Source: Candidatus Kapaibacterium sp.
Lineage (GTDB): Bacteria > Bacteroidota > Ignavibacteria > Kapaibacteriales > WFXC01
NCBI GenBank assembly: GCA_026996895.1
Contig: JALWJX010000028.1
Span: 678-64,677, forward strand
Direction: 5' to 3'
Length of the DNA: 64,000 nt
Positions 1 to 64,000 of the stretch are shown piece after piece (position 1 is the stretch's first letter; each line of letters starts with the position of its first letter). Below the pieces are notes generated by a model. It ran no database searches. It saw only the letters and a program-made list of their open reading frames with translations, and was not told where the DNA came from. A program made the position numbers and the translations under genes.

Positions 1-2187
1 GAACAACTGGAGCAGGAGCGACAACACCTGCTGGAACAAATAGGGGAGTTACGCTCTGAGCTTCGGCACATCGAGGCAGCGCTGGAGTTTCTTCAGAACC
101 TGGCAGTTTCTGCGGAATCTTCCCGATTCCTTCTGGAACATCCCGAATGGGCGCGCCGCTACCATCCTACTTCCTTTGCCGAGCTTCTACAGGTGCCGGC
201 AATGTATGAAGAAGCGTTCAGCTCTTTGCTGGAACCGTACCTCCAGATGGTCGTCGTATCAGATGCAGCGGCAGCAACGGCAGCAATGGCGCTACTACGG
301 TCAGAACAAAAAGGGCGAGCATCTTTGCTGGTTCTGGAGCAGATCCCAGCGCAGCCGGATCCCCCACCACTTCCCGAATTACCCGGCGTCATTGGCTACG
401 CCAGTGAAATCCCAGAAGTCAGCGATCCTCGTCTCCGCTTCGTGCTGCGAGCCCTGCTGGGCACCGCTCTTATCGCGGAAAATGCGGAGGCAGCGCAAGC
501 GCTACTCAGTCAGGGCATTACTCCACTGGTTGCCACGACAGACGGCACCGTGCTTTCCAGCTATGGACTGCACCGCGGAGGAAGCCGTGAGCCGGCACAA
601 ACGGCGTTGTTAGGACGGCAGCAGAAGATCCAAGCGCTCCAGCACCAGCAGAAGCAGCAGCAAGCAGCGCTGGAAGCGGCACAGCAGCAACTGGCACGCA
701 TTGAAAAGGAGCGGCAGCAGATCCGCATCGCCGAGCTTCAGCAGCAACTGCGGACGGCGCAGCAGCAACGCAATCAAATTGAACAGGCAATTGCCCGAAC
801 AGAATCGCAACTATCTGGCATTGAGCGGATGCTGCAACGACTCCACCAGGAACTGGAAGCACTGGAAAGTGATCGCCAGCACGTCCGCCAGCAGACCGAA
901 CGGGACAGCAGTGTTGTGGAACAGGTGCAACGCCGCAAAGCGAAATTAGAGGAAGAACTCGCTGCAGCGCAGCACAACCTCCACCAGTTTGAAGCTGCTG
1001 TTGATCAGGCCCTGCAAAACCTCAAAGCGCTGGAGGCGGCGCTGGTTGACCTCAAAGCGCAGCTCTCTGCTGCGCAACTGCGGAAGGACCAACTGGAACG
1101 GGAACAACAGCAGCAACAGGAACGCCTGGAACACATTGAGGTGCAGAAGCAGAAGATGGATCAGGAACGCCAGCAGCTCATCCTGCAGCGGGAGCAGATA
1201 CAGCAACAGCTTGCGCAGTTGTCCACCCTGGTATCCAGACACCAGCAGGAACTGGAAGAGCAGGAACAGGAGGTTCAAAAACTCCGTGCCCAGCTTCAGA
1301 CAAAAATCCGATCACTGCAAGACGATCAGCACCATCTCCAGACGCTCCAGCAAGAGCTCTACGAACGCCAGCTCCAGTTGCAAACGGTTTCCTCCCGCAT
1401 CGACCGCCTGGAAGAGCAGGCAAAAGAACATTTCGGGGTTTCGGTATTCCAGTTGGAGCAACCTTTGCTAACAGAAGAATCGGACATCGATGTCGAAACC
1501 ATACGGCAGCAGTATCAGGAACTGAAAACGAAACTGGAAAACTTCGGTCCTGTCAACCTTTTAGCCTTCGAAGAGTACAAAAAGGAAAAAGACCGTCTGG
1601 AATTTCTCCACACGCAACTGGCGGATCTGTTAGAAGCAGAAAAAACGCTCAAAACGACGATTCAGGAAATCAATCGAACCGCTGTCAAACAGTTTCAGGA
1701 GGTGTTTGAACAAATCCGCAAACGCTTTCAGGAACTATTCCAGTTGCTTTTCGAACCGGGCGATCAGGCGGATATTCTCTTAGAAGGCGACGACCCGCTG
1801 GAAGCTCGAATTGAAATTACCGCAAAGCCGCGGGGCAAGCGCCCTCACTCGATCGATATGCTTTCTGCCGGGGAAAAAACCCTGACCGCAATCGCCCTGC
1901 TGTTTGCCATCTACTATGTCAAACCCAGCCCGTTCTGCATTCTGGATGAAGTCGACGCTCCCCTGGACGATGCGAATATCGACCGTTTTCTGAACCTGCT
2001 CCGCGACCTCAACGAACACACGCAGTTCATTCTCATCACGCACAACAAAAAAACGATGGAAGCTGCCGATGTGCTTTACGGCATTACGATGGGCGAGGAC
2101 GGCGTATCGACCGTCGTTTCTGTCCGACTGGCGGAAGCTCCAGCACCCGGTGGCAATGGCAGCATAGAAACACCGGCATCACGGTAG
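1..2187 (+). CDS. smc: Chromosome segregation protein SMC, C-terminal approx. 730 aa (5' end outside window)
   Basis: Frame 1 is open from nt 1 (EQLEQERQHLLEQ...) into the 193..2187 ORF. Long Q/E/L-rich coiled-coil arms are followed by the ABC-ATPase signature LSAGEKTLTAIALLFAIY and Walker B ILDEVDAPLD. Stop at 2187. Confidence 0.9.
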   Translation, partial: EQLEQERQHLLEQIGELRSELRHIEAALEFLQNLAVSAESSRFLLEHPEWARRYHPTSFAELLQVPAMYEEAFSSLLEPYLQMVVVSDAAAATAAMALLRSEQKGRASLLVLEQIPAQPDPPPLPELPGVIGYASEIPEVSDPRLRFVLRALLGTALIAENAEAAQALLSQGITPLVATTDGTVLSSYGLHRGGSREPAQTALLGRQQKIQALQHQQKQQQAALEAAQQQLARIEKERQQIRIAELQQQLRTAQQQRNQIEQAIARTESQLSGIERMLQRLHQELEALESDRQHVRQQTERDSSVVEQVQRRKAKLEEELAAAQHNLHQFEAAVDQALQNLKALEAALVDLKAQLSAAQLRKDQLEREQQQQQERLEHIEVQKQKMDQERQQLILQREQIQQQLAQLSTLVSRHQQELEEQEQEVQKLRAQLQTKIRSLQDDQHHLQTLQQELYERQLQLQTVSSRIDRLEEQAKEHFGVSVFQLEQPLLTEESDIDVETIRQQYQELKTKLENFGPVNLLAFEEYKKEKDRLEFLHTQLADLLEAEKTLKTTIQEINRTAVKQFQEVFEQIRKRFQELFQLLFEPGDQADILLEGDDPLEARIEITAKPRGKRPHSIDMLSAGEKTLTAIALLFAIYYVKPSPFCILDEVDAPLDDANIDRFLNLLRDLNEHTQFILITHNKKTMEAADVLYGITMGEDGVSTVVSVRLAEAPAPGGNGSIETPASR

Positions 2188-2304
2188 ATACCGAACCACC
2201 GGACGCGATACTACAGCCAAGGCTATCGATTCCTTCTCTCAAAAATCCGCTATTCCGAACTGGAAAACCCTACCACCTGCATTTGTAGCACCTCCGCTGA
2301 GCGC

Positions 2305-3687
2305 TTATTCCAGCAAAAGCAATCGCGCCCCGCTCTGTCCTTTCCACTGCCACCGGAGCACATAGACACCCGACGGAAGCCAGTGGAGATCGACGGATCG
2401 TTTCCAGCCAGCAGCAGGCAGTTGCCATTGATAATGCGCGACGGCGGCGCCGGTAAGGGTGTAAATCCCAAAATGCAGGGTACTCCCACCCATTTGACTG
2501 CTTCCAACGGTCAACCAGCGCCCGGACAGCCTCAAAGAGAATGGCTCCTCGATGACCGTCTCTGCAACGCTGGTGGGCTCACCCCCAAGGGGCCACAGGA
2601 AAACGTCGCGCCGCACGCCCACTCCGCTTTCAGCCTCACCAGTAGCCACCACTCCCTGTGCCGTCCGGGCAACCGCCAACGCTCGATCGTTGCCATCACC
2701 GGGATTGAGGAGCAGGGAATCCAGGAGCGTTCCATCCACCGCAATCTTCCAGAGTGCAGCGTCATAACCCGTAAATACACTGAACGTCCATCCGGCAACC
2801 CAGAAACTGCCATTAGTGATGGGCGTCATCGCACTGGCGCCGTCCAGATTCGTCGGTGTGCCATACACGTGTGACCAGAGACTATCGCCCTGAGCATTCA
2901 GCTTCATCACCCACATATCCGGTATGCCATTCCGACCAAACGTCACTGCGGTACCAACGATCCAGATATCTCCGTTCGATGATACCGTAACATCATTAAA
3001 CTCATCCGGCATCACCGCTCCAAACGTCCGATACCACTCCAGGGTCCCTTCTTTGTCGATTTTTGCAACAAATGCGCCATTATCCCTCGTCCCAACCACA
3101 ACATACCCGCTGTCCGGCGTTTGGGCAAAGGCGGTGGGAACACCGCCGGGCTGGTCATACACCTGAAACTTTTTCTGCGCCCCTGCAGAATCCAGGGTCA
3201 GCAGGAAAAATTTTGAATTGCCGGGACCGACCTGTTCCCAACTACCGAGAATCACGAAATCGCCATCACTGGTTTGCTGAATATCCACCACCTGATCCAG
3301 CAACGATGAGCCATCCCGATAGCTCCAGATGCGGTTGCCTGCGGCATCGCATTTCCACACAAAGAAATCCCCCGGCATACCAATGCTTCCTGCGCAAAGA
3401 AAACCATCAGCCGTCGCAACAACCACCCGCACCCATCCCGCACTGTCTGACCGATACGTCCAGAGCGTATCTCCCTGGGCATCGGTTCGGATGAGCAGGA
3501 TTTTCCCCAAGAACGTACTGAGTGTATGTGCACCCCCTATGAGAAACCCACCGGCAGGCAGTGCCGCAACAGCATAGCCTGCTTCTGCATCACCAAAATC
3601 ATAGAAACGTGCCGGTTCGTTCTCTTGCGCTGACAGCACCATTGCTCCGACGATGAACACCATCCACAACACCCAATATCGCCGCAT
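2305..3687 (-). CDS. Secreted repeat (beta-propeller-like) protein with T9SS C-terminal sorting domain
   Basis: Start taken at the internal ATG (3685..3687), preceded by AAAAAAGGAGTG and followed by signal peptide MRRYWVLWMVFIVGAMVLSAQE. The ORF-track start at 3840 would add 51 non-signal residues. The C-terminal approx. 70 aa (..GIYTLTGAAVA..LPSGVYVLRWQWKGQSGARLLLLE) resemble a Por_Secre_tail/T9SS CTD. Confidence 0.6.
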   Translation of the reverse strand: MRRYWVLWMVFIVGAMVLSAQENEPARFYDFGDAEAGYAVAALPAGGFLIGGAHTLSTFLGKILLIRTDAQGDTLWTYRSDSAGWVRVVVATADGFLCAGSIGMPGDFFVWKCDAAGNRIWSYRDGSSLLDQVVDIQQTSDGDFVILGSWEQVGPGNSKFFLLTLDSAGAQKKFQVYDQPGGVPTAFAQTPDSGYVVVGTRDNGAFVAKIDKEGTLEWYRTFGAVMPDEFNDVTVSSNGDIWIVGTAVTFGRNGIPDMWVMKLNAQGDSLWSHVYGTPTNLDGASAMTPITNGSFWVAGWTFSVFTGYDAALWKIAVDGTLLDSLLLNPGDGNDRALAVARTAQGVVATGEAESGVGVRRDVFLWPLGGEPTSVAETVIEEPFSLRLSGRWLTVGSSQMGGSTLHFGIYTLTGAAVAHYQWQLPAAGWKRSVDLHWLPSGVYVLRWQWKGQSGARLLLLE

Positions 3688-3853
3688 CGGTGCGCACTCC
3701 TTTTTTGAGACACAAACTCTCTGAGTTATCATCTGACAAGATAAAGACGAACCAGAGTTGCTGGGTTGACCGCTCTCCCTTTTGGAGCCTGCGATCACTG
3801 GAAATAGTGTGACCTCCCGAAAACGTGCTACTCCACGCACCAGTTGTAACAGG

Positions 3854-5344
3854 CTACCAGGCCGCTGGAAGCAATACTCGTTCGATTCGACGATTCGTCC
3901 GCACGATGCACGGATAGACGCCTGGCGGCAAGCTGGTAGTCGGGACAGAAAAGATGGGATTTTGTGGTTGCAGTGACAGCAGCGGTTGCCCCGTCAGTGT
4001 AAAGAGCTGGAAATTGAGCAAACGCTCGCCCGGTTGTAGTCCTGTCACCCGGCATTCGCCAGCGGTATAGGTGACTGCCAGTGGGGACATTTCCTGCGAC
4101 ACGGCTGGAACGGCGCTGAGAATGAGCGGGAACAGCGCCCCATTCCGTCGGATACCATTGAGCTTGAGAAACTGATAGTGGAAAGGAGGAGGATCAGCGC
4201 TTTTCGGTCGCACTTTCAGATAGGCAAGAACTCCCTCGATGGGAACCTCAGGATCGGGATAGAGATTGCCGGCAGCAATATCGCAGTACGCTTTATCCGC
4301 AAAAATTCGAGCAAAAAATCCCTTCGTTGGCGGAAAGATATTCCCTCGCAGAATGCCGACCACTTCATAATCCTGCCGCACCTGCTCCCACGACACCCGC
4401 GCTGCAACCCCCATTGCCATCACGCCCGTGTGTAACTCGATGGGCACCAGTTGCACATCTTCACCTTCCACCTGTGGATCTGATTCCGGCACCTGCCATT
4501 CTGCCGTAGGTGCTACTGGGGTTGTTTTGGAGTGTGTCTTCGAGAAATTAGCATAGATCACCAGCACATCGTTAATATCAATGCGTCCGCTGCCATCGCA
4601 GTCAGCATAGGTTACCCGCACACTATCCCACGCCAGCGCAGGCTGGGCTGCCCAGATGGTGCTGGCTGGCTTCCGTGGATATCCGGTGATTCGACTGCCG
4701 GGACCACCTTCATCGTAAAACAGGGCGATAATCGTTCCATCGCGGCTATCGACAATCCCATCATTATTGGCATCGCCGGGCCAAACATCGACATAGCTGT
4801 GAACGTTGAAAATCGTGGGCGTGCCGGAAAGCCGGACAACGGTACCACCATTGGCAGCCACAACCGCTTCTGCATTCCGGAAATTGAAAACAATGTTCGC
4901 ATTGTGAATGGCATCAGGAGGAACGATGAAATCGAGCTGCACAACCGCCGGATCAATCAATCCCCCGGCGTTGGGCGGCGTTCCCAGCATTGCAATGACC
5001 GTAACACTGCCAATCCCCGTAACGTAGTTGGAATTGTCCACAACCACGACATTACTGGCAGGAAAATCCAGTGCCGTCCAACTACCGGCAAACCGCACGT
5101 TACGCGCATCAGTGAACTGGAGCTCGAAGGAAACAGCGCTACAATCATTCACCCCTGCCACATTGATCTCTACGGTAAAGGTCTTTGTTGCCGTCACAAA
5201 GTGATCCTTCTCCGGCACCACGCCAACGCGCGACAGAGTAATCGTTTGCGCCAGCAATAGCGGTGTCGCTATTATCCACCACCCCAGTATACACTGCCAT
5301 ATCCGCATTGGACACTCTGCTCCTTTTGTTGCATTACCTTGCAC
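3854..5344 (-). CDS. Secreted protein with two dockerin-like Ca-binding repeats and a T9SS-type C-terminal domain
   Basis: N-terminal signal peptide (MRIWQCILGWWIIATPLLLAQT). DANNDGIVDSRDGTIIALFY and DCDGSGRIDINDVLVIY match the dockerin type I DxNxDGxIDxxD pattern. The C-terminal beta-rich tail (..FTLTGQPLLSLQ..LPPGVYPCIV..) is T9SS-like. Confidence 0.55.
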   Translation of the reverse strand: MQGNATKGAECPMRIWQCILGWWIIATPLLLAQTITLSRVGVVPEKDHFVTATKTFTVEINVAGVNDCSAVSFELQFTDARNVRFAGSWTALDFPASNVVVVDNSNYVTGIGSVTVIAMLGTPPNAGGLIDPAVVQLDFIVPPDAIHNANIVFNFRNAEAVVAANGGTVVRLSGTPTIFNVHSYVDVWPGDANNDGIVDSRDGTIIALFYDEGGPGSRITGYPRKPASTIWAAQPALAWDSVRVTYADCDGSGRIDINDVLVIYANFSKTHSKTTPVAPTAEWQVPESDPQVEGEDVQLVPIELHTGVMAMGVAARVSWEQVRQDYEVVGILRGNIFPPTKGFFARIFADKAYCDIAAGNLYPDPEVPIEGVLAYLKVRPKSADPPPFHYQFLKLNGIRRNGALFPLILSAVPAVSQEMSPLAVTYTAGECRVTGLQPGERLLNFQLFTLTGQPLLSLQPQNPIFSVPTTSLPPGVYPCIVRTNRRIERVLLPAAW

Positions 5345-5356
5345 GCCTGCAAAGCG

Positions 5357-5941
5357 TTATGCTTTGCGATGGTGATCTTTATGCAATAACCGTTCCGGGG
5401 CTAAGTGGTGGAGAATAGCATCCAATACGCCATTGACAAAACTGGTGCTCTTTGCAGTGGAGAATTTTTTCGCCAGTTCAACTGCTTCGTTGATCGTGAC
5501 TTCCATCGGAATATCCGGGAAAGCCAGAAACTCCGTAATTCCCATTTTTAAAATCACCCGATCAACAGGAGTCAACCGTTCGTAAGTCCAATTTTCAGCA
5601 AATTGCTCAATCAGTTTCACTACCTGATCGCTGCGCTGCACGTACTCTTCAACAAACTGGCGCGCAAATTGGAGCTCTGCGTCGCTCCACTGAATCCGAA
5701 TATCCGAATCCAGTGCCTCAATTTCTTCAGGGCGCAGGGGACGTCCCGAAGCAGGTGTTGGCGTTTCCATCCGAAAGTTAAAGGGGAACACATAGGGAAA
5801 CAATTGTCGCGGGTCAGTTTGAGAGATCTCTGCGGCGAAAAATACCTGCAACAATTTCTCCCGCGCTAAGGTCCGCGATCCGGGAATAACAGAAGGGGTA
5901 ATAGAAGCCTTGCGGGATGCCATATTCGTTCTGGAAAACAC
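5357..5941 (-). CDS. nusB: Transcription antitermination factor NusB (possible shorter start at 5923)
   Basis: The NusB core AREKLLQVFFAAEISQ ... LTPVDRVILKMGITEFLAFPDIPMEVTINEAVELAKKFSTAKSTSFVNGVLDAI is recognisable. It lies immediately downstream of ldh on the same strand. Confidence 0.8.
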   Translation of the reverse strand: MFSRTNMASRKASITPSVIPGSRTLAREKLLQVFFAAEISQTDPRQLFPYVFPFNFRMETPTPASGRPLRPEEIEALDSDIRIQWSDAELQFARQFVEEYVQRSDQVVKLIEQFAENWTYERLTPVDRVILKMGITEFLAFPDIPMEVTINEAVELAKKFSTAKSTSFVNGVLDAILHHLAPERLLHKDHHRKA

Positions 5942-5949
5942 CTGTCTGG

Positions 5950-7038
5950 TTATACTCTATGAATCCGCGGATGCCCGGTATAATGCCGATGAATTCGGGC
6001 AACCTTTGCAATGCGCTCTTCTGCCAGCCGGTTAGCTGCTTGCAACGGCAGCATATTTTCAGCCTCAGCTTTCTGGTAAATGTTGAGCAGCGTGTTATAA
6101 ATCGTTTCAACTCGCCGCAATGCCCGCTCCTTGTTGTATCCTTCCAGCTCTGTAGCGACGTTAATTAACCCACCAGCGTTAATGACGTAATCAGGGGCGT
6201 ATAAAATGTCCCGTTCTGCCAGCAACTGAGAATCTCGATCTTCATCTTCCAGTTGATTATTTGCGGCACCAGCCACAATGGAACACTTCAATCGCGGAAT
6301 GGTTCGTGGATTGATCACTCCCCCTAAGGCAGCCGGGCAAAAAATATCGCACTCGACATCATAGATTGCCTCAGGATCCACGTAAATAGCGCCTGTAGCA
6401 TCGCACACTTTTTCTGCCTTTTCTCGATAAATATCGGTGATGTACACCTTCGCTCCTTCTTTGGTCAGGTATTCCGCCAGATGGGAAGCAACGTGTCCGG
6501 CACCCTGAATGGCAATAGTGCGATTGGAGAGGGAATCGGATCCGAACTTATACTTTGTCGATGCTTTCATTCCGTGATACACACCGTAAGCAGTAAACGG
6601 AGAGGGATCACCACTGCCACCCGGACCCAGGACACCGGTAACGTACTGGGTTTCCATCCGAATCCACTCCATATCGTAGACGGAAGTCCCAACATCTTCA
6701 GCGGTAATATAATGCCCACCTAATGCTTCCACAAATCGGCCGTAAGCACGAAACAGAATCTCGTTTTTGTCCTTGTTTGGATCGCCGATGATCACTGCCT
6801 TCCCACCTCCCAGGTTCAAGCCGGCTGCTGCTGCCTTGTATGTCATTGCCCGGGAGAGGCGCAACACATCGCGCAAAGCATCTGCCGTCGATTGATAATT
6901 CCACATCCGCGTGCCGCCAAGCGCTGGGCCCAAGGTTGTATCGTGAATTGCGATGATGGCTTTCAACCCGATTTCCCGGTCCTGGCAGAAAACCACCTGT
7001 TCGTGATCCTGTTCCGCTAACAATTCAAACATTTTCAT
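5950..7038 (-). CDS. Leucine dehydrogenase (Glu/Leu/Phe/Val dehydrogenase family)
   Basis: 363 aa from MKMFELLAEQDHEQVV. Motifs present are the GGxK box (LNLGGGKAVIIGDP) and the Rossmann region GAGHVASHLAEYL. RBS GAAAGGGGA precedes the ATG at 7036..7038. The ORF-track start at 7173 would add 45 non-conserved residues. Confidence 0.85.
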   Translation of the reverse strand: MKMFELLAEQDHEQVVFCQDREIGLKAIIAIHDTTLGPALGGTRMWNYQSTADALRDVLRLSRAMTYKAAAAGLNLGGGKAVIIGDPNKDKNEILFRAYGRFVEALGGHYITAEDVGTSVYDMEWIRMETQYVTGVLGPGGSGDPSPFTAYGVYHGMKASTKYKFGSDSLSNRTIAIQGAGHVASHLAEYLTKEGAKVYITDIYREKAEKVCDATGAIYVDPEAIYDVECDIFCPAALGGVINPRTIPRLKCSIVAGAANNQLEDEDRDSQLLAERDILYAPDYVINAGGLINVATELEGYNKERALRRVETIYNTLLNIYQKAEAENMLPLQAANRLAEERIAKVARIHRHYTGHPRIHRV

Positions 7039-7092
7039 AGCAGTCCCCTTTCTTACCTTGTCCTCTCGCCTCTTTACAAACACTACAGAACG

Positions 7093-7145
7093 ACAAAAAT
7101 ACAAAAAAACGCCGGAATAATGAGGCGAACGCAACCCAGCCGGCG
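7093..7145 (-). terminator. Intrinsic-terminator-like hairpin (CGCCGG/CCGGCG stem plus U7) in the ldh 5' leader; possible attenuator
   Basis: On the minus strand it reads GCCGCCGGC-(23 nt loop)-CCGGCG followed by UUUUUUUGUAUUUUUG, about 60 nt upstream of the ldh ATG. No minus-strand gene lies upstream that it could terminate. Confidence 0.35.
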
Positions 7146-7238
7146 GCAAGAGTCGATCCCTTTGCACGTTCAATCAAAGCCCGCTTCCGCACGTCCTTCA
7201 GCCTGCAGTGATGGTCTCTGGATGTAAGGACGAAGATA

Positions 7239-8177
7239 ATGCCGAACCGGATTTCCCGACGGCGGTTTCTCAAACTGGCTACCCTGAGTACGGGTGCCGC
7301 GGCGCTCCGTCCCTTCTACGATCGCACCGTTACGGCTTATAGCTGCGTTCCTCCGCCACATTCCCCTGCTATTGAGCAATGGACTTCGGATACTATTGCT
7401 CTGGCGTGGATTGGGCACTCAACGATCCTTATGCGCTTTTTCGACCGATGGATCTTAACCGATCCGCTCCTGTTCGACCGTATCGGCATCGACGTTTTCG
7501 GTCTTGTTACCCTGGGTCCCCAACGAATCTTCGCTCCTGCCCTTGCACTGGAACAACTGCCCAAGCCCGATCTTGTACTTCTGTCCCACGCTCATATGGA
7601 TCACATGGACACTGCATCACTCCGAGCGCTTACCGAGCGCTTTCCCAAACAGTTAACCGCCATTACTGCCGCTCACACGGCGGATATTATTGAATCTTTT
7701 TCCTGGCGACAACTGATAGAATTAGACTGGGGCGAGCAATGCCGGCTTGCAGGCTTAACGGTGGAAGCACTACCGGTCAGACATTTTGGATGGCGCTTCC
7801 CGTGGGAACGCGATCGCTCCCGCGGTGCTCGCAACGGTCGCAGCTACAATGCCTACCTGCTGGCGTACCGTAACCGAACGATCGTTTTCGGTGGTGATAC
7901 AGCTTTCACTGATACCTTTACCCGGTTCTCGAACGTCGACATTGCCCTTCTTCCCATCGGAGCATATAAGCCGTGGCGCCACGCCCATTGTACGCCGGAA
8001 GAAGCGATTGCAATGGCACAAATGATGGGAGCATCCATCGTTGCTCCGATGCATTGTACCACGTTCCTCCACGGGCGCGAACCATTCTGGGAACCACCGA
8101 AACGATTCCTGACGGCTATTCGCCGAACACCATTGACTCCGGCGTGGATTACCGTGGGACAAAGTTTCGTGCTGTAA
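7239..8177 (+). CDS. MBL-fold metallo-hydrolase with Tat-type signal
   Basis: N-terminal RRRFLKLATLSTGAAA twin-arginine signal. Metallo-beta-lactamase motif LSHAHMDHMD plus downstream conserved His/Asp residues. Confidence 0.75.
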   Translation: MPNRISRRRFLKLATLSTGAAALRPFYDRTVTAYSCVPPPHSPAIEQWTSDTIALAWIGHSTILMRFFDRWILTDPLLFDRIGIDVFGLVTLGPQRIFAPALALEQLPKPDLVLLSHAHMDHMDTASLRALTERFPKQLTAITAAHTADIIESFSWRQLIELDWGEQCRLAGLTVEALPVRHFGWRFPWERDRSRGARNGRSYNAYLLAYRNRTIVFGGDTAFTDTFTRFSNVDIALLPIGAYKPWRHAHCTPEEAIAMAQMMGASIVAPMHCTTFLHGREPFWEPPKRFLTAIRRTPLTPAWITVGQSFVL

Positions 8178-8212
8178 GCACTGCTGCGTTCCCTCAAGTG
8201 TGGATAACCGTA

Positions 8213-8276
8213 ACACAGAAAATTCTGTGTGCTATATCACCGTATCCCATTATCGACCCAAAAGTTGCAAATTTGC
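8213..8276 (+). promoter_or_regulatory. Two perfect palindromes upstream of the chemoreceptor gene (ACACAGAA-AA-TTCTGTGT and GCAAATTTGC)
   Basis: 8213..8230 is an 8-2-8 perfect palindrome and 8267..8276 is a 10-nt perfect palindrome. They lie 35-100 nt upstream of the MCP start, and no U-tract follows either, so they look like operators rather than terminators. Confidence 0.3.
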
Positions 8277-8310
8277 GGAGCGGGAAAGTTGAACAGGGCA
8301 AAGTAGCATA

Positions 8311-10410
8311 ATGATACGCCGAAACGTATGGATTACAAGCGGAGTATTGTGGATTCTGAGCTGTATCGCAGCAGGTGCTCTTAGTGGTTCTTTTGCATGG
8401 GAAATCTTCCTTATCGGCATTCTGCTTCTTGGTGCCGCTATCTACCTTGCACACCAACTGCCGCCTCTGGTATATGCCATACTGAATCTCGCTGCTACCG
8501 CCGCTTTGTATTTTGGCTTCCATACTCCCGCGGTAGCAGCGATCTATGCCCTTTGCCACCTGATCACTCTGAGTTTGCTGCAGGATATGCCCGGATTTGT
8601 CGTTTTTAGTGGGGCAGGAACACTGGCTCTCCTTAGCAGTCTGTGGCTGGATACTGGCTTCGCCACTGCTTACTTCTGGCTTGGACTTGCCAGTTGGATT
8701 CTGGTCAGTCTGCTGACCGGTTGGACGCTATGGCAGCTCCGCTCTGCAGAGCAGCAGCGGGATCAGTGGCAACAGCAGGCGCAGCAGCGGCAGCAGCAAC
8801 TGGAAAAACTCCAGCAGCAGATAGCCGATCTGCAACAACAAATCGTGGCAACGCAGCAACAGGCGGTGCAAGAACAGCAACGACTGGAAAACCGATGCAA
8901 GCAGGTTTCTGAAGGACTCCGGATATGTCGCCAGGCAATGGAGCAACTGGCAGTGTATAAGCTGGGATTCCACCTGCCAGAAACCGGTGAACCAGTTGTT
9001 GATCAGGTCGTTGAGGCACTCAAAACAGCAGAAAAAAATTTGAGTATGATACTGCTCTACTACCAGAGTCTTTCCTCTAACCTGGCACAGTCAGCAGATG
9101 TCATTGCCGAACATGCCAAAACCGTTCAGAAGTTCCTTAAGGAGCAAACAACGCAGGTCACCGGCCTGGCTTCAGCCGTTGAAGAACTAAGCAGTACGGC
9201 TGAGGCTGTCGCACGGACAGTGGCGGCGACCGCAGAAACGTCGGAGCAGACGGCTCGGCAGGCAGAGGAAGGGCAACAAGCCATTGCGCAAACGATCGGT
9301 GAAATGAAAGCGATTATTGAACTGGTCCAGCAAACGACCAGGTCTGTCGAAGCGCTCAGTGAATCCTCTGCTCAGATTAATGCCATTGTGCAGATGATTG
9401 AGGAAATTGCAGAGCAAATTAACCTGCTGGCTCTCAATGCCGCCATTGAAGCCGCCCGGGCTGGCAACGCCGGACGGGGTTTTGCTGTTGTTGCAGATGA
9501 GGTTCGCCGTTTAGCCGAACGAACGCAGGAAGCGACCCGCGAAATTGCCACGATGATCGATCGGGTTCACTCTCAAACGCAGGAAACGGTAACAATTGTC
9601 AATGAGAGCAACAAAAAGGCAGAAGTAGGAATCGAATTAGCAGAGGAAGCTGGCGAAGCACTGGAAAAAATCGTTCGGGGCATCGCAACTGTCAGCGATC
9701 AGGTATCTCAGATTGCCACAGCAGTCCAGCAGCAAGCCAGTACAACGGCAGCAATGAGCCGCAACATTGGAGAACTCCGAGAACGGTTTAGCAATATTGA
9801 GCAGAGTGTTGCTGAAGTTACCAGCGAACAAGAGAACTTAGCTCGAGAAACGAAAAATCTTCAGGAAATCGCCTTTGAATTTGACGTTGGTCAGGAACGG
9901 CGGCAATTCATTGAGATCACGCGGCAGCGGGCACAGCAATTTGCCCGGGAATGCGCCCGAATTCTGGAAGAAGGGATCCAGAAAGGCATTATATCCGAAG
10001 AAGATCTGTTCGACCGCACGTACGAACCGATCCCAAACACCAACCCCCAGAAGTACCACACTAAATTCGACTGGTTCACTGACAAACACATTCAGGACGT
10101 GGAAGAAAAATACCTGGCGATGGATAAGCGGTACCGCTTCGCTATTCTGGTGGATGATAATGGTTACGTCCCCAGTCACAATCTCATCTATTCCCAGCCG
10201 CTAACAGGAGATTATGAAACCGACCTGGTGCGTAATCGTACCAAACGGATCTTCAACGATCCGACGGGAATCCGGGCTGCACGCAATACCAACCCCTATT
10301 TGCTCCAGACATACCGCCGCGATACGGGTGAATTTATGAACGACCTTTCCGTTCCCGTCTATGTCCGTGGCAAGCATTGGGGAGCAGTACGAATTGGTTT
10401 TGTGTTCTAA
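8311..10410 (+). CDS. Methyl-accepting chemotaxis protein with multi-TM N-terminus and unusual C-terminal Cache/PAS-like domain
   Basis: About 4 N-terminal TM helices, a Q-rich coiled coil and the canonical MCP signalling domain ([38 protein letters not shown]). A C-terminal approx. 170 aa domain then has Cache-like strands ([13 protein letters not shown] ... [16 protein letters not shown]). Confidence 0.8.
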
Positions 10411-12164
10411 TGCCCAACAGCACGACAGCAACAACGCATCAATCTCAACCTTTGGAAAAAGCACAAAAGCGAGCAAAGCTATCCAGAGAACAACGACATT
10501 TGTGGTTTGTTATCACGCTCCTCTGCTTCCTTCTCAGCATCATTGGATTCGACCACGGGGAAATTCAACCCTGGGATGAAGGACTGTATGCGCTGCGTGC
10601 TCGCGCAATGCTCGATCATCCTGAAGCGTTCTGGGATCAGACACCGTATGCCATTGGCGGCAGTTATTCTGCCAGTGCCCCCCCTTTAAGTGTCTGGGCA
10701 ATGGCAGCAGCAATGCATCTGATTGGGGAAACTCCTTTTGCGGTCCGGCTTTTCAGCATCCTCTGTCATTTATTGAGTCTACTACTGGTTTTCGCTCTCG
10801 CTCGTCAAATTGTTTCTTTCCCCATCGCAATTCTGGCGCCGATTTTTCTGACGGTTACCACCCTCTGGAACACGTATGCCCGCCAGGGAATGACTGATGT
10901 CCCCGTCATCACCTTTGTCCTTCTTGCTCTCTTTGCGCTGCTTCGCCTGCGCAACCGTCCGCTTTCTGCTGCCACAGGCTGGGGCGTGCTCTTTGCCATT
11001 GCAAATGGCGCAGCGCTGCTGACCAAATACGCTATTTCTTTGCTCCCCGCTGCTTTCCTCTTTTATGCCCTTTTCGATCCAGCTTTTCGAGGTAAGCGGG
11101 ATCTGGCAATTGCCGCACTGCTCCTCGGCATACTTCCGGCTGCGCTGTGGTATGGAACGATGGTCGCGTATTATCCCGATCACTTCTCTGCGGTGCTGCG
11201 CCTTCCCCATCTCACAACCACAGTAGAAAACAACAGCCGCCAGTGGTGGTATTATGCCAATCAGCTTCTTATTGCCAATCCCCTGTTCATTCTTGCCGCG
11301 CCACCGATAGCAGTGATCGCCCGATCGTGGCGGCGACGTTCCCTGCTCCTTCGTCTCCTGTTTCTCTGGGCAGTGGCAGGCAGTGTGGTGCTGAGCCTGA
11401 GCGCAACGAAAATGCCGCATTACAGTGTCTTTGTGATTCCTCCGCTGCTTTTGTTATCGCTCTATGGGCTGGAGTTGCTGCGTCGCTCTCTTCTCAGTCC
11501 CCGGTGGCAATGGATGCTGCTCTTTGGTTCTTTCCTTGTGCTGTGGTGGGCATTGGTTCCCTCCCTTCGCACTGCCCTCCGTTCTGGAGATTGGCACAGT
11601 TCAACCCTGCTCTTTGTGAGCTTTGCTCTCTGGATCATCCTGAGTGCAACCATTTTCCCGAAAGATGTGCTCCAGCAGGTGGGCAGCCGGCTGCACGCCA
11701 TCGCCGTTCCTGCGCTGATCATCCTGCTTTTCTTCCGGATTGCAGGCATAAATGCCACCAGTTTTCAGCATCTGACCAGCGGTGCCCGGCTGACGGCAAA
11801 GGTTCTCACTCGGATTCCGGCAACGCGAATCGGATATGTCTATCATCACCACAATCCAGCAGATCAGTGGAATCCACAACTCCAGTGGTATTTACAGCGC
11901 CCACCTTCTTTCTGGGATCGATTTTCAAAGTTTCCCCTCCACCGCACCGATCCTGTGCAAATGCTTTTTGCGGTTCAGCATATTCCCGATTCCCTGTTCG
12001 TGCTCTACTATGCGCTGACCGGTGAAACGCAGCACACCAGACTGATCCTCCGTGCGCTGAGCAAAGACCGTCCACTGTTGCTTGCCACCCACAACTACTT
12101 TTTATTTGGTCCACGGAAAGCGTCAAAGAACATTCAGCAGGTGCGATGGCAAACTGGTTCGTAG
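10410..12164 (+). CDS. Glycosyltransferase family 39 (ArnT/PMT-like) membrane protein
   Basis: ATG at 10410 overlaps the MCP stop (TAATG). It is a polytopic membrane protein whose N-terminal region is typical of GT39/dolichyl-phosphate-mannose-type transferases (GFDHGEIQPWDEGLYALRARAMLD...). The ORF-track start at 10377 lies inside the MCP. Confidence 0.75.
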   Translation: MPNSTTATTHQSQPLEKAQKRAKLSREQRHLWFVITLLCFLLSIIGFDHGEIQPWDEGLYALRARAMLDHPEAFWDQTPYAIGGSYSASAPPLSVWAMAAAMHLIGETPFAVRLFSILCHLLSLLLVFALARQIVSFPIAILAPIFLTVTTLWNTYARQGMTDVPVITFVLLALFALLRLRNRPLSAATGWGVLFAIANGAALLTKYAISLLPAAFLFYALFDPAFRGKRDLAIAALLLGILPAALWYGTMVAYYPDHFSAVLRLPHLTTTVENNSRQWWYYANQLLIANPLFILAAPPIAVIARSWRRRSLLLRLLFLWAVAGSVVLSLSATKMPHYSVFVIPPLLLLSLYGLELLRRSLLSPRWQWMLLFGSFLVLWWALVPSLRTALRSGDWHSSTLLFVSFALWIILSATIFPKDVLQQVGSRLHAIAVPALIILLFFRIAGINATSFQHLTSGARLTAKVLTRIPATRIGYVYHHHNPADQWNPQLQWYLQRPPSFWDRFSKFPLHRTDPVQMLFAVQHIPDSLFVLYYALTGETQHTRLILRALSKDRPLLLATHNYFLFGPRKASKNIQQVRWQTGS

Positions 12165-12709
12165 CATTTCCCATTCCTAACACTGACCACTGGATCGAGC
12201 AGGTTTTACAGACAGCGCCGCCAGAACTTCGGCGATTTCACCCAGACGATGTACATCTGACCATCTGCTTCCTGGGACCTTTGCAGCCGTGGCAACAGGA
12301 AGCACTGATCCGGAAATTTGCAACGCTCACAGCGGCACCATTTGACATCACTCTCGATTCCCTTCGAGCTCTTCCCCGCCCCTCTTTCGTAACAGCGCTT
12401 TCTTTTGAACTGGATGAAGGTAGAGACTACGCCGCTAACCTCATTGCGCAGTGGCGGCAACCCTTAGCCGATGCTGTCGGGAAACAACCCGATCCTCGCG
12501 ACCCGCTGCCGCACATCACCATTGCTCGTCCCAATCGGCGGTATGGAAAGCGGGCACAGCGGGCAGCACTCCGCTGGATCGGCACCGTCCAGCCTCCCCC
12601 TGTGCGCCTGCACATCAACCGCATTGCCGTGTACACCTGGGCAGAAGACCGATCCAAACGGCAATTCCAGATCGTGCAGCAACATTCCCTCTCCTCGCCG
12701 CCGCGGTAG
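12146..12709 (+). CDS. thpR: RNA 2',3'-cyclic phosphodiesterase / 2'-5' RNA ligase (2H phosphoesterase, ThpR/LigT)
   Basis: Two HxT/SxxF-type motifs (HLTICFLGP and HITIARP) typical of the 2H superfamily. It overlaps the GT39 3' end by 19 nt. Confidence 0.8.
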   Translation: MANWFVAFPIPNTDHWIEQVLQTAPPELRRFHPDDVHLTICFLGPLQPWQQEALIRKFATLTAAPFDITLDSLRALPRPSFVTALSFELDEGRDYAANLIAQWRQPLADAVGKQPDPRDPLPHITIARPNRRYGKRAQRAALRWIGTVQPPPVRLHINRIAVYTWAEDRSKRQFQIVQQHSLSSPPR

Positions 12710-12804
12710 GCTGCACTGCCAGTGTATCCGTGCTTGCAGCTCGATGCTTCTGTTCCTGCACCTCTTTCCAGCGCCGTTCCCAACCCACCAAAAGGCTGCC
12801 ACCT

Positions 12805-12843
12805 GCCCGTTACGCATTGTCTTCTGAAACGAGCGGGTTTTTT
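12805..12843 (+). terminator. Probable rho-independent terminator after the MCP-GT39-thpR operon
   Basis: GCCCGUUACGCAUUGUCUUCUGAAACGAGCGGG followed by UUUUUU, about 100 nt after the thpR stop. The stem is imperfect. Confidence 0.35.
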
Positions 12844-12892
12844 AAATTGCAGATCTCAATTTGGACGGATGTGCAACTTTTCGGAAAGGAAT

Positions 12893-14044
12893 ATGAAGCG
12901 GCGCGAAATGTTATCTCTTCTGGGAATGACTGCCTTAGGAGCAGTTGCCTGCCAGCAGCAACAACCAGAGCAGTCCGCTGGTCCTGCCATTCACACAACT
13001 TATCGGTGGCGAATGGCAACGTCCTGGCCCTCCGGCTTTCCCATTTTTGAAACCGGTGCCCGGCGGTTCGCTCAGTACGTTGCCACCCTATCGCACGGCA
13101 AATTGGTTATCGAGGTGGACTCTGCCAGCAAACACAAGGCAGCATTCGGTGTCTTTGATATGGTCCGAGATGGGCAATATGAAATGGGACACTCCGCTTC
13201 CTACTACTGGAAAGGGAAAGATCCGATTTTCTCCTTCTTTACCACCCTGCCCTTCGGTATGACCGCCATTGAACAAACAGCGTGGTTTCTATACGGCGGG
13301 GGCGAGGAGTTGATGCAGCAGGCATACTCGCGCTATGGGCTGGTCTCCCTGAACGCTGGCAACACGGGCGTACAAATGGGCGGATGGTTTCGGAAAGAAA
13401 TTCAGAAGCTGCAGGACCTGCAGGGTTTGAAAATGCGGATTCCGGGGCTTGCGGGTGAAGTAATGGCACGCCTGGGCGTTCAGGTAATCAACCTACCAGC
13501 AGGAGAACTCTATCAGGCGCTGGAGCGCAACGTCATTGATGCGCTGGAATGGGTGGGACCACATCTGGATCTGTCAATGGGATTCCAGCAAATTGCTTCT
13601 TATTACTACACCGGCTGGCACGAACCAGCAGCCGAGTTGCAGATCTTGATCAACAAAGCAGCGTACGATCGGCTGCCCAGGGAATTCCAGCAACTGCTGC
13701 ACGTAGCTGCGCGAGCCACAGCGCTGGAAACGTGGAGCGAATTTACCGCAAAGAACGCTGAAAGCTTTGTCCAGCTTCAGCAGCAATTCCCTAATGTCCA
13801 GATCCGCCGTTTCCCGGAAGAAGTGCTCATCGCACTGAAAAAAGCAACAGTTGAGGTACTCGACGACATTGCCGCAACCCGCCAGGACATTAAAACCGTC
13901 TGGGACAGCTATCGCCGATTCTATCAGCAGGTGGCATCGTGGACAGCAATCTCCAGCGAAACTTATCTCCAGCTCCGAAAAAATCCCTTTATCTACGAAA
14001 GACACGCTACATTGAGCAGCAAGAATTCGGAAGCTCATTCGTAA
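12893..14044 (+). CDS. TRAP transporter substrate-binding protein (DctP family), orphan
   Basis: Start MKRREMLSLLGMTALGAVAC (signal/lipobox-like) with GGAAAGGA RBS. The DctP-like body is recognisable. No DctQ/DctM membrane genes are adjacent. Confidence 0.8.
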   Translation: MKRREMLSLLGMTALGAVACQQQQPEQSAGPAIHTTYRWRMATSWPSGFPIFETGARRFAQYVATLSHGKLVIEVDSASKHKAAFGVFDMVRDGQYEMGHSASYYWKGKDPIFSFFTTLPFGMTAIEQTAWFLYGGGEELMQQAYSRYGLVSLNAGNTGVQMGGWFRKEIQKLQDLQGLKMRIPGLAGEVMARLGVQVINLPAGELYQALERNVIDALEWVGPHLDLSMGFQQIASYYYTGWHEPAAELQILINKAAYDRLPREFQQLLHVAARATALETWSEFTAKNAESFVQLQQQFPNVQIRRFPEEVLIALKKATVEVLDDIAATRQDIKTVWDSYRRFYQQVASWTAISSETYLQLRKNPFIYERHATLSSKNSEAHS

Positions 14045-14118
14045 TATTGGCTTTGCTCGTTCAAACGAAGAATGTCCCATAAACCAACGGGGATGTTAAC
14101 AGGAAAGGAAAGGGAAAA

Positions 14119-14934
14119 ATGCTTCCATCGTGGTTTGTTGATTTGCATCCAGTGTGGCAGGCGCTCATTGCCACATGCTTTACCTGGGGCGTAACAGCAC
14201 TGGGAGCAGCAATGGTGTTTTTCTTCAAAGAAGTCAACCGTACCGTGCTGGATGCAATGCTTGGCTTTGCTGCTGGTGTAATGATCGCTGCCAGTTATTG
14301 GTCTTTGCTGGCACCTGCCATTGAAATGGCAGAAGATAGCGGAATTCCTGCATGGATCCCTGCCGCAACTGGATTCCTGCTTGGGGCTGCTTTTTTATGG
14401 CTTTCAGACAAACTGATTCCACATCTTCATCTGGACTACCCACTGGAAGAAGCTGAAGGACCTTCTACCCACTGGCATCGGAGCATTCTGCTTATCTTAG
14501 CGGTTACCATTCACAATTTTCCCGAAGGATTAGCGATCGGCGTTGCGTTTGGGGCTGTATATGCAGGGGTGGAAAGTGCCAGCTTAGGGGGGGCTCTGGC
14601 TCTGGCATTGGGTATCGGTCTGCAGAATTTCCCTGAAGGACTTGCAGTTGCAGCACCGCTGCGCCGGGAAGGATTTTCCCGGTGGAAAAGTTTTAACTTT
14701 GGTCATCTCTCCGCTATTGTGGAACCCATCGGCGGCGTGCTGGGCGCGGCTGCTGTCACGTATGTGAAACCGCTGCTCCCATACGCTATGGCATTTGCTG
14801 CCGGTGCAATGATTTACGTGGTCATTGAAGAACTGATTCCCGAATCGCAGTTGCACAAACACACTGATACTGCGACCGTGGGTGCTATCTTAGGATTTAC
14901 TGTGATGATGGTGCTGGACGTTGCCTTAGGTTAA
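14119..14934 (+). CDS. zupT: ZIP family metal transporter
   Basis: [13 protein letters not shown] and [12 protein letters not shown] are ZIP signature motifs. There are 8 predicted TM segments. Confidence 0.85.
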
Positions 14935-17066
14935 CGACGCGGGCGCCGAGACTCGACAACGATGTGCACCGTTCGATGATAAAACCGCTGCTCCGGGTAT
15001 CGATATTCGCCTATCGCTTCTCCCCGCCCGATAATGCGCACATTGGGCAAACGGAGATACTCGGCAACTGCCTGGGCTCGACGACGCGATAACTCACGGT
15101 TGTACTGCTCATTTCCCAACGTATCTGTCGTACCAATAACCGTCACCGATGCTCCCTCGGGTATTTGCTGGCGAATCCAGTCCAAATACCGCTTGTGTTC
15201 TGGCCTCAGCTCTGCTTTGTCAAAATCAAACAGGATCAACGTATACCGTTCGATGACCCGATCACCAATCTGCCGCCGCTGCCTGCGCTGGTGATGTTGC
15301 TGAACAAAAACGAACTGCGCTACTGGCGTTTGAAATCGCTGTCCAGCACTATCGACCACCTCGAACTGATAGGACACGGGCTGGTTCGCCAGCAGCATTC
15401 CGGCTTGTGGATTCATTTCCCAGTCCAGCACCGACGGAGGAGATGTCGTCCCTTCCTGCTGAAAGAGCGTACGATCCTGCTGCCACACCCGCAATCGCCA
15501 CCGCGCAACACCTGCCTCACTGACAACACGCGGACGGAAACGAATGGTTGGAGGATCAACTATTCGGAGGGTGTCCACCAGGGTCACAGGAGCAAAGACT
15601 TCTGGATCGGTTGCAGCTAATTCGACCCGTGCGTTTTCCTCAATGGACTGCGGCTGACTCAGCGGCGACGGATTCGCCGGCAATCCCCGGCTCTGCACCT
15701 GCAACCGTGAAGGCTCAATATGCCACACCGACTGCAAATAGCGCCGCACAAACGCTGCCCGCCGCTGCGACAGGCTCTGATCATTTCTCTCTATTGCTCC
15801 AGCATTGCATCCTGTGATGGTCAACCGTGCCGACGGCGACCGGCGAAGCCGCAATCCTACAATGTTCAGCACGTGGTAGTACACTGCCAGCGGCGTATCA
15901 AAGAACGTCGACCGGATCGCAAAGTGCTCCGCAGCCGATGGCGAAAGCCGCCGATACCGGGCAGGAAGCGTGTCCTGTCCCAGATCAAAAAACAGGTAGC
16001 GCAGCAACGGGACATAATTGTACGACAACAACTCTTCGATCCGCAACTGTGCCTTTTCCGTTTCAATGCCATTTTGCAGCACAAAAGCGGTGCGAATCGA
16101 GGCGGCTAAAAACGGGCGGATGTCCGGTTGCAGCCGTACATAACGTTCAAATATCTCTGTCCGTTCCCGAATCGCATCAGATGTCTCCACGCGGGTAACG
16201 GTCACACGAGTGGTATCCAGTCGGAGCCGGGGTTGCTGGACCGCTGCGGTAACCCTCACCACCGTGTCCCGACGAAAAACCGTATCCCGATACACGGGCT
16301 TGGGAGATGGGAAATGCCAGTGTAGCGCTACACTTCCTCCCACTTGTTGCTCCCGGACATCCCCGGCTTTCCACCACGGCTGTAAGCCCATCACACCACT
16401 CACACCGGAAACAAGTTGCAGCGGCGGCGTCAGGTTGAAACGAAACTGAAGTCCTGCTGCCAGCCCCCACCACGGCGTTTCAACGGCAACGTTTCCAGTG
16501 GCTAACTGTTGCGTCGCCGTGCCACTGCCCACAAAGGTTGCCCCCGCTGGCTGTCGAATAACTTCCTGCTGGCGGAAGACACTGCGAAGTGGATACACTG
16601 CAAAACCGCCAGCGGTTATGGAGAACCACGGTACGGGCGACCATTCCACTGCCAGCTCTCCGATCAATCGGTGATGCTCTCCATCTAACTGATGCTCGAT
16701 CACCACCGTCTGGGGATTGCCAAAGACGATCCCGACTGTTTGCTGCAGTTTTGTCCACTGCGACTGCTGGTATTGATAACCCGCCGCTAAGGAAACAGCA
16801 AACGCAGCATTTGCCGGATAGCGCATTTGAGCGAGGGCTGCACCATACCAGCCACCGGCATTCTGAAAAACTCCGGGGCGGTACGGAAAATTTGGTAACT
16901 GCTCGAAGCTGCCACGCAATTGCACCACTCCTCCCTGCAATGCTACGCCCCATCCTATTGGCTGTGCCGGAAGTGTGGACAGAAGCACAAAGAAACTCAC
17001 CAGAACAACGCCCGTATACCAGCCCCGGCGCTTCAGGACGGCAGATGCTGTTTCGCCTGTTCCCAT
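14931..17066 (-). CDS. OmpA-family outer membrane protein (large N-terminal domain plus C-terminal OmpA domain)
   Basis: C-terminal OmpA-like peptidoglycan-binding domain (..[52 protein letters not shown]). Hydrophobic signal near the N-terminus ([20 protein letters not shown]). The start may be a downstream non-ATG codon, because the ATG start overlaps mazG by 34 nt. Confidence 0.7.
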
Positions 17067-17848
17067 AGCTGATCCATCTCTTCCAGCGACATTGCCTGCA
17101 ACGACCGTCCCTGCTCGGCTGCCTGCTGTTCGATGTACTGAAACCGCTCAATGAATCGATCGTTTGTCTGTTGCAAAGCATCCTCTGCGACAATGCCCAG
17201 CAGACGGAGAACATTGACCAGCGCAAAGAGCAAATCTCCGAATTCCCGCTGCAATCCTTCAGTATCCTGATCTTGCAACCGCGCTTTGACTTCCTGCAAT
17301 TCTTCCTCCACTTTCTCAAACGCCCGCTGCGCATCCTGCCAGTCAAACCCAACGCGTGAAACTTTTTCCTGAATTCGCTGCGCTCGCAGCAGCGCCGGAA
17401 GGTGCTTTGGAACTCCTTCCAGCAACGACTTGCGTCCTTGTTCCTTCAGCTTCAATCGCTCCCAGTTCTGCTTGACCTCTTCCTCGCCTGACACTTCGAC
17501 CTCTCCGAACACGTGTGGATGGCGATCGATCAACTTCCGCATCTCCCGGGCAATGACATCCTGAAGGGTAAAAGCACCCCGATCCTCAGCAATCACGCTG
17601 TGCATCACAACGTGCAGCAATAAATCCCCTAATTCCTTCGACAACTCTGCATCGTCACCCTCCCGGATCGCTTCCATCGTTTCGTACGCCTCTTCGATCA
17701 GCAGGTGGGCAATCGTTTCGTGGGTCTGCTTTCGATCCCAGGGGCATTCCCGACGCAAAATGCGCACCAATTCGATGAAAGCCCGACAATATTCCACCGG
17801 ATCATCCGGATTCCGCACTTCTGGAACGGGAACATTGGGCATTGGCAA
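17033..17848 (-). CDS. mazG: Nucleoside triphosphate pyrophosphohydrolase MazG
   Basis: Tandem MazG domains with the EExxE-type motif (HLLIEEAYETMEAI and the QEFGDLLFALVNV repeat). Confidence 0.85.
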   Translation of the reverse strand: MPMPNVPVPEVRNPDDPVEYCRAFIELVRILRRECPWDRKQTHETIAHLLIEEAYETMEAIREGDDAELSKELGDLLLHVVMHSVIAEDRGAFTLQDVIAREMRKLIDRHPHVFGEVEVSGEEEVKQNWERLKLKEQGRKSLLEGVPKHLPALLRAQRIQEKVSRVGFDWQDAQRAFEKVEEELQEVKARLQDQDTEGLQREFGDLLFALVNVLRLLGIVAEDALQQTNDRFIERFQYIEQQAAEQGRSLQAMSLEEMDQLWEQAKQHLPS

Positions 17849-17905
17849 CTCCTGTTTTGTTTGTCCAGCATCGAATCGGCTATAACGATTTGCTGCTCTC
17901 CCTTG

Positions 17906-17911
17906 GTATAA
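17906..17911 (+). promoter_or_regulatory. TATAAT hexamer in the mazG-fur divergent intergenic region (candidate -10 for fur)
   Basis: GGTATAATTTCG lies about 45 nt upstream of the proposed fur start. No convincing -35 at canonical spacing and no clear Fur box were seen. Confidence 0.3.
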
Positions 17912-17955
17912 TTTCGCCGGGGAGCTTGCGTCTGGATAGCCAAAAGAAGAGAATT

Positions 17956-18462
17956 ATGCGGTCAATGAAAAGCCAGCAGCAACACGGACGAACGAAAGCG
18001 TTGAATACTGAAGAGATCCAGCAGCGTTTTATTGCGTTCCTTCGGCAGCGGGGACATCGGGTCACACAGGAGCGCCTGCACGTACTTTCAGCCGCACTGC
18101 AACGAACCGACCATTTCACTGCCGATGAGCTGTACCAATCGATGCTGCAGCACGGCTGGCACGTAGCGAGAGCAACCGTGTACTCCACGCTGGAGCTGCT
18201 GACGGAATGCGGCATTTTGGTACAACATCATTTTGGCAGAGGCGCCCGATACGAACTGGCGGATAAACTGCCGGAACACGACCATCTCATCTGCACCCAG
18301 TGCGGTCACATTGTGGAATTCCAAGAAAAAATTCTTCGGGATATTCAGCAGAAAATCAGCGAATCCCTGGGATTTGTTCCGCTGAAGCATTCCTTCCAGA
18401 TCTTTGCTGTCTGTAGCGATCCTCAGCATTGCTCTCATAAAGAGCACTCACACCAGAAGTAG
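17956..18462 (+). CDS. fur: Fur family transcriptional regulator
   Basis: The winged-helix plus metal-binding C-terminal region (HDHLICTQCGHIVEF, HxHxxCxxC-type) is Fur-like. Start chosen at MRSMKSQQQ (17956), which gives about 168 aa. The 17842 ATG would add a non-conserved 38-aa extension. Confidence 0.75.
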   Translation: MRSMKSQQQHGRTKALNTEEIQQRFIAFLRQRGHRVTQERLHVLSAALQRTDHFTADELYQSMLQHGWHVARATVYSTLELLTECGILVQHHFGRGARYELADKLPEHDHLICTQCGHIVEFQEKILRDIQQKISESLGFVPLKHSFQIFAVCSDPQHCSHKEHSHQK

Positions 18463-18492
18463 TTTTCTCTGGCACCCTGCGTTGCCGCCGAT

Positions 18493-20979
18493 TTACACAC
18501 TATACCCTGCACGAACTGCTGCGTAAGCAACGCACAATGGCGGGAAGGAAACGGAAAGCACCTGCGCCACCTCTTCGACCGTTGCCTGGGGTGCTGTTTG
18601 TAAGTACGCACCAACCTGCCGGATCAAGGTTGTAGTAACACAGCGAGTCGGATCGAGGGGATAACCTGCCAGCAGCAATGTCGCAAGATGGCGGGCGATT
18701 GTCGCTTCTTTTAATCGACGCCGCCGGGCAATCGCAGTCAACGAGTACCCTGACACCGCCGCTGCTGCAGTATGTCGCAAGGAATACGGCAACTTCTGCC
18801 GCCACAATCGTTCCAGGGTCTGAAGAAAGGAGGAAGCACAGGTCTGGAGAAAAAATTCTGACACGACACCACTTTTCTGCCAGGTTTGCAAAATCGCGGG
18901 GCGTAGGGGAAGCAACGCCGTTAATTGTGCATCCGTCACAATGGTCAGCGGTTCCCGTTGCAACTGCTCTGCCCACCGCTGGCGCAAACGCCGCCACTCC
19001 TGCATCACGATCGCAGTCTCTGGCTCAGGAACGGTTCCGTTCAAACGGATGCCACACTCGCTATATTTGTCCCGCTGCACCGCTCCCGAAGCACTTCCTT
19101 CTGCTGCCCGATCCTGCTTCCACCGCTTTACAGTCGTTGATGTCCTGAGATTTGCTTCTGCTGTACTTCGCTGCAACAGCGGTGCCTGCGCCATCGATTG
19201 CTGGAGCGGAGCTGGTATGGAACGTTCTGCCTTTGCTCGTCCAGAAGAAGGTGGATGCTGCACGCACGATACGCAATGACCGCAGGATTGCGGGAAGGAT
19301 TCACCGAAGTACTGGAGCAAAAGCTGGAATTTACACGATGCGCTTTCCAGAAACGCCCACAGTTGCTGCAATTTCCGCAAGGCGACCATCCGCCGCCGCT
19401 CCAGGTGCTTCCAGTCGATCGGCAACTGCTCAAATGGTGGGAGTGTCGAGGAACGAATCAGATCGCCGGACAGCGCCAGGCGGCGTACGATGCGACGCTG
19501 TTCAAGCGATTGGAGGAAAAGCGCAAATTGATGTGCCTCCAGCCCATACTTTCGGCTCACCCGATGGAGATCTATCTCCACCGGTTCAGCGAAAGCAGCG
19601 GAACCAACCGTTCGAAGCAACGCTTCCAGATACCGGCGTTGTTCCTCTGGAAAACTCCCATAGAGTTGCTCCAGCCGCTCTCTGGACGTGGTAATCTGGA
19701 CTTTGAACGCTGGTGCAACCTCCCACCACTGGAAAATGCGGTGCTTCTGCAAAAAACGCAGCACTTGCTGCACCTGCCCTACGGTCACCTCAGCCTGTTC
19801 GGCAAGCTGCTGCACGTTCAGCGACTGCCATTGAGCATCAGAGGAGTGCCGCATCACTGCTTCGATGCTTTCATAGACCCGTTGTACCAGCGACTCAGGC
19901 GGATAGGCATAGGCGATCAGTTGCTTCAGCAGCGCGAAATCCCGGCGATGGTACAGGCACAGCGCCCGCGCTGATGCTCCATCCCGTCCCGCTCGCCCCA
20001 CCTGCTGGTAGTATCCTTCTAGGGTCAGCGGCGGTGCGTAATGAATGACTGCGCGAATGTTGGGTTTGTCGATGCCCATTCCAAAAGCTGATGTTGCAAC
20101 AATAACCGGCCGGCTTCGGCGCAGAAATTCTTCGTGCACGAAGTTCCGCTGCTCCTCTTTCATCCCTGCGTGATACTGCAATGCAGCAATACCATTGCGG
20201 TGCAGAAAATGGGTCAGGCGTTCCACCTGCTGGCGGGTTGCACCGTAGCAGATCGCAGCACCATCGCACTGTTCCAATGCCTGCAACACTTTTGCTTCTT
20301 TCTGCTCCGTCCGGACAGCATCCAGAAACAAATTTTTTCGGTAAAAGCTCTGAACAATCACCACCGGCTGTTGCAACTGCAACGTATCGATGATATCCTG
20401 TCGAACCTCTGGTGTTGCTGTAGCCGTCAGCGCAATGACCGGCGGACGATAAGCCAGTCGCTGGAAAAAAGCGGGGATTAGCCGATAGGCAGGGCGGAAA
20501 TCGTGTCCCCATTCAGAAATGCAGTGCGCTTCATCTACTGCAATGAATCGGAGCGGAAGCACGCGCAGGAAACGCTGGAACTGCTCATCCTGCAAGCGTT
20601 CCGGCGCTACATACAGCAATCCCTGGGGCTCTCGCTGGAGGAGGTGCATTCGGCGCTGCACCTCACCACGACTCAAATTGCTATGCAATGCAACACTGGG
20701 AATTCCTTTCTGCCGCAATCCATACACCTGATCCTCCATCAGGGCAATCAGCGGAGAGAGCACCAAAACGATGCCCGGCACCATCACTGCTGGCAATTGA
20801 TAACACAGCGATTTTCCACCACCGGTAGGAAAAATCGCCAGCACATCCCTGCCCTGAAACACTGCCTCGATCACCTGGCGCTGTCCGGGGCGAAAAGTAG
20901 CAAAGCCAAAATACCGGCGCAAAGCCTGGTGCAAGGCATCCTCTGACAGCAACTCACCTGCTTCTTCCTGTCCCATCAT
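18493..20979 (-). CDS. recQ: ATP-dependent DNA helicase RecQ with HRDC and extra C-terminal HTH-like extension
   Basis: DEAH-box helicase motifs (FPTGGGKSLCYQLP, FIAVDEAHCISEWGHDFR), RQC zinc-binding cysteines and an HRDC-like region. A further approx. 130 aa C-terminal extension follows (..SLTAIARRRRLKEATIARHLATLLLAGY..). Confidence 0.9.
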   Translation of the reverse strand: MMGQEEAGELLSEDALHQALRRYFGFATFRPGQRQVIEAVFQGRDVLAIFPTGGGKSLCYQLPAVMVPGIVLVLSPLIALMEDQVYGLRQKGIPSVALHSNLSRGEVQRRMHLLQREPQGLLYVAPERLQDEQFQRFLRVLPLRFIAVDEAHCISEWGHDFRPAYRLIPAFFQRLAYRPPVIALTATATPEVRQDIIDTLQLQQPVVIVQSFYRKNLFLDAVRTEQKEAKVLQALEQCDGAAICYGATRQQVERLTHFLHRNGIAALQYHAGMKEEQRNFVHEEFLRRSRPVIVATSAFGMGIDKPNIRAVIHYAPPLTLEGYYQQVGRAGRDGASARALCLYHRRDFALLKQLIAYAYPPESLVQRVYESIEAVMRHSSDAQWQSLNVQQLAEQAEVTVGQVQQVLRFLQKHRIFQWWEVAPAFKVQITTSRERLEQLYGSFPEEQRRYLEALLRTVGSAAFAEPVEIDLHRVSRKYGLEAHQFALFLQSLEQRRIVRRLALSGDLIRSSTLPPFEQLPIDWKHLERRRMVALRKLQQLWAFLESASCKFQLLLQYFGESFPQSCGHCVSCVQHPPSSGRAKAERSIPAPLQQSMAQAPLLQRSTAEANLRTSTTVKRWKQDRAAEGSASGAVQRDKYSECGIRLNGTVPEPETAIVMQEWRRLRQRWAEQLQREPLTIVTDAQLTALLPLRPAILQTWQKSGVVSEFFLQTCASSFLQTLERLWRQKLPYSLRHTAAAAVSGYSLTAIARRRRLKEATIARHLATLLLAGYPLDPTRCVTTTLIRQVGAYLQTAPQATVEEVAQVLSVSFPPLCVAYAAVRAGYSV

Positions 20980-21159
20980 TCTCTGTTTCTCTCCAACAAT
21001 CCTCTTTGCACAAACAAGCGGCTATGATGACAGAAGTCTTAAGCACATCCGCCCCATCTGTCCGACATCGTTGCCATTTCACTATCTCGTCCAGTCCGGA
21101 TGCCCTTCGCCCCGACGGACATCCGGCACCCATCCATAATCGATACCCCCTGATTGAGA

Positions 21160-22161
21160 CTATGGGGAACTGCCTTCGTCTTCGGCTGGTAGGGAAGAAC
21201 GCTGTGCAACAACTGGGGATACTGCCAATTTTTGTTCGTGTGGTTCAGGGGACTGATCCAGCCGACATTCGACACACGCTTCCTGCTGAGCATACGCCGC
21301 CGATTCAATCTGGAAAGTAGCATGCTGAATCTGGAACTGCTCCCGCACTAACTGCTGCAGCCGGCGCAGAATCGTATCGCGATCTGCCGCATTGTCTACA
21401 ACCACATGCGCACTCATTGCACACGTTCGATCGCTCAACTGCCAGATGTGCACATCGTGCACGTTCCGCACTCCTTCAACAGTTTGCATCAGGCGGGTAA
21501 CGGTGGCAACATCCAGATTCGGCGGTGCTGCGTCCAGCAGGATGTTCATTGACCGGCGAAGGATTGGCAAAGCCGAACGAATGATGAAAATGACAATCAG
21601 CACAGACAGCACTGGATCAATCCAATAGGCTCTTGTCAACCATATTATTCCTCCTCCGATGAGAACTGCCACCGAAGACAGCAAGTCCATTAACACGTGC
21701 AGGTAGGCACTGCGCACATTCAAACTATGGGAATGGCGAAGAAATTGCGCGCTAATAATGTTGCCAACCAACCCAACCGCTGCAACTCCCATCATTAGCG
21801 GCAATTGAATAGGCACCGGATCGGACAGCAGCCGCTCAACTGCTTCGTACACGATATACACACACATCAACAAAAGGGTTACAGCGTTAAACAATGCCGT
21901 GATCGTTTCCAGACGGCGGTAGCCGTAGGTGTACCGGGGCGGCACCTGGTCTCGCGGTCGCATCGCAAAGCTGAGTCCCAGCAATGCCACCAGCAGCGAC
22001 AGCAGATCGGTCAGCATGTGCCCGGCATCGGACAGCAGCGCCAAGCTACGACTGAGCAGACCTCCCACCACTTCTGCGATGAAAATCGTACCGGTCACTG
22101 CGGTAGCAATAAGCAGCGACCGTCGATCAGAGTGCCCGTGCTGGTGAGTATGTGTATGCAT
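21160..22161 (-). CDS. Cation diffusion facilitator family transporter (CzcD-like)
   Basis: His-rich N-terminus MHTHTHQHGHSD, 6 TM helices with HxxxD motifs (HMLTDLLS) and a C-terminal cytoplasmic domain. Start at internal ATG 22161. The ORF-track start at 22386 would overlap rfbA extensively. Confidence 0.85.
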   Translation of the reverse strand: MHTHTHQHGHSDRRSLLIATAVTGTIFIAEVVGGLLSRSLALLSDAGHMLTDLLSLLVALLGLSFAMRPRDQVPPRYTYGYRRLETITALFNAVTLLLMCVYIVYEAVERLLSDPVPIQLPLMMGVAAVGLVGNIISAQFLRHSHSLNVRSAYLHVLMDLLSSVAVLIGGGIIWLTRAYWIDPVLSVLIVIFIIRSALPILRRSMNILLDAAPPNLDVATVTRLMQTVEGVRNVHDVHIWQLSDRTCAMSAHVVVDNAADRDTILRRLQQLVREQFQIQHATFQIESAAYAQQEACVECRLDQSPEPHEQKLAVSPVVAQRSSLPAEDEGSSP

Positions 22162-23044
22162 ACGTTCCTCGCCGATATTCGTACCAGACCTGCTGGCAAT
22201 ACGTTTTATACTCGCTGTCCGGAAAAGCAGAGACGTATTGGTAATAACTTTCGGGGGAAATGAAACCGCGAATGAGCGCAATTTCTTCCAGACAGGCAAT
22301 TTTGTATCCCTGCCGTTGCTCAATGGTATGAATAAACAGGCTGGCTTCCAGCAACGCCTGGGGCGTACCGGTATCCAGCCAGGCAATGCCGCGTCCCATC
22401 AACTCCACACGCAACCGCCCCTGCGCCAAATAGGCGTTATTGACATCAGTAATTTCCAGCTCTCCCCGTGCACTGGGTTTCAGTGATCGTGCAATGTCCA
22501 CTACATCCGCCGTATACACATAGAGTCCGGGAATGGCATAGTTTGACGGCGGTTCTTTCGGCTTCTCCACAATCCGTCGCACGCTGCCATCGGGGGCAAA
22601 TTCAATGACGCCGTAGCGGTGTGGATCCTTGACTGGATAGCCAAAGACTGTGCCGCCGGGATTATTCTGCAATGCCCGTCGAAGAAAATCCAGCTTGCCA
22701 TAAAAGAGGTTGTCGCCCAGGATCAGACACACCTGATCCGATCCAATAAAGTCGGCACCATAGATGAACGCTTCAGCGATCCCGCCGGGCTGCGGCTGCA
22801 CAACATACGACAACTGGATGCCCCATTGGTGACCATCTCCTAACAATTGCCGGAATCGCGGAGTGTCTTCTGGCGTTGAAATAATGAGAATCTCCCGAAT
22901 ATCTGCCAGCATCAAGGTCGACAGCGGATAGTAGATCATCGGCTTATCATACACCGGCTGCAACTGCTTGCTGGCAACCTGACTGATCGGGAATAGCCGC
23001 GTGCCCCGTCCCCCTGCTAAAATGATCCCCTTTGTTTGCCCCAT
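22127..23044 (-). CDS. rfbA: Glucose-1-phosphate thymidylyltransferase
   Basis: MGQTKGIILAGGRGTRLFPIS..KQLQPVYDKPMIYYPLSTLMLADIREILIIST is the classic RmlA N-terminus. No rfbBCD genes are adjacent. Confidence 0.85.
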   Translation of the reverse strand: MGQTKGIILAGGRGTRLFPISQVASKQLQPVYDKPMIYYPLSTLMLADIREILIISTPEDTPRFRQLLGDGHQWGIQLSYVVQPQPGGIAEAFIYGADFIGSDQVCLILGDNLFYGKLDFLRRALQNNPGGTVFGYPVKDPHRYGVIEFAPDGSVRRIVEKPKEPPSNYAIPGLYVYTADVVDIARSLKPSARGELEITDVNNAYLAQGRLRVELMGRGIAWLDTGTPQALLEASLFIHTIEQRQGYKIACLEEIALIRGFISPESYYQYVSAFPDSEYKTYCQQVWYEYRRGTYAYTYSPARAL

Positions 23045-23127
23045 CCAATTGCCGTTTCCGTTTTACGTTAGCACTGAAACTCAAATTTAACAAAGTTCGT
23101 GGAATCAAGCGGTGGGAGGAACATCTG

Positions 23128-24501
23128 ATGGCACAACATCTGGTTTCAATCAATCCTGCAACCGGTGAGCAAATTCAGGAATACCGCGTTCACACGCCCG
23201 ACGAGGTTGAGGAACGAATAGAGAAAGCGGAACTGGCATTTCAGGAGTGGCGTCGCTCCGTGTTTGCAGAACGACAATTCCTGTTGCGACGCACTGCTGA
23301 ACTGCTGCGAATTCAGAAAAACGATTTTGCCAGGCTGATGGCAGAAGAGATGGGCAAACCGTTAGCTCAGGGCGTTGCAGAAATTGAAAAATGCGCGTGG
23401 GTATGCGAGTACTACGCCGAAAAGGGAGAAGAATTTTTACAGGATATTCCCGTCGAAACGGACGCTTCTCGCAGCTACGTCCACTTTGAACCGCTGGGCG
23501 TTCTCCTGGCAATTATGCCGTGGAACTTCCCGTTCTGGCAGGTGTTTCGCTTCTTAGCTCCCGCCCTAATGGCGGGCAATGCAGTGGTGCTCAAACACGC
23601 TTCCAACGTTACTGGCTGCGCCTTAGCAATTGAGCACCTGCTGTACGAAGCCGGTGCTCCCAAAGGACTGTTTGCCACGCTCATTCTACCATCGTCCGCT
23701 GTGGAACCCGTTATCCGCCATCCACTTATTCGGGGTGTTACGCTGACTGGCAGTACTGCCGCGGGTCAGGCAGTAGCAGCCATCGCTGGATCGGAATTGA
23801 AGAAAACCGTAATGGAACTGGGAGGCAGTGATCCCTACGTGGTGCTGGAAGATGCGGATCTGGATCCGACCGTCGAAACCTGCGTCACGTCGCGACTGAT
23901 CAACAGCGGGCAAAGCTGCATTGCAGCCAAGCGGTTCATTGTCGTTCACCCCATCTATGAGCGATTCGTCGAGAAATTCGTAGAGGCTATGCGTTCCAAA
24001 GTAATGGGGAACCCTCTGGACGATGGCATTGATCTTGGTCCACAGGCGCGCACAGATCTGCGCGACAGCCTTCATCAGCAGGTAGTCCAGAGCGTGCAGC
24101 AAGGTGCTCGCCTCCTGCTCGGTGGAACAATCCCCGATCGCCCCGGAGCATTCTATCCTCCGACGGTCCTGGCAGATGTGCAGAAAGGGATGCCGGTATT
24201 TGATGAGGAAACCTTTGGACCCGTGGCAGCGATCATTCCTGCTGCTGATGAGTACGAAGCGGTGCAACTGGCAAACAGCTCTTCCTACGGATTGGGCGCC
24301 GCCGTCTTTACGCAGGATCTGGAGAAAGCCGAACGGATCGCTCGCGAACATCTGGAAGCGGGCAATTGCTTTGTCAACGCCTTTGTCCGCTCCGATCCTC
24401 GATTGCCGTTTGGTGGCATCAAAGCATCGGGATATGGACGGGAACTGTCGGTCTTCGGTATTCGAGAATTTGTGAATATTAAAACCGTGTGGATCCGGTA
24501 G
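23128..24501 (+). CDS. NAD(P)-dependent aldehyde dehydrogenase (succinate-semialdehyde dehydrogenase-like)
   Basis: Start MAQHLVSINPATGE with GGGAGG RBS. ALDH motifs are the catalytic Cys (GQSCIAAKR) and Glu (ELGGSDP). 458 aa. Confidence 0.85.
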   Translation: MAQHLVSINPATGEQIQEYRVHTPDEVEERIEKAELAFQEWRRSVFAERQFLLRRTAELLRIQKNDFARLMAEEMGKPLAQGVAEIEKCAWVCEYYAEKGEEFLQDIPVETDASRSYVHFEPLGVLLAIMPWNFPFWQVFRFLAPALMAGNAVVLKHASNVTGCALAIEHLLYEAGAPKGLFATLILPSSAVEPVIRHPLIRGVTLTGSTAAGQAVAAIAGSELKKTVMELGGSDPYVVLEDADLDPTVETCVTSRLINSGQSCIAAKRFIVVHPIYERFVEKFVEAMRSKVMGNPLDDGIDLGPQARTDLRDSLHQQVVQSVQQGARLLLGGTIPDRPGAFYPPTVLADVQKGMPVFDEETFGPVAAIIPAADEYEAVQLANSSSYGLGAAVFTQDLEKAERIAREHLEAGNCFVNAFVRSDPRLPFGGIKASGYGRELSVFGIREFVNIKTVWIR

Positions 24502-24507
24502 AATCGG

Positions 24508-25197
24508 ATGATCACTGTTGCGCGCTTCTTTGAAGATCCCTGGTGGCTGGACTTTGCCAAGCGGATCATTCGGCTACCGCTGAAGGCGATTTACTACTCC
24601 TGGCTCCGCCTCCACCCGGACTATCCGTGGCTTACCTATGGGGCTATTCGCTGGCTCAAACGCCATCTCCATCCCTCGATGGTTGGTTTTGAATGGGGGA
24701 GCGGTCGAAGCACACTCTTTTTTGCCCAACGCGTGCACAAGCTCTACACTGTCGAACACGATCGGCAATGGTACGAAACCGTTCGCCAGATGATCCAGCA
24801 GGCACAATTACAGGACAAAGTCGAGCTGATCCTGATCCCTCCTCACAAACCTGCATTCGACCCTGCAAAACCGCGGACACCGTGGTGGGCACAAAGCGGC
24901 TACGTGCCGGGCAAACCGCAATACGCGCAGTATGCCGACGCAATCCTGCAATTTCCCGATGCGTTCTTTGACTTCATCGTTGTCGATGGGCGGGAGCGAG
25001 TAAGCTGCTTGCTCAATGCGGAACCCAAACTCAAGCCCGGCGGCTTTCTGCTGTTAGACAATGCCGAACGACGGGAATACCAACCTGGGATTCTTCCCTA
25101 CCGCACCTGGCGCCGGCTGGACTTCAGCAATGGACTAACAATCAGTTCCATTTTCCTGAAGCCTTCACAAGACGCAGGCGCAAAAACTCTTTTTTGA
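24508..25197 (+). CDS. Putative class I SAM-dependent methyltransferase (TylF/MycF-like fold)
   Basis: FEWGSGRSTLFFA (glycine-rich SAM motif I-like) and VVDGRE...LKPGGFLLLDN (motif typical of TylF-type O-methyltransferases). It lies 7 nt downstream of the ALDH gene. The assignment is tentative. Confidence 0.45.
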   Translation: MITVARFFEDPWWLDFAKRIIRLPLKAIYYSWLRLHPDYPWLTYGAIRWLKRHLHPSMVGFEWGSGRSTLFFAQRVHKLYTVEHDRQWYETVRQMIQQAQLQDKVELILIPPHKPAFDPAKPRTPWWAQSGYVPGKPQYAQYADAILQFPDAFFDFIVVDGRERVSCLLNAEPKLKPGGFLLLDNAERREYQPGILPYRTWRRLDFSNGLTISSIFLKPSQDAGAKTLF

Positions 25198-25209
25198 TAA
25201 CGCTTTCCG

Positions 25210-26763
25210 CTACCGGGCATAAGCAATACTCCGCTTCTCCCGGATCACCGTAACCCGGATTTGTCCCGGATACTCCATCGTTTCTTCGATTCGCTTAGCG
25301 ATTTCGTGTGCGATGGTATCTGCCGTCAGATCATCGATTCGTTCGGGTTCGACGATTACCCGGATTTCCCGACCTGCCTGAATGGCATAGCTTTGCACTA
25401 CGCCCTCGAAACTGGAAGCAATTTCCTCCAGCGAAGTCAGCCGTTTAATGTAATGCTCCAGCGACTCACGTCGGGCGCCGGGCCGGGCACCACTAATCGC
25501 ATCGGCTGCCTGAACCAGAGCCGCTATGGGACTCATCATCTCCATCTCATCGTGATGGGAACCAATGGCATTGGCAACGATCGGATGCTCCCGATACCGC
25601 TTCGCAATTTCATAACCGATCAAGGCGTGTGGACCTTCTTCCTCCACACACTTCCCAATATCGTGGAGCAACCCTGCCCGCTTTGCCAGTCGAACATCCA
25701 GCCCCAATTCCGCTGCCATAATGGCTGCCAGGCGGGCAACTTCAATGGAGTGTGCTAACAGGTTCTGCCCGTAACTGTAACGATACTTCATTCGACCAAT
25801 GAGACGCACAATTTCCCGATGGACGTTGTGAATACCCAATTCCAGCAACGCCTGTTTTCCAACTTCCCGGATCTCATCCTCCATTTCTTTCTTCGTTTTG
25901 TTCACCACCTCCTCAATCCGGGACGGATGAATACGCCCATCGCTGACCAGGCGCTCCAGCGCCCGGCGCGCAATTTCACGACGGAGAGGATCAAAACAGG
26001 AAATCAGCACTGCTTCAGGGGTATCGTCAATGATGAGATCCACGCCGGTAGCTGCTTCAAAGGCACGAATATTCCGCCCTTCCCGTCCGATGATCCGCCC
26101 CTTCATCTCATCACTGGGTAGATTGACCACCGAAACAGTGTTTTCAATCGCATAATCCGTAGCAGTACGTTGAATCGCTTCCACCACGATCTTTTGCGCC
26201 TGCTTCTTCGCTTCTTCCCGCGCCTGATCCCGAATCTCCTTAATCATCAAAGCTGCTTCTGTTTTCGCTTCTTCGACCATTGAATCCAGCAAATACTTCT
26301 TTGCATCTTCCCGCGACATTCCGGTAATGCGTTCCAGGCGCACCAGTTGTTCTTCCCGCAATTGCTCTACTTCTTCCATCCGCTGCTGTACCTGTTGTTG
26401 TTGCTGCTGGAGCGACTGTTCCAGACTCTGTAACTGCTTTTCCTTATTGCTCAGCAGCTCCAGCTTTCGGGTGATCCGATCTTCTCGCTCTTTGATCTCC
26501 TTCTCATACGCTCGCAGCTTTTCGTGCCGATCCTGCATAATCTGATCAAATTCCCGCTTTTTCCGATCCCACTCCGCCTTGACTTCCAGCAGCTTTTCTT
26601 TTTTGAGAATCTCTCCCTCTTTTTCGGCATCCCGCAGAATGACCTTGGCACGTTCTTCCGCATCCCTGATTTTCATTTTCAAGGAACGCTGGACCAGCCA
26701 ATAGCCGACGCCTCCTCCCAGCAAGAAGCCAAGAATTGTCAACCCAACAATCCACCACTCCAT
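25210..26763 (-). CDS. rny: Ribonuclease Y
   Basis: N-terminal TM helix ([23 protein letters not shown]), coiled coil, KH domain ([26 protein letters not shown]) and HD domain ([24 protein letters not shown]). Start at the ATG at 26761..26763 with AAAGGAGA RBS 6 nt upstream. The ORF-track start at 26802 lies inside the upstream ncRNA terminator. Confidence 0.9.
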
Positions 26764-26800
26764 TGTTTTTCTCCTTTCCGACTTGCTGTTCGACATCATC

Positions 26801-27083
26801 AATAAAAAAGCCGCATCATTCTGTCTGCGCTTGTAATGAAGCGGATAGCTGGTAAGAACCCTTACCGGACACAGTGGGTGCTTGCCTGATTACCTTTTGC
26901 TTCCCCCGAACCCTGGGAACATCCGACTGGATGTTCACGGTGGATGACAGCGGGCCACCCACACGCAGGGTTACTGCTATGATAGCAGTTGGGGCCTGCA
27001 ATCAGCAACCAGAGCCAAGCTCCCTTTTCGTTGAAACTGTCGGTTCTTACCTTCGCTATAACGATCCGACAGAATGATGCGGC
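26801..27083 (-). ncRNA. Candidate structured ncRNA (about 283 nt) between zapA and rny; 6S (ssrS)-like position, family unassigned
   Basis: The 16-nt arms GACAGAAUGAUGCGGC (27068..27083) and GCCGCAUCAUUCUGUC (26810..26825) are perfectly complementary, and the 3' arm is followed by U6 on the minus strand (26804..26809). A second long-range stem is GGUAAGAACC (26851..26860) with GGUUCUUACC (27042..27051). Internal hairpins are at 26917..26936 (8 bp, GACU loop) and 26973..26989 (7 bp), plus GUGGGUG/CACCCAC pairing (26874..26880 with 26956..26962). No protein ORF in the region looks credible. Confidence 0.45.
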
Positions 27084-27132
27084 AAAGAAGCTTTGGCACT
27101 GTTACTGCCTGCTGAAGCTTCTATGGAAAAGA

Positions 27133-27429
27133 TCACCCATCTTCAGCAGTAGCATCCGCAAGCCGCTGCTGAAGAAACCCGGTCATTTTCTCAATTTCTT
27201 GTTCATAAAGTTTTATCTGCAATGCCATTTGCTCGCAGCGAACATCATATTCCTCTAACAGATTCAAAGCTGCTAAAACGGTGACGACTAAGGTTGAAAC
27301 TCGATCCTGCCGCTGCTTCATTTGCCGCATCATTTCGTCAAACCGGTGAGCCAGTCGCTGTACCCGTTCCGGATCCTCACAACGCAGTGTATACGTTTGC
27401 TCACCGATTTGCACTTGGACTGTTTCCAT
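27133..27429 (-). CDS. zapA: Cell division protein ZapA
   Basis: 98 aa. METVQVQIGEQTYTLRCEDPERVQRLAHRFDEMMRQMKQ.. followed by a C-terminal coiled coil is the ZapA architecture. Confidence 0.75.
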   Translation of the reverse strand: METVQVQIGEQTYTLRCEDPERVQRLAHRFDEMMRQMKQRQDRVSTLVVTVLAALNLLEEYDVRCEQMALQIKLYEQEIEKMTGFLQQRLADATAEDG

Positions 27430-27496
27430 TCAAATAATTCAAACTTTTCCGGTCTTGCCTGCAAAGCCCATTTTTATGAACGTATGCCCATTGCGG

Positions 27497-28381
27497 TTAT
27501 TGATCCGCCGGATCGCGTGCCAGAATCTGATCCAAGCGCTGGAGTACTGTCACAATGCGTTGTTCCAGCCGCTGCTTCGCCTGCCGCTGCTCCTCTGACA
27601 ATTCCCGTTGAGATGACCGCTTTACTGCTGCCAGCTCGCTCTGCAACGCATCAATACGGAAGCGGTAGACCTCCAATTGCTCTTTGTATGCCTGCGCTTC
27701 CTGGTACCGTGCTTCCAGTTGCTCCAACTGGAGCTGGAGCCGGGCGTTTTCTTCCGCTAACCGTTCCACCTCTTTCCGTAATTGCTGTGCTTCCAGTTGG
27801 AGCTGCTGTTCCGCTAAGGCATCTTCCAGTTGCTGCAGTTGCTTGTGCAATCTATGCAGTTCCTCATTTTTCCGCACGATCTCCTTCTGCGCTAAGCGAT
27901 ACTCATACTGCACCTGCTGCACCTGTTCCTCCAGTTGCTGGAGCGTTTGCTGCAACCGCTCGTACTCCGTACGATAATGTTCGAGTTGCTGTTTGGACTC
28001 CTCCTGCTGCTGCTTCCACTGCTGACGATCCTGCTCCCACTGCTGACGTTGCTGGCGAAGCTGCTCCAATTCCTCTCGCAGGTTCTGCTCCTGGGCACGC
28101 TGTGCCCGCTCCTGTTCCAACTGCTCCTGCAACACTCTATGATGATGCTGTTCTAAGGCTGCCCGCGTTTTCCACTGATACAACTCCTGCTCCAATTGCC
28201 GAATCCGTTCCTCTTTTTCCTCCACTGCCGCTGCCAGCAGGCGATACGTTTCCAGTTCTTCAACCTGGCGCCGCAACCCGGCGTTTTCTTCTCTCAACGC
28301 CGCACACGTATCTGCCAGCCGCGGTAACTGCTCTCCAACTTGCTGAATAACGGTCCACAACGCTTGAAGCCGATCTTCCAT
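27497..28381 (-). CDS. Coiled-coil protein of unknown function (possible ZapA-associated/ZapB-like partner)
   Basis: 294 aa, almost entirely heptad-like Q/E/L/R repeats with no TM or enzymatic motif. It lies 67 nt upstream of zapA on the same strand. Confidence 0.55.
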   Translation of the reverse strand: MEDRLQALWTVIQQVGEQLPRLADTCAALREENAGLRRQVEELETYRLLAAAVEEKEERIRQLEQELYQWKTRAALEQHHHRVLQEQLEQERAQRAQEQNLREELEQLRQQRQQWEQDRQQWKQQQEESKQQLEHYRTEYERLQQTLQQLEEQVQQVQYEYRLAQKEIVRKNEELHRLHKQLQQLEDALAEQQLQLEAQQLRKEVERLAEENARLQLQLEQLEARYQEAQAYKEQLEVYRFRIDALQSELAAVKRSSQRELSEEQRQAKQRLEQRIVTVLQRLDQILARDPADQ

Positions 28382-28478
28382 TCGTCCGATACTCCCACCT
28401 TATTTTCAATCTCAGGAGTGTAAAGTTACGAAAAATCAGGTAGACACGTACACCGATCTTCCCGGTTTGCTGCTTTCC

Positions 28479-29063
28479 TCAGAGCGGTTGCATTGCCGCT
28501 TCCGGACTGTGCGGAAACTGATGACGAAGGCGTTCCAGCAGCGCCTGAAATGCCGGGAGATTATGATGCTGTAAATAATGTGCAATACCCTGCCAGTACA
28601 ACAAGGTAGCGCTCCGGGGATTGTCAGGATACTGTTCGACAGTCGCTGCTAACAACTGCTCGGCTTCATCAAATTTGCCTCGCGTCAGCAGCAAGCGCGC
28701 ACGCGCAAGGCGCAGCACCAGCCGCAGGTCTTCGGCTGAGAGCACTCCGTGCACCGCTTCAACCAGCGCTCCCCGGCGATCCAGAAAAAACATCGACGGG
28801 GTCCATATTGCCTGATACTGCCGTCGCAATGTGGCTTCCCGATAAATATCCGCTTTGAGCAGCACAAACCATTGCTCCAACTCCTCCATCACCTCCGTCA
28901 CCGTATAGGTCTGGCTATAGAGTTTCTGACATCCCAGGCATCCCTGTTTCTCAAATTGCAGAAAAATGCCCCGGCGTGTTCTGGTCGCCAACTGCTGTGC
29001 CTGTGCAAAATCCGTCTGCCAGCGACTCCAATCAACCATTTCCCTGAGATCCTGTTGTTGCAC
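28479..29063 (-). CDS. Thioredoxin-fold protein with CxxC and TPR-like C-terminus
   Basis: GCLGCQ motif inside a thioredoxin-like N-terminal region, followed by a TPR-like helical C-terminal region. It overlaps the perM 3' end by 32 nt. Confidence 0.5.
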   Translation of the reverse strand: MQQQDLREMVDWSRWQTDFAQAQQLATRTRRGIFLQFEKQGCLGCQKLYSQTYTVTEVMEELEQWFVLLKADIYREATLRRQYQAIWTPSMFFLDRRGALVEAVHGVLSAEDLRLVLRLARARLLLTRGKFDEAEQLLAATVEQYPDNPRSATLLYWQGIAHYLQHHNLPAFQALLERLRHQFPHSPEAAMQPL

Positions 29064-30144
29064 TTGCTGGTTTTGATGCTGACGGCGAAGCAGGAATTCC
29101 CCCCATCAGGACCGCCAGCGGTTTGAGTGGCGGAACATTTTCGCAAATAATCTTCAAGGTTGCAATCATCGGCACAGACAACACCATCCCAATCAATCCC
29201 CACAGCCATCCCCAAAAGATCAAAGCAACCAGCACCAGTAAAGGACTGAGGTCCAAACTCTCCCCCATAATTTTGGGCTCAATGATATTCCCAATCACCA
29301 TTTGCATCCCCGTCAGAATACCGCCCAGCAATAATGCCAGTCCCAGATCTCCGAACTGAATCAAAGAAAACAGGGACGGCAACAGGGTAGCAACGATAGA
29401 TCCAAAGTTGGGAATGTAATTGAGAAGAAAAGTCAGCACCCCCCACAGGAGGGCAAAATCAACGCCAAAGAGCGCCAGAATCAGGGTAGCAACACTGCCG
29501 GTTGCCAGACTGATCAACGTCTTCGTAAAAATGTACTGTCGCACCTGATGGTCAATATTCCGAACAATGTGCTCCAGCCGCTCCGCATACTGCGGATAAA
29601 AGGCTTTCCGCAGCTTTTTTCCCACATCGCCAGTACCGGCAAGGATAAACATCATAAAAAACAGCACCAGGAAAAAATTTGTCAGAAAGGCAAAGATGGA
29701 TCCCAAGCTGGAGGTTAAAACGGTGGAAAGCGCTGAAATGTCGATCAGCTCCTGCCAGGAAATGTCAGCAACCAGATCCCGGAGTTGGGACTGCCGGACA
29801 GCTTCCCAAAACGACTGAATTAAAAAATCAATCCGCTGCTGGTAGCGGGGTAGCGCCGCAACGAAAGCATCGACAGTGGAATACACGCCCAATGCAAACA
29901 GCGTTACAATGGCAGCAACCGCAATAAGCACAATTGCAATGGTAATGGGCATTGGAATGCCCCGCCGCTGCGACAGCGATGCTACCAGCGGCTTAAAGAG
30001 GTAAGAAAGGAAGATAGCAATCACAAATGGAATCAGGATCGAGCGCAACTGGTAAAATACAAATCCAACGGCGACGGTAGCCAGAATGATCAGCGGAATA
30101 CCCAGAAGCCGAATTTCCCGAATGAGAGGATCGCGCCCATCCAT
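29032..30144 (-). CDS. AI-2E family transporter (PerM/YhhT-like)
   Basis: Start MDGRDPLIREIR. 8 TM helices and the conserved AI-2E architecture. The ORF-track start at 30270 adds 42 non-membrane residues. Confidence 0.85.
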   Translation of the reverse strand: MDGRDPLIREIRLLGIPLIILATVAVGFVFYQLRSILIPFVIAIFLSYLFKPLVASLSQRRGIPMPITIAIVLIAVAAIVTLFALGVYSTVDAFVAALPRYQQRIDFLIQSFWEAVRQSQLRDLVADISWQELIDISALSTVLTSSLGSIFAFLTNFFLVLFFMMFILAGTGDVGKKLRKAFYPQYAERLEHIVRNIDHQVRQYIFTKTLISLATGSVATLILALFGVDFALLWGVLTFLLNYIPNFGSIVATLLPSLFSLIQFGDLGLALLLGGILTGMQMVIGNIIEPKIMGESLDLSPLLVLVALIFWGWLWGLIGMVLSVPMIATLKIICENVPPLKPLAVLMGGIPASPSASKPASATTGSQGNG

Positions 30145-30151
30145 AAAAACC

Positions 30152-33100
30152 TCACCAACTGTATCGATACAACACTTTGATTTCGTATTCACGTTGCTGA
30201 CTGAGCAAAGATTGTGTCTGGACCACACTCCGCCGAATCTGGACGACCAGACCACGGAGCGCTTCAACATTGGTCAAACTCCCCAGAGGAAAGTTAATTT
30301 CAAATGTTGCACGTGCAATATCCCCTACTTCTCCTCCATATTGCCACAACAAGCCTAAGGGAGCTATTTCCCCACGCAGCCGAATTTCCGCTTGCGTCAG
30401 ATCCCAATCCCCAAAGGTTTCCGATTGTCGGAGCACAATGTCAGCACTGCGAATAATACCGGTGCTCTGCAGCACTTCTGTGATAAACTTCGACAAACCA
30501 GAGGAAATGCCCGACGAAAAGATGCTTGCCAACTGCGGATCGCTGCTTCCCTGTTGAAATTCTGCTTTCGTTTTACCGAACAATATCAGAAAAATGCTAT
30601 TTGCCTGCACTTCCTGTGGATCCCCTGTCTGTTCTTCCCCGTTAATGTAGTAGGCAAAGCGTAATTTCGGCGCTTTTTTCGTGCCCTGAATGTAGATGAT
30701 CACCCGGTACGTTTGCACCTCCTGGTCTACAAAACGGCGACCGCGCAACTCTGCTACCAGATCCAGCTCAGGGTTATCAATGCCGGTGCGAAAAGAAATC
30801 CGCCCTTCAGCAGAAAAAATCCGATAAAACTTGTACGTTGATCCCTTGCGGACAATTAACTCACCATAGAACTCCGGCTTGCCCGTGAGCGGGTTGGTCA
30901 TATAATACAACGGCTCCGGAGCTTCTAATTCCGCCACCAGTTGCTCGAAAGGACTGAAGTCCATTGTCACCAGAACGGATGTTCGAAAGTGAATGGTCAG
31001 GAAATAATGGAGTCGATCTAAAAATGAAGGTTGCAAATTCGGTAGCTCCGCTACCGGTTTCGCCGTTGTATCTCCCACCGTCTGGTACAGTTCATCGGGG
31101 CAGTTGCGATCCAATCGCAACCGCTTGCCATTCCGGTACACAATCCGCTCGTAGCAATACGGTTGCTGAAAGTTTTCCATATCCTGCTGTTCGGGGAAAA
31201 ACAGCACCGCTTTCAGTACATCAATTTCTCCGCTCAACGATGGCAACTCTAAGGAACCGGATAATCGCAGTGGAGTGCGAGTTCGGAGGACAAGAGTACC
31301 ATAGAGTGCCGGGTTGACTGCCTGCGTTGCCCGGCTCATTACCAGTAATTTTGCTGTGTGTAACTGGAGATCGAACTGCTTGAGCGAAAAGCTGGGGAGA
31401 AAAACAAAACCGCGAAGCTCTGCTCTGCCATCGGACAGATCCTCTGGCATATTCTGCACATTCAGCGAGCGAATAAAAAGAGTATCCTTGCGAAACGTAA
31501 TTCTTCCCTCGACGCGATATCGAATATTCGTAGCCGGGACGACGAACTGTCCCCGATCAATGTTTGCTTCCCCCCGATACACCAATCGATCCGGCAGATA
31601 TCCGCTAAGCTGAAGCTGGAGTCGCCAGATCCCCGTGAGATCCGCCACAAAGGGAAGAAAAGACTGGAGCAGTGCCAGCGGCATACGCTCAGCAACGATA
31701 CTTGCATACAGCGGGCGCGTTGTATCAACGGCAAACTGCCAGTCCTGAAAATTGATCTGGAGTGGCAATTGCTGCAACACCAATTGCAGCCGTGGCTTTG
31801 CGCGATCCGTCAATACTGCCTCTCCCTGCCAGACCTGGTATTGGTACCGCAGTGTACCGGCAAAAATTCCCAGCCTCTGACGCTGGAAAAAGAGAGTATC
31901 TGTTGCCCATTCAATATAAATCTCCGGTTCTGCAAGCGCGCCCCGTACAACCATCTCACACCGGCGAACCGTGCCCTGCAAGGTACTGAGTAAAGCGGTA
32001 CTATCCAGTCCAAGGATTTGGTGGAACACAGGATGAAATGCCTCATTGGTCACTGTCAGCGTCAGATCAGCCCAATCAGCAAACCGCCAGATTCCCCGAA
32101 CACGAATGCTGTCTCCGTAAATACCGGCAAATTCCACCTGTTCGAATGTTATGGCTGCCGGCGTCAGATACGCCCATACAGGGCGCGTCGCCCCCCACTG
32201 AAGCTGGCGATACCGAATGCTTGCAGTATCTAACTGCACCTGAAGTCGGGCATTCCCCGTAACCACTGTTCCTGCCAGTGCCAGCCGCATAGAATCAGAG
32301 GCAAAAGCCACCGTACCTCCAATGCGAACACTGTCTCCCCAACGGTGAAAAACCGCACTTCCCTGCCAGATATCCAGTTGATTTACGCGCAATCCGTAGG
32401 GTAAACGTGCAACGATATGAACCTGATCCCGGTCAGGCTCCGGGAACAATTGCTGCTGAATGTTTCCCGCTATGGAAAAAATCTGGACGGTATCGCTGGC
32501 TGTGTGGAGATCGAAATTCACAAGCTGGAGTGAATCAACGCGCAGCATGCTTGCCTGTCCAGGATATTGTATCACCCGTCCCGCCAATCCTCCCTGAAAC
32601 CAGAGGGCAAAATCTGGCAGCAACGGCTGCAAGTAGGCAGCATTAAGCAAATGGAGGGAAAAGCGGCAATCCACAGAATCCTGAAACATCCGCTCTGGCT
32701 TTGCAGTGGTATCCGCAAAGAGCTGGACCGACTGAACAAAGTACGCTGCAAGCTCCGTGGAATGGTGCACCAGACTGTGCACCAGAGCTGCCCATCGAAA
32801 TGTTCCATCCAGACGAACGGTTGCAAAGTCAGAGCGCAACGCTACCGACCGCCCCGCAGAACTTCGATCCGACAGCAATTGCAGGGTAAACGGCAGAAAA
32901 CTCCGGTCTTTCCAATCGACGCGATCCACCTGCGCCGTTAATTGCCCAACAAAATCATCCACGGTTGCGCCCTGACCGGCTAAACGCACCTGTGCGGTCA
33001 CCCGAAAAGGCAATGAAGGCAAGAGTTGCTGCAACGCCAGTTGATCCATCTGGAGCGCAACATCATAGCGGGGCGCTGCGGTATCCACGTAGACCCAGCC

Positions 33101-34654
33101 CTGCATCCGTAAGTTGCGTTGCAACGCAGCATCGTGATAAAAAACCAGAGAATCCAGAGACAGCCGTTGATCCCGATATCGAGCAGCGAGCAGCAGTCTC
33201 CCAATCTGCCCGGACTCTACAAAGGAGCGCCGAAGTGTCAACGCCAGCGTTGCCTGACTATTTTCCAGAGTTGTTCCCTGCAGACAACCCTCAATGGTAC
33301 CGGTAAGCCGGGTAGACGGTAACAGTCGCCGACTGAATTGCTGCAAATTAAGCTGCTGGAATTGGAGTCGCACACAGTACCGATGTTTCGCAAGATCATA
33401 CTGCACCTGCCCCTGCACCGGAGCCGCATCGGCTATCGCCTGCACTTCGACTGTCGCCCTGACAGGGGTACCATCGAACTGCAATTGCCGAATGCGCAGT
33501 GAGTCCAGATCCTGAAGCATCGGGGGAAGCGCTACAGGGAAGAACCGGCGAAGATCCGTACGGAAAATGACCGCTGATGCCGCCGCCGTGGTAAAGCGAG
33601 ACTGCTCCAGCGATGTTGCCAGTGTCCCGGCACCCCGGAGCTGAAGGAAACTGCTGCCAGCAGCAAGCCTGAACCGCCGAATTGCTATGCGCCGATTCTG
33701 AAGGTCGCCCACTGCCTGGAGATATACCGAACCTTCACCGGGAGGCAGTTGGGGTAGAAACAGCCGAAACTCTTCCATCCGGAGAGAGTCCGCTTCCACT
33801 GACCATCGGGCAGCAAGTGCATCCTGATCGCCTGCAATGAAAGCCTGGAGGCTATCAGTCTGGATATTCAGACGGACTGACGAACCAGCGCTTTGCACCA
33901 TCGCATTGAAAATTTCCAGTGCATCTCCGGCTTTGCGCACGGTTCCCGTCGCATTGTGAAGTCGAAAGGAAGAGAATCGATCAACGAAAGCAAACTGTTT
34001 GAGAAACACTGTGATCGTCGTACCATCGGTGCTGCCAGCCAGTTGTGCTTGCAATGCCAGACTATCCAGTTGCAACCGATCTACTAAGAACCGATCAGCA
34101 GGAGCGTGTAACCAGCGTTCGTCGATGTGCACCAATTGACCGCTGCGGATTTCCAGTTGGTCGATCCGGTAAGACCAGGGAGTAGCCGTCGATACAGTCG
34201 TATCCGGTCGCACAAGGCGCTGATAATTCCACCACTGCTTCTCCCGACGGCGGTAGAGATACACTTTCGGCTGATCGATCAGCAGTTTCGAGATCTCAAG
34301 GTGCCGCCGAAGCACCGTCTCGATATTGTAGTCAATGCGGATCCGAGGAATAAAGGCAAGCGTATCTCCATCGACGACCAGCAGGACATTCTCCAGGCTC
34401 AATGTATTCCACAATGTACCGCCAACGTCTCCGATGTGGAAGGTAGCACCGGGCAAGAGCATCCGGTTAATCGAGCTTTCGATTGTGCGCAGCACCAGGG
34501 AGCGGACCGGAGGAAGCTGAAACAATCCGATCACGCCTACCGGGAACAGCAGCAGAAGCAATACGATACCCCCAACAATTCGTCGGAATGACCATCGAGA
34601 TCGCCGGCTGCCCGGTGATGGCTGTGCTGATGCTGAGGACTGCTGCTCCGACAT
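30152..34654 (-). CDS. tamB: Translocation and assembly module protein TamB (DUF490/AsmA-like)
   Basis: 1500 aa. N-terminal signal-anchor (IVGGIVLLLLLFPVGVIGLF), long beta-rich repetitive body and C-terminal DUF490-like region. Confidence 0.8.
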   Translation of the reverse strand: MSEQQSSASAQPSPGSRRSRWSFRRIVGGIVLLLLLFPVGVIGLFQLPPVRSLVLRTIESSINRMLLPGATFHIGDVGGTLWNTLSLENVLLVVDGDTLAFIPRIRIDYNIETVLRRHLEISKLLIDQPKVYLYRRREKQWWNYQRLVRPDTTVSTATPWSYRIDQLEIRSGQLVHIDERWLHAPADRFLVDRLQLDSLALQAQLAGSTDGTTITVFLKQFAFVDRFSSFRLHNATGTVRKAGDALEIFNAMVQSAGSSVRLNIQTDSLQAFIAGDQDALAARWSVEADSLRMEEFRLFLPQLPPGEGSVYLQAVGDLQNRRIAIRRFRLAAGSSFLQLRGAGTLATSLEQSRFTTAAASAVIFRTDLRRFFPVALPPMLQDLDSLRIRQLQFDGTPVRATVEVQAIADAAPVQGQVQYDLAKHRYCVRLQFQQLNLQQFSRRLLPSTRLTGTIEGCLQGTTLENSQATLALTLRRSFVESGQIGRLLLAARYRDQRLSLDSLVFYHDAALQRNLRMQGWVYVDTAAPRYDVALQMDQLALQQLLPSLPFRVTAQVRLAGQGATVDDFVGQLTAQVDRVDWKDRSFLPFTLQLLSDRSSAGRSVALRSDFATVRLDGTFRWAALVHSLVHHSTELAAYFVQSVQLFADTTAKPERMFQDSVDCRFSLHLLNAAYLQPLLPDFALWFQGGLAGRVIQYPGQASMLRVDSLQLVNFDLHTASDTVQIFSIAGNIQQQLFPEPDRDQVHIVARLPYGLRVNQLDIWQGSAVFHRWGDSVRIGGTVAFASDSMRLALAGTVVTGNARLQVQLDTASIRYRQLQWGATRPVWAYLTPAAITFEQVEFAGIYGDSIRVRGIWRFADWADLTLTVTNEAFHPVFHQILGLDSTALLSTLQGTVRRCEMVVRGALAEPEIYIEWATDTLFFQRQRLGIFAGTLRYQYQVWQGEAVLTDRAKPRLQLVLQQLPLQINFQDWQFAVDTTRPLYASIVAERMPLALLQSFLPFVADLTGIWRLQLQLSGYLPDRLVYRGEANIDRGQFVVPATNIRYRVEGRITFRKDTLFIRSLNVQNMPEDLSDGRAELRGFVFLPSFSLKQFDLQLHTAKLLVMSRATQAVNPALYGTLVLRTRTPLRLSGSLELPSLSGEIDVLKAVLFFPEQQDMENFQQPYCYERIVYRNGKRLRLDRNCPDELYQTVGDTTAKPVAELPNLQPSFLDRLHYFLTIHFRTSVLVTMDFSPFEQLVAELEAPEPLYYMTNPLTGKPEFYGELIVRKGSTYKFYRIFSAEGRISFRTGIDNPELDLVAELRGRRFVDQEVQTYRVIIYIQGTKKAPKLRFAYYINGEEQTGDPQEVQANSIFLILFGKTKAEFQQGSSDPQLASIFSSGISSGLSKFITEVLQSTGIIRSADIVLRQSETFGDWDLTQAEIRLRGEIAPLGLLWQYGGEVGDIARATFEINFPLGSLTNVEALRGLVVQIRRSVVQTQSLLSQQREYEIKVLYRYSW

Positions 34655-34717
34655 TCAGACCGCTACCCCGCTACTTTCTGCCCATCAGGGCTCAGTGACG
34701 CATAGCTGCCGCCTGTG

Positions 34718-35752
34718 TTACAACTGCAACGCCGAAGAATTTTCCAGAAACAGGGTCATCAAAGCAATAGCTGCTTCAATGTCCTCTTGATGCGCTGTTT
34801 CCACGGCACTGTGGGTGTAGCGAGTTGGGATCGAAATAGTACAGACCGGAATCCCTTCCCGACTGCGCTGCATACCACCGGCATCTGTTCCACCGCGGGG
34901 CAATACTTCCATCTGGTAAGGAATGTTGTTTTCCTCCGCCAGTTGGCGGAAGAAATGCACCAGCCGCTGATCAGAGATCGAATAGGAATCCAGCACTTTA
35001 ATAGCAACGCCTTCACCCAGCCGCGTGCAATAATCTTTTTCCTCCATCCCGGGAATATCTGCCGCAATGGTAATATCGATCGCTATCCCAATGTCAGGTT
35101 CCAGTCCAAAGGCAGCCGTTTGCGCGCCCCGTAGTCCTACTTCCTCCTGAACAGTCGCTACTGCATAAATATCATCCGCTGACGCCTGAAAACGCCGGAA
35201 TGCTTCGATCATCACATACAAACCGACACGATCATCTAAGGTTTTGGAAGTCACACACTGCCCTAAGGGGATAAACTCCCGCTCCAGCGTAATCATATCC
35301 CCAACCTGTACCAACTGGCGCACTTCTTCACCGGGCAAGCCGACATCGACAAACAAATCGGATAGGGGAATTACCTTACTGCGTTCCTCTGGTGTCGTAA
35401 GATGCGTTGGCTTAATGCCAATCACGCCATCCAGCACTTCCCGACCATAGACTTTCACCCGCTGAGCAACTAAGGTACGCGGATCGAATCCACCAACAGG
35501 ATGGAAATAAATAAACCCTTCTTTGGAAATGTAGCGTACCACAAATCCAATCTCGTCCATATGGGCGGCAATCATAATGGTGCGAGGACTGGGACCACTG
35601 CCTTTCCGAACAGCGAACAGATTGCCCATCTGGTCTTCGAAAAAGTCCTCTGCATACGCACTCAGCTCCTGGCGAATCAACTGCCGCATCTGCTCTTCCC
35701 GCCCCGGAATGCCGGGAGTGCGGCATAATCTGGCTAACAATTCCAAAGACAT
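34718..35752 (-). CDS. M42 family aminopeptidase (FrvX/CelM-like)
   Basis: Start MSLELLARLCRTPGIPGRE. Metal-binding His/Asp/Glu pattern of M42 peptidases (AHMDEIGF..., EEVGLRGA). Confidence 0.85.
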   Translation of the reverse strand: MSLELLARLCRTPGIPGREEQMRQLIRQELSAYAEDFFEDQMGNLFAVRKGSGPSPRTIMIAAHMDEIGFVVRYISKEGFIYFHPVGGFDPRTLVAQRVKVYGREVLDGVIGIKPTHLTTPEERSKVIPLSDLFVDVGLPGEEVRQLVQVGDMITLEREFIPLGQCVTSKTLDDRVGLYVMIEAFRRFQASADDIYAVATVQEEVGLRGAQTAAFGLEPDIGIAIDITIAADIPGMEEKDYCTRLGEGVAIKVLDSYSISDQRLVHFFRQLAEENNIPYQMEVLPRGGTDAGGMQRSREGIPVCTISIPTRYTHSAVETAHQEDIEAAIALMTLFLENSSALQL

Positions 35753-35768
35753 TGTGCACAATCCAGAT

Positions 35769-36332
35769 TTATGATACAGCGAATTTTTCCAGTTCAGCAG
35801 CGGTAAAGAGTGCTCGCAGGCGCAAATGCGCCTTTCCAAGATGTTCAATTGCCACCGCTTCACCCCGGTTGATAACGCACAGCACCACTTCGACCGATGC
35901 GCCTGCTTCTCGAAGTGCCGAAACACTTTCCACCACCTGGCCCCCGGTGGTCACAACATCTTCCAGCACCACGACGTTTTTGCCTGCCACTGCCGCTCCT
36001 TCGGCGATGCGCTGCGTTCCATACGGCTTTGGCTGCTTTCGCACAAATGCAGCCGGAATGCCAGTATACAGCGACAGCGCCGTCGCCAAAGGGATCCCTC
36101 CCATTTCCAGTCCAGCAATAACTTCTGCTCCTGCGGGCAGGAATGCCGACAGATGTTCTGCAATCGCTGCTAACAACACGGGCTGGCTTTCAAACTGATA
36201 CTTGTCAAAATATTCCCGGCTGATTTGACCCGAACGCAGTTTGAATTGGCCAGTCAAATGCGCAACACGATAAATGGCGCGTGCTAAATCCGTTCGGTGC
36301 ATCGAATCCTCAGCGGCTTCCTTCGTTTCCAA
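35769..36332 (-). CDS. pyrE: Orotate phosphoribosyltransferase (short type) / type I phosphoribosyltransferase
   Basis: N-terminal FKLRSGQISREYFDKYQF (the orotate-binding hood of short OPRTs) and the PRPP-binding motif VVVLEDVVTTGGQ. Alternative start MHRTDL at 36302. Confidence 0.65.
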   Translation of the reverse strand: METKEAAEDSMHRTDLARAIYRVAHLTGQFKLRSGQISREYFDKYQFESQPVLLAAIAEHLSAFLPAGAEVIAGLEMGGIPLATALSLYTGIPAAFVRKQPKPYGTQRIAEGAAVAGKNVVVLEDVVTTGGQVVESVSALREAGASVEVVLCVINRGEAVAIEHLGKAHLRLRALFTAAELEKFAVS

Positions 36333-36406
36333 AACTGCAAATATACAGTTTTCCTCTTCGATCTACGTTTGCGTGCTTCGGTGAGATGAAGGGAACAAAG
36401 CTCACA

Positions 36407-37213
36407 ATGAAAATTTGCACGTACAACGTAAACTCTATTCGCGCACGCTCCGAGCTGGTAATGCGATGGTTAGAAAAACGCAACGCCGATCTGGACGTAC
36501 TCTGTTTGCAGGAACTGAAAGTTGTCGATGAACTCTTCCCTCATTCTCTGTTCCAGCCGGCTGGTTACCACTGCTACCCGTTCGGTCAGAAAACATACAA
36601 CGGGGTTGCCATCTGTACCCGACATCCTTTAACGACCGTTCACTATGGGTTTGGAGACCCCCGGTGGGATGAGCAGAAACGGTTAATGTGGGGGACAACC
36701 GAAATGTTCACCATCGTCAATGTGTACGCACCACACGGCGACGTTCGAGGAACGGAAAAATACTTCTACAAACTCCGATGGTATGAGCGATTTCGGGACT
36801 TTTTGAACACCACCTTCAATCCGGATCAACCACTGGTCGTCGTCGGCGACTTCAACGTTGCTCTGGAGGACAAAGATGTGTATGATCCGGATGCGCTTCG
36901 AGACACTATTGGCACAATGCCTGAAGAGCGAGAAGCGCTGCGCTCCATTCTGGAGTGGGGCTTGATCGACACTTTCCGTTTTCTTTACCCCGATCAACAG
37001 CAATTCACTTGGTGGGATTATATTGGCGGTGCGATCTGGAAGAATGCGGGAATGCGAATTGACTACATCCTTTGCTCCCGACCGCTGCTGCCCGCCCTCC
37101 AGGACGTTGAGGTAGATCTATGGGCACGGCGGCGGCGCAAGCCAACGCCGTCAGACCACGCCCCGGTGATTGCAACTTTTGACTTATCACAAATAAAGAT
37201 GGAGAAGCCATAA
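36407..37213 (+). CDS. xthA: Exodeoxyribonuclease III
   Basis: MKICTYNVNSIRAR...DVLCLQELK is the Xth/APE1 N-terminus and the catalytic residues are conserved. Start at 36407 (268 aa). Confidence 0.9.
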   Translation: MKICTYNVNSIRARSELVMRWLEKRNADLDVLCLQELKVVDELFPHSLFQPAGYHCYPFGQKTYNGVAICTRHPLTTVHYGFGDPRWDEQKRLMWGTTEMFTIVNVYAPHGDVRGTEKYFYKLRWYERFRDFLNTTFNPDQPLVVVGDFNVALEDKDVYDPDALRDTIGTMPEEREALRSILEWGLIDTFRFLYPDQQQFTWWDYIGGAIWKNAGMRIDYILCSRPLLPALQDVEVDLWARRRRKPTPSDHAPVIATFDLSQIKMEKP

Positions 37214-38646
37214 TGCGGCAATGCTACTTTTGGGTAATCGCAGCATTCTTTGTTGTATTCCCGGTAACCGGATGGTCTCAACCGCCGTCCGCAGTGTACC
37301 GGTGGGAAACAGCGCATATCTTCCAGCCGGCAGCGCCATTAAGTGTCTATCAGCAGCGGCGGCAGCGCTTGCTGGAGCAACTGCCCGACTCCGCTTTTGC
37401 CCTTGTGTTCTCTGCCGACATCCGCAATCGTCAGAACGATGTCGATTACGAATACCGACAAAACAGCAATATGCTCTATCTGACCGGCATTCCGCAGCCC
37501 AATGTCACTTTATTGTTGGTGCCGGGAGGTATCGCTATTGACACAACAAGCAACTTGCGAGTCTCTGCCGTTGTCTTTGTTCCGCCCCGCAAGCCGCATG
37601 CAGAGTTATGGACAGGGGTCAGGCTGGGTCCGGAGGAAATCTCGGAGATCTACGGGATTCCAGCCCTGCCGGACTCCCTGTACAGTCCTGTGATTCGGCG
37701 ACTACTGCAAGAACGCACGGCAGTATACCTTGATAAATCGCCAACGCCCTTTCTAAATGATCCTCTGTTTCAGCGCCGCATTTACCTGCGACGGGAGTGG
37801 CGGAAAATTCTGAAAAAGCGGTATCCCCATATCCGCCTTCGTTCCCTCCATCCGCTGCTGGCAGCAATGCGGCAAATCAAGGATTCTGTGGAAATTGCGC
37901 TGCTCCGACATGCCGTTGCGATCACAATCGAAGGACACCGGGCAGCAATGCGAGCTGCTGTTCCCGGCATTTACGAATACCAACTGGAAAACGTGATGGA
38001 ATGCACGTTTCGCGATCTGGGGGCAGAAGCGGTGGGATATCCTTCGATCGTGGGGTCTGGACCCAACACCTGCATCCTGCACTACAGCACCAACCGTCGC
38101 AAAACACAGGATGGCGATCTGGTGTTAATGGACTGTGGTGCAGAGTATCAGGGTTATACGGCAGACATCACCCGTACCTTTCCGGTGAATGGTACGTTCT
38201 CACCAGCGCAGCGGGCACTCTATCAGTTAGTCGTCCGAGCTCAGGATTCTGCTTTTGCCCACTGCCAGCCGGGCAAGCCTTTTTCCGCTCCGCACGAAGC
38301 CGCACGGCGGGTTATCACGCAGGGACTTTTAGACCTGGGCATTATCACCGATCCAGAGCAGGTTCGGTGGTATTTCCCTCACTACACCTCGCACTTCCTG
38401 GGACTGGATGTCCACGATGTGAGCGCTTCACGAACTCTGCAACCTGGAATGGTCATCACGGTCGAGCCCGGCATCTATATTCCCGAAGGTAGCCCGTGCG
38501 ACCCGAAATGGTGGAACATTGGCATCCGCATTGAAGATGACGTCCTAATTACCGAATCTGGCCACGAAATCCTTTCTGCTGGCTTAGAACGGACCGTTGA
38601 CGAAATCGAAACATTGATGAGCAAAGATGCAAAAAACACCGATTAA
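37213..38646 (+). CDS. Xaa-Pro aminopeptidase (M24B, PepP-like) with N-terminal signal peptide
   Basis: ATG overlaps the xthA stop (TAATG). Signal peptide MRQCYFWVIAAFFVVFPVTGWSQ. M24B metal ligands are conserved (..LMDCGAEYQGYTADITRT.., HYTSHFLGLDVHD, EPGIY). Confidence 0.85.
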   Translation: MRQCYFWVIAAFFVVFPVTGWSQPPSAVYRWETAHIFQPAAPLSVYQQRRQRLLEQLPDSAFALVFSADIRNRQNDVDYEYRQNSNMLYLTGIPQPNVTLLLVPGGIAIDTTSNLRVSAVVFVPPRKPHAELWTGVRLGPEEISEIYGIPALPDSLYSPVIRRLLQERTAVYLDKSPTPFLNDPLFQRRIYLRREWRKILKKRYPHIRLRSLHPLLAAMRQIKDSVEIALLRHAVAITIEGHRAAMRAAVPGIYEYQLENVMECTFRDLGAEAVGYPSIVGSGPNTCILHYSTNRRKTQDGDLVLMDCGAEYQGYTADITRTFPVNGTFSPAQRALYQLVVRAQDSAFAHCQPGKPFSAPHEAARRVITQGLLDLGIITDPEQVRWYFPHYTSHFLGLDVHDVSASRTLQPGMVITVEPGIYIPEGSPCDPKWWNIGIRIEDDVLITESGHEILSAGLERTVDEIETLMSKDAKNTD

Positions 38647-38697
38647 TCCTGTTAATCCTGCAAATTGCTGTAATTTTGCAGTCCTGTTCACAAAGCA

Positions 38698-39579
38698 ATG
38701 GATACAATGATGCAGAAATGGTGGTTTTTCATCAGCCTATGGCTGCTCACCACGCCGTTTATAGCAGCGCAGATCTATAGTGCATCGGTATGCATCGAAA
38801 ATCCCCGCATCGAAGCAGGGTATTTGAAGTTTGACATTACAGTGCAAAACACTGGCATTCAACCCCTGTATCTGGCAGAGTGTGACTTTGTATGGAAATT
38901 CAACCAGCAATATTTCCAGCCTGTTGGCGGACTGGTATTTCGCGTGCAAAAAGCAGAACGGTATGCGGAGTATCACTTTCTGCCGGAGAACCCACAATAC
39001 AACATCTTAGCACTGGCAATTTCTGCTCCAACGCCGGCTGGTTCTCAGGATCTGGGCGATTTGATCCCCCCCATTCCGCCCCGTGGCAGTTCCATCATTG
39101 GCACAGCGGTTGTCGGCCCCATCTCCGATGTTACGGGGAAAGCCGGGCTGCAGTGGAGCACCATTGAACCATTCCAGACGCTGCTTTCCACCTTCCGTGA
39201 AGATCAGCCCGACCAGATCGAGTTTATCCAGGATGATGCCTTAGAACCCTGCCCTATTCCGGAGATTCGGTTGGAAGGCGGTGGTGGAAGAGGAAATGAA
39301 CCAGCACGACCGACCATCAAAGTTTCTCCCAATCCGATCACCGGTCGCTTCAAAATTGAAACTCCCAAAGAGATGGAATTGACCTTCGCAGGTCCCTTTA
39401 CCGTGTATCTGTACTCCCTCAAAGGTGGCGAAGTGCACCGGTGGGAAAATCAGGAAACCAACGGGCTGGGAGAAATCCATTTGAACTTACCTCCCACCGT
39501 CGCAACGGGAACGTATTTGCTGGAGCTGTGGAAAGACAACAAGCTCATCGGATCGGTTCCGATCGTGGTCAAACGCTGA
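38698..39579 (+). CDS. Secreted hypothetical protein with T9SS C-terminal sorting domain
   Basis: Signal peptide MDTMMQKWWFFISLWLLTTPFIAAQI. The C-terminus (..FTVYLYSLKGGEV....LPPTVATGTYLLELWKDNKLIGSVPIVVKR) is Por_Secre_tail-like. Confidence 0.6.
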   Translation: MDTMMQKWWFFISLWLLTTPFIAAQIYSASVCIENPRIEAGYLKFDITVQNTGIQPLYLAECDFVWKFNQQYFQPVGGLVFRVQKAERYAEYHFLPENPQYNILALAISAPTPAGSQDLGDLIPPIPPRGSSIIGTAVVGPISDVTGKAGLQWSTIEPFQTLLSTFREDQPDQIEFIQDDALEPCPIPEIRLEGGGGRGNEPARPTIKVSPNPITGRFKIETPKEMELTFAGPFTVYLYSLKGGEVHRWENQETNGLGEIHLNLPPTVATGTYLLELWKDNKLIGSVPIVVKR

Positions 39580-39580
39580 T

Positions 39581-39865
39581 ATGAAAGCGCTGAAGGCAGT
39601 AACAATTCGGGTTTACGGTCGAGTACAGGGCGTTGGCTTCCGTTACTTCATTCTGCGTAATGCCCAAGCGTTGGGTTTGCGTGGCTATGTTCGCAATGAG
39701 CCCTCTGGCAACGAAGTGTTTATCTATGCCGAAGGTGAACCAGAAGCAATTGACCGGCTGATCGCCCTCGCCCGTAAAGGACCGCTGGCGGCAAGAGTTG
39801 ATCAAGTGGAAATTGAGGAAGTTTCTCCATCTCACCAGTGGCAGGATTTCCAGGTGGTGTTCTGA
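39581..39865 (+). CDS. acyP: Acylphosphatase
   Basis: 94 aa with the acylphosphatase signatures VxGxVQGVxFR (VYGRVQGVGFRY) and GYVRNEPSGNEVFI. Confidence 0.85.
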   Translation: MKALKAVTIRVYGRVQGVGFRYFILRNAQALGLRGYVRNEPSGNEVFIYAEGEPEAIDRLIALARKGPLAARVDQVEIEEVSPSHQWQDFQVVF

Positions 39866-39977
39866 GAATTTCGCAGGACGCGAAACGAGGACTCAGGCAC
39901 TGGCAACAGTAAACGAAGTAGCGAATCTCTCATTCGCTGATCGACGGGATTTGAAAAGCGGAACGTTGTGGCAGATT

Positions 39978-40367
39978 CTACCGGTCAATGTCTCGTTGGA
40001 ACTGGTAAGGGGAGAAAGGCGGCGGGATCCACAAATGCCGCTCCAGATCGACCCGATTTTCCTCGATAAACCGCACACCTTCCCGGCGCAGCATCGTTTC
40101 CATCCACGCTGGCGTCGGGAAATACCGCCGTCCAGACAATTCCCCCCGTCGGTTCACTACCCGGTGACACGGCAAATCCCATCGTTGCTGTCGGGCTAAA
40201 GCGTTGAGTGCATACCCGACCATCCGGGCAGTAGAACCAGCGCCCAGCGCGCGAGCAATATGCCCGTACGTTGTGACCCTGCCCCGTGGAATTTGGGCCA
40301 CAATTGCATACACACGATGGAAGAAATCGGATTTTTTTATCAATTCCGCTTGCTCTTTCTGCTCCAT
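39978..40367 (-). CDS. MGMT-family (methylated-DNA-protein-cysteine methyltransferase DNA-binding domain) protein
   Basis: 129 aa containing the PCHRVV active-site motif and the HTH region of Ogt/Ada C-terminal domains. There is no N-terminal MGMT domain. Confidence 0.7.
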   Translation of the reverse strand: MEQKEQAELIKKSDFFHRVYAIVAQIPRGRVTTYGHIARALGAGSTARMVGYALNALARQQRWDLPCHRVVNRRGELSGRRYFPTPAWMETMLRREGVRFIEENRVDLERHLWIPPPFSPYQFQRDIDR

Positions 40368-40532
40368 TATCGCTGCTTGGTCAATATTTACTCCAGTACC
40401 TCAGGACATTTCCCGTTCAATTGCCTATCCAGAAATTTTCACCTTTCATCCTGTTGATGCAACGAAACGTAGCATCTATCGGCTGACCTCCCTCCCATCG
40501 GACACTGTTCGAACAGTCCATTGCGCAGTCTC

Positions 40533-42827
40533 TCAACATGCATTTTCTTCCGGCGACGCCGTTGTCTTATCTGTCACCGGCTGTACAGGTAACGTCACAG
40601 TAAAGCAACTTCCCCTACCTTCTTCACTTTCAACGGTGATCCGACCGCCGCAAAGAGTCACCAGCTTATGAGCAATTGCCAATCCCAGCCCCGTCCCCTC
40701 AATGAGCTGCGCATTACGGGCACGATGGAACGGTTGAAAGATGTAGGGTAATTCTGACTTCGGAATACCAATCCCCTGATCACAGACTGTCAGGGTCAAA
40801 ACATCATTGGAATAGCGCAGGGTTATCCTCACCTCCGTGCCGGGAGGAGAATACTTCAGGGCGTTGGAAATAAGATTCTGCACCACGTGACGGAGCACTA
40901 TTTTGTCCAGCTTGAGAACAGGGAACGGTTCAGGCTGCAACTGGATGTGGATGGTGTGATCCGAATGACTGGCAGCAAAGTTGCGGACAATATCTTTCAC
41001 CACCTGAGCAGCTTCTATTGGCTCCAGCAGCGGTTGGTACTTACCAGTTTCAACTTTTCCCAGATGGATGATCTCTTCCAGCAATTCGTTGAGATTCTTG
41101 CTCAAGTTCAAAATATTTTCCAGATGTTTCTGCCGATCTGCTGGTGAGAGTCGATCAAAGTAGCGTAAAAGCAGCTCTGCACTGGAAATAATGCCCGTTA
41201 GCGGGGTTCGGAACTCGTGGGAAACCAGCGAAATAAATCGCGATTTCATCACATTGAGCTCCTGCTCTTTGAGCAGCGCTGTTTTCAAACGGTCCAGCGC
41301 TGTTTCCAGCTCCGCTGTGCGTTCCTCAACCTTTTCTTCCAGTGCCTGGTTCAACCGCCGAAGTTCGCGTTCCAGCGCTTTCTGCTGGCTAATATCATAG
41401 AACACTACCTGGGACGCCGGTTTACCTTTCCACCGAACCGGCGTTGCCATAACAACAACCTCAAAAGTAGAACCGTCAGCACGCAGAAATTTTTCCTCTA
41501 TTGCTGGAGCAACCCGATATTTGTAATAAATGCTTTCGATCCGCTTGTGAGCTATCCTGCGTGACTCTGGATGGATAAATTCATAGGGAGAACGTCCAAT
41601 GGCATCCTCAGGATCTGAAAGTGCAAACGCTTTGGCAGCTGCCGGATTGCAATACACAATGCGACCTTCACTATGGATAACAATTGGCACCGGCGAATGC
41701 TCTACCAGATTCCGAAACCGTTCTTCACTCTCCTGTAATGCCTGCATTCGCTGCTGTTCTTCGGTAACATCTCGCAATACCAGGACCGTTCCGATCCGAT
41801 GTTCCGGTTTCAGCTCGATAGCAGTGCTGTAGAGCGTATAAAAACGGATTCCTTCCGGCAAAGGAAAAGACATCACCTTTTCACAATTATAAACCTCCTC
41901 TGTCGTTGCTCGCTCCAGTGCCCGCTGCAACGGTTGCAATTGCTCCTCTCGCCAATGAGCCTTGCGCAACACCTCGGAAAGCCGCTGCCCGCGTAATGCG
42001 TCCAATGGTTGTCCCAACAATCGTTCAGCGGCGTGGTTGACTAATTCTATTTTCTCACCTTCAAAGAGCACCAGCACCGGATCCTGGATAGCCTGCAGAA
42101 TAGCTTCCAGCTCTCGATTGATACGTTCCAGTTCCCGTTGATATCCAATTTGCTCGGTAAGCTCCACGGCATATCCCACGACCCAGGAAACCTCCCCCTG
42201 CTCATCCAGGATAGGAAAAAAGGAACGAAGGAAGTATCGTATTTGCCCATCCGCTGTCGGAAACTCCTCTACCCACGACACAACCGCTCTGCTGTCCAGT
42301 GCCTTCTGAAAATATCGTCGTCGCTGCTCAGCGATATGGAGCGGGCGCTGCCGCTCCTGCACCCAATCAAAATCTGTTTTCCCTAAGATCCACTGCCGGA
42401 CTTCTGGATTCGGCACGGCTGTCGGACTTACATATCGATAGCGATGCTGCGGATCAAAAACCACAATATCCAGCGGCAGCAGGTCGAAAATCCGACGAAA
42501 GAGAGTCAGTTCAGGCTCCGGGTAAGTCTGCACCTGATGCTGAGGAAAAATCAACCAGTGGTAATGGTGATCACCCTTAGCAACAATCGCATAACACTGG
42601 ACTCCTGAGGTCAGCGTAAAAGAGCCCATCACGGGTGATCTCTGATCCAGTTCTGCTAATATCTGGTCCATCCGGTCTTGATCGGTGGGTAAAAGGAATT
42701 CCCGGAGATTAACCGCTTCGGAAAGCTCCCACCATCGATGATCTCCATAGTACTGCACTCGGCTCACCACTCCATCTTCGTCTGTCAGCACCGCCACAGC
42801 CTGCAAATTGCTGAGAATAATTTCCAT
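40533..42827 (-). CDS. Cytoplasmic multi-PAS sensor histidine kinase (orphan, no adjacent response regulator)
   Basis: Several PAS-like blocks, HisKA (LVSHEFRTPLTGI) and HATPase_c (GTGLGLAIAHKLVTLCGGRITVESEEGRGSCFTV). No TM segment. Confidence 0.85.
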   Translation of the reverse strand: MEIILSNLQAVAVLTDEDGVVSRVQYYGDHRWWELSEAVNLREFLLPTDQDRMDQILAELDQRSPVMGSFTLTSGVQCYAIVAKGDHHYHWLIFPQHQVQTYPEPELTLFRRIFDLLPLDIVVFDPQHRYRYVSPTAVPNPEVRQWILGKTDFDWVQERQRPLHIAEQRRRYFQKALDSRAVVSWVEEFPTADGQIRYFLRSFFPILDEQGEVSWVVGYAVELTEQIGYQRELERINRELEAILQAIQDPVLVLFEGEKIELVNHAAERLLGQPLDALRGQRLSEVLRKAHWREEQLQPLQRALERATTEEVYNCEKVMSFPLPEGIRFYTLYSTAIELKPEHRIGTVLVLRDVTEEQQRMQALQESEERFRNLVEHSPVPIVIHSEGRIVYCNPAAAKAFALSDPEDAIGRSPYEFIHPESRRIAHKRIESIYYKYRVAPAIEEKFLRADGSTFEVVVMATPVRWKGKPASQVVFYDISQQKALERELRRLNQALEEKVEERTAELETALDRLKTALLKEQELNVMKSRFISLVSHEFRTPLTGIISSAELLLRYFDRLSPADRQKHLENILNLSKNLNELLEEIIHLGKVETGKYQPLLEPIEAAQVVKDIVRNFAASHSDHTIHIQLQPEPFPVLKLDKIVLRHVVQNLISNALKYSPPGTEVRITLRYSNDVLTLTVCDQGIGIPKSELPYIFQPFHRARNAQLIEGTGLGLAIAHKLVTLCGGRITVESEEGRGSCFTVTLPVQPVTDKTTASPEENAC

Positions 42828-43002
42828 AAATAATGCCCAACTTAAATGTACTGCTTAGGGCTGTACCCACAGGGATTCTTAGGAACGAACCAGAAGTTTC
42901 CGAATTTCGTGCATTCCCCGCTTTGCCGTACCGCTCTGCAACAAATCACTTGAATAACCGTATTTGTGCCCTGTTTTCGTTTCACAAAAATAGAAAGGAC
43001 TG

Positions 43003-44361
43003 ATGATGAGCAAAGGCTGGTTGTCCCGGTTCCAACTATATTTACTTGTCAGCCTGTGTGTCATTTTGCAACTTCGTGCGCAGGATTTCCATCCCATCGA
43101 GTTTACCACCTATACACTCCCCAACGGTCTGGATGTGATTCTCCACCGTGATACCTCTGCACCGGTGGTTGCGACCGTGGTATACTACAAAGTTGGATCT
43201 CGTGATGAAGATCCGCACCGAACCGGCTTTGCCCACTTTTTTGAACATCTGATGTTTTCCGGTACTAAACACATTCCCCGGGGCAAACTGGATCAGTATG
43301 TTCAGGAGGCAGGAGGAGAGCTCAATGCCTTCACCTCCCAGGATGCAACCGTATACCACCTGCGCTTGCCGGCAAACGAGTTAGCCTTAGCGCTCTGGAT
43401 TGAAGCAGAACGGATGCGGCAGTTGATCATCGATTCCGTCTCCGTTGAAACCCAGCGGAAGGTGGTCAAAGAAGAACGGAAAATGCGATATGAGAACTCC
43501 CCATATGGCGGATGGTTTGAAACGATGTATGCCCATCTTTTTGCTGGCTCACCATACCAATGGACTCCTATCGGCAAATCGCAGCACATTGACAGTGCAA
43601 AGATTGAGGAATTCCAGGCATTCTACAACCGTTACTACCAGCCCGGTAACGCTATTCTGGTCGTTTCTGGCGATTTTGATCCCCAACAGGTGCGCAACCT
43701 GATTGATGCTTACTTTGGACAGTACCCAAAAGCAGCGCTTTCTCCTCGAAAACCAGTGACAATTCCACCGTCACGGAGCGGGTACCGGGACACCATTTAT
43801 GATCCGAAAGCGCAACTGCCCGCCATTTTCATCGGATTCCGGGGACCCAGATCCGGCGATCCCGATGCCTATGCCCTGGAAATGCTGACGACCATTTTAG
43901 CCGATGGGGAAAGCTCTCGCTTTTACCGAAATCTGGTCGACAAGCAATTGGCGGTACAGGCAACCAGCTTCCTGAGCGATCGACAATATGCTGGCCTTCT
44001 GGTAATGTTGGGCATCGCTGGCCCCGGGCAATCGCTGGACACGATCGAACACGCTTTGTGGCAGGAAATTCGCCGGATTCAACGCGATGGAATCACCGAA
44101 GAAGAATTCCGCAAAGCCCGCAACATTGCGGAAGCTCGCTTTGTTTCGGGCAAGAAACAGGTATTGAGTAAAGCGCTGAGCCTGGCAACCTACAAAGCCT
44201 ACTACGACGATCCCGGCAGGATCAATACCGAATTGCAGTATTATCTCAAAGTGACGCCGGCAGATATTCAGCGCGTAGCGCAACAGTACTTTGTCCCTGA
44301 TAAAGCAGTCGTACTCCAATATCTGCCAGCAGCGATGCAACAAACCAAACACTCAGAATAA
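43003..44361 (+). CDS. M16 family zinc peptidase, active subunit (HxxEH)
   Basis: Signal peptide. Inverzincin motif HFFEHLMF with downstream E ligands. Confidence 0.85.
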   Translation: MMSKGWLSRFQLYLLVSLCVILQLRAQDFHPIEFTTYTLPNGLDVILHRDTSAPVVATVVYYKVGSRDEDPHRTGFAHFFEHLMFSGTKHIPRGKLDQYVQEAGGELNAFTSQDATVYHLRLPANELALALWIEAERMRQLIIDSVSVETQRKVVKEERKMRYENSPYGGWFETMYAHLFAGSPYQWTPIGKSQHIDSAKIEEFQAFYNRYYQPGNAILVVSGDFDPQQVRNLIDAYFGQYPKAALSPRKPVTIPPSRSGYRDTIYDPKAQLPAIFIGFRGPRSGDPDAYALEMLTTILADGESSRFYRNLVDKQLAVQATSFLSDRQYAGLLVMLGIAGPGQSLDTIEHALWQEIRRIQRDGITEEEFRKARNIAEARFVSGKKQVLSKALSLATYKAYYDDPGRINTELQYYLKVTPADIQRVAQQYFVPDKAVVLQYLPAAMQQTKHSE

Positions 44362-44380
44362 ACAAAGGGAGCCGTGAGCA

Positions 44381-46477
44381 ATGCGATGGAACTCTGGATG
44401 GACCGTGTTAGGTATACTCCTGATAACGTGTGGACTCTACGCCCAGCAGGCTATTGATGTTACGAAAAGACCGGAACCCGGACCACTGACGGCGGTCCGA
44501 TTCCCTGCTTTCCAGACATTGACCCTGCCCAACGGGCTCAAAGTATTTGTAGTCGAAGACCACGAACAACCAACGATTGCATTTCGGGTGCAAATTGGCG
44601 TCGGCTCCATTGCTGATCCACCGGGCAAAGCAGGAGCAATGGAGATGCTGGTCGATATGCTCACCAAAGGGACCAGGACTCGATCGGCGCTGGACATTGC
44701 GCAAGCGCTGGATTCTATTGGTGCTTCGCTAACAACGAGCGCCGGTGGCGATGCTATGTATGTGGTAGCATCAGGGCTCAAAAAATACAGCGGGCAGATT
44801 CTCTCAGTTCTTGCCGACATTTTGCAACATCCCACTTTCCCGGAATCCGAGCTTCAGAAATATAAGCAACAGGTGATTGCGGGCTTGCAACACGAAAAAA
44901 CTCAGCCTTTCACCATCGGGAACAAACTGGCACGCAAAATTATTTACGGAAATGATCACCCGTACGCACAAAGCCCGACGGAGAAAAGCGTCAACGCAAT
45001 TACGGCTGAGGACTTGCGTGCCTTGCATCAGCAATACCTCGTTCCCAATCTTATCTCGATTGCTGTCGTTGGCGATGCCACGGTGCAGGAAGCGCGGCAG
45101 TGGATAGAGCAATTTTTCGGAAACTGGGAACGGCATGCCATCCAGATGCCGAAAGTACCGAAACCCCACGTCGCCCCTTCGGGTGTCTATTTCATCGAGC
45201 GACCCGGTTCTGTTCAGTCAACGCTTATTGCGACAGCTCCGGCTGTTCCTTATGCCCATCCAGATTATGAGAAACTCCGGTTAGCTTCAGAAATGTTAGG
45301 CAGCGGCTTCGGCGGATGGTTCTTTAAGACACTCCGGGAAACCTACGGCTATACCTATACCCCCTTTGCTTTTCTGACCCGTGCGAAGTATGCCAATCGG
45401 TTTGTTGGCGCCGCGGACGTGCGGAATCCCGTGACTGATTCCGCTCTGACGGTGATGATCGATCAGATTGTCAAATTAGGCAGTCAGGGACCAACCGCTG
45501 AAGAATTGTATCGCATTCAGCGCCATACGGTCGGTTCCTATCTGATGTCCTTTGAGTCCTCCTCATTTGTTGCCTCACTGATCCAGCGGGCAGACCTGTT
45601 CGGTGAATCCTTTGAGCACCTGAAGCAATTCCCGCAGCGATATATGAGCTACACCCCCGCGGACGTCCAAACGGTAGCAGCTCGCTACTTAGCGCCGGGA
45701 AACCTGCGCTTTGTCATTGTGGGCGACCCCTCGGTACAGGCAAAGCTGGCAAATTTCGGCAATGTTTACCGCTATGATCTGGACTTGCAGCCAATTACCG
45801 ACACGGCAACGTCGGGCGAGACGATCAGCTTTTCTGTCAACGAAATTTTAGACCGCTACGAAAAAGCGGTGGGGGGGAAAGAGAATATCCAGAAGATTCA
45901 TACGGTGCGAGCTACCGGTTCTATCACGATGGCAAGCGGTCCGCAACAGTTTTCCGGCACGCTGCTCAAAGAAATTAAACGCCCCGATCAAGGACACTAC
46001 AAACTCAGCCTGCCAACGTTCACACACGAAGTATGGGTTTCCAAAGGGAAAGTGTGGGAACAGGCGATGGGGCAACCGACTCAACAAAAAACCGGGACCG
46101 ATGCCGAAGAGCTTTCCCGCAATGTTCTGTCTCTGTTCCCGCTGCTGGATCTCGCCGATGCTGGCTACACGCTTGAGGTCGATGGACTGCGTGGTGGGAA
46201 AATTGCTATAAAAGCTACATCGCCCGGTGGCAAAGTCATTCGCTACTTCGTCGACCCGGAAACATACCTGATCACCAAAATTCAGCGAACGATTGAGAAT
46301 CCGCAGGGTGGTACAACGCCGATCACGGAGGAAATCTTAGAGTATATGACCGTCAACGGCGTCCAGCTACCGAAGAAGACCCAAACCCGGGTTGGCCCAA
46401 TTACCATCACAGAAGAGATTCAGCAGTACGAGATCAACATTCCTCTGGAGGACCAGATTTTCCAGCCTTCAGAGTAA
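44381..46477 (+). CDS. M16 family peptidase, non-catalytic subunit with extra approx. 230 aa C-terminal beta-rich domain
   Basis: Signal peptide (MRWNSGWTVLGILLITCGLYAQQ). Two M16 halves lack HxxEH. A C-terminal extension follows (..NIQKIHTVRATGSITMASG.. LEVDGLRGGKIAIKATSPGGKVIRYFVDPETYLITKI..). Confidence 0.8.
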   Translation: MRWNSGWTVLGILLITCGLYAQQAIDVTKRPEPGPLTAVRFPAFQTLTLPNGLKVFVVEDHEQPTIAFRVQIGVGSIADPPGKAGAMEMLVDMLTKGTRTRSALDIAQALDSIGASLTTSAGGDAMYVVASGLKKYSGQILSVLADILQHPTFPESELQKYKQQVIAGLQHEKTQPFTIGNKLARKIIYGNDHPYAQSPTEKSVNAITAEDLRALHQQYLVPNLISIAVVGDATVQEARQWIEQFFGNWERHAIQMPKVPKPHVAPSGVYFIERPGSVQSTLIATAPAVPYAHPDYEKLRLASEMLGSGFGGWFFKTLRETYGYTYTPFAFLTRAKYANRFVGAADVRNPVTDSALTVMIDQIVKLGSQGPTAEELYRIQRHTVGSYLMSFESSSFVASLIQRADLFGESFEHLKQFPQRYMSYTPADVQTVAARYLAPGNLRFVIVGDPSVQAKLANFGNVYRYDLDLQPITDTATSGETISFSVNEILDRYEKAVGGKENIQKIHTVRATGSITMASGPQQFSGTLLKEIKRPDQGHYKLSLPTFTHEVWVSKGKVWEQAMGQPTQQKTGTDAEELSRNVLSLFPLLDLADAGYTLEVDGLRGGKIAIKATSPGGKVIRYFVDPETYLITKIQRTIENPQGGTTPITEEILEYMTVNGVQLPKKTQTRVGPITITEEIQQYEINIPLEDQIFQPSE

Positions 46478-46534
46478 GCTTTTGCGGGCTGGCGTGTCGA
46501 TTCCTCATTGGCGCCAGCCCTTTTTATACGAATT

Positions 46535-48535
46535 TCATCGTTCAACAAAGACCCAGATAGGATTTACGATCCACCGCTCGAATAGCATCTGTTCAGCACG
46601 AACGGGATAATAACCCTCCAGTGGAACCGGCAAACCTTCCAGGGCAGCAGCGGTCGTCGACGGGATCTGCCATCCCGGCGCCACCACATAGGCATGCTGC
46701 AATCCGCCCAACGCCTCCAGCTTCGCTGACATTATCGAGCGGAGTTGCTGCCACAATGCAGAATGGAAGCGAACAGGATAAAAAGCGAAGCGGTATCGAT
46801 GCTGCTGAAGCACGCCTGCGGAATCGGACGAAAGTACCCGCACCGTTATGCTGCCCGTCGGCGTCCGAAACACCTGACCATCAAAATCCTCCACCTGAAA
46901 GAAAAAATGCACTGGTGCTGTAGCAATTTCCCTCCACACAGGCAAAGCCGCTGAGTCCCAATCAACAAACGGCGGAGGATCGGCAAATCCACGAAAAATC
47001 CACTTCTGATCACCAGCCGTTACGACAATACTCCACCGCTTCACTCCCGCTTCTGCAACCGTTTGCAAATAGAATCGCACTTTCTGAATGTTGGAGATCA
47101 ACACTGTATCCTGTTCAGAGCGCAGCAGCAAGGAATCCCGGTGGGGCATAAGCAGAAAGATATTGCTGGAAGAATGCGGAAAGGCAACGGAATGTTGCGA
47201 AGGGCCATCGGCTGCTTCGATTGCCGGAATAACAACGCAGGGCAGGCAGCGGGACAGAAACGATGCAAGCCACTGCAATTGCTGGGCAAAGTGCGGAGCG
47301 CGCGATGCGGCTGCTATTCCAAACAACGTGAGGGTATCCGATGGCAGCAATCGTTGCAGTAACCACCGAACCGACGCTGTTCGGCGCGTGGTGCGGAAAA
47401 ACCACTGCCACTGCTGCTGACACGGCTGTGCCTCTGGCGGCGGGAATGCCGTATCGGCAATGACAATAGCGGACAATGGAAAATCGAATCGGTGTTCAAT
47501 TCCAAGGGTTCCTTCAATACTCAATACGGTATCCTCTTGCCCATCGCGTGTAACCAGTTTTGGAACAATGGTTGCCGTCAACAGCGAGCGGGGCATCGGA
47601 ACTTTTCGGACGTAAGTCTGATGCACAATTGTCAATGCGACGGCCAAATCCCCAATAGCATAACGTTCGGTCTGCGCTGTCTCCGCTTGAAGCAAGACGG
47701 TATCGGCTGCAATCATCACATCGTAGGTCGTGGTCGTATCCCGCTGGTACACCGTATCGCGGAACAGTCTTCGCCGAAGAACCTGTCCCAGCAAATCGCC
47801 GGATAGTTGAATCCCAAGGCTGAAGATTTGAACGTGCCAGTTAGAGTTCGGGAGCACTGCGCCGATACTCCGCTGGTACCGAAGAAATGCAGATACTCCA
47901 AGGGTAGAAGCAATCTTTCCGAAGGTAGCAGCAACCTGGACCCACGGCATTAGCAACGGCTGCTGAATCAGGGACAGAATCCCTTCGGCACGCAATTGCT
48001 GCCTCGTACCATCAAGGAACGTAGCCTCCGCTGGCGATTGGAGTTCTTCCCAATACTGAAAGCTACGGCGGGGAAACCAGTACAGAAAACATCCGCCGGT
48101 CACAGCTCCATTGGCGATGTGCCACGTTACCACTGGCGATACGCCCAGCGGTGCAATTGCCATCTGCACGCGATGAGCGACAATGCCGGAGACGATGGAA
48201 TCTCCAGACCGAATGGCTGGAATGCGCTCAGAAGCCTCAAGTTGTACCGACCAGTTGCTGTACTCGACGGCACCTCCAATGGTCAACGCTTTAGTAAGTC
48301 TATAGCTCAATCCAACGCCGCTCAACCATGTAGCCTGGAGCTTATCGAAACGAAATGGCTCTGCAGCGGGTGGCTTCGAGAACATCGGAAGCTGCGTCAA
48401 TTCCAATCGATGTTGATACCACGCCACGCCGGTATAAATCTGTACCTGCAACGGCTGCGCCCAAATGCTGCTGACAAAAATGGTGAAACCTGCTAATAAG
48501 CTGAGCCACCACTGTTGCTGCGCTGATTCAATCAT
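46535..48535 (-). CDS. Hypothetical exported/outer-membrane protein (667 aa), translationally coupled to upstream T9SS cargo gene
   Basis: Start MIESAQQQWWLSLLAGFTIFVSSIWAQP, whose ATG overlaps the upstream stop as ATGA at 48532..48535. N-terminal signal-like helix. No recognisable catalytic motif. Confidence 0.5.
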   Translation of the reverse strand: MIESAQQQWWLSLLAGFTIFVSSIWAQPLQVQIYTGVAWYQHRLELTQLPMFSKPPAAEPFRFDKLQATWLSGVGLSYRLTKALTIGGAVEYSNWSVQLEASERIPAIRSGDSIVSGIVAHRVQMAIAPLGVSPVVTWHIANGAVTGGCFLYWFPRRSFQYWEELQSPAEATFLDGTRQQLRAEGILSLIQQPLLMPWVQVAATFGKIASTLGVSAFLRYQRSIGAVLPNSNWHVQIFSLGIQLSGDLLGQVLRRRLFRDTVYQRDTTTTYDVMIAADTVLLQAETAQTERYAIGDLAVALTIVHQTYVRKVPMPRSLLTATIVPKLVTRDGQEDTVLSIEGTLGIEHRFDFPLSAIVIADTAFPPPEAQPCQQQWQWFFRTTRRTASVRWLLQRLLPSDTLTLFGIAAASRAPHFAQQLQWLASFLSRCLPCVVIPAIEAADGPSQHSVAFPHSSSNIFLLMPHRDSLLLRSEQDTVLISNIQKVRFYLQTVAEAGVKRWSIVVTAGDQKWIFRGFADPPPFVDWDSAALPVWREIATAPVHFFFQVEDFDGQVFRTPTGSITVRVLSSDSAGVLQQHRYRFAFYPVRFHSALWQQLRSIMSAKLEALGGLQHAYVVAPGWQIPSTTAAALEGLPVPLEGYYPVRAEQMLFERWIVNPIWVFVER

Positions 48536-50352
48536 TCCACAATGAGCAATCGTGAGAGCGAATACCGACTGTACTGGCACACCAGCAGGTAGGCACCAGC
48601 GGTAGGGAACCATGAGCGATCCAGGGTAAAGTGGATCGGGGAATGGTGTACAGGAAGCAGCAGATCCATCAACGGTTCACCCGTCAGAAAGTATAGCGCC
48701 ACGTGCACTGAATCAGCCTGAACATTCCCTTCAATAGTCACCACACTGCGATCCCGCAGCGGGAACGGATCAATCTGAACAGTGAAAGGGGTAGCAAATG
48801 GATTGATCAATCGAGGCAGGTTGTTGCGATACCATACACCCCGCAACTCCACGTACCCCGGTTCTGTATACTCTGCCATCAACACTGGTTCGTGCTGCTG
48901 GTTCTCAATCCACGCACTATCAATCTCGATTAACGTTCCCAACGCAGCGCCGAGGCATACCACAAAAGGAATCGCCGTTACAGTATCCAGTCCCTGAAGT
49001 TGCGGTTGCATCGACGCTAAGGGTATTACAAACGTTCCATATTCCCGTTGTCCTCGCCGTTCAATCTTTGCCGTAGTATCAGCCGCCCACAATAGCGTTG
49101 CATCCCAGTGGAGGCAGAGTATTAACTGGGGGTTCTCAATAGCTCGCAAAATTTTTTGCGCCCCCGGGTCCATCAATGTCCAGATAGGAACAGCAATCGT
49201 ATCACCGCTATAAGCCCCAACGTTGCTACTGCCAATGGTAAAGGTTGCTTGTGACGCCAACCCTTCACCCACCAGTCGAATCCTGTATCGACGCTGGTCC
49301 TTTAGAAGAAAAACAAAATTACCTTCGACAAATCCGGGTGTTGTTGGCGTAAAGCGCAACTGGATCCGTAAAGTATCGTGCGGCGGTAGCCACACTGTAT
49401 CCGGTAACGGTTGCAGCATCCAGAACACTGGTCGGTCGATGGTAATCGAGGTGAGAAATTGTTCAGCATCAGTACGGTTTACCAATACCAATGTGGTATC
49501 TTTTCCCTGCCGAAGGAAAGTTGGTCCAAAATCCACTATGGGGGTATAAACCAGCGGTAGCGGTGGTGGTGTCTCAGGCACCGTCGCTTCTCCAAACACA
49601 ACAATCCGTCCCCAATCCGGGGAACGAGCAATCCGGAAATAGAGATAGGTTTTGTGATATCCTGCGGTAGCAGGAGCGAAGGTGATCGTAAAAGTCCGCT
49701 GTTCCAAAGCCCGTAATGTTGAATCCTGAAAAGACAGGGAAAAAGCAGAAGTGGCGGTATCCAGAAACAGGTAGAAATACCGATCAACTGGAAGATTGTT
49801 GGCAATCGTAAAGTTCGACTGAACCGTCGTTCCCACCGGGGTTGTTCCCACGAACACTACTTGCGGATAGCTTATGTTCTCTAATGCAGAATGTTGCTCT
49901 CGCCCTTCGCCCACCAGATAAATGGAAAACATCCACTGTGCGGTATCCGAGATCACCTTCACGCGCACAGCACCCAGGTAATGCTGCTCTTGCCGCGGTG
50001 TAAATCCTACCAGGACGACATATTGGCGTCCGGGCTGAAGTACCAGAACCGAATCCTGCGGATTCGCCAGATAAAACGCACCTTTGAGTCCTGTTCGATT
50101 GGCCACCATCAAACGGAAAATCTGGACCTGCCGGGAAGGATTTTTCAGAATCACCAGATCCAGCTCAGAGCGATCGACCGCCACGGAGCCAAAATCAACG
50201 GTATCCTGCGCCAGCGGAACGCTGGATACTGGAAGCGTGTGTTCCTGTGCCCAGAGCACTGCTGGGAGCATCAAGATCAGGGATGCCAAAAGGCATTGGG
50301 TCCACCGACTGCTGCGCTGTCCGATCATCGTACTGTTCCGGTGCAATGGCAT
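48532..50352 (-). CDS. Secreted protein with repeated choice-of-anchor-D/ASH-like domains and T9SS C-terminal sorting domain
   Basis: Signal peptide (..LLASLILMLPAVLWAQE). Repeated DFG-x-V-x-V...S motifs (VDFGSVAVDRSELDLVILKN, IVDFGPTFLRQGKDTTLVLVN). The C-terminal approx. 70 aa is T9SS CTD-like. Confidence 0.6.
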   Translation of the reverse strand: MPLHRNSTMIGQRSSRWTQCLLASLILMLPAVLWAQEHTLPVSSVPLAQDTVDFGSVAVDRSELDLVILKNPSRQVQIFRLMVANRTGLKGAFYLANPQDSVLVLQPGRQYVVLVGFTPRQEQHYLGAVRVKVISDTAQWMFSIYLVGEGREQHSALENISYPQVVFVGTTPVGTTVQSNFTIANNLPVDRYFYLFLDTATSAFSLSFQDSTLRALEQRTFTITFAPATAGYHKTYLYFRIARSPDWGRIVVFGEATVPETPPPLPLVYTPIVDFGPTFLRQGKDTTLVLVNRTDAEQFLTSITIDRPVFWMLQPLPDTVWLPPHDTLRIQLRFTPTTPGFVEGNFVFLLKDQRRYRIRLVGEGLASQATFTIGSSNVGAYSGDTIAVPIWTLMDPGAQKILRAIENPQLILCLHWDATLLWAADTTAKIERRGQREYGTFVIPLASMQPQLQGLDTVTAIPFVVCLGAALGTLIEIDSAWIENQQHEPVLMAEYTEPGYVELRGVWYRNNLPRLINPFATPFTVQIDPFPLRDRSVVTIEGNVQADSVHVALYFLTGEPLMDLLLPVHHSPIHFTLDRSWFPTAGAYLLVCQYSRYSLSRLLIVE

Positions 50353-50355
50353 TCT

Positions 50356-52452
50356 CTAATCCTGTTCCTGATACTGCTGCCGCAGCACCCGCCGCATAAT
50401 TTTGTTCGAAGCAGTCCGGGGCAAGTGCGACAGCAACCGGACATCGGCAATATGGAATAACGGATTGAGCTGCTGGCGGATTGCTTTTTGGAACTGCCGC
50501 TGCCAATACGCTGGATCATCTGAACGCGATTCAACGACGGCAAAAACCACCAACTGCTGGGGTCCCCCTCGCTGCGGCGTAATGCCCACCGCTGCTGTCT
50601 CTCGCACACCTTCCAGTGCGTTGAGCACCCGCTCGATTTCAACGGAACTTACTTTGATCCCCCCCAGATTCATCGTATCATCCGCTCGCCCGTGGGCACG
50701 GTAATACCAGCCAGGCAGCCGTTCCATTTCATCACCGTGCCGACGTAAGACGGGCGGAGCATCCCATTGCGCAAACTGATCTAACACCGGCATCCCAAGG
50801 GCACCTACCATCGCTCCCGTTACCGGCGGTGTTCCGGCAAAATATTCCTGATGGTGATCACGATTCAACAACTGCACCGACAGTCCAATCGTGGGAGGCA
50901 CAATAAAAATTTCTCCTCGATCTGACGGGTTGCCCGAATCATCCAGAATGACAAAATCCATTGCGATCGAAGGCGTGGTAAACGTGGAAGGAACGGCTGG
51001 ATGGACTACTGTCCCCGTGATATAGCCACCCCCAATCTCCGTTCCGCCACAGTATTCGATGACCGGTTTATAGCGCGCCTGGACCATCAGCCAGAAGTAG
51101 TCTTCCGCGTTGGAGGCTTCACCAGTCGAGCTTAACAGCCGTAACCGCTGCCAATCAGCGTTCGCGATAGCGTTTTGTTCCCGCCACCGTTTCACCAGGC
51201 TGGGCACGACCCCCAGCATTGTCACCTGCGCCCGTTCGATAAACTGGCAGAACGCCGCCGTCGCAGGATTGCCATCGTACAGTGCCATTGCTGCCCTGTT
51301 CAGCAGGCTGGCAAAAATCAGCCACGGACCCATCATCCAGCCGAGATTGGTGGGCCAGGCTAACCGATCATCGGGATGGATATCGTGATGGAAAAAGGCA
51401 TCGGCGGCACATCGGAGTGGCGTGGTATGATTCCAGGGAATGGCTTTCGGATCCCCGGTTGTTCCGGACGAAAACAGAATGTTGATCATCGTCATTGGAT
51501 CGGTAATAGCCGGTTCGGGATCTGCTTCGGCAGTTAGAAATTCGTCCCACTGAACATCGCGAGGACGGATCTGCACGCTGCGCGTTTCGTATGGCAACAC
51601 AATAGCGGTTTCCACTGCTGCTTCCACAACTTTATCATACAGCGGCAGTGGTTTTCCACCTCGCACCTGCACATCCTGCGTCACAATAGTCCGGGCACTG
51701 GCAATTGCCATCCGCCGCTGGACTTCAGCCGGCGCCAGGCTATCAGCGATCGAAACCACCACGCCTCCTGCGAGAATGATCCCCAGATACCAGGCAACTG
51801 CCCAGTGGTTCATTGGCATATAAATCGCAATTCTCTCGCCCGGCTGCATCCCCCGCTGCTGCAAAGCAGCAGCAATGCGGCGAGCCCAGTACCACAGCTC
51901 TTCGTAGCTCCACTGCACCGTTTGCCCATCCTCCCGCTCACTGATCAGCGCCAGAGTATCGGGATGTGCCTGGAAGCAGCTTTCCACAATATTCATCTGC
52001 GCTCCGGGCAACCACACCGGCGTTTCCAGTTGCCCCGGTATCGTCACCACTGCCTCTGCTGGTTGTCGGAGACGCACACCGATTTTTTCCAGAAACCACT
52101 GCCAGAAAGCTCGCCGATCCGTCACGCTCCAGCGGTGCAGCGCTTCATAATGCTCAAACCCCAGCTCCGCACAGACCTGCGTAATGTTTGCCCGCTCGAC
52201 CACCGCTGGTGACGGAATCCACACTGGCGCCGGGCGCTGCTGCGCATCCCAGGAGCGAAAGATCCACTGGTGCAGGAGCTGGTGGAGGGCAAAAGGGTAA
52301 GCAGGCGAAAGCTGTCGGGTTAAATGCAACCACTGCTTCTCAGGATCAGCAGATGCTGCCTCCGCTGCTTTAACACTCCGCCAAATTTCATCCTGAACTT
52401 CGGGCGACGCAGCCAGAACATTCGCAATACGCTTCCGTAAATTTTCTGCCAT
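50356..52452 (-). CDS. Acetoacetyl-CoA synthetase-like AMP-forming acyl-CoA ligase
   Basis: ACAS_N-like N-terminal region (PVWIPSP...HRWSVTDRRAFWQWFLEKIGV). AMP-binding motifs (FSSGTTGDPKAI, YCGGTEIGGGY) and the C-terminal lysine region (GRADDTMNLGGIKVSSVEIE). Confidence 0.8.
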   Translation of the reverse strand: MAENLRKRIANVLAASPEVQDEIWRSVKAAEAASADPEKQWLHLTRQLSPAYPFALHQLLHQWIFRSWDAQQRPAPVWIPSPAVVERANITQVCAELGFEHYEALHRWSVTDRRAFWQWFLEKIGVRLRQPAEAVVTIPGQLETPVWLPGAQMNIVESCFQAHPDTLALISEREDGQTVQWSYEELWYWARRIAAALQQRGMQPGERIAIYMPMNHWAVAWYLGIILAGGVVVSIADSLAPAEVQRRMAIASARTIVTQDVQVRGGKPLPLYDKVVEAAVETAIVLPYETRSVQIRPRDVQWDEFLTAEADPEPAITDPMTMINILFSSGTTGDPKAIPWNHTTPLRCAADAFFHHDIHPDDRLAWPTNLGWMMGPWLIFASLLNRAAMALYDGNPATAAFCQFIERAQVTMLGVVPSLVKRWREQNAIANADWQRLRLLSSTGEASNAEDYFWLMVQARYKPVIEYCGGTEIGGGYITGTVVHPAVPSTFTTPSIAMDFVILDDSGNPSDRGEIFIVPPTIGLSVQLLNRDHHQEYFAGTPPVTGAMVGALGMPVLDQFAQWDAPPVLRRHGDEMERLPGWYYRAHGRADDTMNLGGIKVSSVEIERVLNALEGVRETAAVGITPQRGGPQQLVVFAVVESRSDDPAYWQRQFQKAIRQQLNPLFHIADVRLLSHLPRTASNKIMRRVLRQQYQEQD

Positions 52453-52554
52453 TCTTACTGTATCTGCACCTATTCCTACAGCTAATTTATCACGTAAGCG
52501 TTTCTCTGTAAATACAAAATCTAATCTCCAAGATCCGACTTTTAAAGGAACGAT

Positions 52555-52606
52555 AAGAACAATTTTTAAAGTTAGTTACCGTTCCATCTTGGCAAAAATT
52601 GTTCTT
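52555..52606 (+). promoter_or_regulatory. 13-bp perfect inverted repeat AAGAACAATTTTT / AAAAATTGTTCTT flanking a 26-nt spacer, directly upstream of the island ORF
   Basis: 52555..52567 is the exact reverse complement of 52594..52606. It sits in the divergent region between the acyl-CoA ligase gene (minus) and the AT-rich hypothetical gene (plus). Confidence 0.4.
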
Positions 52607-52616
52607 GTCCACAATA

Positions 52617-53600
52617 ATGGAACTGCCAATGCAAAGACAACTCAAAGCCTTATCGGGAGCCTTAATATGGAAAATGCCTACCGACAAACTTCCTGATGAT
52701 AGTCGTTCCCTTTCTTCTATGATTTATCAATCCTTGCGAGAAACTCTTCAACGATCAGAACAATGGCCGGAAGTACCCACTGATAAAGCTGGACAACCTG
52801 CCTTTCATCAGGAAGGTGTTGACATTCGCAATTACCCCGAACTCGATGTTTTCGGATATAATTACTGGAAACATAATCTTTCCTTAAAATTACAAAGGGA
52901 AAGCTTGATACGAATAACAGAGACCCTGAAATTACGTCTTCCAACTGACAGCTCATCACCGTCTGTTATCTCCAGCGACAGCTTGAATTTCCTTTATGCA
53001 TCTTTCGTTGTGGATCTGCATCGACTTGGACGAGATACTTGGACAATCAATAAAGAAAACTCGGAAGCAATATCCTTTCTTCAGCAACGCAATGACATCG
53101 AGTGCTCATCAGAGCAAGACGATAGTATACAATGCAGTTTCTTGCTCCCCGATAAACAGCGTGAGCAGCGACTTCGCGCCGTGCTGAAAGTGCTCCATAC
53201 AGGCATAATTAACTTCGGATCCAGCGAAAGCAATCTAAAAGTTTGGCTGCCGGTTTTTTTACTCCTTTTACCTCTACAAGAACCTCTTCCGGTAGCTGAA
53301 CTTATCAGAGTACGTCTTAATGCGCAAGGACTGTTAGAAATCTCTGGGATCCGGCACGCTTTGTCCAACCACTGGCGATATCCACTTCCAAGCAGCGGAC
53401 GCGATCCATGGACTGGCTACCTCTACGCTGTTCAGGGTCACGTTGCTACTCTGGATAACACTCCTATGGAAAAATTTTCAATTCCCTCGACTTGGTCCAC
53501 TACCTGGAGATTCAAAACTTTCCTCGGTCTGGAATGGGGTGATTGCTTGCACTACTTTGTATCCCCTCTTATAAAGGTGCTGACGCCCCAAAAATCCTAA
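52617..53600 (+). CDS. Hypothetical protein encoded in a low-GC island (no recognisable domain)
   Basis: Open frame with ATG at 52617 (MELPMQRQ...). The ORF track uses the TTG at 52599. The gene and its flanks (about 52453..53663) are visibly AT-richer than the surroundings. No TM segment or signal peptide. Confidence 0.5.
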   Translation: MELPMQRQLKALSGALIWKMPTDKLPDDSRSLSSMIYQSLRETLQRSEQWPEVPTDKAGQPAFHQEGVDIRNYPELDVFGYNYWKHNLSLKLQRESLIRITETLKLRLPTDSSSPSVISSDSLNFLYASFVVDLHRLGRDTWTINKENSEAISFLQQRNDIECSSEQDDSIQCSFLLPDKQREQRLRAVLKVLHTGIINFGSSESNLKVWLPVFLLLLPLQEPLPVAELIRVRLNAQGLLEISGIRHALSNHWRYPLPSSGRDPWTGYLYAVQGHVATLDNTPMEKFSIPSTWSTTWRFKTFLGLEWGDCLHYFVSPLIKVLTPQKS

Positions 53601-53663
53601 AAGTGGTAGACATGAATTGTTACACAAAACGCCTCCAAGTGTTAGCAAAATATTTAATTTTCT

Positions 53664-54479
53664 TTACAACTCCTTGAGCAACGGATACCGATCCAGCAGC
53701 GCTGGATTCCACACGCAGACAAAGCCATTGGTGTGCTTTAAATCCGGGGTGTTATACTGCAGCGGCTGCCCGCGGGACAGCACCATCCCGCCAATGGCAT
53801 TGAGAATTGCATGTCCGGCAGCCGTATCCCACTCCCACACGGGCGAGGCGCGATAGTACAGATCCGCCTGTTTCTCCGCAACCAGACAGAATTTCAACGC
53901 ACTGCCGATACGGCGAATCCCGGTGATGCCTAACTGCTGCAGGACCTGCTCCTCTTCCGGTTTTGCGTGCGACCGACTGCCCACGGCAATGAGCCCATCG
54001 TGGTGCTCCTCAGGCGTTTGTCGCAGCAAATTAACGATCTGCCCGCCCTGTTGCTTCCACGCCCCATACCCCTGTGCTCCCCAGTACATCGTTTGCAAAG
54101 CCGGAGCATAGACCACCCCGGCGACCGGTATTGCCTGATGAAGCAAAGCAATGTTCACCGTGAATTCTCCATTCCGATTGATGAATTCTTTGGTACCATC
54201 CAGCGGATCGACCAGCCAGAAAAAAGACCACTGTTGCCGCTGCTCATAGGGAATGGCCGGCGCCTCTTCGGAAATGATGGGAATTTCGGGGAAATGGGCT
54301 TGCAACTGGTGAAAAATGAGCTGGTGAGAACGTCGATCTGCTACTGTGATGGGTGAATCATCGGATTTTTTCTCCACTTCTACAGTCGCCCTCTGGTACA
54401 CCTCCAGAATCTCCTTCCCCGCTGAACGGGCAATGGTGGTTATGACTTCCAGAATAGCCTGCATCGATACGTCCTGCAT
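53664..54479 (-). CDS. cysQ: 3'(2'),5'-bisphosphate nucleotidase / inositol monophosphatase family protein
   Basis: IMPase signature WLVDPLDGTKEF and downstream conserved metal-binding Asp residues (WEWDTAAGHAIL). Confidence 0.8.
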   Translation of the reverse strand: MQDVSMQAILEVITTIARSAGKEILEVYQRATVEVEKKSDDSPITVADRRSHQLIFHQLQAHFPEIPIISEEAPAIPYEQRQQWSFFWLVDPLDGTKEFINRNGEFTVNIALLHQAIPVAGVVYAPALQTMYWGAQGYGAWKQQGGQIVNLLRQTPEEHHDGLIAVGSRSHAKPEEEQVLQQLGITGIRRIGSALKFCLVAEKQADLYYRASPVWEWDTAAGHAILNAIGGMVLSRGQPLQYNTPDLKHTNGFVCVWNPALLDRYPLLKEL

Positions 54480-54535
54480 CCTTCAGCATCATTTGTAAAC
54501 TTCCAGGGGTTGGAACGAACGAGCGCACCTGACCG

Positions 54536-54621
54536 TGCCCGGGGCGGGACTCGAACCCGCACGGGGAAAACTCCCCACAGGATTTTAAGTCCTGTGCGTC
54601 TACCAATTTCGCCACCCGGGC
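54536..54621 (-). tRNA. tRNA-Leu (anticodon UAA)
   Basis: On the minus strand it reads GCCCGGGTGGCGAAATTGGTAGACGCACAGGACTTAAAATCCTGTGGGGAGTTTTCCCCGTGCGGGTTCGAGTCCCGCCCCGGGCA. It has a 7-bp acceptor stem, anticodon stem CAGGA/TCCTG with loop CTTAAAA (anticodon TAA), a long class II variable arm and a T-loop TTCGAGT. CCA is not encoded. Confidence 0.9.
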
Positions 54622-54805
54622 GCTCACTATGGCATTGCAAAGGTGGTAACGGATAGCCCCGGCTGGAAATTGTGCCGGCTGTCCCTTGATTCTTTGACGC
54701 CCAACGGACACGGGTTCTTTGAATAAACACGATCCGGGACTGTGCCCTTTGTCACCTCCGCCCTGCAACTGGTGTCTACCGGAGATACGCCGGACGGGAA
54801 ACGCT

Positions 54806-55801
54806 TTATGCCTGCTGTCGATTGCGCACCAGTTGTTGCACCAATCGCAGAGCAGCCGCACAACTGGCAGGATTTGCAATCCCTTTGCCAGCTATGTCAT
54901 AAGCAGTGCCGTGGTCTGGCGAGGTTCGAACAAACGGAAGTCCGGCAGTGATGTTCACCGCCTCGCCGTGTGCCAGCAATTTCAAAGGAATGAGTCCCTG
55001 ATCGTGATACAGCGCCAAGGTCGCAGTAAACTGTCGATACCGCTGCTGTCCGAAAAACGCATCGGCAGCGAATGGTCCCTCAACGGCTATACCGTCCTGC
55101 TGTGCCATACGGATAGCGGGAACAATAATCTCCTGCTCTTCCGCTCCCAACAATCCGTTCTCACCAGCGTGTGGGTTCAATCCTAAGACGGCAATGGCGG
55201 GATGCGCATAGGCGAAATCCCGACGCAATGTTGCCGCCAGCAATTGCAACTGGCGGTGCAAAAGAGCAGATGAAATCGCCGTCGCCACTTGCCGCAGCGG
55301 AATATGGATAGTTGCTAAGGCAACGACCAACTGGGGGGACCAAAAGATCATCAGGTACGAAGAAACCTGGAAACGATGGGCAAGCCAGTCCGTCTGTCCT
55401 GCCGCTGAAAACCCTACCTGCGCCAGCGAATGTTTCGATACTGGCAGGGTAACCAGCGCATCCAACTGTCCACGCTCCACCCAATCGGCTGCTGCCTGTA
55501 ACGCATTGTATGCCAGCCGCGCTGCTTGCGGCGTGGGAACGCCAAACTGGACGGGAGCCGCAGGCTCCACGGGCACGATCGCTATCTTGTGCTGTGCGAC
55601 GATCAGATGCGATGCTGTCTGATGCGCAGCAATACTTAACGGCAGCAATTGAAGGGTTTGCCTGAGGGTGTCCGGGTGGACAAATAAGTACCATTCTGCC
55701 TCCTGCTGCGCATCATACTCGGCTATGGCTTTCAGGAAGACTTCTAAGCCAATGCCGTTACAATCACCGCACGTAACGCCAATGCGCAGCTTATTTCCCA
55801 T
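54806..55801 (-). CDS. pdxA: 4-hydroxythreonine-4-phosphate dehydrogenase
   Basis: MGNKLRIGVTCGDCNGIGLEV N-terminus. The conserved PdxA His/Asp metal ligands and the HPHAGENG-like motif (LNPHAGENG) are present. Confidence 0.9.
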   Translation of the reverse strand: MGNKLRIGVTCGDCNGIGLEVFLKAIAEYDAQQEAEWYLFVHPDTLRQTLQLLPLSIAAHQTASHLIVAQHKIAIVPVEPAAPVQFGVPTPQAARLAYNALQAAADWVERGQLDALVTLPVSKHSLAQVGFSAAGQTDWLAHRFQVSSYLMIFWSPQLVVALATIHIPLRQVATAISSALLHRQLQLLAATLRRDFAYAHPAIAVLGLNPHAGENGLLGAEEQEIIVPAIRMAQQDGIAVEGPFAADAFFGQQRYRQFTATLALYHDQGLIPLKLLAHGEAVNITAGLPFVRTSPDHGTAYDIAGKGIANPASCAAALRLVQQLVRNRQQA

Positions 55802-55929
55802 TGGTCTGTACTATCCCCACCTGTTCTCCGAACGCTGCGATCGTTCATAACCTCCAGCCAGATGAAGCGGCGGATTCATTGCTCCCATCCACCCTTTTAC
55901 AGCGCAACAGCCCTGGTTTTGCCTCTCTC

Positions 55930-58008
55930 CTATGGCTTGACGACAAAAGGAATGGAAACGCGACCATCGCGCCATTGCACTTCACACCCGTACCATCCGG
56001 GCTGCAACCGAAACGGGAGCGCAACTGTTGCACTACTGGATGAAAAACGCTGCTGGTGCTGCCACAGCATTCGCCCTGCAAGATCGTACAAACGGAGCTG
56101 CGCGCTGCCAGTCCCTACAGGAACGTTGGCAAGAACCAACTGCTGAAGATGAGGAAAATACTGGATGGTAGGACGGCGTGCCGATTCTTCGACCGCAGCA
56201 ACCTCCGTTACCACCTGCTTCTCACACAGGATTTTGTCCTGCGGATCCAGTTCCACATCATTAACCGCAAAGGGAAGCGTAAAAGAGAACGTCTGCACTT
56301 TCTGATTGTTGAGCACCTTTTTGATGATTTTATCCCCTGCCGCACTCTGGAATTGAATTTCCAGTGGCATCACAAAAACCTCCGGAACCCGCATTCCCAC
56401 CTGAACCTGTCGAATCGTCACCTCGGCTCTGGTTCGATCCTCGCTCAGACTGACGGTCACAGCATACTGCGGATGTCCCGCCTGATATACCCACTGGTCG
56501 AAGAAAGTTGCAAAATCAACGGGAGGATCGGTAATCACATCCTCGAACGCCTGGCGAAAGTCGTCGGTTGCCGCATTGCCATAAGCGTGTTTGGTCAGGT
56601 ACCAGTGAATCGCCTGATAAAAAGCGGAATCCCCAACCAATTGCCGGAGCATATGATAGATCCAGCCGGCTTTGGCATAGGTGGTGGCGTAATTGAACAA
56701 CACCTGCGGTGGCGGATTGTATATGGGAATGGAATTGTTACCCTGCAGATAGGCAGAGCGATGTCGCATCAGTCGCTGGTGATACCCTTCCCAACCGTTC
56801 TGCGCTTCTTCCCACAATGCCTCTCCGTAAGTCGCTCCCCCTTCATTGAGCCAGAGATCCGCCCACGTCTTGCACGTAACTTTATCCCCAAACCACTGGT
56901 GCGCCAACTCATGCGCAATACCCGGATCCTGACCGCGCAACCACACCCGATTGATCGTCGTCATTGTTTGGTGTTCCATTCCACCATAGAAGTACGGTTG
57001 CACCGCTACCATCCCGTACTTTTCAAAGGGATAGTCTCCCAGCCGTTCCTCAAACGCTCGCATCATCGCCCGCACATTGCGAAAGGCAAAGGGAGCATTA
57101 TAATCACCGGCTGCGGTGCCTTCGTAATCGGGGCGCCATACATAGTACTGAATTTCCAGGGAATCGTCGGGATTGCTCACCCGATGGTACCATTCAGACC
57201 AGAAGAAAAACTTCGAGGCATTGGCTACCATCAAGTACGGCGGAATGGGATACTGATGAACCCACACGAAAGTACGGCTGCCATCGGCGTGGTCAATGGT
57301 ATCAACGACAAGTCCATTGGAAGCAGTTAAGAATCCTTCCGGGACCCGAATAGCAATTTCTGCCAGTGCTTTATCGCTCGGCACATCGTTGCACGGGAAC
57401 CAGAAGTGAGCTCCTTCTGGCTCACTCATCGTGTATGCCAGCCGTTCCTCGACCCGCACCGTATCGCCGTTGCGGATACCGACAAACATCCCCTTAGGGA
57501 ACAGGAAAAAGCTTTGATTTGGTGCACCCGTCGTATGGTAGAAAATCCAGACTGCCGCTGTATCCCCTCGATGAAGTACCTTATCGACCGCTGACAAATC
57601 CAGCGTAAACTGTTCATCGGTGATTTCCACCGGATCAGGGTAGCGAACACCATCAATGAACACTGAGTCAATAACCATCTCACCAGCATCAATGGCAATG
57701 CTCGTAACGGTATCCGCCGCTGCCGTAATCAGCATCCGGTTAACGCCATTATAACGGCGATCTTCCGGCAGCACGGTCGTACTACCCAGAGGATTACGCC
57801 AATCCAGAAAGAGTTCATATCGCAGCACATCGTAATTTTTGGGTTCAATCCACGCTGAACGTACCGGCGGTTGCTGCCAGGCTCGCTGGCACAGCTCGCC
57901 CACCGGTGGCTCTGTAAAAATCCAATCTTTGGGAAGCTGCGCAGTAGCAACGGTCACAGCGATACCAAGTAGCCCTATCCAGAACACTTTTCGCACTGTG
58001 TTTTGCAT
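55930..58008 (-). CDS. M1 family aminopeptidase (aminopeptidase N-like) with T9SS C-terminal sorting domain
   Basis: Signal peptide. The GAMEN-like motif GGMEHQ, then HELAHQWFG (HExxH) and LNEGGATY (zinc-binding E). C-terminal CTD (..LRLYDLAGRMLWQ....GWYGCEVQWRDGRVSIPFVVKP). Confidence 0.85.
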   Translation of the reverse strand: MQNTVRKVFWIGLLGIAVTVATAQLPKDWIFTEPPVGELCQRAWQQPPVRSAWIEPKNYDVLRYELFLDWRNPLGSTTVLPEDRRYNGVNRMLITAAADTVTSIAIDAGEMVIDSVFIDGVRYPDPVEITDEQFTLDLSAVDKVLHRGDTAAVWIFYHTTGAPNQSFFLFPKGMFVGIRNGDTVRVEERLAYTMSEPEGAHFWFPCNDVPSDKALAEIAIRVPEGFLTASNGLVVDTIDHADGSRTFVWVHQYPIPPYLMVANASKFFFWSEWYHRVSNPDDSLEIQYYVWRPDYEGTAAGDYNAPFAFRNVRAMMRAFEERLGDYPFEKYGMVAVQPYFYGGMEHQTMTTINRVWLRGQDPGIAHELAHQWFGDKVTCKTWADLWLNEGGATYGEALWEEAQNGWEGYHQRLMRHRSAYLQGNNSIPIYNPPPQVLFNYATTYAKAGWIYHMLRQLVGDSAFYQAIHWYLTKHAYGNAATDDFRQAFEDVITDPPVDFATFFDQWVYQAGHPQYAVTVSLSEDRTRAEVTIRQVQVGMRVPEVFVMPLEIQFQSAAGDKIIKKVLNNQKVQTFSFTLPFAVNDVELDPQDKILCEKQVVTEVAAVEESARRPTIQYFPHLQQLVLANVPVGTGSAQLRLYDLAGRMLWQHQQRFSSSSATVALPFRLQPGWYGCEVQWRDGRVSIPFVVKP

Positions 58009-58015
58009 CTTTTCA

Positions 58016-58558
58016 TTAAATGCTTATGCGCTCCAGTTTCCGCAATTGCCACCCTTCACATTCGACCGATAACGCAGCGCCAATGGCATCGATGCGGATC
58101 ACGAAGCGATTTTTGCCACGTACCTGCACGACTTCTCCCTGAATACCTCGAAAAGGTCCTTCTTCAATTTCAACCCAATCGCCCGGTTGAATCGCACCAC
58201 TATTGGTCACCTCCATCGGTACATTCCCTTCGATGAAGCGCCGAATGGCTTCAATCTGAGATGCCGGGATAAAAGCGGGACGCCCGTTGAACCACACACA
58301 CCGGACAACACCATAAGTCCGAACAGCAGCTTCATAGGATTTTCGATCAACCCGGACAAAGACATAACTACTGAACAGCGGCACCTCTATCCACTTTTTT
58401 CGATCGCTCCACTGCCGCAACTGTCGAATCAGCGGCAAATACGCTTCCAGTCCTCTCTGAAGCAACCGCTGGTATACCTGTTTCTCTGCCCGTGGTTTTG
58501 TATAAAGGGCAATCCACTCAGGTTGTGTCCAGAAAGACCGCTCCACACCGGGCATCAT
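58016..58558 (-). CDS. UpxY-family (NusG-like) transcription antiterminator
   Basis: WIALYTKPRAEKQVYQRLLQRGLEAYLP is the NusG NGN domain signature. A KOW-like C-terminus (GDWVEIEEGPFRGIQGEVVQVRGKNRFVIRI). It lies 7 nt upstream of the M1 peptidase gene. Confidence 0.7.
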   Translation of the reverse strand: MMPGVERSFWTQPEWIALYTKPRAEKQVYQRLLQRGLEAYLPLIRQLRQWSDRKKWIEVPLFSSYVFVRVDRKSYEAAVRTYGVVRCVWFNGRPAFIPASQIEAIRRFIEGNVPMEVTNSGAIQPGDWVEIEEGPFRGIQGEVVQVRGKNRFVIRIDAIGAALSVECEGWQLRKLERISI

Positions 58559-58562
58559 ACCG

Positions 58563-59069
58563 CTACTCTGTAGTCAGCCACTGCAAGATAATTGCCTCCA
58601 GCTTCTCCCCGTCGCCGGGCAATTCTGATATCTGACCCACCACTGTTCCCTGACGGGTGCAGAAGATAGTTGGAAGCTTCTGGATCTGGAATCTGTCCGG
58701 ATCCGGATGTTTATCCTGTGGCGTGCGCATAGAGTAAATCGTCATTGCGGTATCGGGCACCGCAGCATCCAGCAAAATGCGCACAATACGGGGGAAAAGC
58801 TTGGTCGTCCCTTTGCACTGGCATTCAGGCTTGACAAAGAAGGTAAAGTGATGCTCGCCGGGCTGATATGCCTGCGCAATCGCTGCGACCAGTTGCGTAT
58901 CGGGTTCATAGAGACTCATCTCCAGATCGAACCAGGAATACCCCGGCGTTGAGCGCAACTGCTCCAGGGTTAACCTTTGCGCTTCATACTCTGGAGCAAC
59001 CGTCTCCGTACACCGCATCAGGCTGAATATCAGAATAACCCCCAGTGCAAGGAACCACCCCTTTGTCAT
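58563..59069 (-). CDS. Thioredoxin-like lipoprotein (CxC motif)
   Basis: Signal/lipobox-like N-terminus (LALGVILIFSLMRC) and a thioredoxin-fold-like region with CQC. The assignment is weak. Confidence 0.4.
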   Translation of the reverse strand: MTKGWFLALGVILIFSLMRCTETVAPEYEAQRLTLEQLRSTPGYSWFDLEMSLYEPDTQLVAAIAQAYQPGEHHFTFFVKPECQCKGTTKLFPRIVRILLDAAVPDTAMTIYSMRTPQDKHPDPDRFQIQKLPTIFCTRQGTVVGQISELPGDGEKLEAIILQWLTTE

Positions 59070-59083
59070 TTTTCTTACTCCGC

Positions 59084-60250
59084 CTATCCTTGAAACTCTT
59101 TGTACAACTCGCGAGCAATTGTAATATGCTGAATTTCAGACGTTCCTTCGTAGATTTCAGTGATTTTGGCGTCTCGCAGATAGCGCTCAACCAGATATTC
59201 TCGAACGTAGCCATAGCCACCGTGGATCTGGATTGCTTCCAGAGCGGATTCGACTGCCACGCGGGAAGCAAAAAGTTTCGCCATCGCTGCTTCCTTGATA
59301 TAACTTTTGCCCGTGTCCTTATGATATGCCGCTTTGTACGTCAACAACCGCGCAGCCTCAATGTTCGTTGCCATATCGGACAGCTTAAACTGAATTGCCT
59401 GGAAATTGGCAATAGGCTGTCCAAAAGCCTCCCGTTCCTGCGCATATTTCAAAGCAGCCTCAAAAGATGCCTGGGCGATTCCCAGTGCCTGCGCAGCAAT
59501 GCCGATCCGTCCACCATTGAGCGTCTGCATTGCTATCTTAAATCCCTGTCCCACCCCGCCTAACCGGTTGGCATCCGGAACCCGCACGTTGGTAAAGTGA
59601 AGCGAGCATGTATCACTGGAACGAATGCCTAACTTGTCCTCCTTTTTGCCAATTTCAAATCCTTCCATCCCCTTTTCCAGAATGAAAGCAGTAATGCCCC
59701 GATGTCGTTTAGCAGGATCGGTCTGGGCGAAGACCACATAGACATCCGCACTGGATCCATTGGTGATCCAGTTTTTCGTTCCGTTAATAATCCAGTCCTC
59801 CCCATCTCGCACAGCCGTTGTCCGCTGATGCGTTGCGTCCGATCCAGCTTGCGGTTCACTCAGGCAAAAAGCACCCAATTTTTCACCGGTTGCCAGCGGA
59901 CGTAAGTAACGCTCTTTTTGCTCCTCCGTGCCATATTCCTCGATTTCCCAGCACACCAGCGAGTTGTTCACGGACATAATTACTCCAACGCTAGCGTCAA
60001 CTTTGGAAATTTCCTCCATCGCGATGACATAACTGATAGTATCCAGTCCACTGCCGCCCCACTCCGGCGAAACCATCATTCCCATAAATCCCAATTCACC
60101 CAACTTCTTGACGATCTCTGCAGGAAATTCGCCAGTAATATCGCGTTCAACGGCGGATGGAGCAATCTCGTTCTGTGCAAATTCTCGCGCTGTGTCCTGA
60201 ATCATCCGATGGGTTTCTGTCAGAGCAAAACTCAACATCGCTTCGTCCAA
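59084..60250 (-). CDS. Acyl-CoA dehydrogenase (short/branched-chain type)
   Basis: ACAD motifs throughout (..GAFCLSEPQAGSDA.., YKIAMQTLNGGRIGIAAQALGIAQ, catalytic E near the C-terminus in EIYEGTSEIQ). Confidence 0.9.
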   Translation of the reverse strand: MDEAMLSFALTETHRMIQDTAREFAQNEIAPSAVERDITGEFPAEIVKKLGELGFMGMMVSPEWGGSGLDTISYVIAMEEISKVDASVGVIMSVNNSLVCWEIEEYGTEEQKERYLRPLATGEKLGAFCLSEPQAGSDATHQRTTAVRDGEDWIINGTKNWITNGSSADVYVVFAQTDPAKRHRGITAFILEKGMEGFEIGKKEDKLGIRSSDTCSLHFTNVRVPDANRLGGVGQGFKIAMQTLNGGRIGIAAQALGIAQASFEAALKYAQEREAFGQPIANFQAIQFKLSDMATNIEAARLLTYKAAYHKDTGKSYIKEAAMAKLFASRVAVESALEAIQIHGGYGYVREYLVERYLRDAKITEIYEGTSEIQHITIARELYKEFQG

Positions 60251-60294
60251 CCTTACCTGTTCAACAAGACAACTCTATCGAAAGATCGGAGTTT

Positions 60295-61257
60295 TCACAT
60301 TTTCAGTATGCTAAACAACTGCTCTCTTACTTTCTCATTGCTCATCACATCTTCAACTGTGAAGAAACGTTCTATGATTGCTTTACTTTTTCCAATTTCC
60401 CTTTCAGCCCTAGGCGTCAGCGCGACAGCTCGCATAATCAGCACGGTAATTGCGCTAGGATTTTCTCGCTTGGCCCTCCGCAAACTTTTGAGTGCTGCTC
60501 CAAACCGCTCGAGAATCCCTGCTGGATCAATACCTCCCTTAATCTCCACAGCCACTTGGATAACTTCGTTTTTGTATACACCAATATCTGGCTCACTCCC
60601 CATTACCACTACTCGCCCATCCTTCAACCTCAGTGTTCCGCTATTTCTAAGGATCATCTTCTCAACAATCAATCCTTTTTCGCTCGCTCTTCTCCCAATT
60701 AACTCCTTGATGACCATCTCAGTCCGATCACCTTTAATATTTTGCCATGATCCTTGCGCTTGGGCACCTGCGGCCATCCCCCGCCACAGATCGAACTCTT
60801 TTGGATCTACTGTCTCGTCCTGCTCTATAAGAATGCTTATCACTCTATTGAGGTGCCGTGATATTTCCAAAGCCACACGGTCACTCAGCTTTTTTCGCCC
60901 CTCCTCATATCCGCCAACCGTCAACCCGACCTTCGACATAGACTTCTGGGAAACCATAGCGAGCATTCTATAATAGCTCACCCTTGTGGGATTCTCCTTC
61001 AGAACATCCGGATGGCTAAATACTCTTACAGGCTTAATCCCCCTGTGGATTATCCTATTCCATGCTTTAGAACTGATATTCAGCCGCTCCAAATTCCACT
61101 CCAACCTTTCCCCCTCTATAGCCTCAAGATCATAAGCTGTTTCTAACAACCGCCATTCGTGGAGCTTCTGGTGAAAAAACTCACTTTTTGCAATCTGATC
61201 AACTGCCCAACTTTCCCTTTCTCTCTCTGACACCATTCTTACCCACTTCTTTCCCAC
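60295..61257 (-). CDS. Putative type II restriction endonuclease (PD-(D/E)xK)
   Basis: GSEPDIGVYKNEVIQVAVEIKGG contains a PD...(E)xK catalytic arrangement. It lies immediately downstream of the DNA methyltransferase, overlapping it by 19 nt, in a low-GC segment. Confidence 0.55.
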   Translation of the reverse strand: MGKKWVRMVSERERESWAVDQIAKSEFFHQKLHEWRLLETAYDLEAIEGERLEWNLERLNISSKAWNRIIHRGIKPVRVFSHPDVLKENPTRVSYYRMLAMVSQKSMSKVGLTVGGYEEGRKKLSDRVALEISRHLNRVISILIEQDETVDPKEFDLWRGMAAGAQAQGSWQNIKGDRTEMVIKELIGRRASEKGLIVEKMILRNSGTLRLKDGRVVVMGSEPDIGVYKNEVIQVAVEIKGGIDPAGILERFGAALKSLRRAKRENPSAITVLIMRAVALTPRAEREIGKSKAIIERFFTVEDVMSNEKVREQLFSILKM

Positions 61258-62579
61258 ACGACGATACTTTCCCTGACAGGAATCCTCCCATATTTCCTCA
61301 TCTGCTGAGAGCTATTGCCCTTGTACCGGGCTACGATAACCTCCTTAACCTCAAAGCCGCTCTTTTCAGCCATGTCCGAAAGTATTAAATCAACCGGTAT
61401 CATCTCGCCTTCAAATCGAACATTATCAACCACTACAGCTACCTTAGCCCCCGGAGCGCACACTTTATACCATTCTCTTATAACCTTCTGCATATCGACG
61501 AAATATGCAGTTATCATATCGGGAATTTTGGGATTATTGAGCTTTTTCCTCGAGAGAATTTCAACAACTTCTTCCACTGCCGGATGGGGAGGTTCCTCGT
61601 CCGCCTGCACCTTGGACTCTATATGAGATCTCAAAATCCCGAAACGAATGGCTCTGAGCTCCTCGAAGGTCCTGACGAAATGGAAGCATAGTTCTAAGGA
61701 GTAAGTCCTCGTGTAATCATACCTATTAGCATAAGGGGGCGAAGTAATTACAACAGTAGGTTTTCTTTTGAACTGTATGCCTGACAATCTTCTGGTATCT
61801 CCAAAATAGACATCTGGCATAATCCAATCACTCACATCCAGATCAGGGGCGAAATACCTCATACGCCGAACATCCTGTTCTACTTGTGCAACTTTCCTAT
61901 CCATTGCCTCGATGGGATTTGCAACGCGTTTATCTTTCTTGATCCTGAGAAACTGCCCATCCTTAGATGTAAAGCTACACTCCTCAAGAATAGAAAAGAA
62001 AAGAAGGAGAAAAATCTCGTTGTAGGGAGAAACAAGTTCATCTATAGCGGACTTCAACTTCCTTAGCAGCAGAAGATTTTCCTCACTAAACGCTGTCTGC
62101 ATAATAGGCACATCCATCGCTACCTCTGCTGGATCGTACTCCTCTACCTTTGGACTCAAAGAGGTCCAGACAGTGCGAACTTCCCCCTCGCGCAAAAACA
62201 AGAATAAAGGGAGCGTTTTGGATATGAAGTAAGCTATCGGTAGTCTGTCGATCCCCAGAGAAGGAATACCTGAAACCATAGCAGTAAAGAGAGTGGTACC
62301 CAAACCTGAAAATGGATCGAACACATAGTCACTGGAATCCACCTCAAACCTGCTAAAAAAATCCTTAACGAAACGGTAAGCAAACGCTTCCTTGTACCTA
62401 TAGATTCTCAGAAAAGGAACATCTTTGTTGCCTACATAGGACACAGAGGATCGCAACCTTAACTCTTCCCGCATTCGGCTTCTGAACCTGGCTTCCAACT
62501 TCGCTCTTACCGTACCCGATGGATAGCTACCGGTAGCAGCGGTATACTCCTTAAACATAGCCTGCTGAAGATTGCTCAT
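61239..62579 (-). CDS. DNA methyltransferase (N4-cytosine or N6-adenine; alpha-type motif order)
   Basis: Motif I DPFSGLGTT near residue 90 and motif IV TSPPYANRYDY near residue 285, with a presumptive target-recognition domain between them. Confidence 0.8.
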   Translation of the reverse strand: MSNLQQAMFKEYTAATGSYPSGTVRAKLEARFRSRMREELRLRSSVSYVGNKDVPFLRIYRYKEAFAYRFVKDFFSRFEVDSSDYVFDPFSGLGTTLFTAMVSGIPSLGIDRLPIAYFISKTLPLFLFLREGEVRTVWTSLSPKVEEYDPAEVAMDVPIMQTAFSEENLLLLRKLKSAIDELVSPYNEIFLLLFFSILEECSFTSKDGQFLRIKKDKRVANPIEAMDRKVAQVEQDVRRMRYFAPDLDVSDWIMPDVYFGDTRRLSGIQFKRKPTVVITSPPYANRYDYTRTYSLELCFHFVRTFEELRAIRFGILRSHIESKVQADEEPPHPAVEEVVEILSRKKLNNPKIPDMITAYFVDMQKVIREWYKVCAPGAKVAVVVDNVRFEGEMIPVDLILSDMAEKSGFEVKEVIVARYKGNSSQQMRKYGRIPVRESIVVWERSG

Positions 62580-62796
62580 TTGCGCGTTTGGCTACCCTTT
62601 TCGTTTCCCGGATTTCGACCAATGACTGAATCTCTAAACTTTCAAATATACGAATCCGGGATAGAACGGGAAGCAGCTCGTTTGTCGATAACGGTTCAGG
62701 ACAGTGCTAACCTTTTCCTCTCAAAGGCTCGAAGCCCTCAGCAAAGCTGCTTTCGGCAAACGCTGCGATCGGCTGACGCCTGCGTACCGGCGGCAA

Positions 62797-63819
62797 CTAC
62801 CGCAGCATTGGTATTTTGAGACCGAACTTTTTCGCATTGTCAATTGCTCGCTGGTAGCCAGCATCGGCGTGGCGAAAGATCCCCGTCATTGGGTCGTAGG
62901 TCAGCACCCGTTCCAGCCGCCGTTCTGCTTCGGGCGTTCCATCGGCAACGATCACCATCCCGGCGTGCAAAGCGTAGCCCATTCCAACGCCGCCGCCGTG
63001 GTGGAAGGAGACCCAGGTGGCACCGCCAATTGTATTCAACGCAAAGTTGAAATACACCCAATCAGCAATAGCATCGGAACCGTCCAGCATTGCTTCCGTT
63101 TCCCGATACGGCGAGGCAACAGAGCCGGAATCCAGATGATCTCGACCGATGACAATCGGCGCTTTGACCTTGCCATCGCGCACCAACTGATTGAACAGCT
63201 TCCCCGCTTTTGCTCGCTCTCCATAACCCAGCCAGCAAATCCGGGCGGGCAATCCCTGCCAGTGCACCTTCTCTTCCGCCTGCTTCAGCCAGCGATGGAG
63301 TGCGTGATCTTCTGGGAACAGTTCCATCAATGCCCGATCGGTAACGTAAATATCTTCAGGATCGCCGGATAAAGCCACCCACCGGAATGGTCCTTTGCCA
63401 TCACAGAACAGCGGGCGAATAAAGGCTGGCACAAACCCCGGAAAATCAAAGGCATTCTCCACGCCCCCGTGCTCCTTCGCTACTGCCCGGATATTGTTTC
63501 CATAATCGAACACCACGGTCCCTTTTTTCTGGAATTCGAGCATTGTGCGAACATGGATGGCGATGGAACGGTACGCTTCCTGTAAATACTTTTCAGGATC
63601 TTCTTCCCGCAACCGATCTGCTTCCTCTTTGGTATAACCAGCCGGGTAGTACCCATTCAGGGGATCGTGCGCTGCTGTCTGATCGGTCATCACATCCGGA
63701 ATAATGCCCCGACGCAGGATTTCAGGGTGTACTTCAGCCGCATTGCCAACCAGCCCCACCGGGACTCTCTGAACCAGTGGAACGGAGCAGGCAACAACCC
63801 ATGGCATGTTCCGGGACAC
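62797..63819 (-). pseudogene. hutU: Urocanate hydratase (hutU) fragment: C-terminal approx. 330 aa only, 5' region absent/disrupted
   Basis: Near full-length colinearity with the urocanase C-terminal two-thirds (..[51 protein letters not shown]..). The frame opens at a GTG (63817..63819) just after an in-frame stop (63841..63843). None of the three minus-strand frames of 63820..64000 encodes the conserved N-terminal GLGGMGGAQP region. Confidence 0.6.
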
Positions 63820-64000
63820 GACAAGGCGAACGATCCCGCCTCAACCCCGCTGGCGAACTCTTGCGAGAACTGCCACCGGCCGCACAGTGGTGGTAATGCG
63901 CATTTGGTAAAGGGGTTTGGCGAGGGGTACGGTGTTTCCGAGATTTGCCTGGCGTGCCACAATCTCAATGTGGCCAGCAAAAAAGATATTGCTGCTTCAC

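Follow-up and report, generated by a model that had tools for sequence, protein, structure and literature searches.

The window, that is, the whole 64,000-nucleotide stretch of DNA that was analysed, carries on its minus strand zapA, a strongly folded element and rny, the gene for RNase Y. Both flanking genes and their common strand had been named in the original prediction, which was made from the letters alone, and both are borne out by protein domains. The prediction had also placed the DNA in the Bacteroidota, and the closest genome record agrees: the rny protein of the window is 99% identical to one of a Candidatus Kapaibacterium sp. genome bin, which NCBI taxonomy assigns to that phylum. 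The parts of the locus, except those of the apical domain, are as follows, with the RNA numbered from nt 1 (27083) to nt 274 (26810).

27133-27429, minus: zapA, upstream neighbour; Pfam PF05164 on a near-identical (99% identical) protein
26810..27083, minus: predicted mature 6S RNA (ssrS), 274 nt; fold, same ends in homologues and core model
27068..27083, minus: closing stem P1, 5' arm, nt 1-16; perfect 16-bp complement of 26810-26825
nt 25-29 with 235-239, minus: short helix between P1 and P2; MFE structure
27042..27051, minus: P2 5' strand, nt 33-42, GGUAAGAACC, bordering the central bubble on the closing-stem side; repeat and MFE
27025..27041, minus: central bubble 5' strand, nt 43-59, 17 nt; unpaired in MFE and centroid structures
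26991..27024, minus: internal stem 5' strand, nt 60-93, GGGAGCUUGG...CAGGCCCC; Rfam 6S positions 61-93
26876..26907, minus: internal stem 3' strand, nt 177-208, GGGGGAAGCAAAAGG...GCACCC; Rfam alignment and covariation
26861..26875, minus: central bubble 3' strand, nt 209-223, 15 nt, ACUGUGUCCGGUAAG; MFE, Rfam alignment and core model
26851..26860, minus: P2 3' strand, nt 224-233, GGUUCUUACC; repeat, MFE and covariation
26828..26843, minus: extra small hairpin, nt 241-256, on the 3' strand between P2/P1b and P1; MFE structure
26810..26825, minus: closing stem P1, 3' arm, nt 259-274; inverted repeat and covariation
26804..26809, minus: U6 tract after P1; sequence
25210-26763, minus: rny (RNase Y), downstream neighbour; RNase_Y_N, KH and HD domains

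Overall, the element is a 274-nt rod (27083..26810, minus) with a perfect 16-bp closing helix and U6 next to it. The two arms of this helix (26810-26825 / 27068-27083), which had been predicted to be perfectly complementary and about 240 nt apart, are so at a spacing of 242 nt, and TTTTTT (26809-26804, minus strand) stands directly 3' of the 3' arm, as had also been claimed. By our own arithmetic, chance alone would yield about 3e-5 perfect inverted repeats of 16 nt within 500 nt. The long-range 10-bp stem (26851-26860 / 27042-27051) was recovered as perfect, and at least three perfect internal hairpins had been counted, of which two are indeed perfect (26973-26989 and 26917-26936) but the third (26938-26965) has 9 bp, 2 of these G-U. 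The length had been put at about 283 nt; the element is longer and more branched than canonical 6S RNA, as stated, but measures 274 nt plus up to 6 U.

When the minus strand of 26795-27095 is folded, its MFE is -133 kcal/mol compared with -91.0 +/- 5.4 for dinucleotide shuffles (z = -7.83), and none of 100 shuffles is as stable. The MFE structure contains the 6S-like central bubble for which folding had been suggested as a check (17/15 nt). Its 5' strand is also unpaired in the RNAalifold consensus of 6S homologues, and its 3' strand with the flanking CCC agrees with the Rfam consensus gcaCCCAC. Beyond the bubble, the internal stem is interrupted and comprises about 26 bp (nt 60-93 with 177-208; MFE). 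The small hairpin at 26828..26843 is lineage-specific and variable in form, and hairpins of differing sequence occupy the same place in two relatives (L081 and L087). At the 3' end, P1 and U6 together look, from their sequence, like a long-range intrinsic terminator.

The view that no credible reading frame lies in the element was confirmed: ORFs of 40-67 aa are present, none of them is conserved, and indels in relatives that are not multiples of three, placed in hairpin loops, break their frames and rule them out as genes. In the case of rny, the longest ORF begins with a TTG at 26802, overlaps the U-tract and would encode 530 aa. By comparison with homologues, however, the true start is the ATG at 26763, because the homologues are 517-527 aa long and this ATG is preceded by an AGGAG ribosome-binding site at 26771-26775. 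The distance from the U-tract to rny, originally given as 38 nt, is thereby corrected to 40 nt. In one metagenome assembly of a relative with a 94% identical ZapA (L083, 3153-4704), rny is called as two ORFs of 256 and 266 aa, which points to a frameshift or an assembly error. On the other side, immediately upstream of zapA, lies a Q/E-rich, coiled-coil-looking ORF of 294 aa without a Pfam domain (27497-28381, minus), and genes of similar size with no confident Pfam domain occupy the same position in L081, L082, L086 and L087, with a faint TMF_DNA_bd match in L087. This ORF may encode a ZapB analogue, an idea suggested by its position, which is that of ZapB in proteobacterial zapB-zapA-ssrS arrays.

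Relatives of the element and covariation of its helices

Relatives were collected through the ZapA and RNase Y proteins, and all of them have zapA, then a gap of 280-560 nt, then rny. In every case the gap holds the element, starting with GCCGCATC and ending with GATGCGGC and a T-run. In addition, metagenome contigs were searched with a motif taken from the 3' half, which yielded 120 loci. The ends of the RNA are the same in Kapaibacteria and Ignavibacteria homologues. RNAduplex was abandoned for defining these ends since it over-extended into the flanks, and a stricter helix-plus-T-run search was used instead; it found the closing helix followed by at least 4 T in 104 of 132 loci, a count for which the T-run was required by design and in which a few 5' ends are still wrong.

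The original prediction had proposed covariation in zapA-rny homologues as a check, and covariation is found. In a model-based alignment of 100 sequences, 92.3% of cells in the core pair, and double changes occur in 21 of 34 core pairs as opposed to 7-10 in slid controls, while 0 of 500 shuffles reach the covariation score. The P2 pairing AAGAAC/GUUCUU is conserved in the 100 homologues, with double changes in 8 of 10 pairs, and the internal stem has double changes in 10 of 16 pairs. Moreover, when the window structure is imposed on a MAFFT alignment of 26 full-length sequences, double changes are seen in 37 of 57 pairs and the covariation score reaches 0.353, compared with 0.105 or less in slid controls, with strong signal in the internal stem and in the outer nine P1 pairs, which covary across these 26 diverse homologues. 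To judge from the alignments, the helices are maintained by compensatory substitutions.

In the Ignavibacteria-like group (L108, L194, L122 and some 40 further metagenomic loci of this kind), the RNA is closely preceded by a conserved segment, for example GTACGGAT...ATCCGCAC, that is able to pair with the P1 5' arm and seems to covary with it, as in L194 with CGGAAA/TTTCCG. A leader hairpin may form here as an alternative and play a part in processing or folding. The window has no equivalent upstream segment overlapping P1.

Homology to 6S RNA and the branched apical domain

At the gathering threshold, Rfam finds in the whole window a single RNA, a tRNA, and no 6S, 6S-Flavo, RNase P, tmRNA or SRP RNA. 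The tRNA (54536-54621, minus; 63.4 bits) has a long variable arm and, from its anticodon loop CUUAAAA, is probably tRNA-Leu(UAA). When the cutoff for the element's region was relaxed to E <= 10, a partial match to Rfam 6S (RF00013) emerged, with model positions 61-129 on 26878-27022 and an 82-nt gap at the apex (12.2 bits, E = 4.2). A covariance-model search had been proposed as a check on a 6S-type RNA; in it, the partial match to 6S stays well below the 6S gathering score of 46.4 bits. A mir-760 match in the region, also at E <= 10, was dismissed as a chance match. Consistent with the earlier failure to see RNase P, SRP or tmRNA signatures, these families and 6S-Flavo (RF01685) have no match at E <= 10 in 26700-27200.

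The link to 6S RNA becomes apparent through intermediate sequences. The zapA-rny slot of Melioribacter roseus holds an RNA that matches Rfam 6S positions 1-187 with a 32-nt apical gap (39 bits, E = 1.3e-4). Twenty loci, 14 of them from the motif scan, were tested with Rfam, and six are full-length 6S matches (67.6, 48.1, 47.9, 44.2, 41.7 and 36.7 bits); the score drops as the apical insert grows, and the locus with 67.6 bits (L099) has zapA upstream and rny downstream. A core covariance model of 138 positions, covering P2, the bubble and the internal stem, was then built only from seven seed sequences, each a full-length match to Rfam 6S (positions 1-187) and three with more bits than the gathering score. 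In the window this model has a sole match in 64 kb, at 26849-27053 (minus) over positions 1-138, with 91.6 bits and E = 2.7e-20, of which a part arises by construction because the seeds were retrieved by this clade's 3'-half motif; the 5' half lies outside that motif. The model matches all 100 related loci searched, and among further rny loci, searched over 488 kb, it is significant in two Melioribacter loci only. By way of these intermediates, and with the same caveat about the seeds, the element falls within the 6S family.

Sequence-level 6S homology extends over both halves of the core (GGGAGC...CAGGCC, GGAAG...GCACCCAC and GGUUCUU). The secondary structure is likewise that of 6S RNA, from P1 and P2 through a bubble with strands of 17 and 15 nt to the internal stem (about 26 bp), and departs from it in the branched apex; RNAalifold gives the same consensus structure on homologues. 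From these sequence comparisons, the element is homologous to 6S RNAs and keeps their closing stem, central bubble and internal stem. The suggestion of a 6S-type stable RNA in a zapA-ssrS-like arrangement has thus been upheld by architecture, consensus blocks, genomic slot and core model together. The explanation that best accounts for the whole, and which we regard as very probably correct, is that the zapA-rny element is the 6S RNA (ssrS) gene of a Kapaibacterium, probably transcribed with zapA and provided with a terminator-like 3' end, with rny probably expressed by read-through. A 6S RNA of Ignavibacteria or Kapaibacteria, or a branched 6S apex (three-way junction), was not found in the literature that could be searched, although an earlier mention in Wehner et al. 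2014 or Barrick et al. 2005 is possible.

The prominent peculiarity of this RNA is its apex, where the following parts are predicted.

26908..26990, minus: expanded apical domain, 83 nt, nt 94-176; MFE structure
26973-26989, minus: apical hairpin H1, nt 95-111; MFE structure, perfect hairpin
26966-26972 with 26909-26915, minus: apical stem S2, 7 bp, nt 112-118 with 169-175; MFE structure
26938-26965, minus: apical hairpin H2a, nt 119-146, enclosed by S2; MFE structure
26917-26936, minus: apical hairpin H2b, nt 148-167, enclosed by S2; MFE structure

This domain coincides with the 82-nt gap in the Rfam 6S alignment. The expansion begins at the canonical loop position, and the stem beneath it keeps its canonical length. 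Among four relatives, 96.9% of cells in the apical helices are paired and compensatory changes occur in 10 of 33 pairs, as compared with at most 2 in slid controls; for example, GAACAUCC/GGAUGUUC is replaced by GAACACCG/CGGUGUUC and by GAACGCUG/CAGCGUUC in relatives. According to the structural model, a branched domain of 83 nt, comprising one hairpin and a stem with two more, stands here in place of the canonical 6S apical loop. Across 100 aligned homologues, the length of the domain lies between 10 and 96 nt (median 62 nt), and two apical hairpins are predicted in 67 and three in 15. The longest domains (88-96 nt) belong to the lineage of the window, together with L081, L082, L086 and L087, in which the second apical hairpin has been elaborated into a stem carrying two hairpins. 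In the E. coli 6S complex, the internal stem takes the place of downstream DNA. The insertion sits at the far, apical end of that stem and therefore should project out of the enzyme, so that polymerase binding would be undisturbed.

Gene context, rival readings and proposed mechanism

The zapA and rny genes are frequent companions of this RNA. In the window, zapA is immediately upstream, a position that supports a 6S assignment but does not define one, and it is upstream in 100 of 110 related loci with enough flank, while rny is downstream in 89 of 106. The linkage of ssrS to a preceding zapA is documented in β- and γ-proteobacteria (PMC7641849). Exceptions to the neighbourhood are mostly 6S genes of canonical size that have a TTGACT-N17-TATTAT promoter to themselves and share the closing-stem/U-run end. 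One such group of about 180-190 nt (L114, L116, L118, L120, L141, L186, L201, L207 and L209), with zapA and rny both absent nearby, has a closing stem CCCTGCA...TGCAGGG with a T-run directly after it. A self-terminating closing stem thus occurs outside the zapA-rny context as well.

On the minus strand of the window, no sigma-70-type promoter or local terminator was found, in a scan for the sigma-70 consensus, and Bacteroidota can use another. A Bacteroidetes-type TAnnTTTG promoter upstream was considered by eye and rejected: only TTTG is present, it is unconserved in relatives, and the start would fall inside P1. Between the zapA stop codon and nt 1 of the RNA, a hairpin can be drawn (27087-27122, minus; AGAAGCUU...AAGCUUCU, inner GGCA/UGCC), and L081 has a hairpin of other sequence at the equivalent place. 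As a candidate structure, the hairpin of the window was discarded, its energy being not significant (z = -1.5), and the same was the case for pairing downstream of the U-tract (z = -0.65).

It may be asked whether the element is simply a cis-acting leader or attenuator of rny, in which the long-range helix and U6 would form a regulated terminator, for instance in autoregulation through RNase Y cleavage, and no trans-acting RNA would be made. The original prediction had offered such a leader as its alternative, and the frequency of rny behind the element and the lack of room for a promoter in the 40 nt between U-tract and rny start speak in its favour. As a sole function, however, it does not fit the relatives: the element is homologous to RNAs that match Rfam 6S over the full length, related RNAs with this core and closing-stem/U-run end stand behind a TTGACT-N17-TATTAT promoter of their own, with neither rny nor zapA nearby, and rny is missing from the vicinity of about 15 related loci that have their own promoter, so that the RNA is neither always attached to the gene nor always without an independent transcription unit, as a leader would be. 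Moreover, riboswitch and leader families have no Rfam match in the region at E up to 10, and the element is absent from the rny loci of Clostridia, Chloroflexota, Thermotogota and other phyla, where the core model found nothing significant (best E = 0.15). We thus regard a leader-only role as improbable. Besides the 6S function, the terminator-like end may have a secondary effect in cis on rny expression.

Another RNA class with only the shape of 6S has also been weighed, either a binder of core polymerase like Ms1 or an sRNA derived from the zapA 3'-UTR. Such a class would agree with the length of 274 nt, which is nearer to Ms1 (about 300 nt) than to canonical 6S, with the outcome of the promoter scan and with an Rfam 6S score below threshold. 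Nevertheless, the sequence homology to 6S runs through both core halves, the apical length is graded from the canonical 10 nt to 96 nt within one alignable family, and no other Rfam family matches at E <= 10 save the chance mir-760, all of which leaves this reading with hardly any probability.

The 6S RNA interpretation carries a mechanism with it. The biology of 6S RNA, including open-promoter mimicry, holoenzyme sequestration and release by product RNA, has been reviewed (PMC10578484, PMC8414754, PMC7641849). By analogy, the Kapaibacterium RNA would mimic an open promoter and occupy the active-site cleft of the housekeeping sigma-A RNA polymerase holoenzyme, and with slower growth transcription would be damped through polymerase sequestration, which we infer to be the function of the element. 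The 5' bubble strand (nt 43-59), whose counterpart is the template for product RNA in characterised 6S RNAs, would then serve, again by analogy, as template for a short product RNA, with P2 being unzipped and the RNA released. In this regard, a rearrangement hairpin like those of model 6S RNAs can form at 26851-26867 (minus; -7.2 kcal/mol): GGUAAG in the 3' bubble strand duplicates the six bases that open the P2 5' strand and is able to pair with CUUACC in the P2 3' strand. Predictions give this hairpin for the near-identical L082 as well and an analogous one for L003, but none for most relatives, so that its conservation is not consistent (mean z -0.8).

As for its synthesis, the 6S RNA is probably cotranscribed with zapA, since no sigma-70-type promoter was found between the two, and its 5' end would be cut out by processing. 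At the other end, the P1 3' arm would pair with the 5' arm and be followed by U6, generating a 3' end as at an intrinsic terminator; in this model, the closing helix and U6 are probably a leaky terminator ahead of rny. With the rny start just 40 nt beyond the U-tract, read-through of the P1-U6 terminator is the probable route to rny expression, and RNase Y synthesis would be coupled to 6S transcription and folding. The proposal of a terminator with read-through is drawn from anatomy only. A further step, which we offer tentatively and consider rather unlikely, would make the gene bifunctional: a trans-acting 6S RNA and at the same time a folding-dependent leaky terminator that sets the level of RNase Y made from a zapA-ssrS-rny transcript, with RNase Y helping to excise or degrade the 6S RNA and the branched apical domain acting as an added binding or stability module. 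If true, this would establish a feedback loop between a global transcription brake and the main mRNA-decay nuclease. In B. subtilis, decay of 6S-1 is initiated by a cut in its apical loop (PMC10578484); the window RNA has no such loop.

Significance and comparison with known systems

In summary, the Kapaibacterium RNA is a structural variant of the known 6S family, with a branched apex, a self-terminating closing helix and rny as its partner, which the current Rfam model misses. It falls below the Rfam threshold because of the branched apical expansion, and the same threshold leaves out Kapaibacteria 6S RNAs and most Ignavibacteria-like ones, so that standard pipelines report such genomes as 6S-free. 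At its tip, the 6S rod accommodates anything from 10 to 96 nt and as many as three hairpins, whereas its polymerase-mimicking core hardly changes. Furthermore, the zapA-ssrS linkage extends from proteobacteria to the Bacteroidota side, and the conserved ssrS-rny junction may couple the expression of 6S RNA and RNase Y. Although the kind of RNA is itself unsurprising, the results are of use for annotation and for knowing which parts of 6S vary freely, and the alignments could seed an improved 6S family model.

In common with 6S/SsrS (RF00013; E. coli SsrS and B. subtilis 6S-1), the window RNA has a closing stem, a central bubble and a long internal stem, as well as the conserved blocks flanking the bubble, and like β- and γ-proteobacterial 6S it lies directly downstream of zapA (PMC7641849). 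A protein gene follows directly and is probably co-transcribed both here and in E. coli ssrS-ygfA, the latter as far as that arrangement is cited in PMC7641849, but the gene is rny in the window and not ygfA. Unlike canonical 6S, the window RNA is 274 nt long instead of about 180-200, it has an 83-nt domain with three hairpins in place of the apical loop and an extra hairpin in the closing-stem region, and its closing helix is joined directly to a U-tract, which gives it the look of a built-in intrinsic terminator. Against the RF00013 model it reaches only 12 bits, in a partial match.

The 6S RNAs of Ignavibacteria and Melioribacter-like bacteria (L003, L107, L182 and about 80 metagenomic loci) share with it the zapA-6S-rny slot, the core sequence and the closing-stem/U-run end. 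Their apex is likewise branched, with two predicted hairpins in 67 of 100, whereas the closing helix of the window is longer, a perfect 16 bp. Within the same phylum, Flavobacteriia have a 6S-like RNA, 6S-Flavo (RF01685). The window RNA has no match to it at E <= 10 and aligns to classical 6S instead. Ms1 of actinobacteria is an RNA of about 300 nt with a rod-like fold and a bubble, and it binds core RNA polymerase, not the holoenzyme. Ms1 RNA is mentioned in PMC11077062. It resembles the window RNA in size and in its rod-with-bubble fold, but no sequence similarity between the two was detected, whereas the window RNA is tied to 6S by homology.
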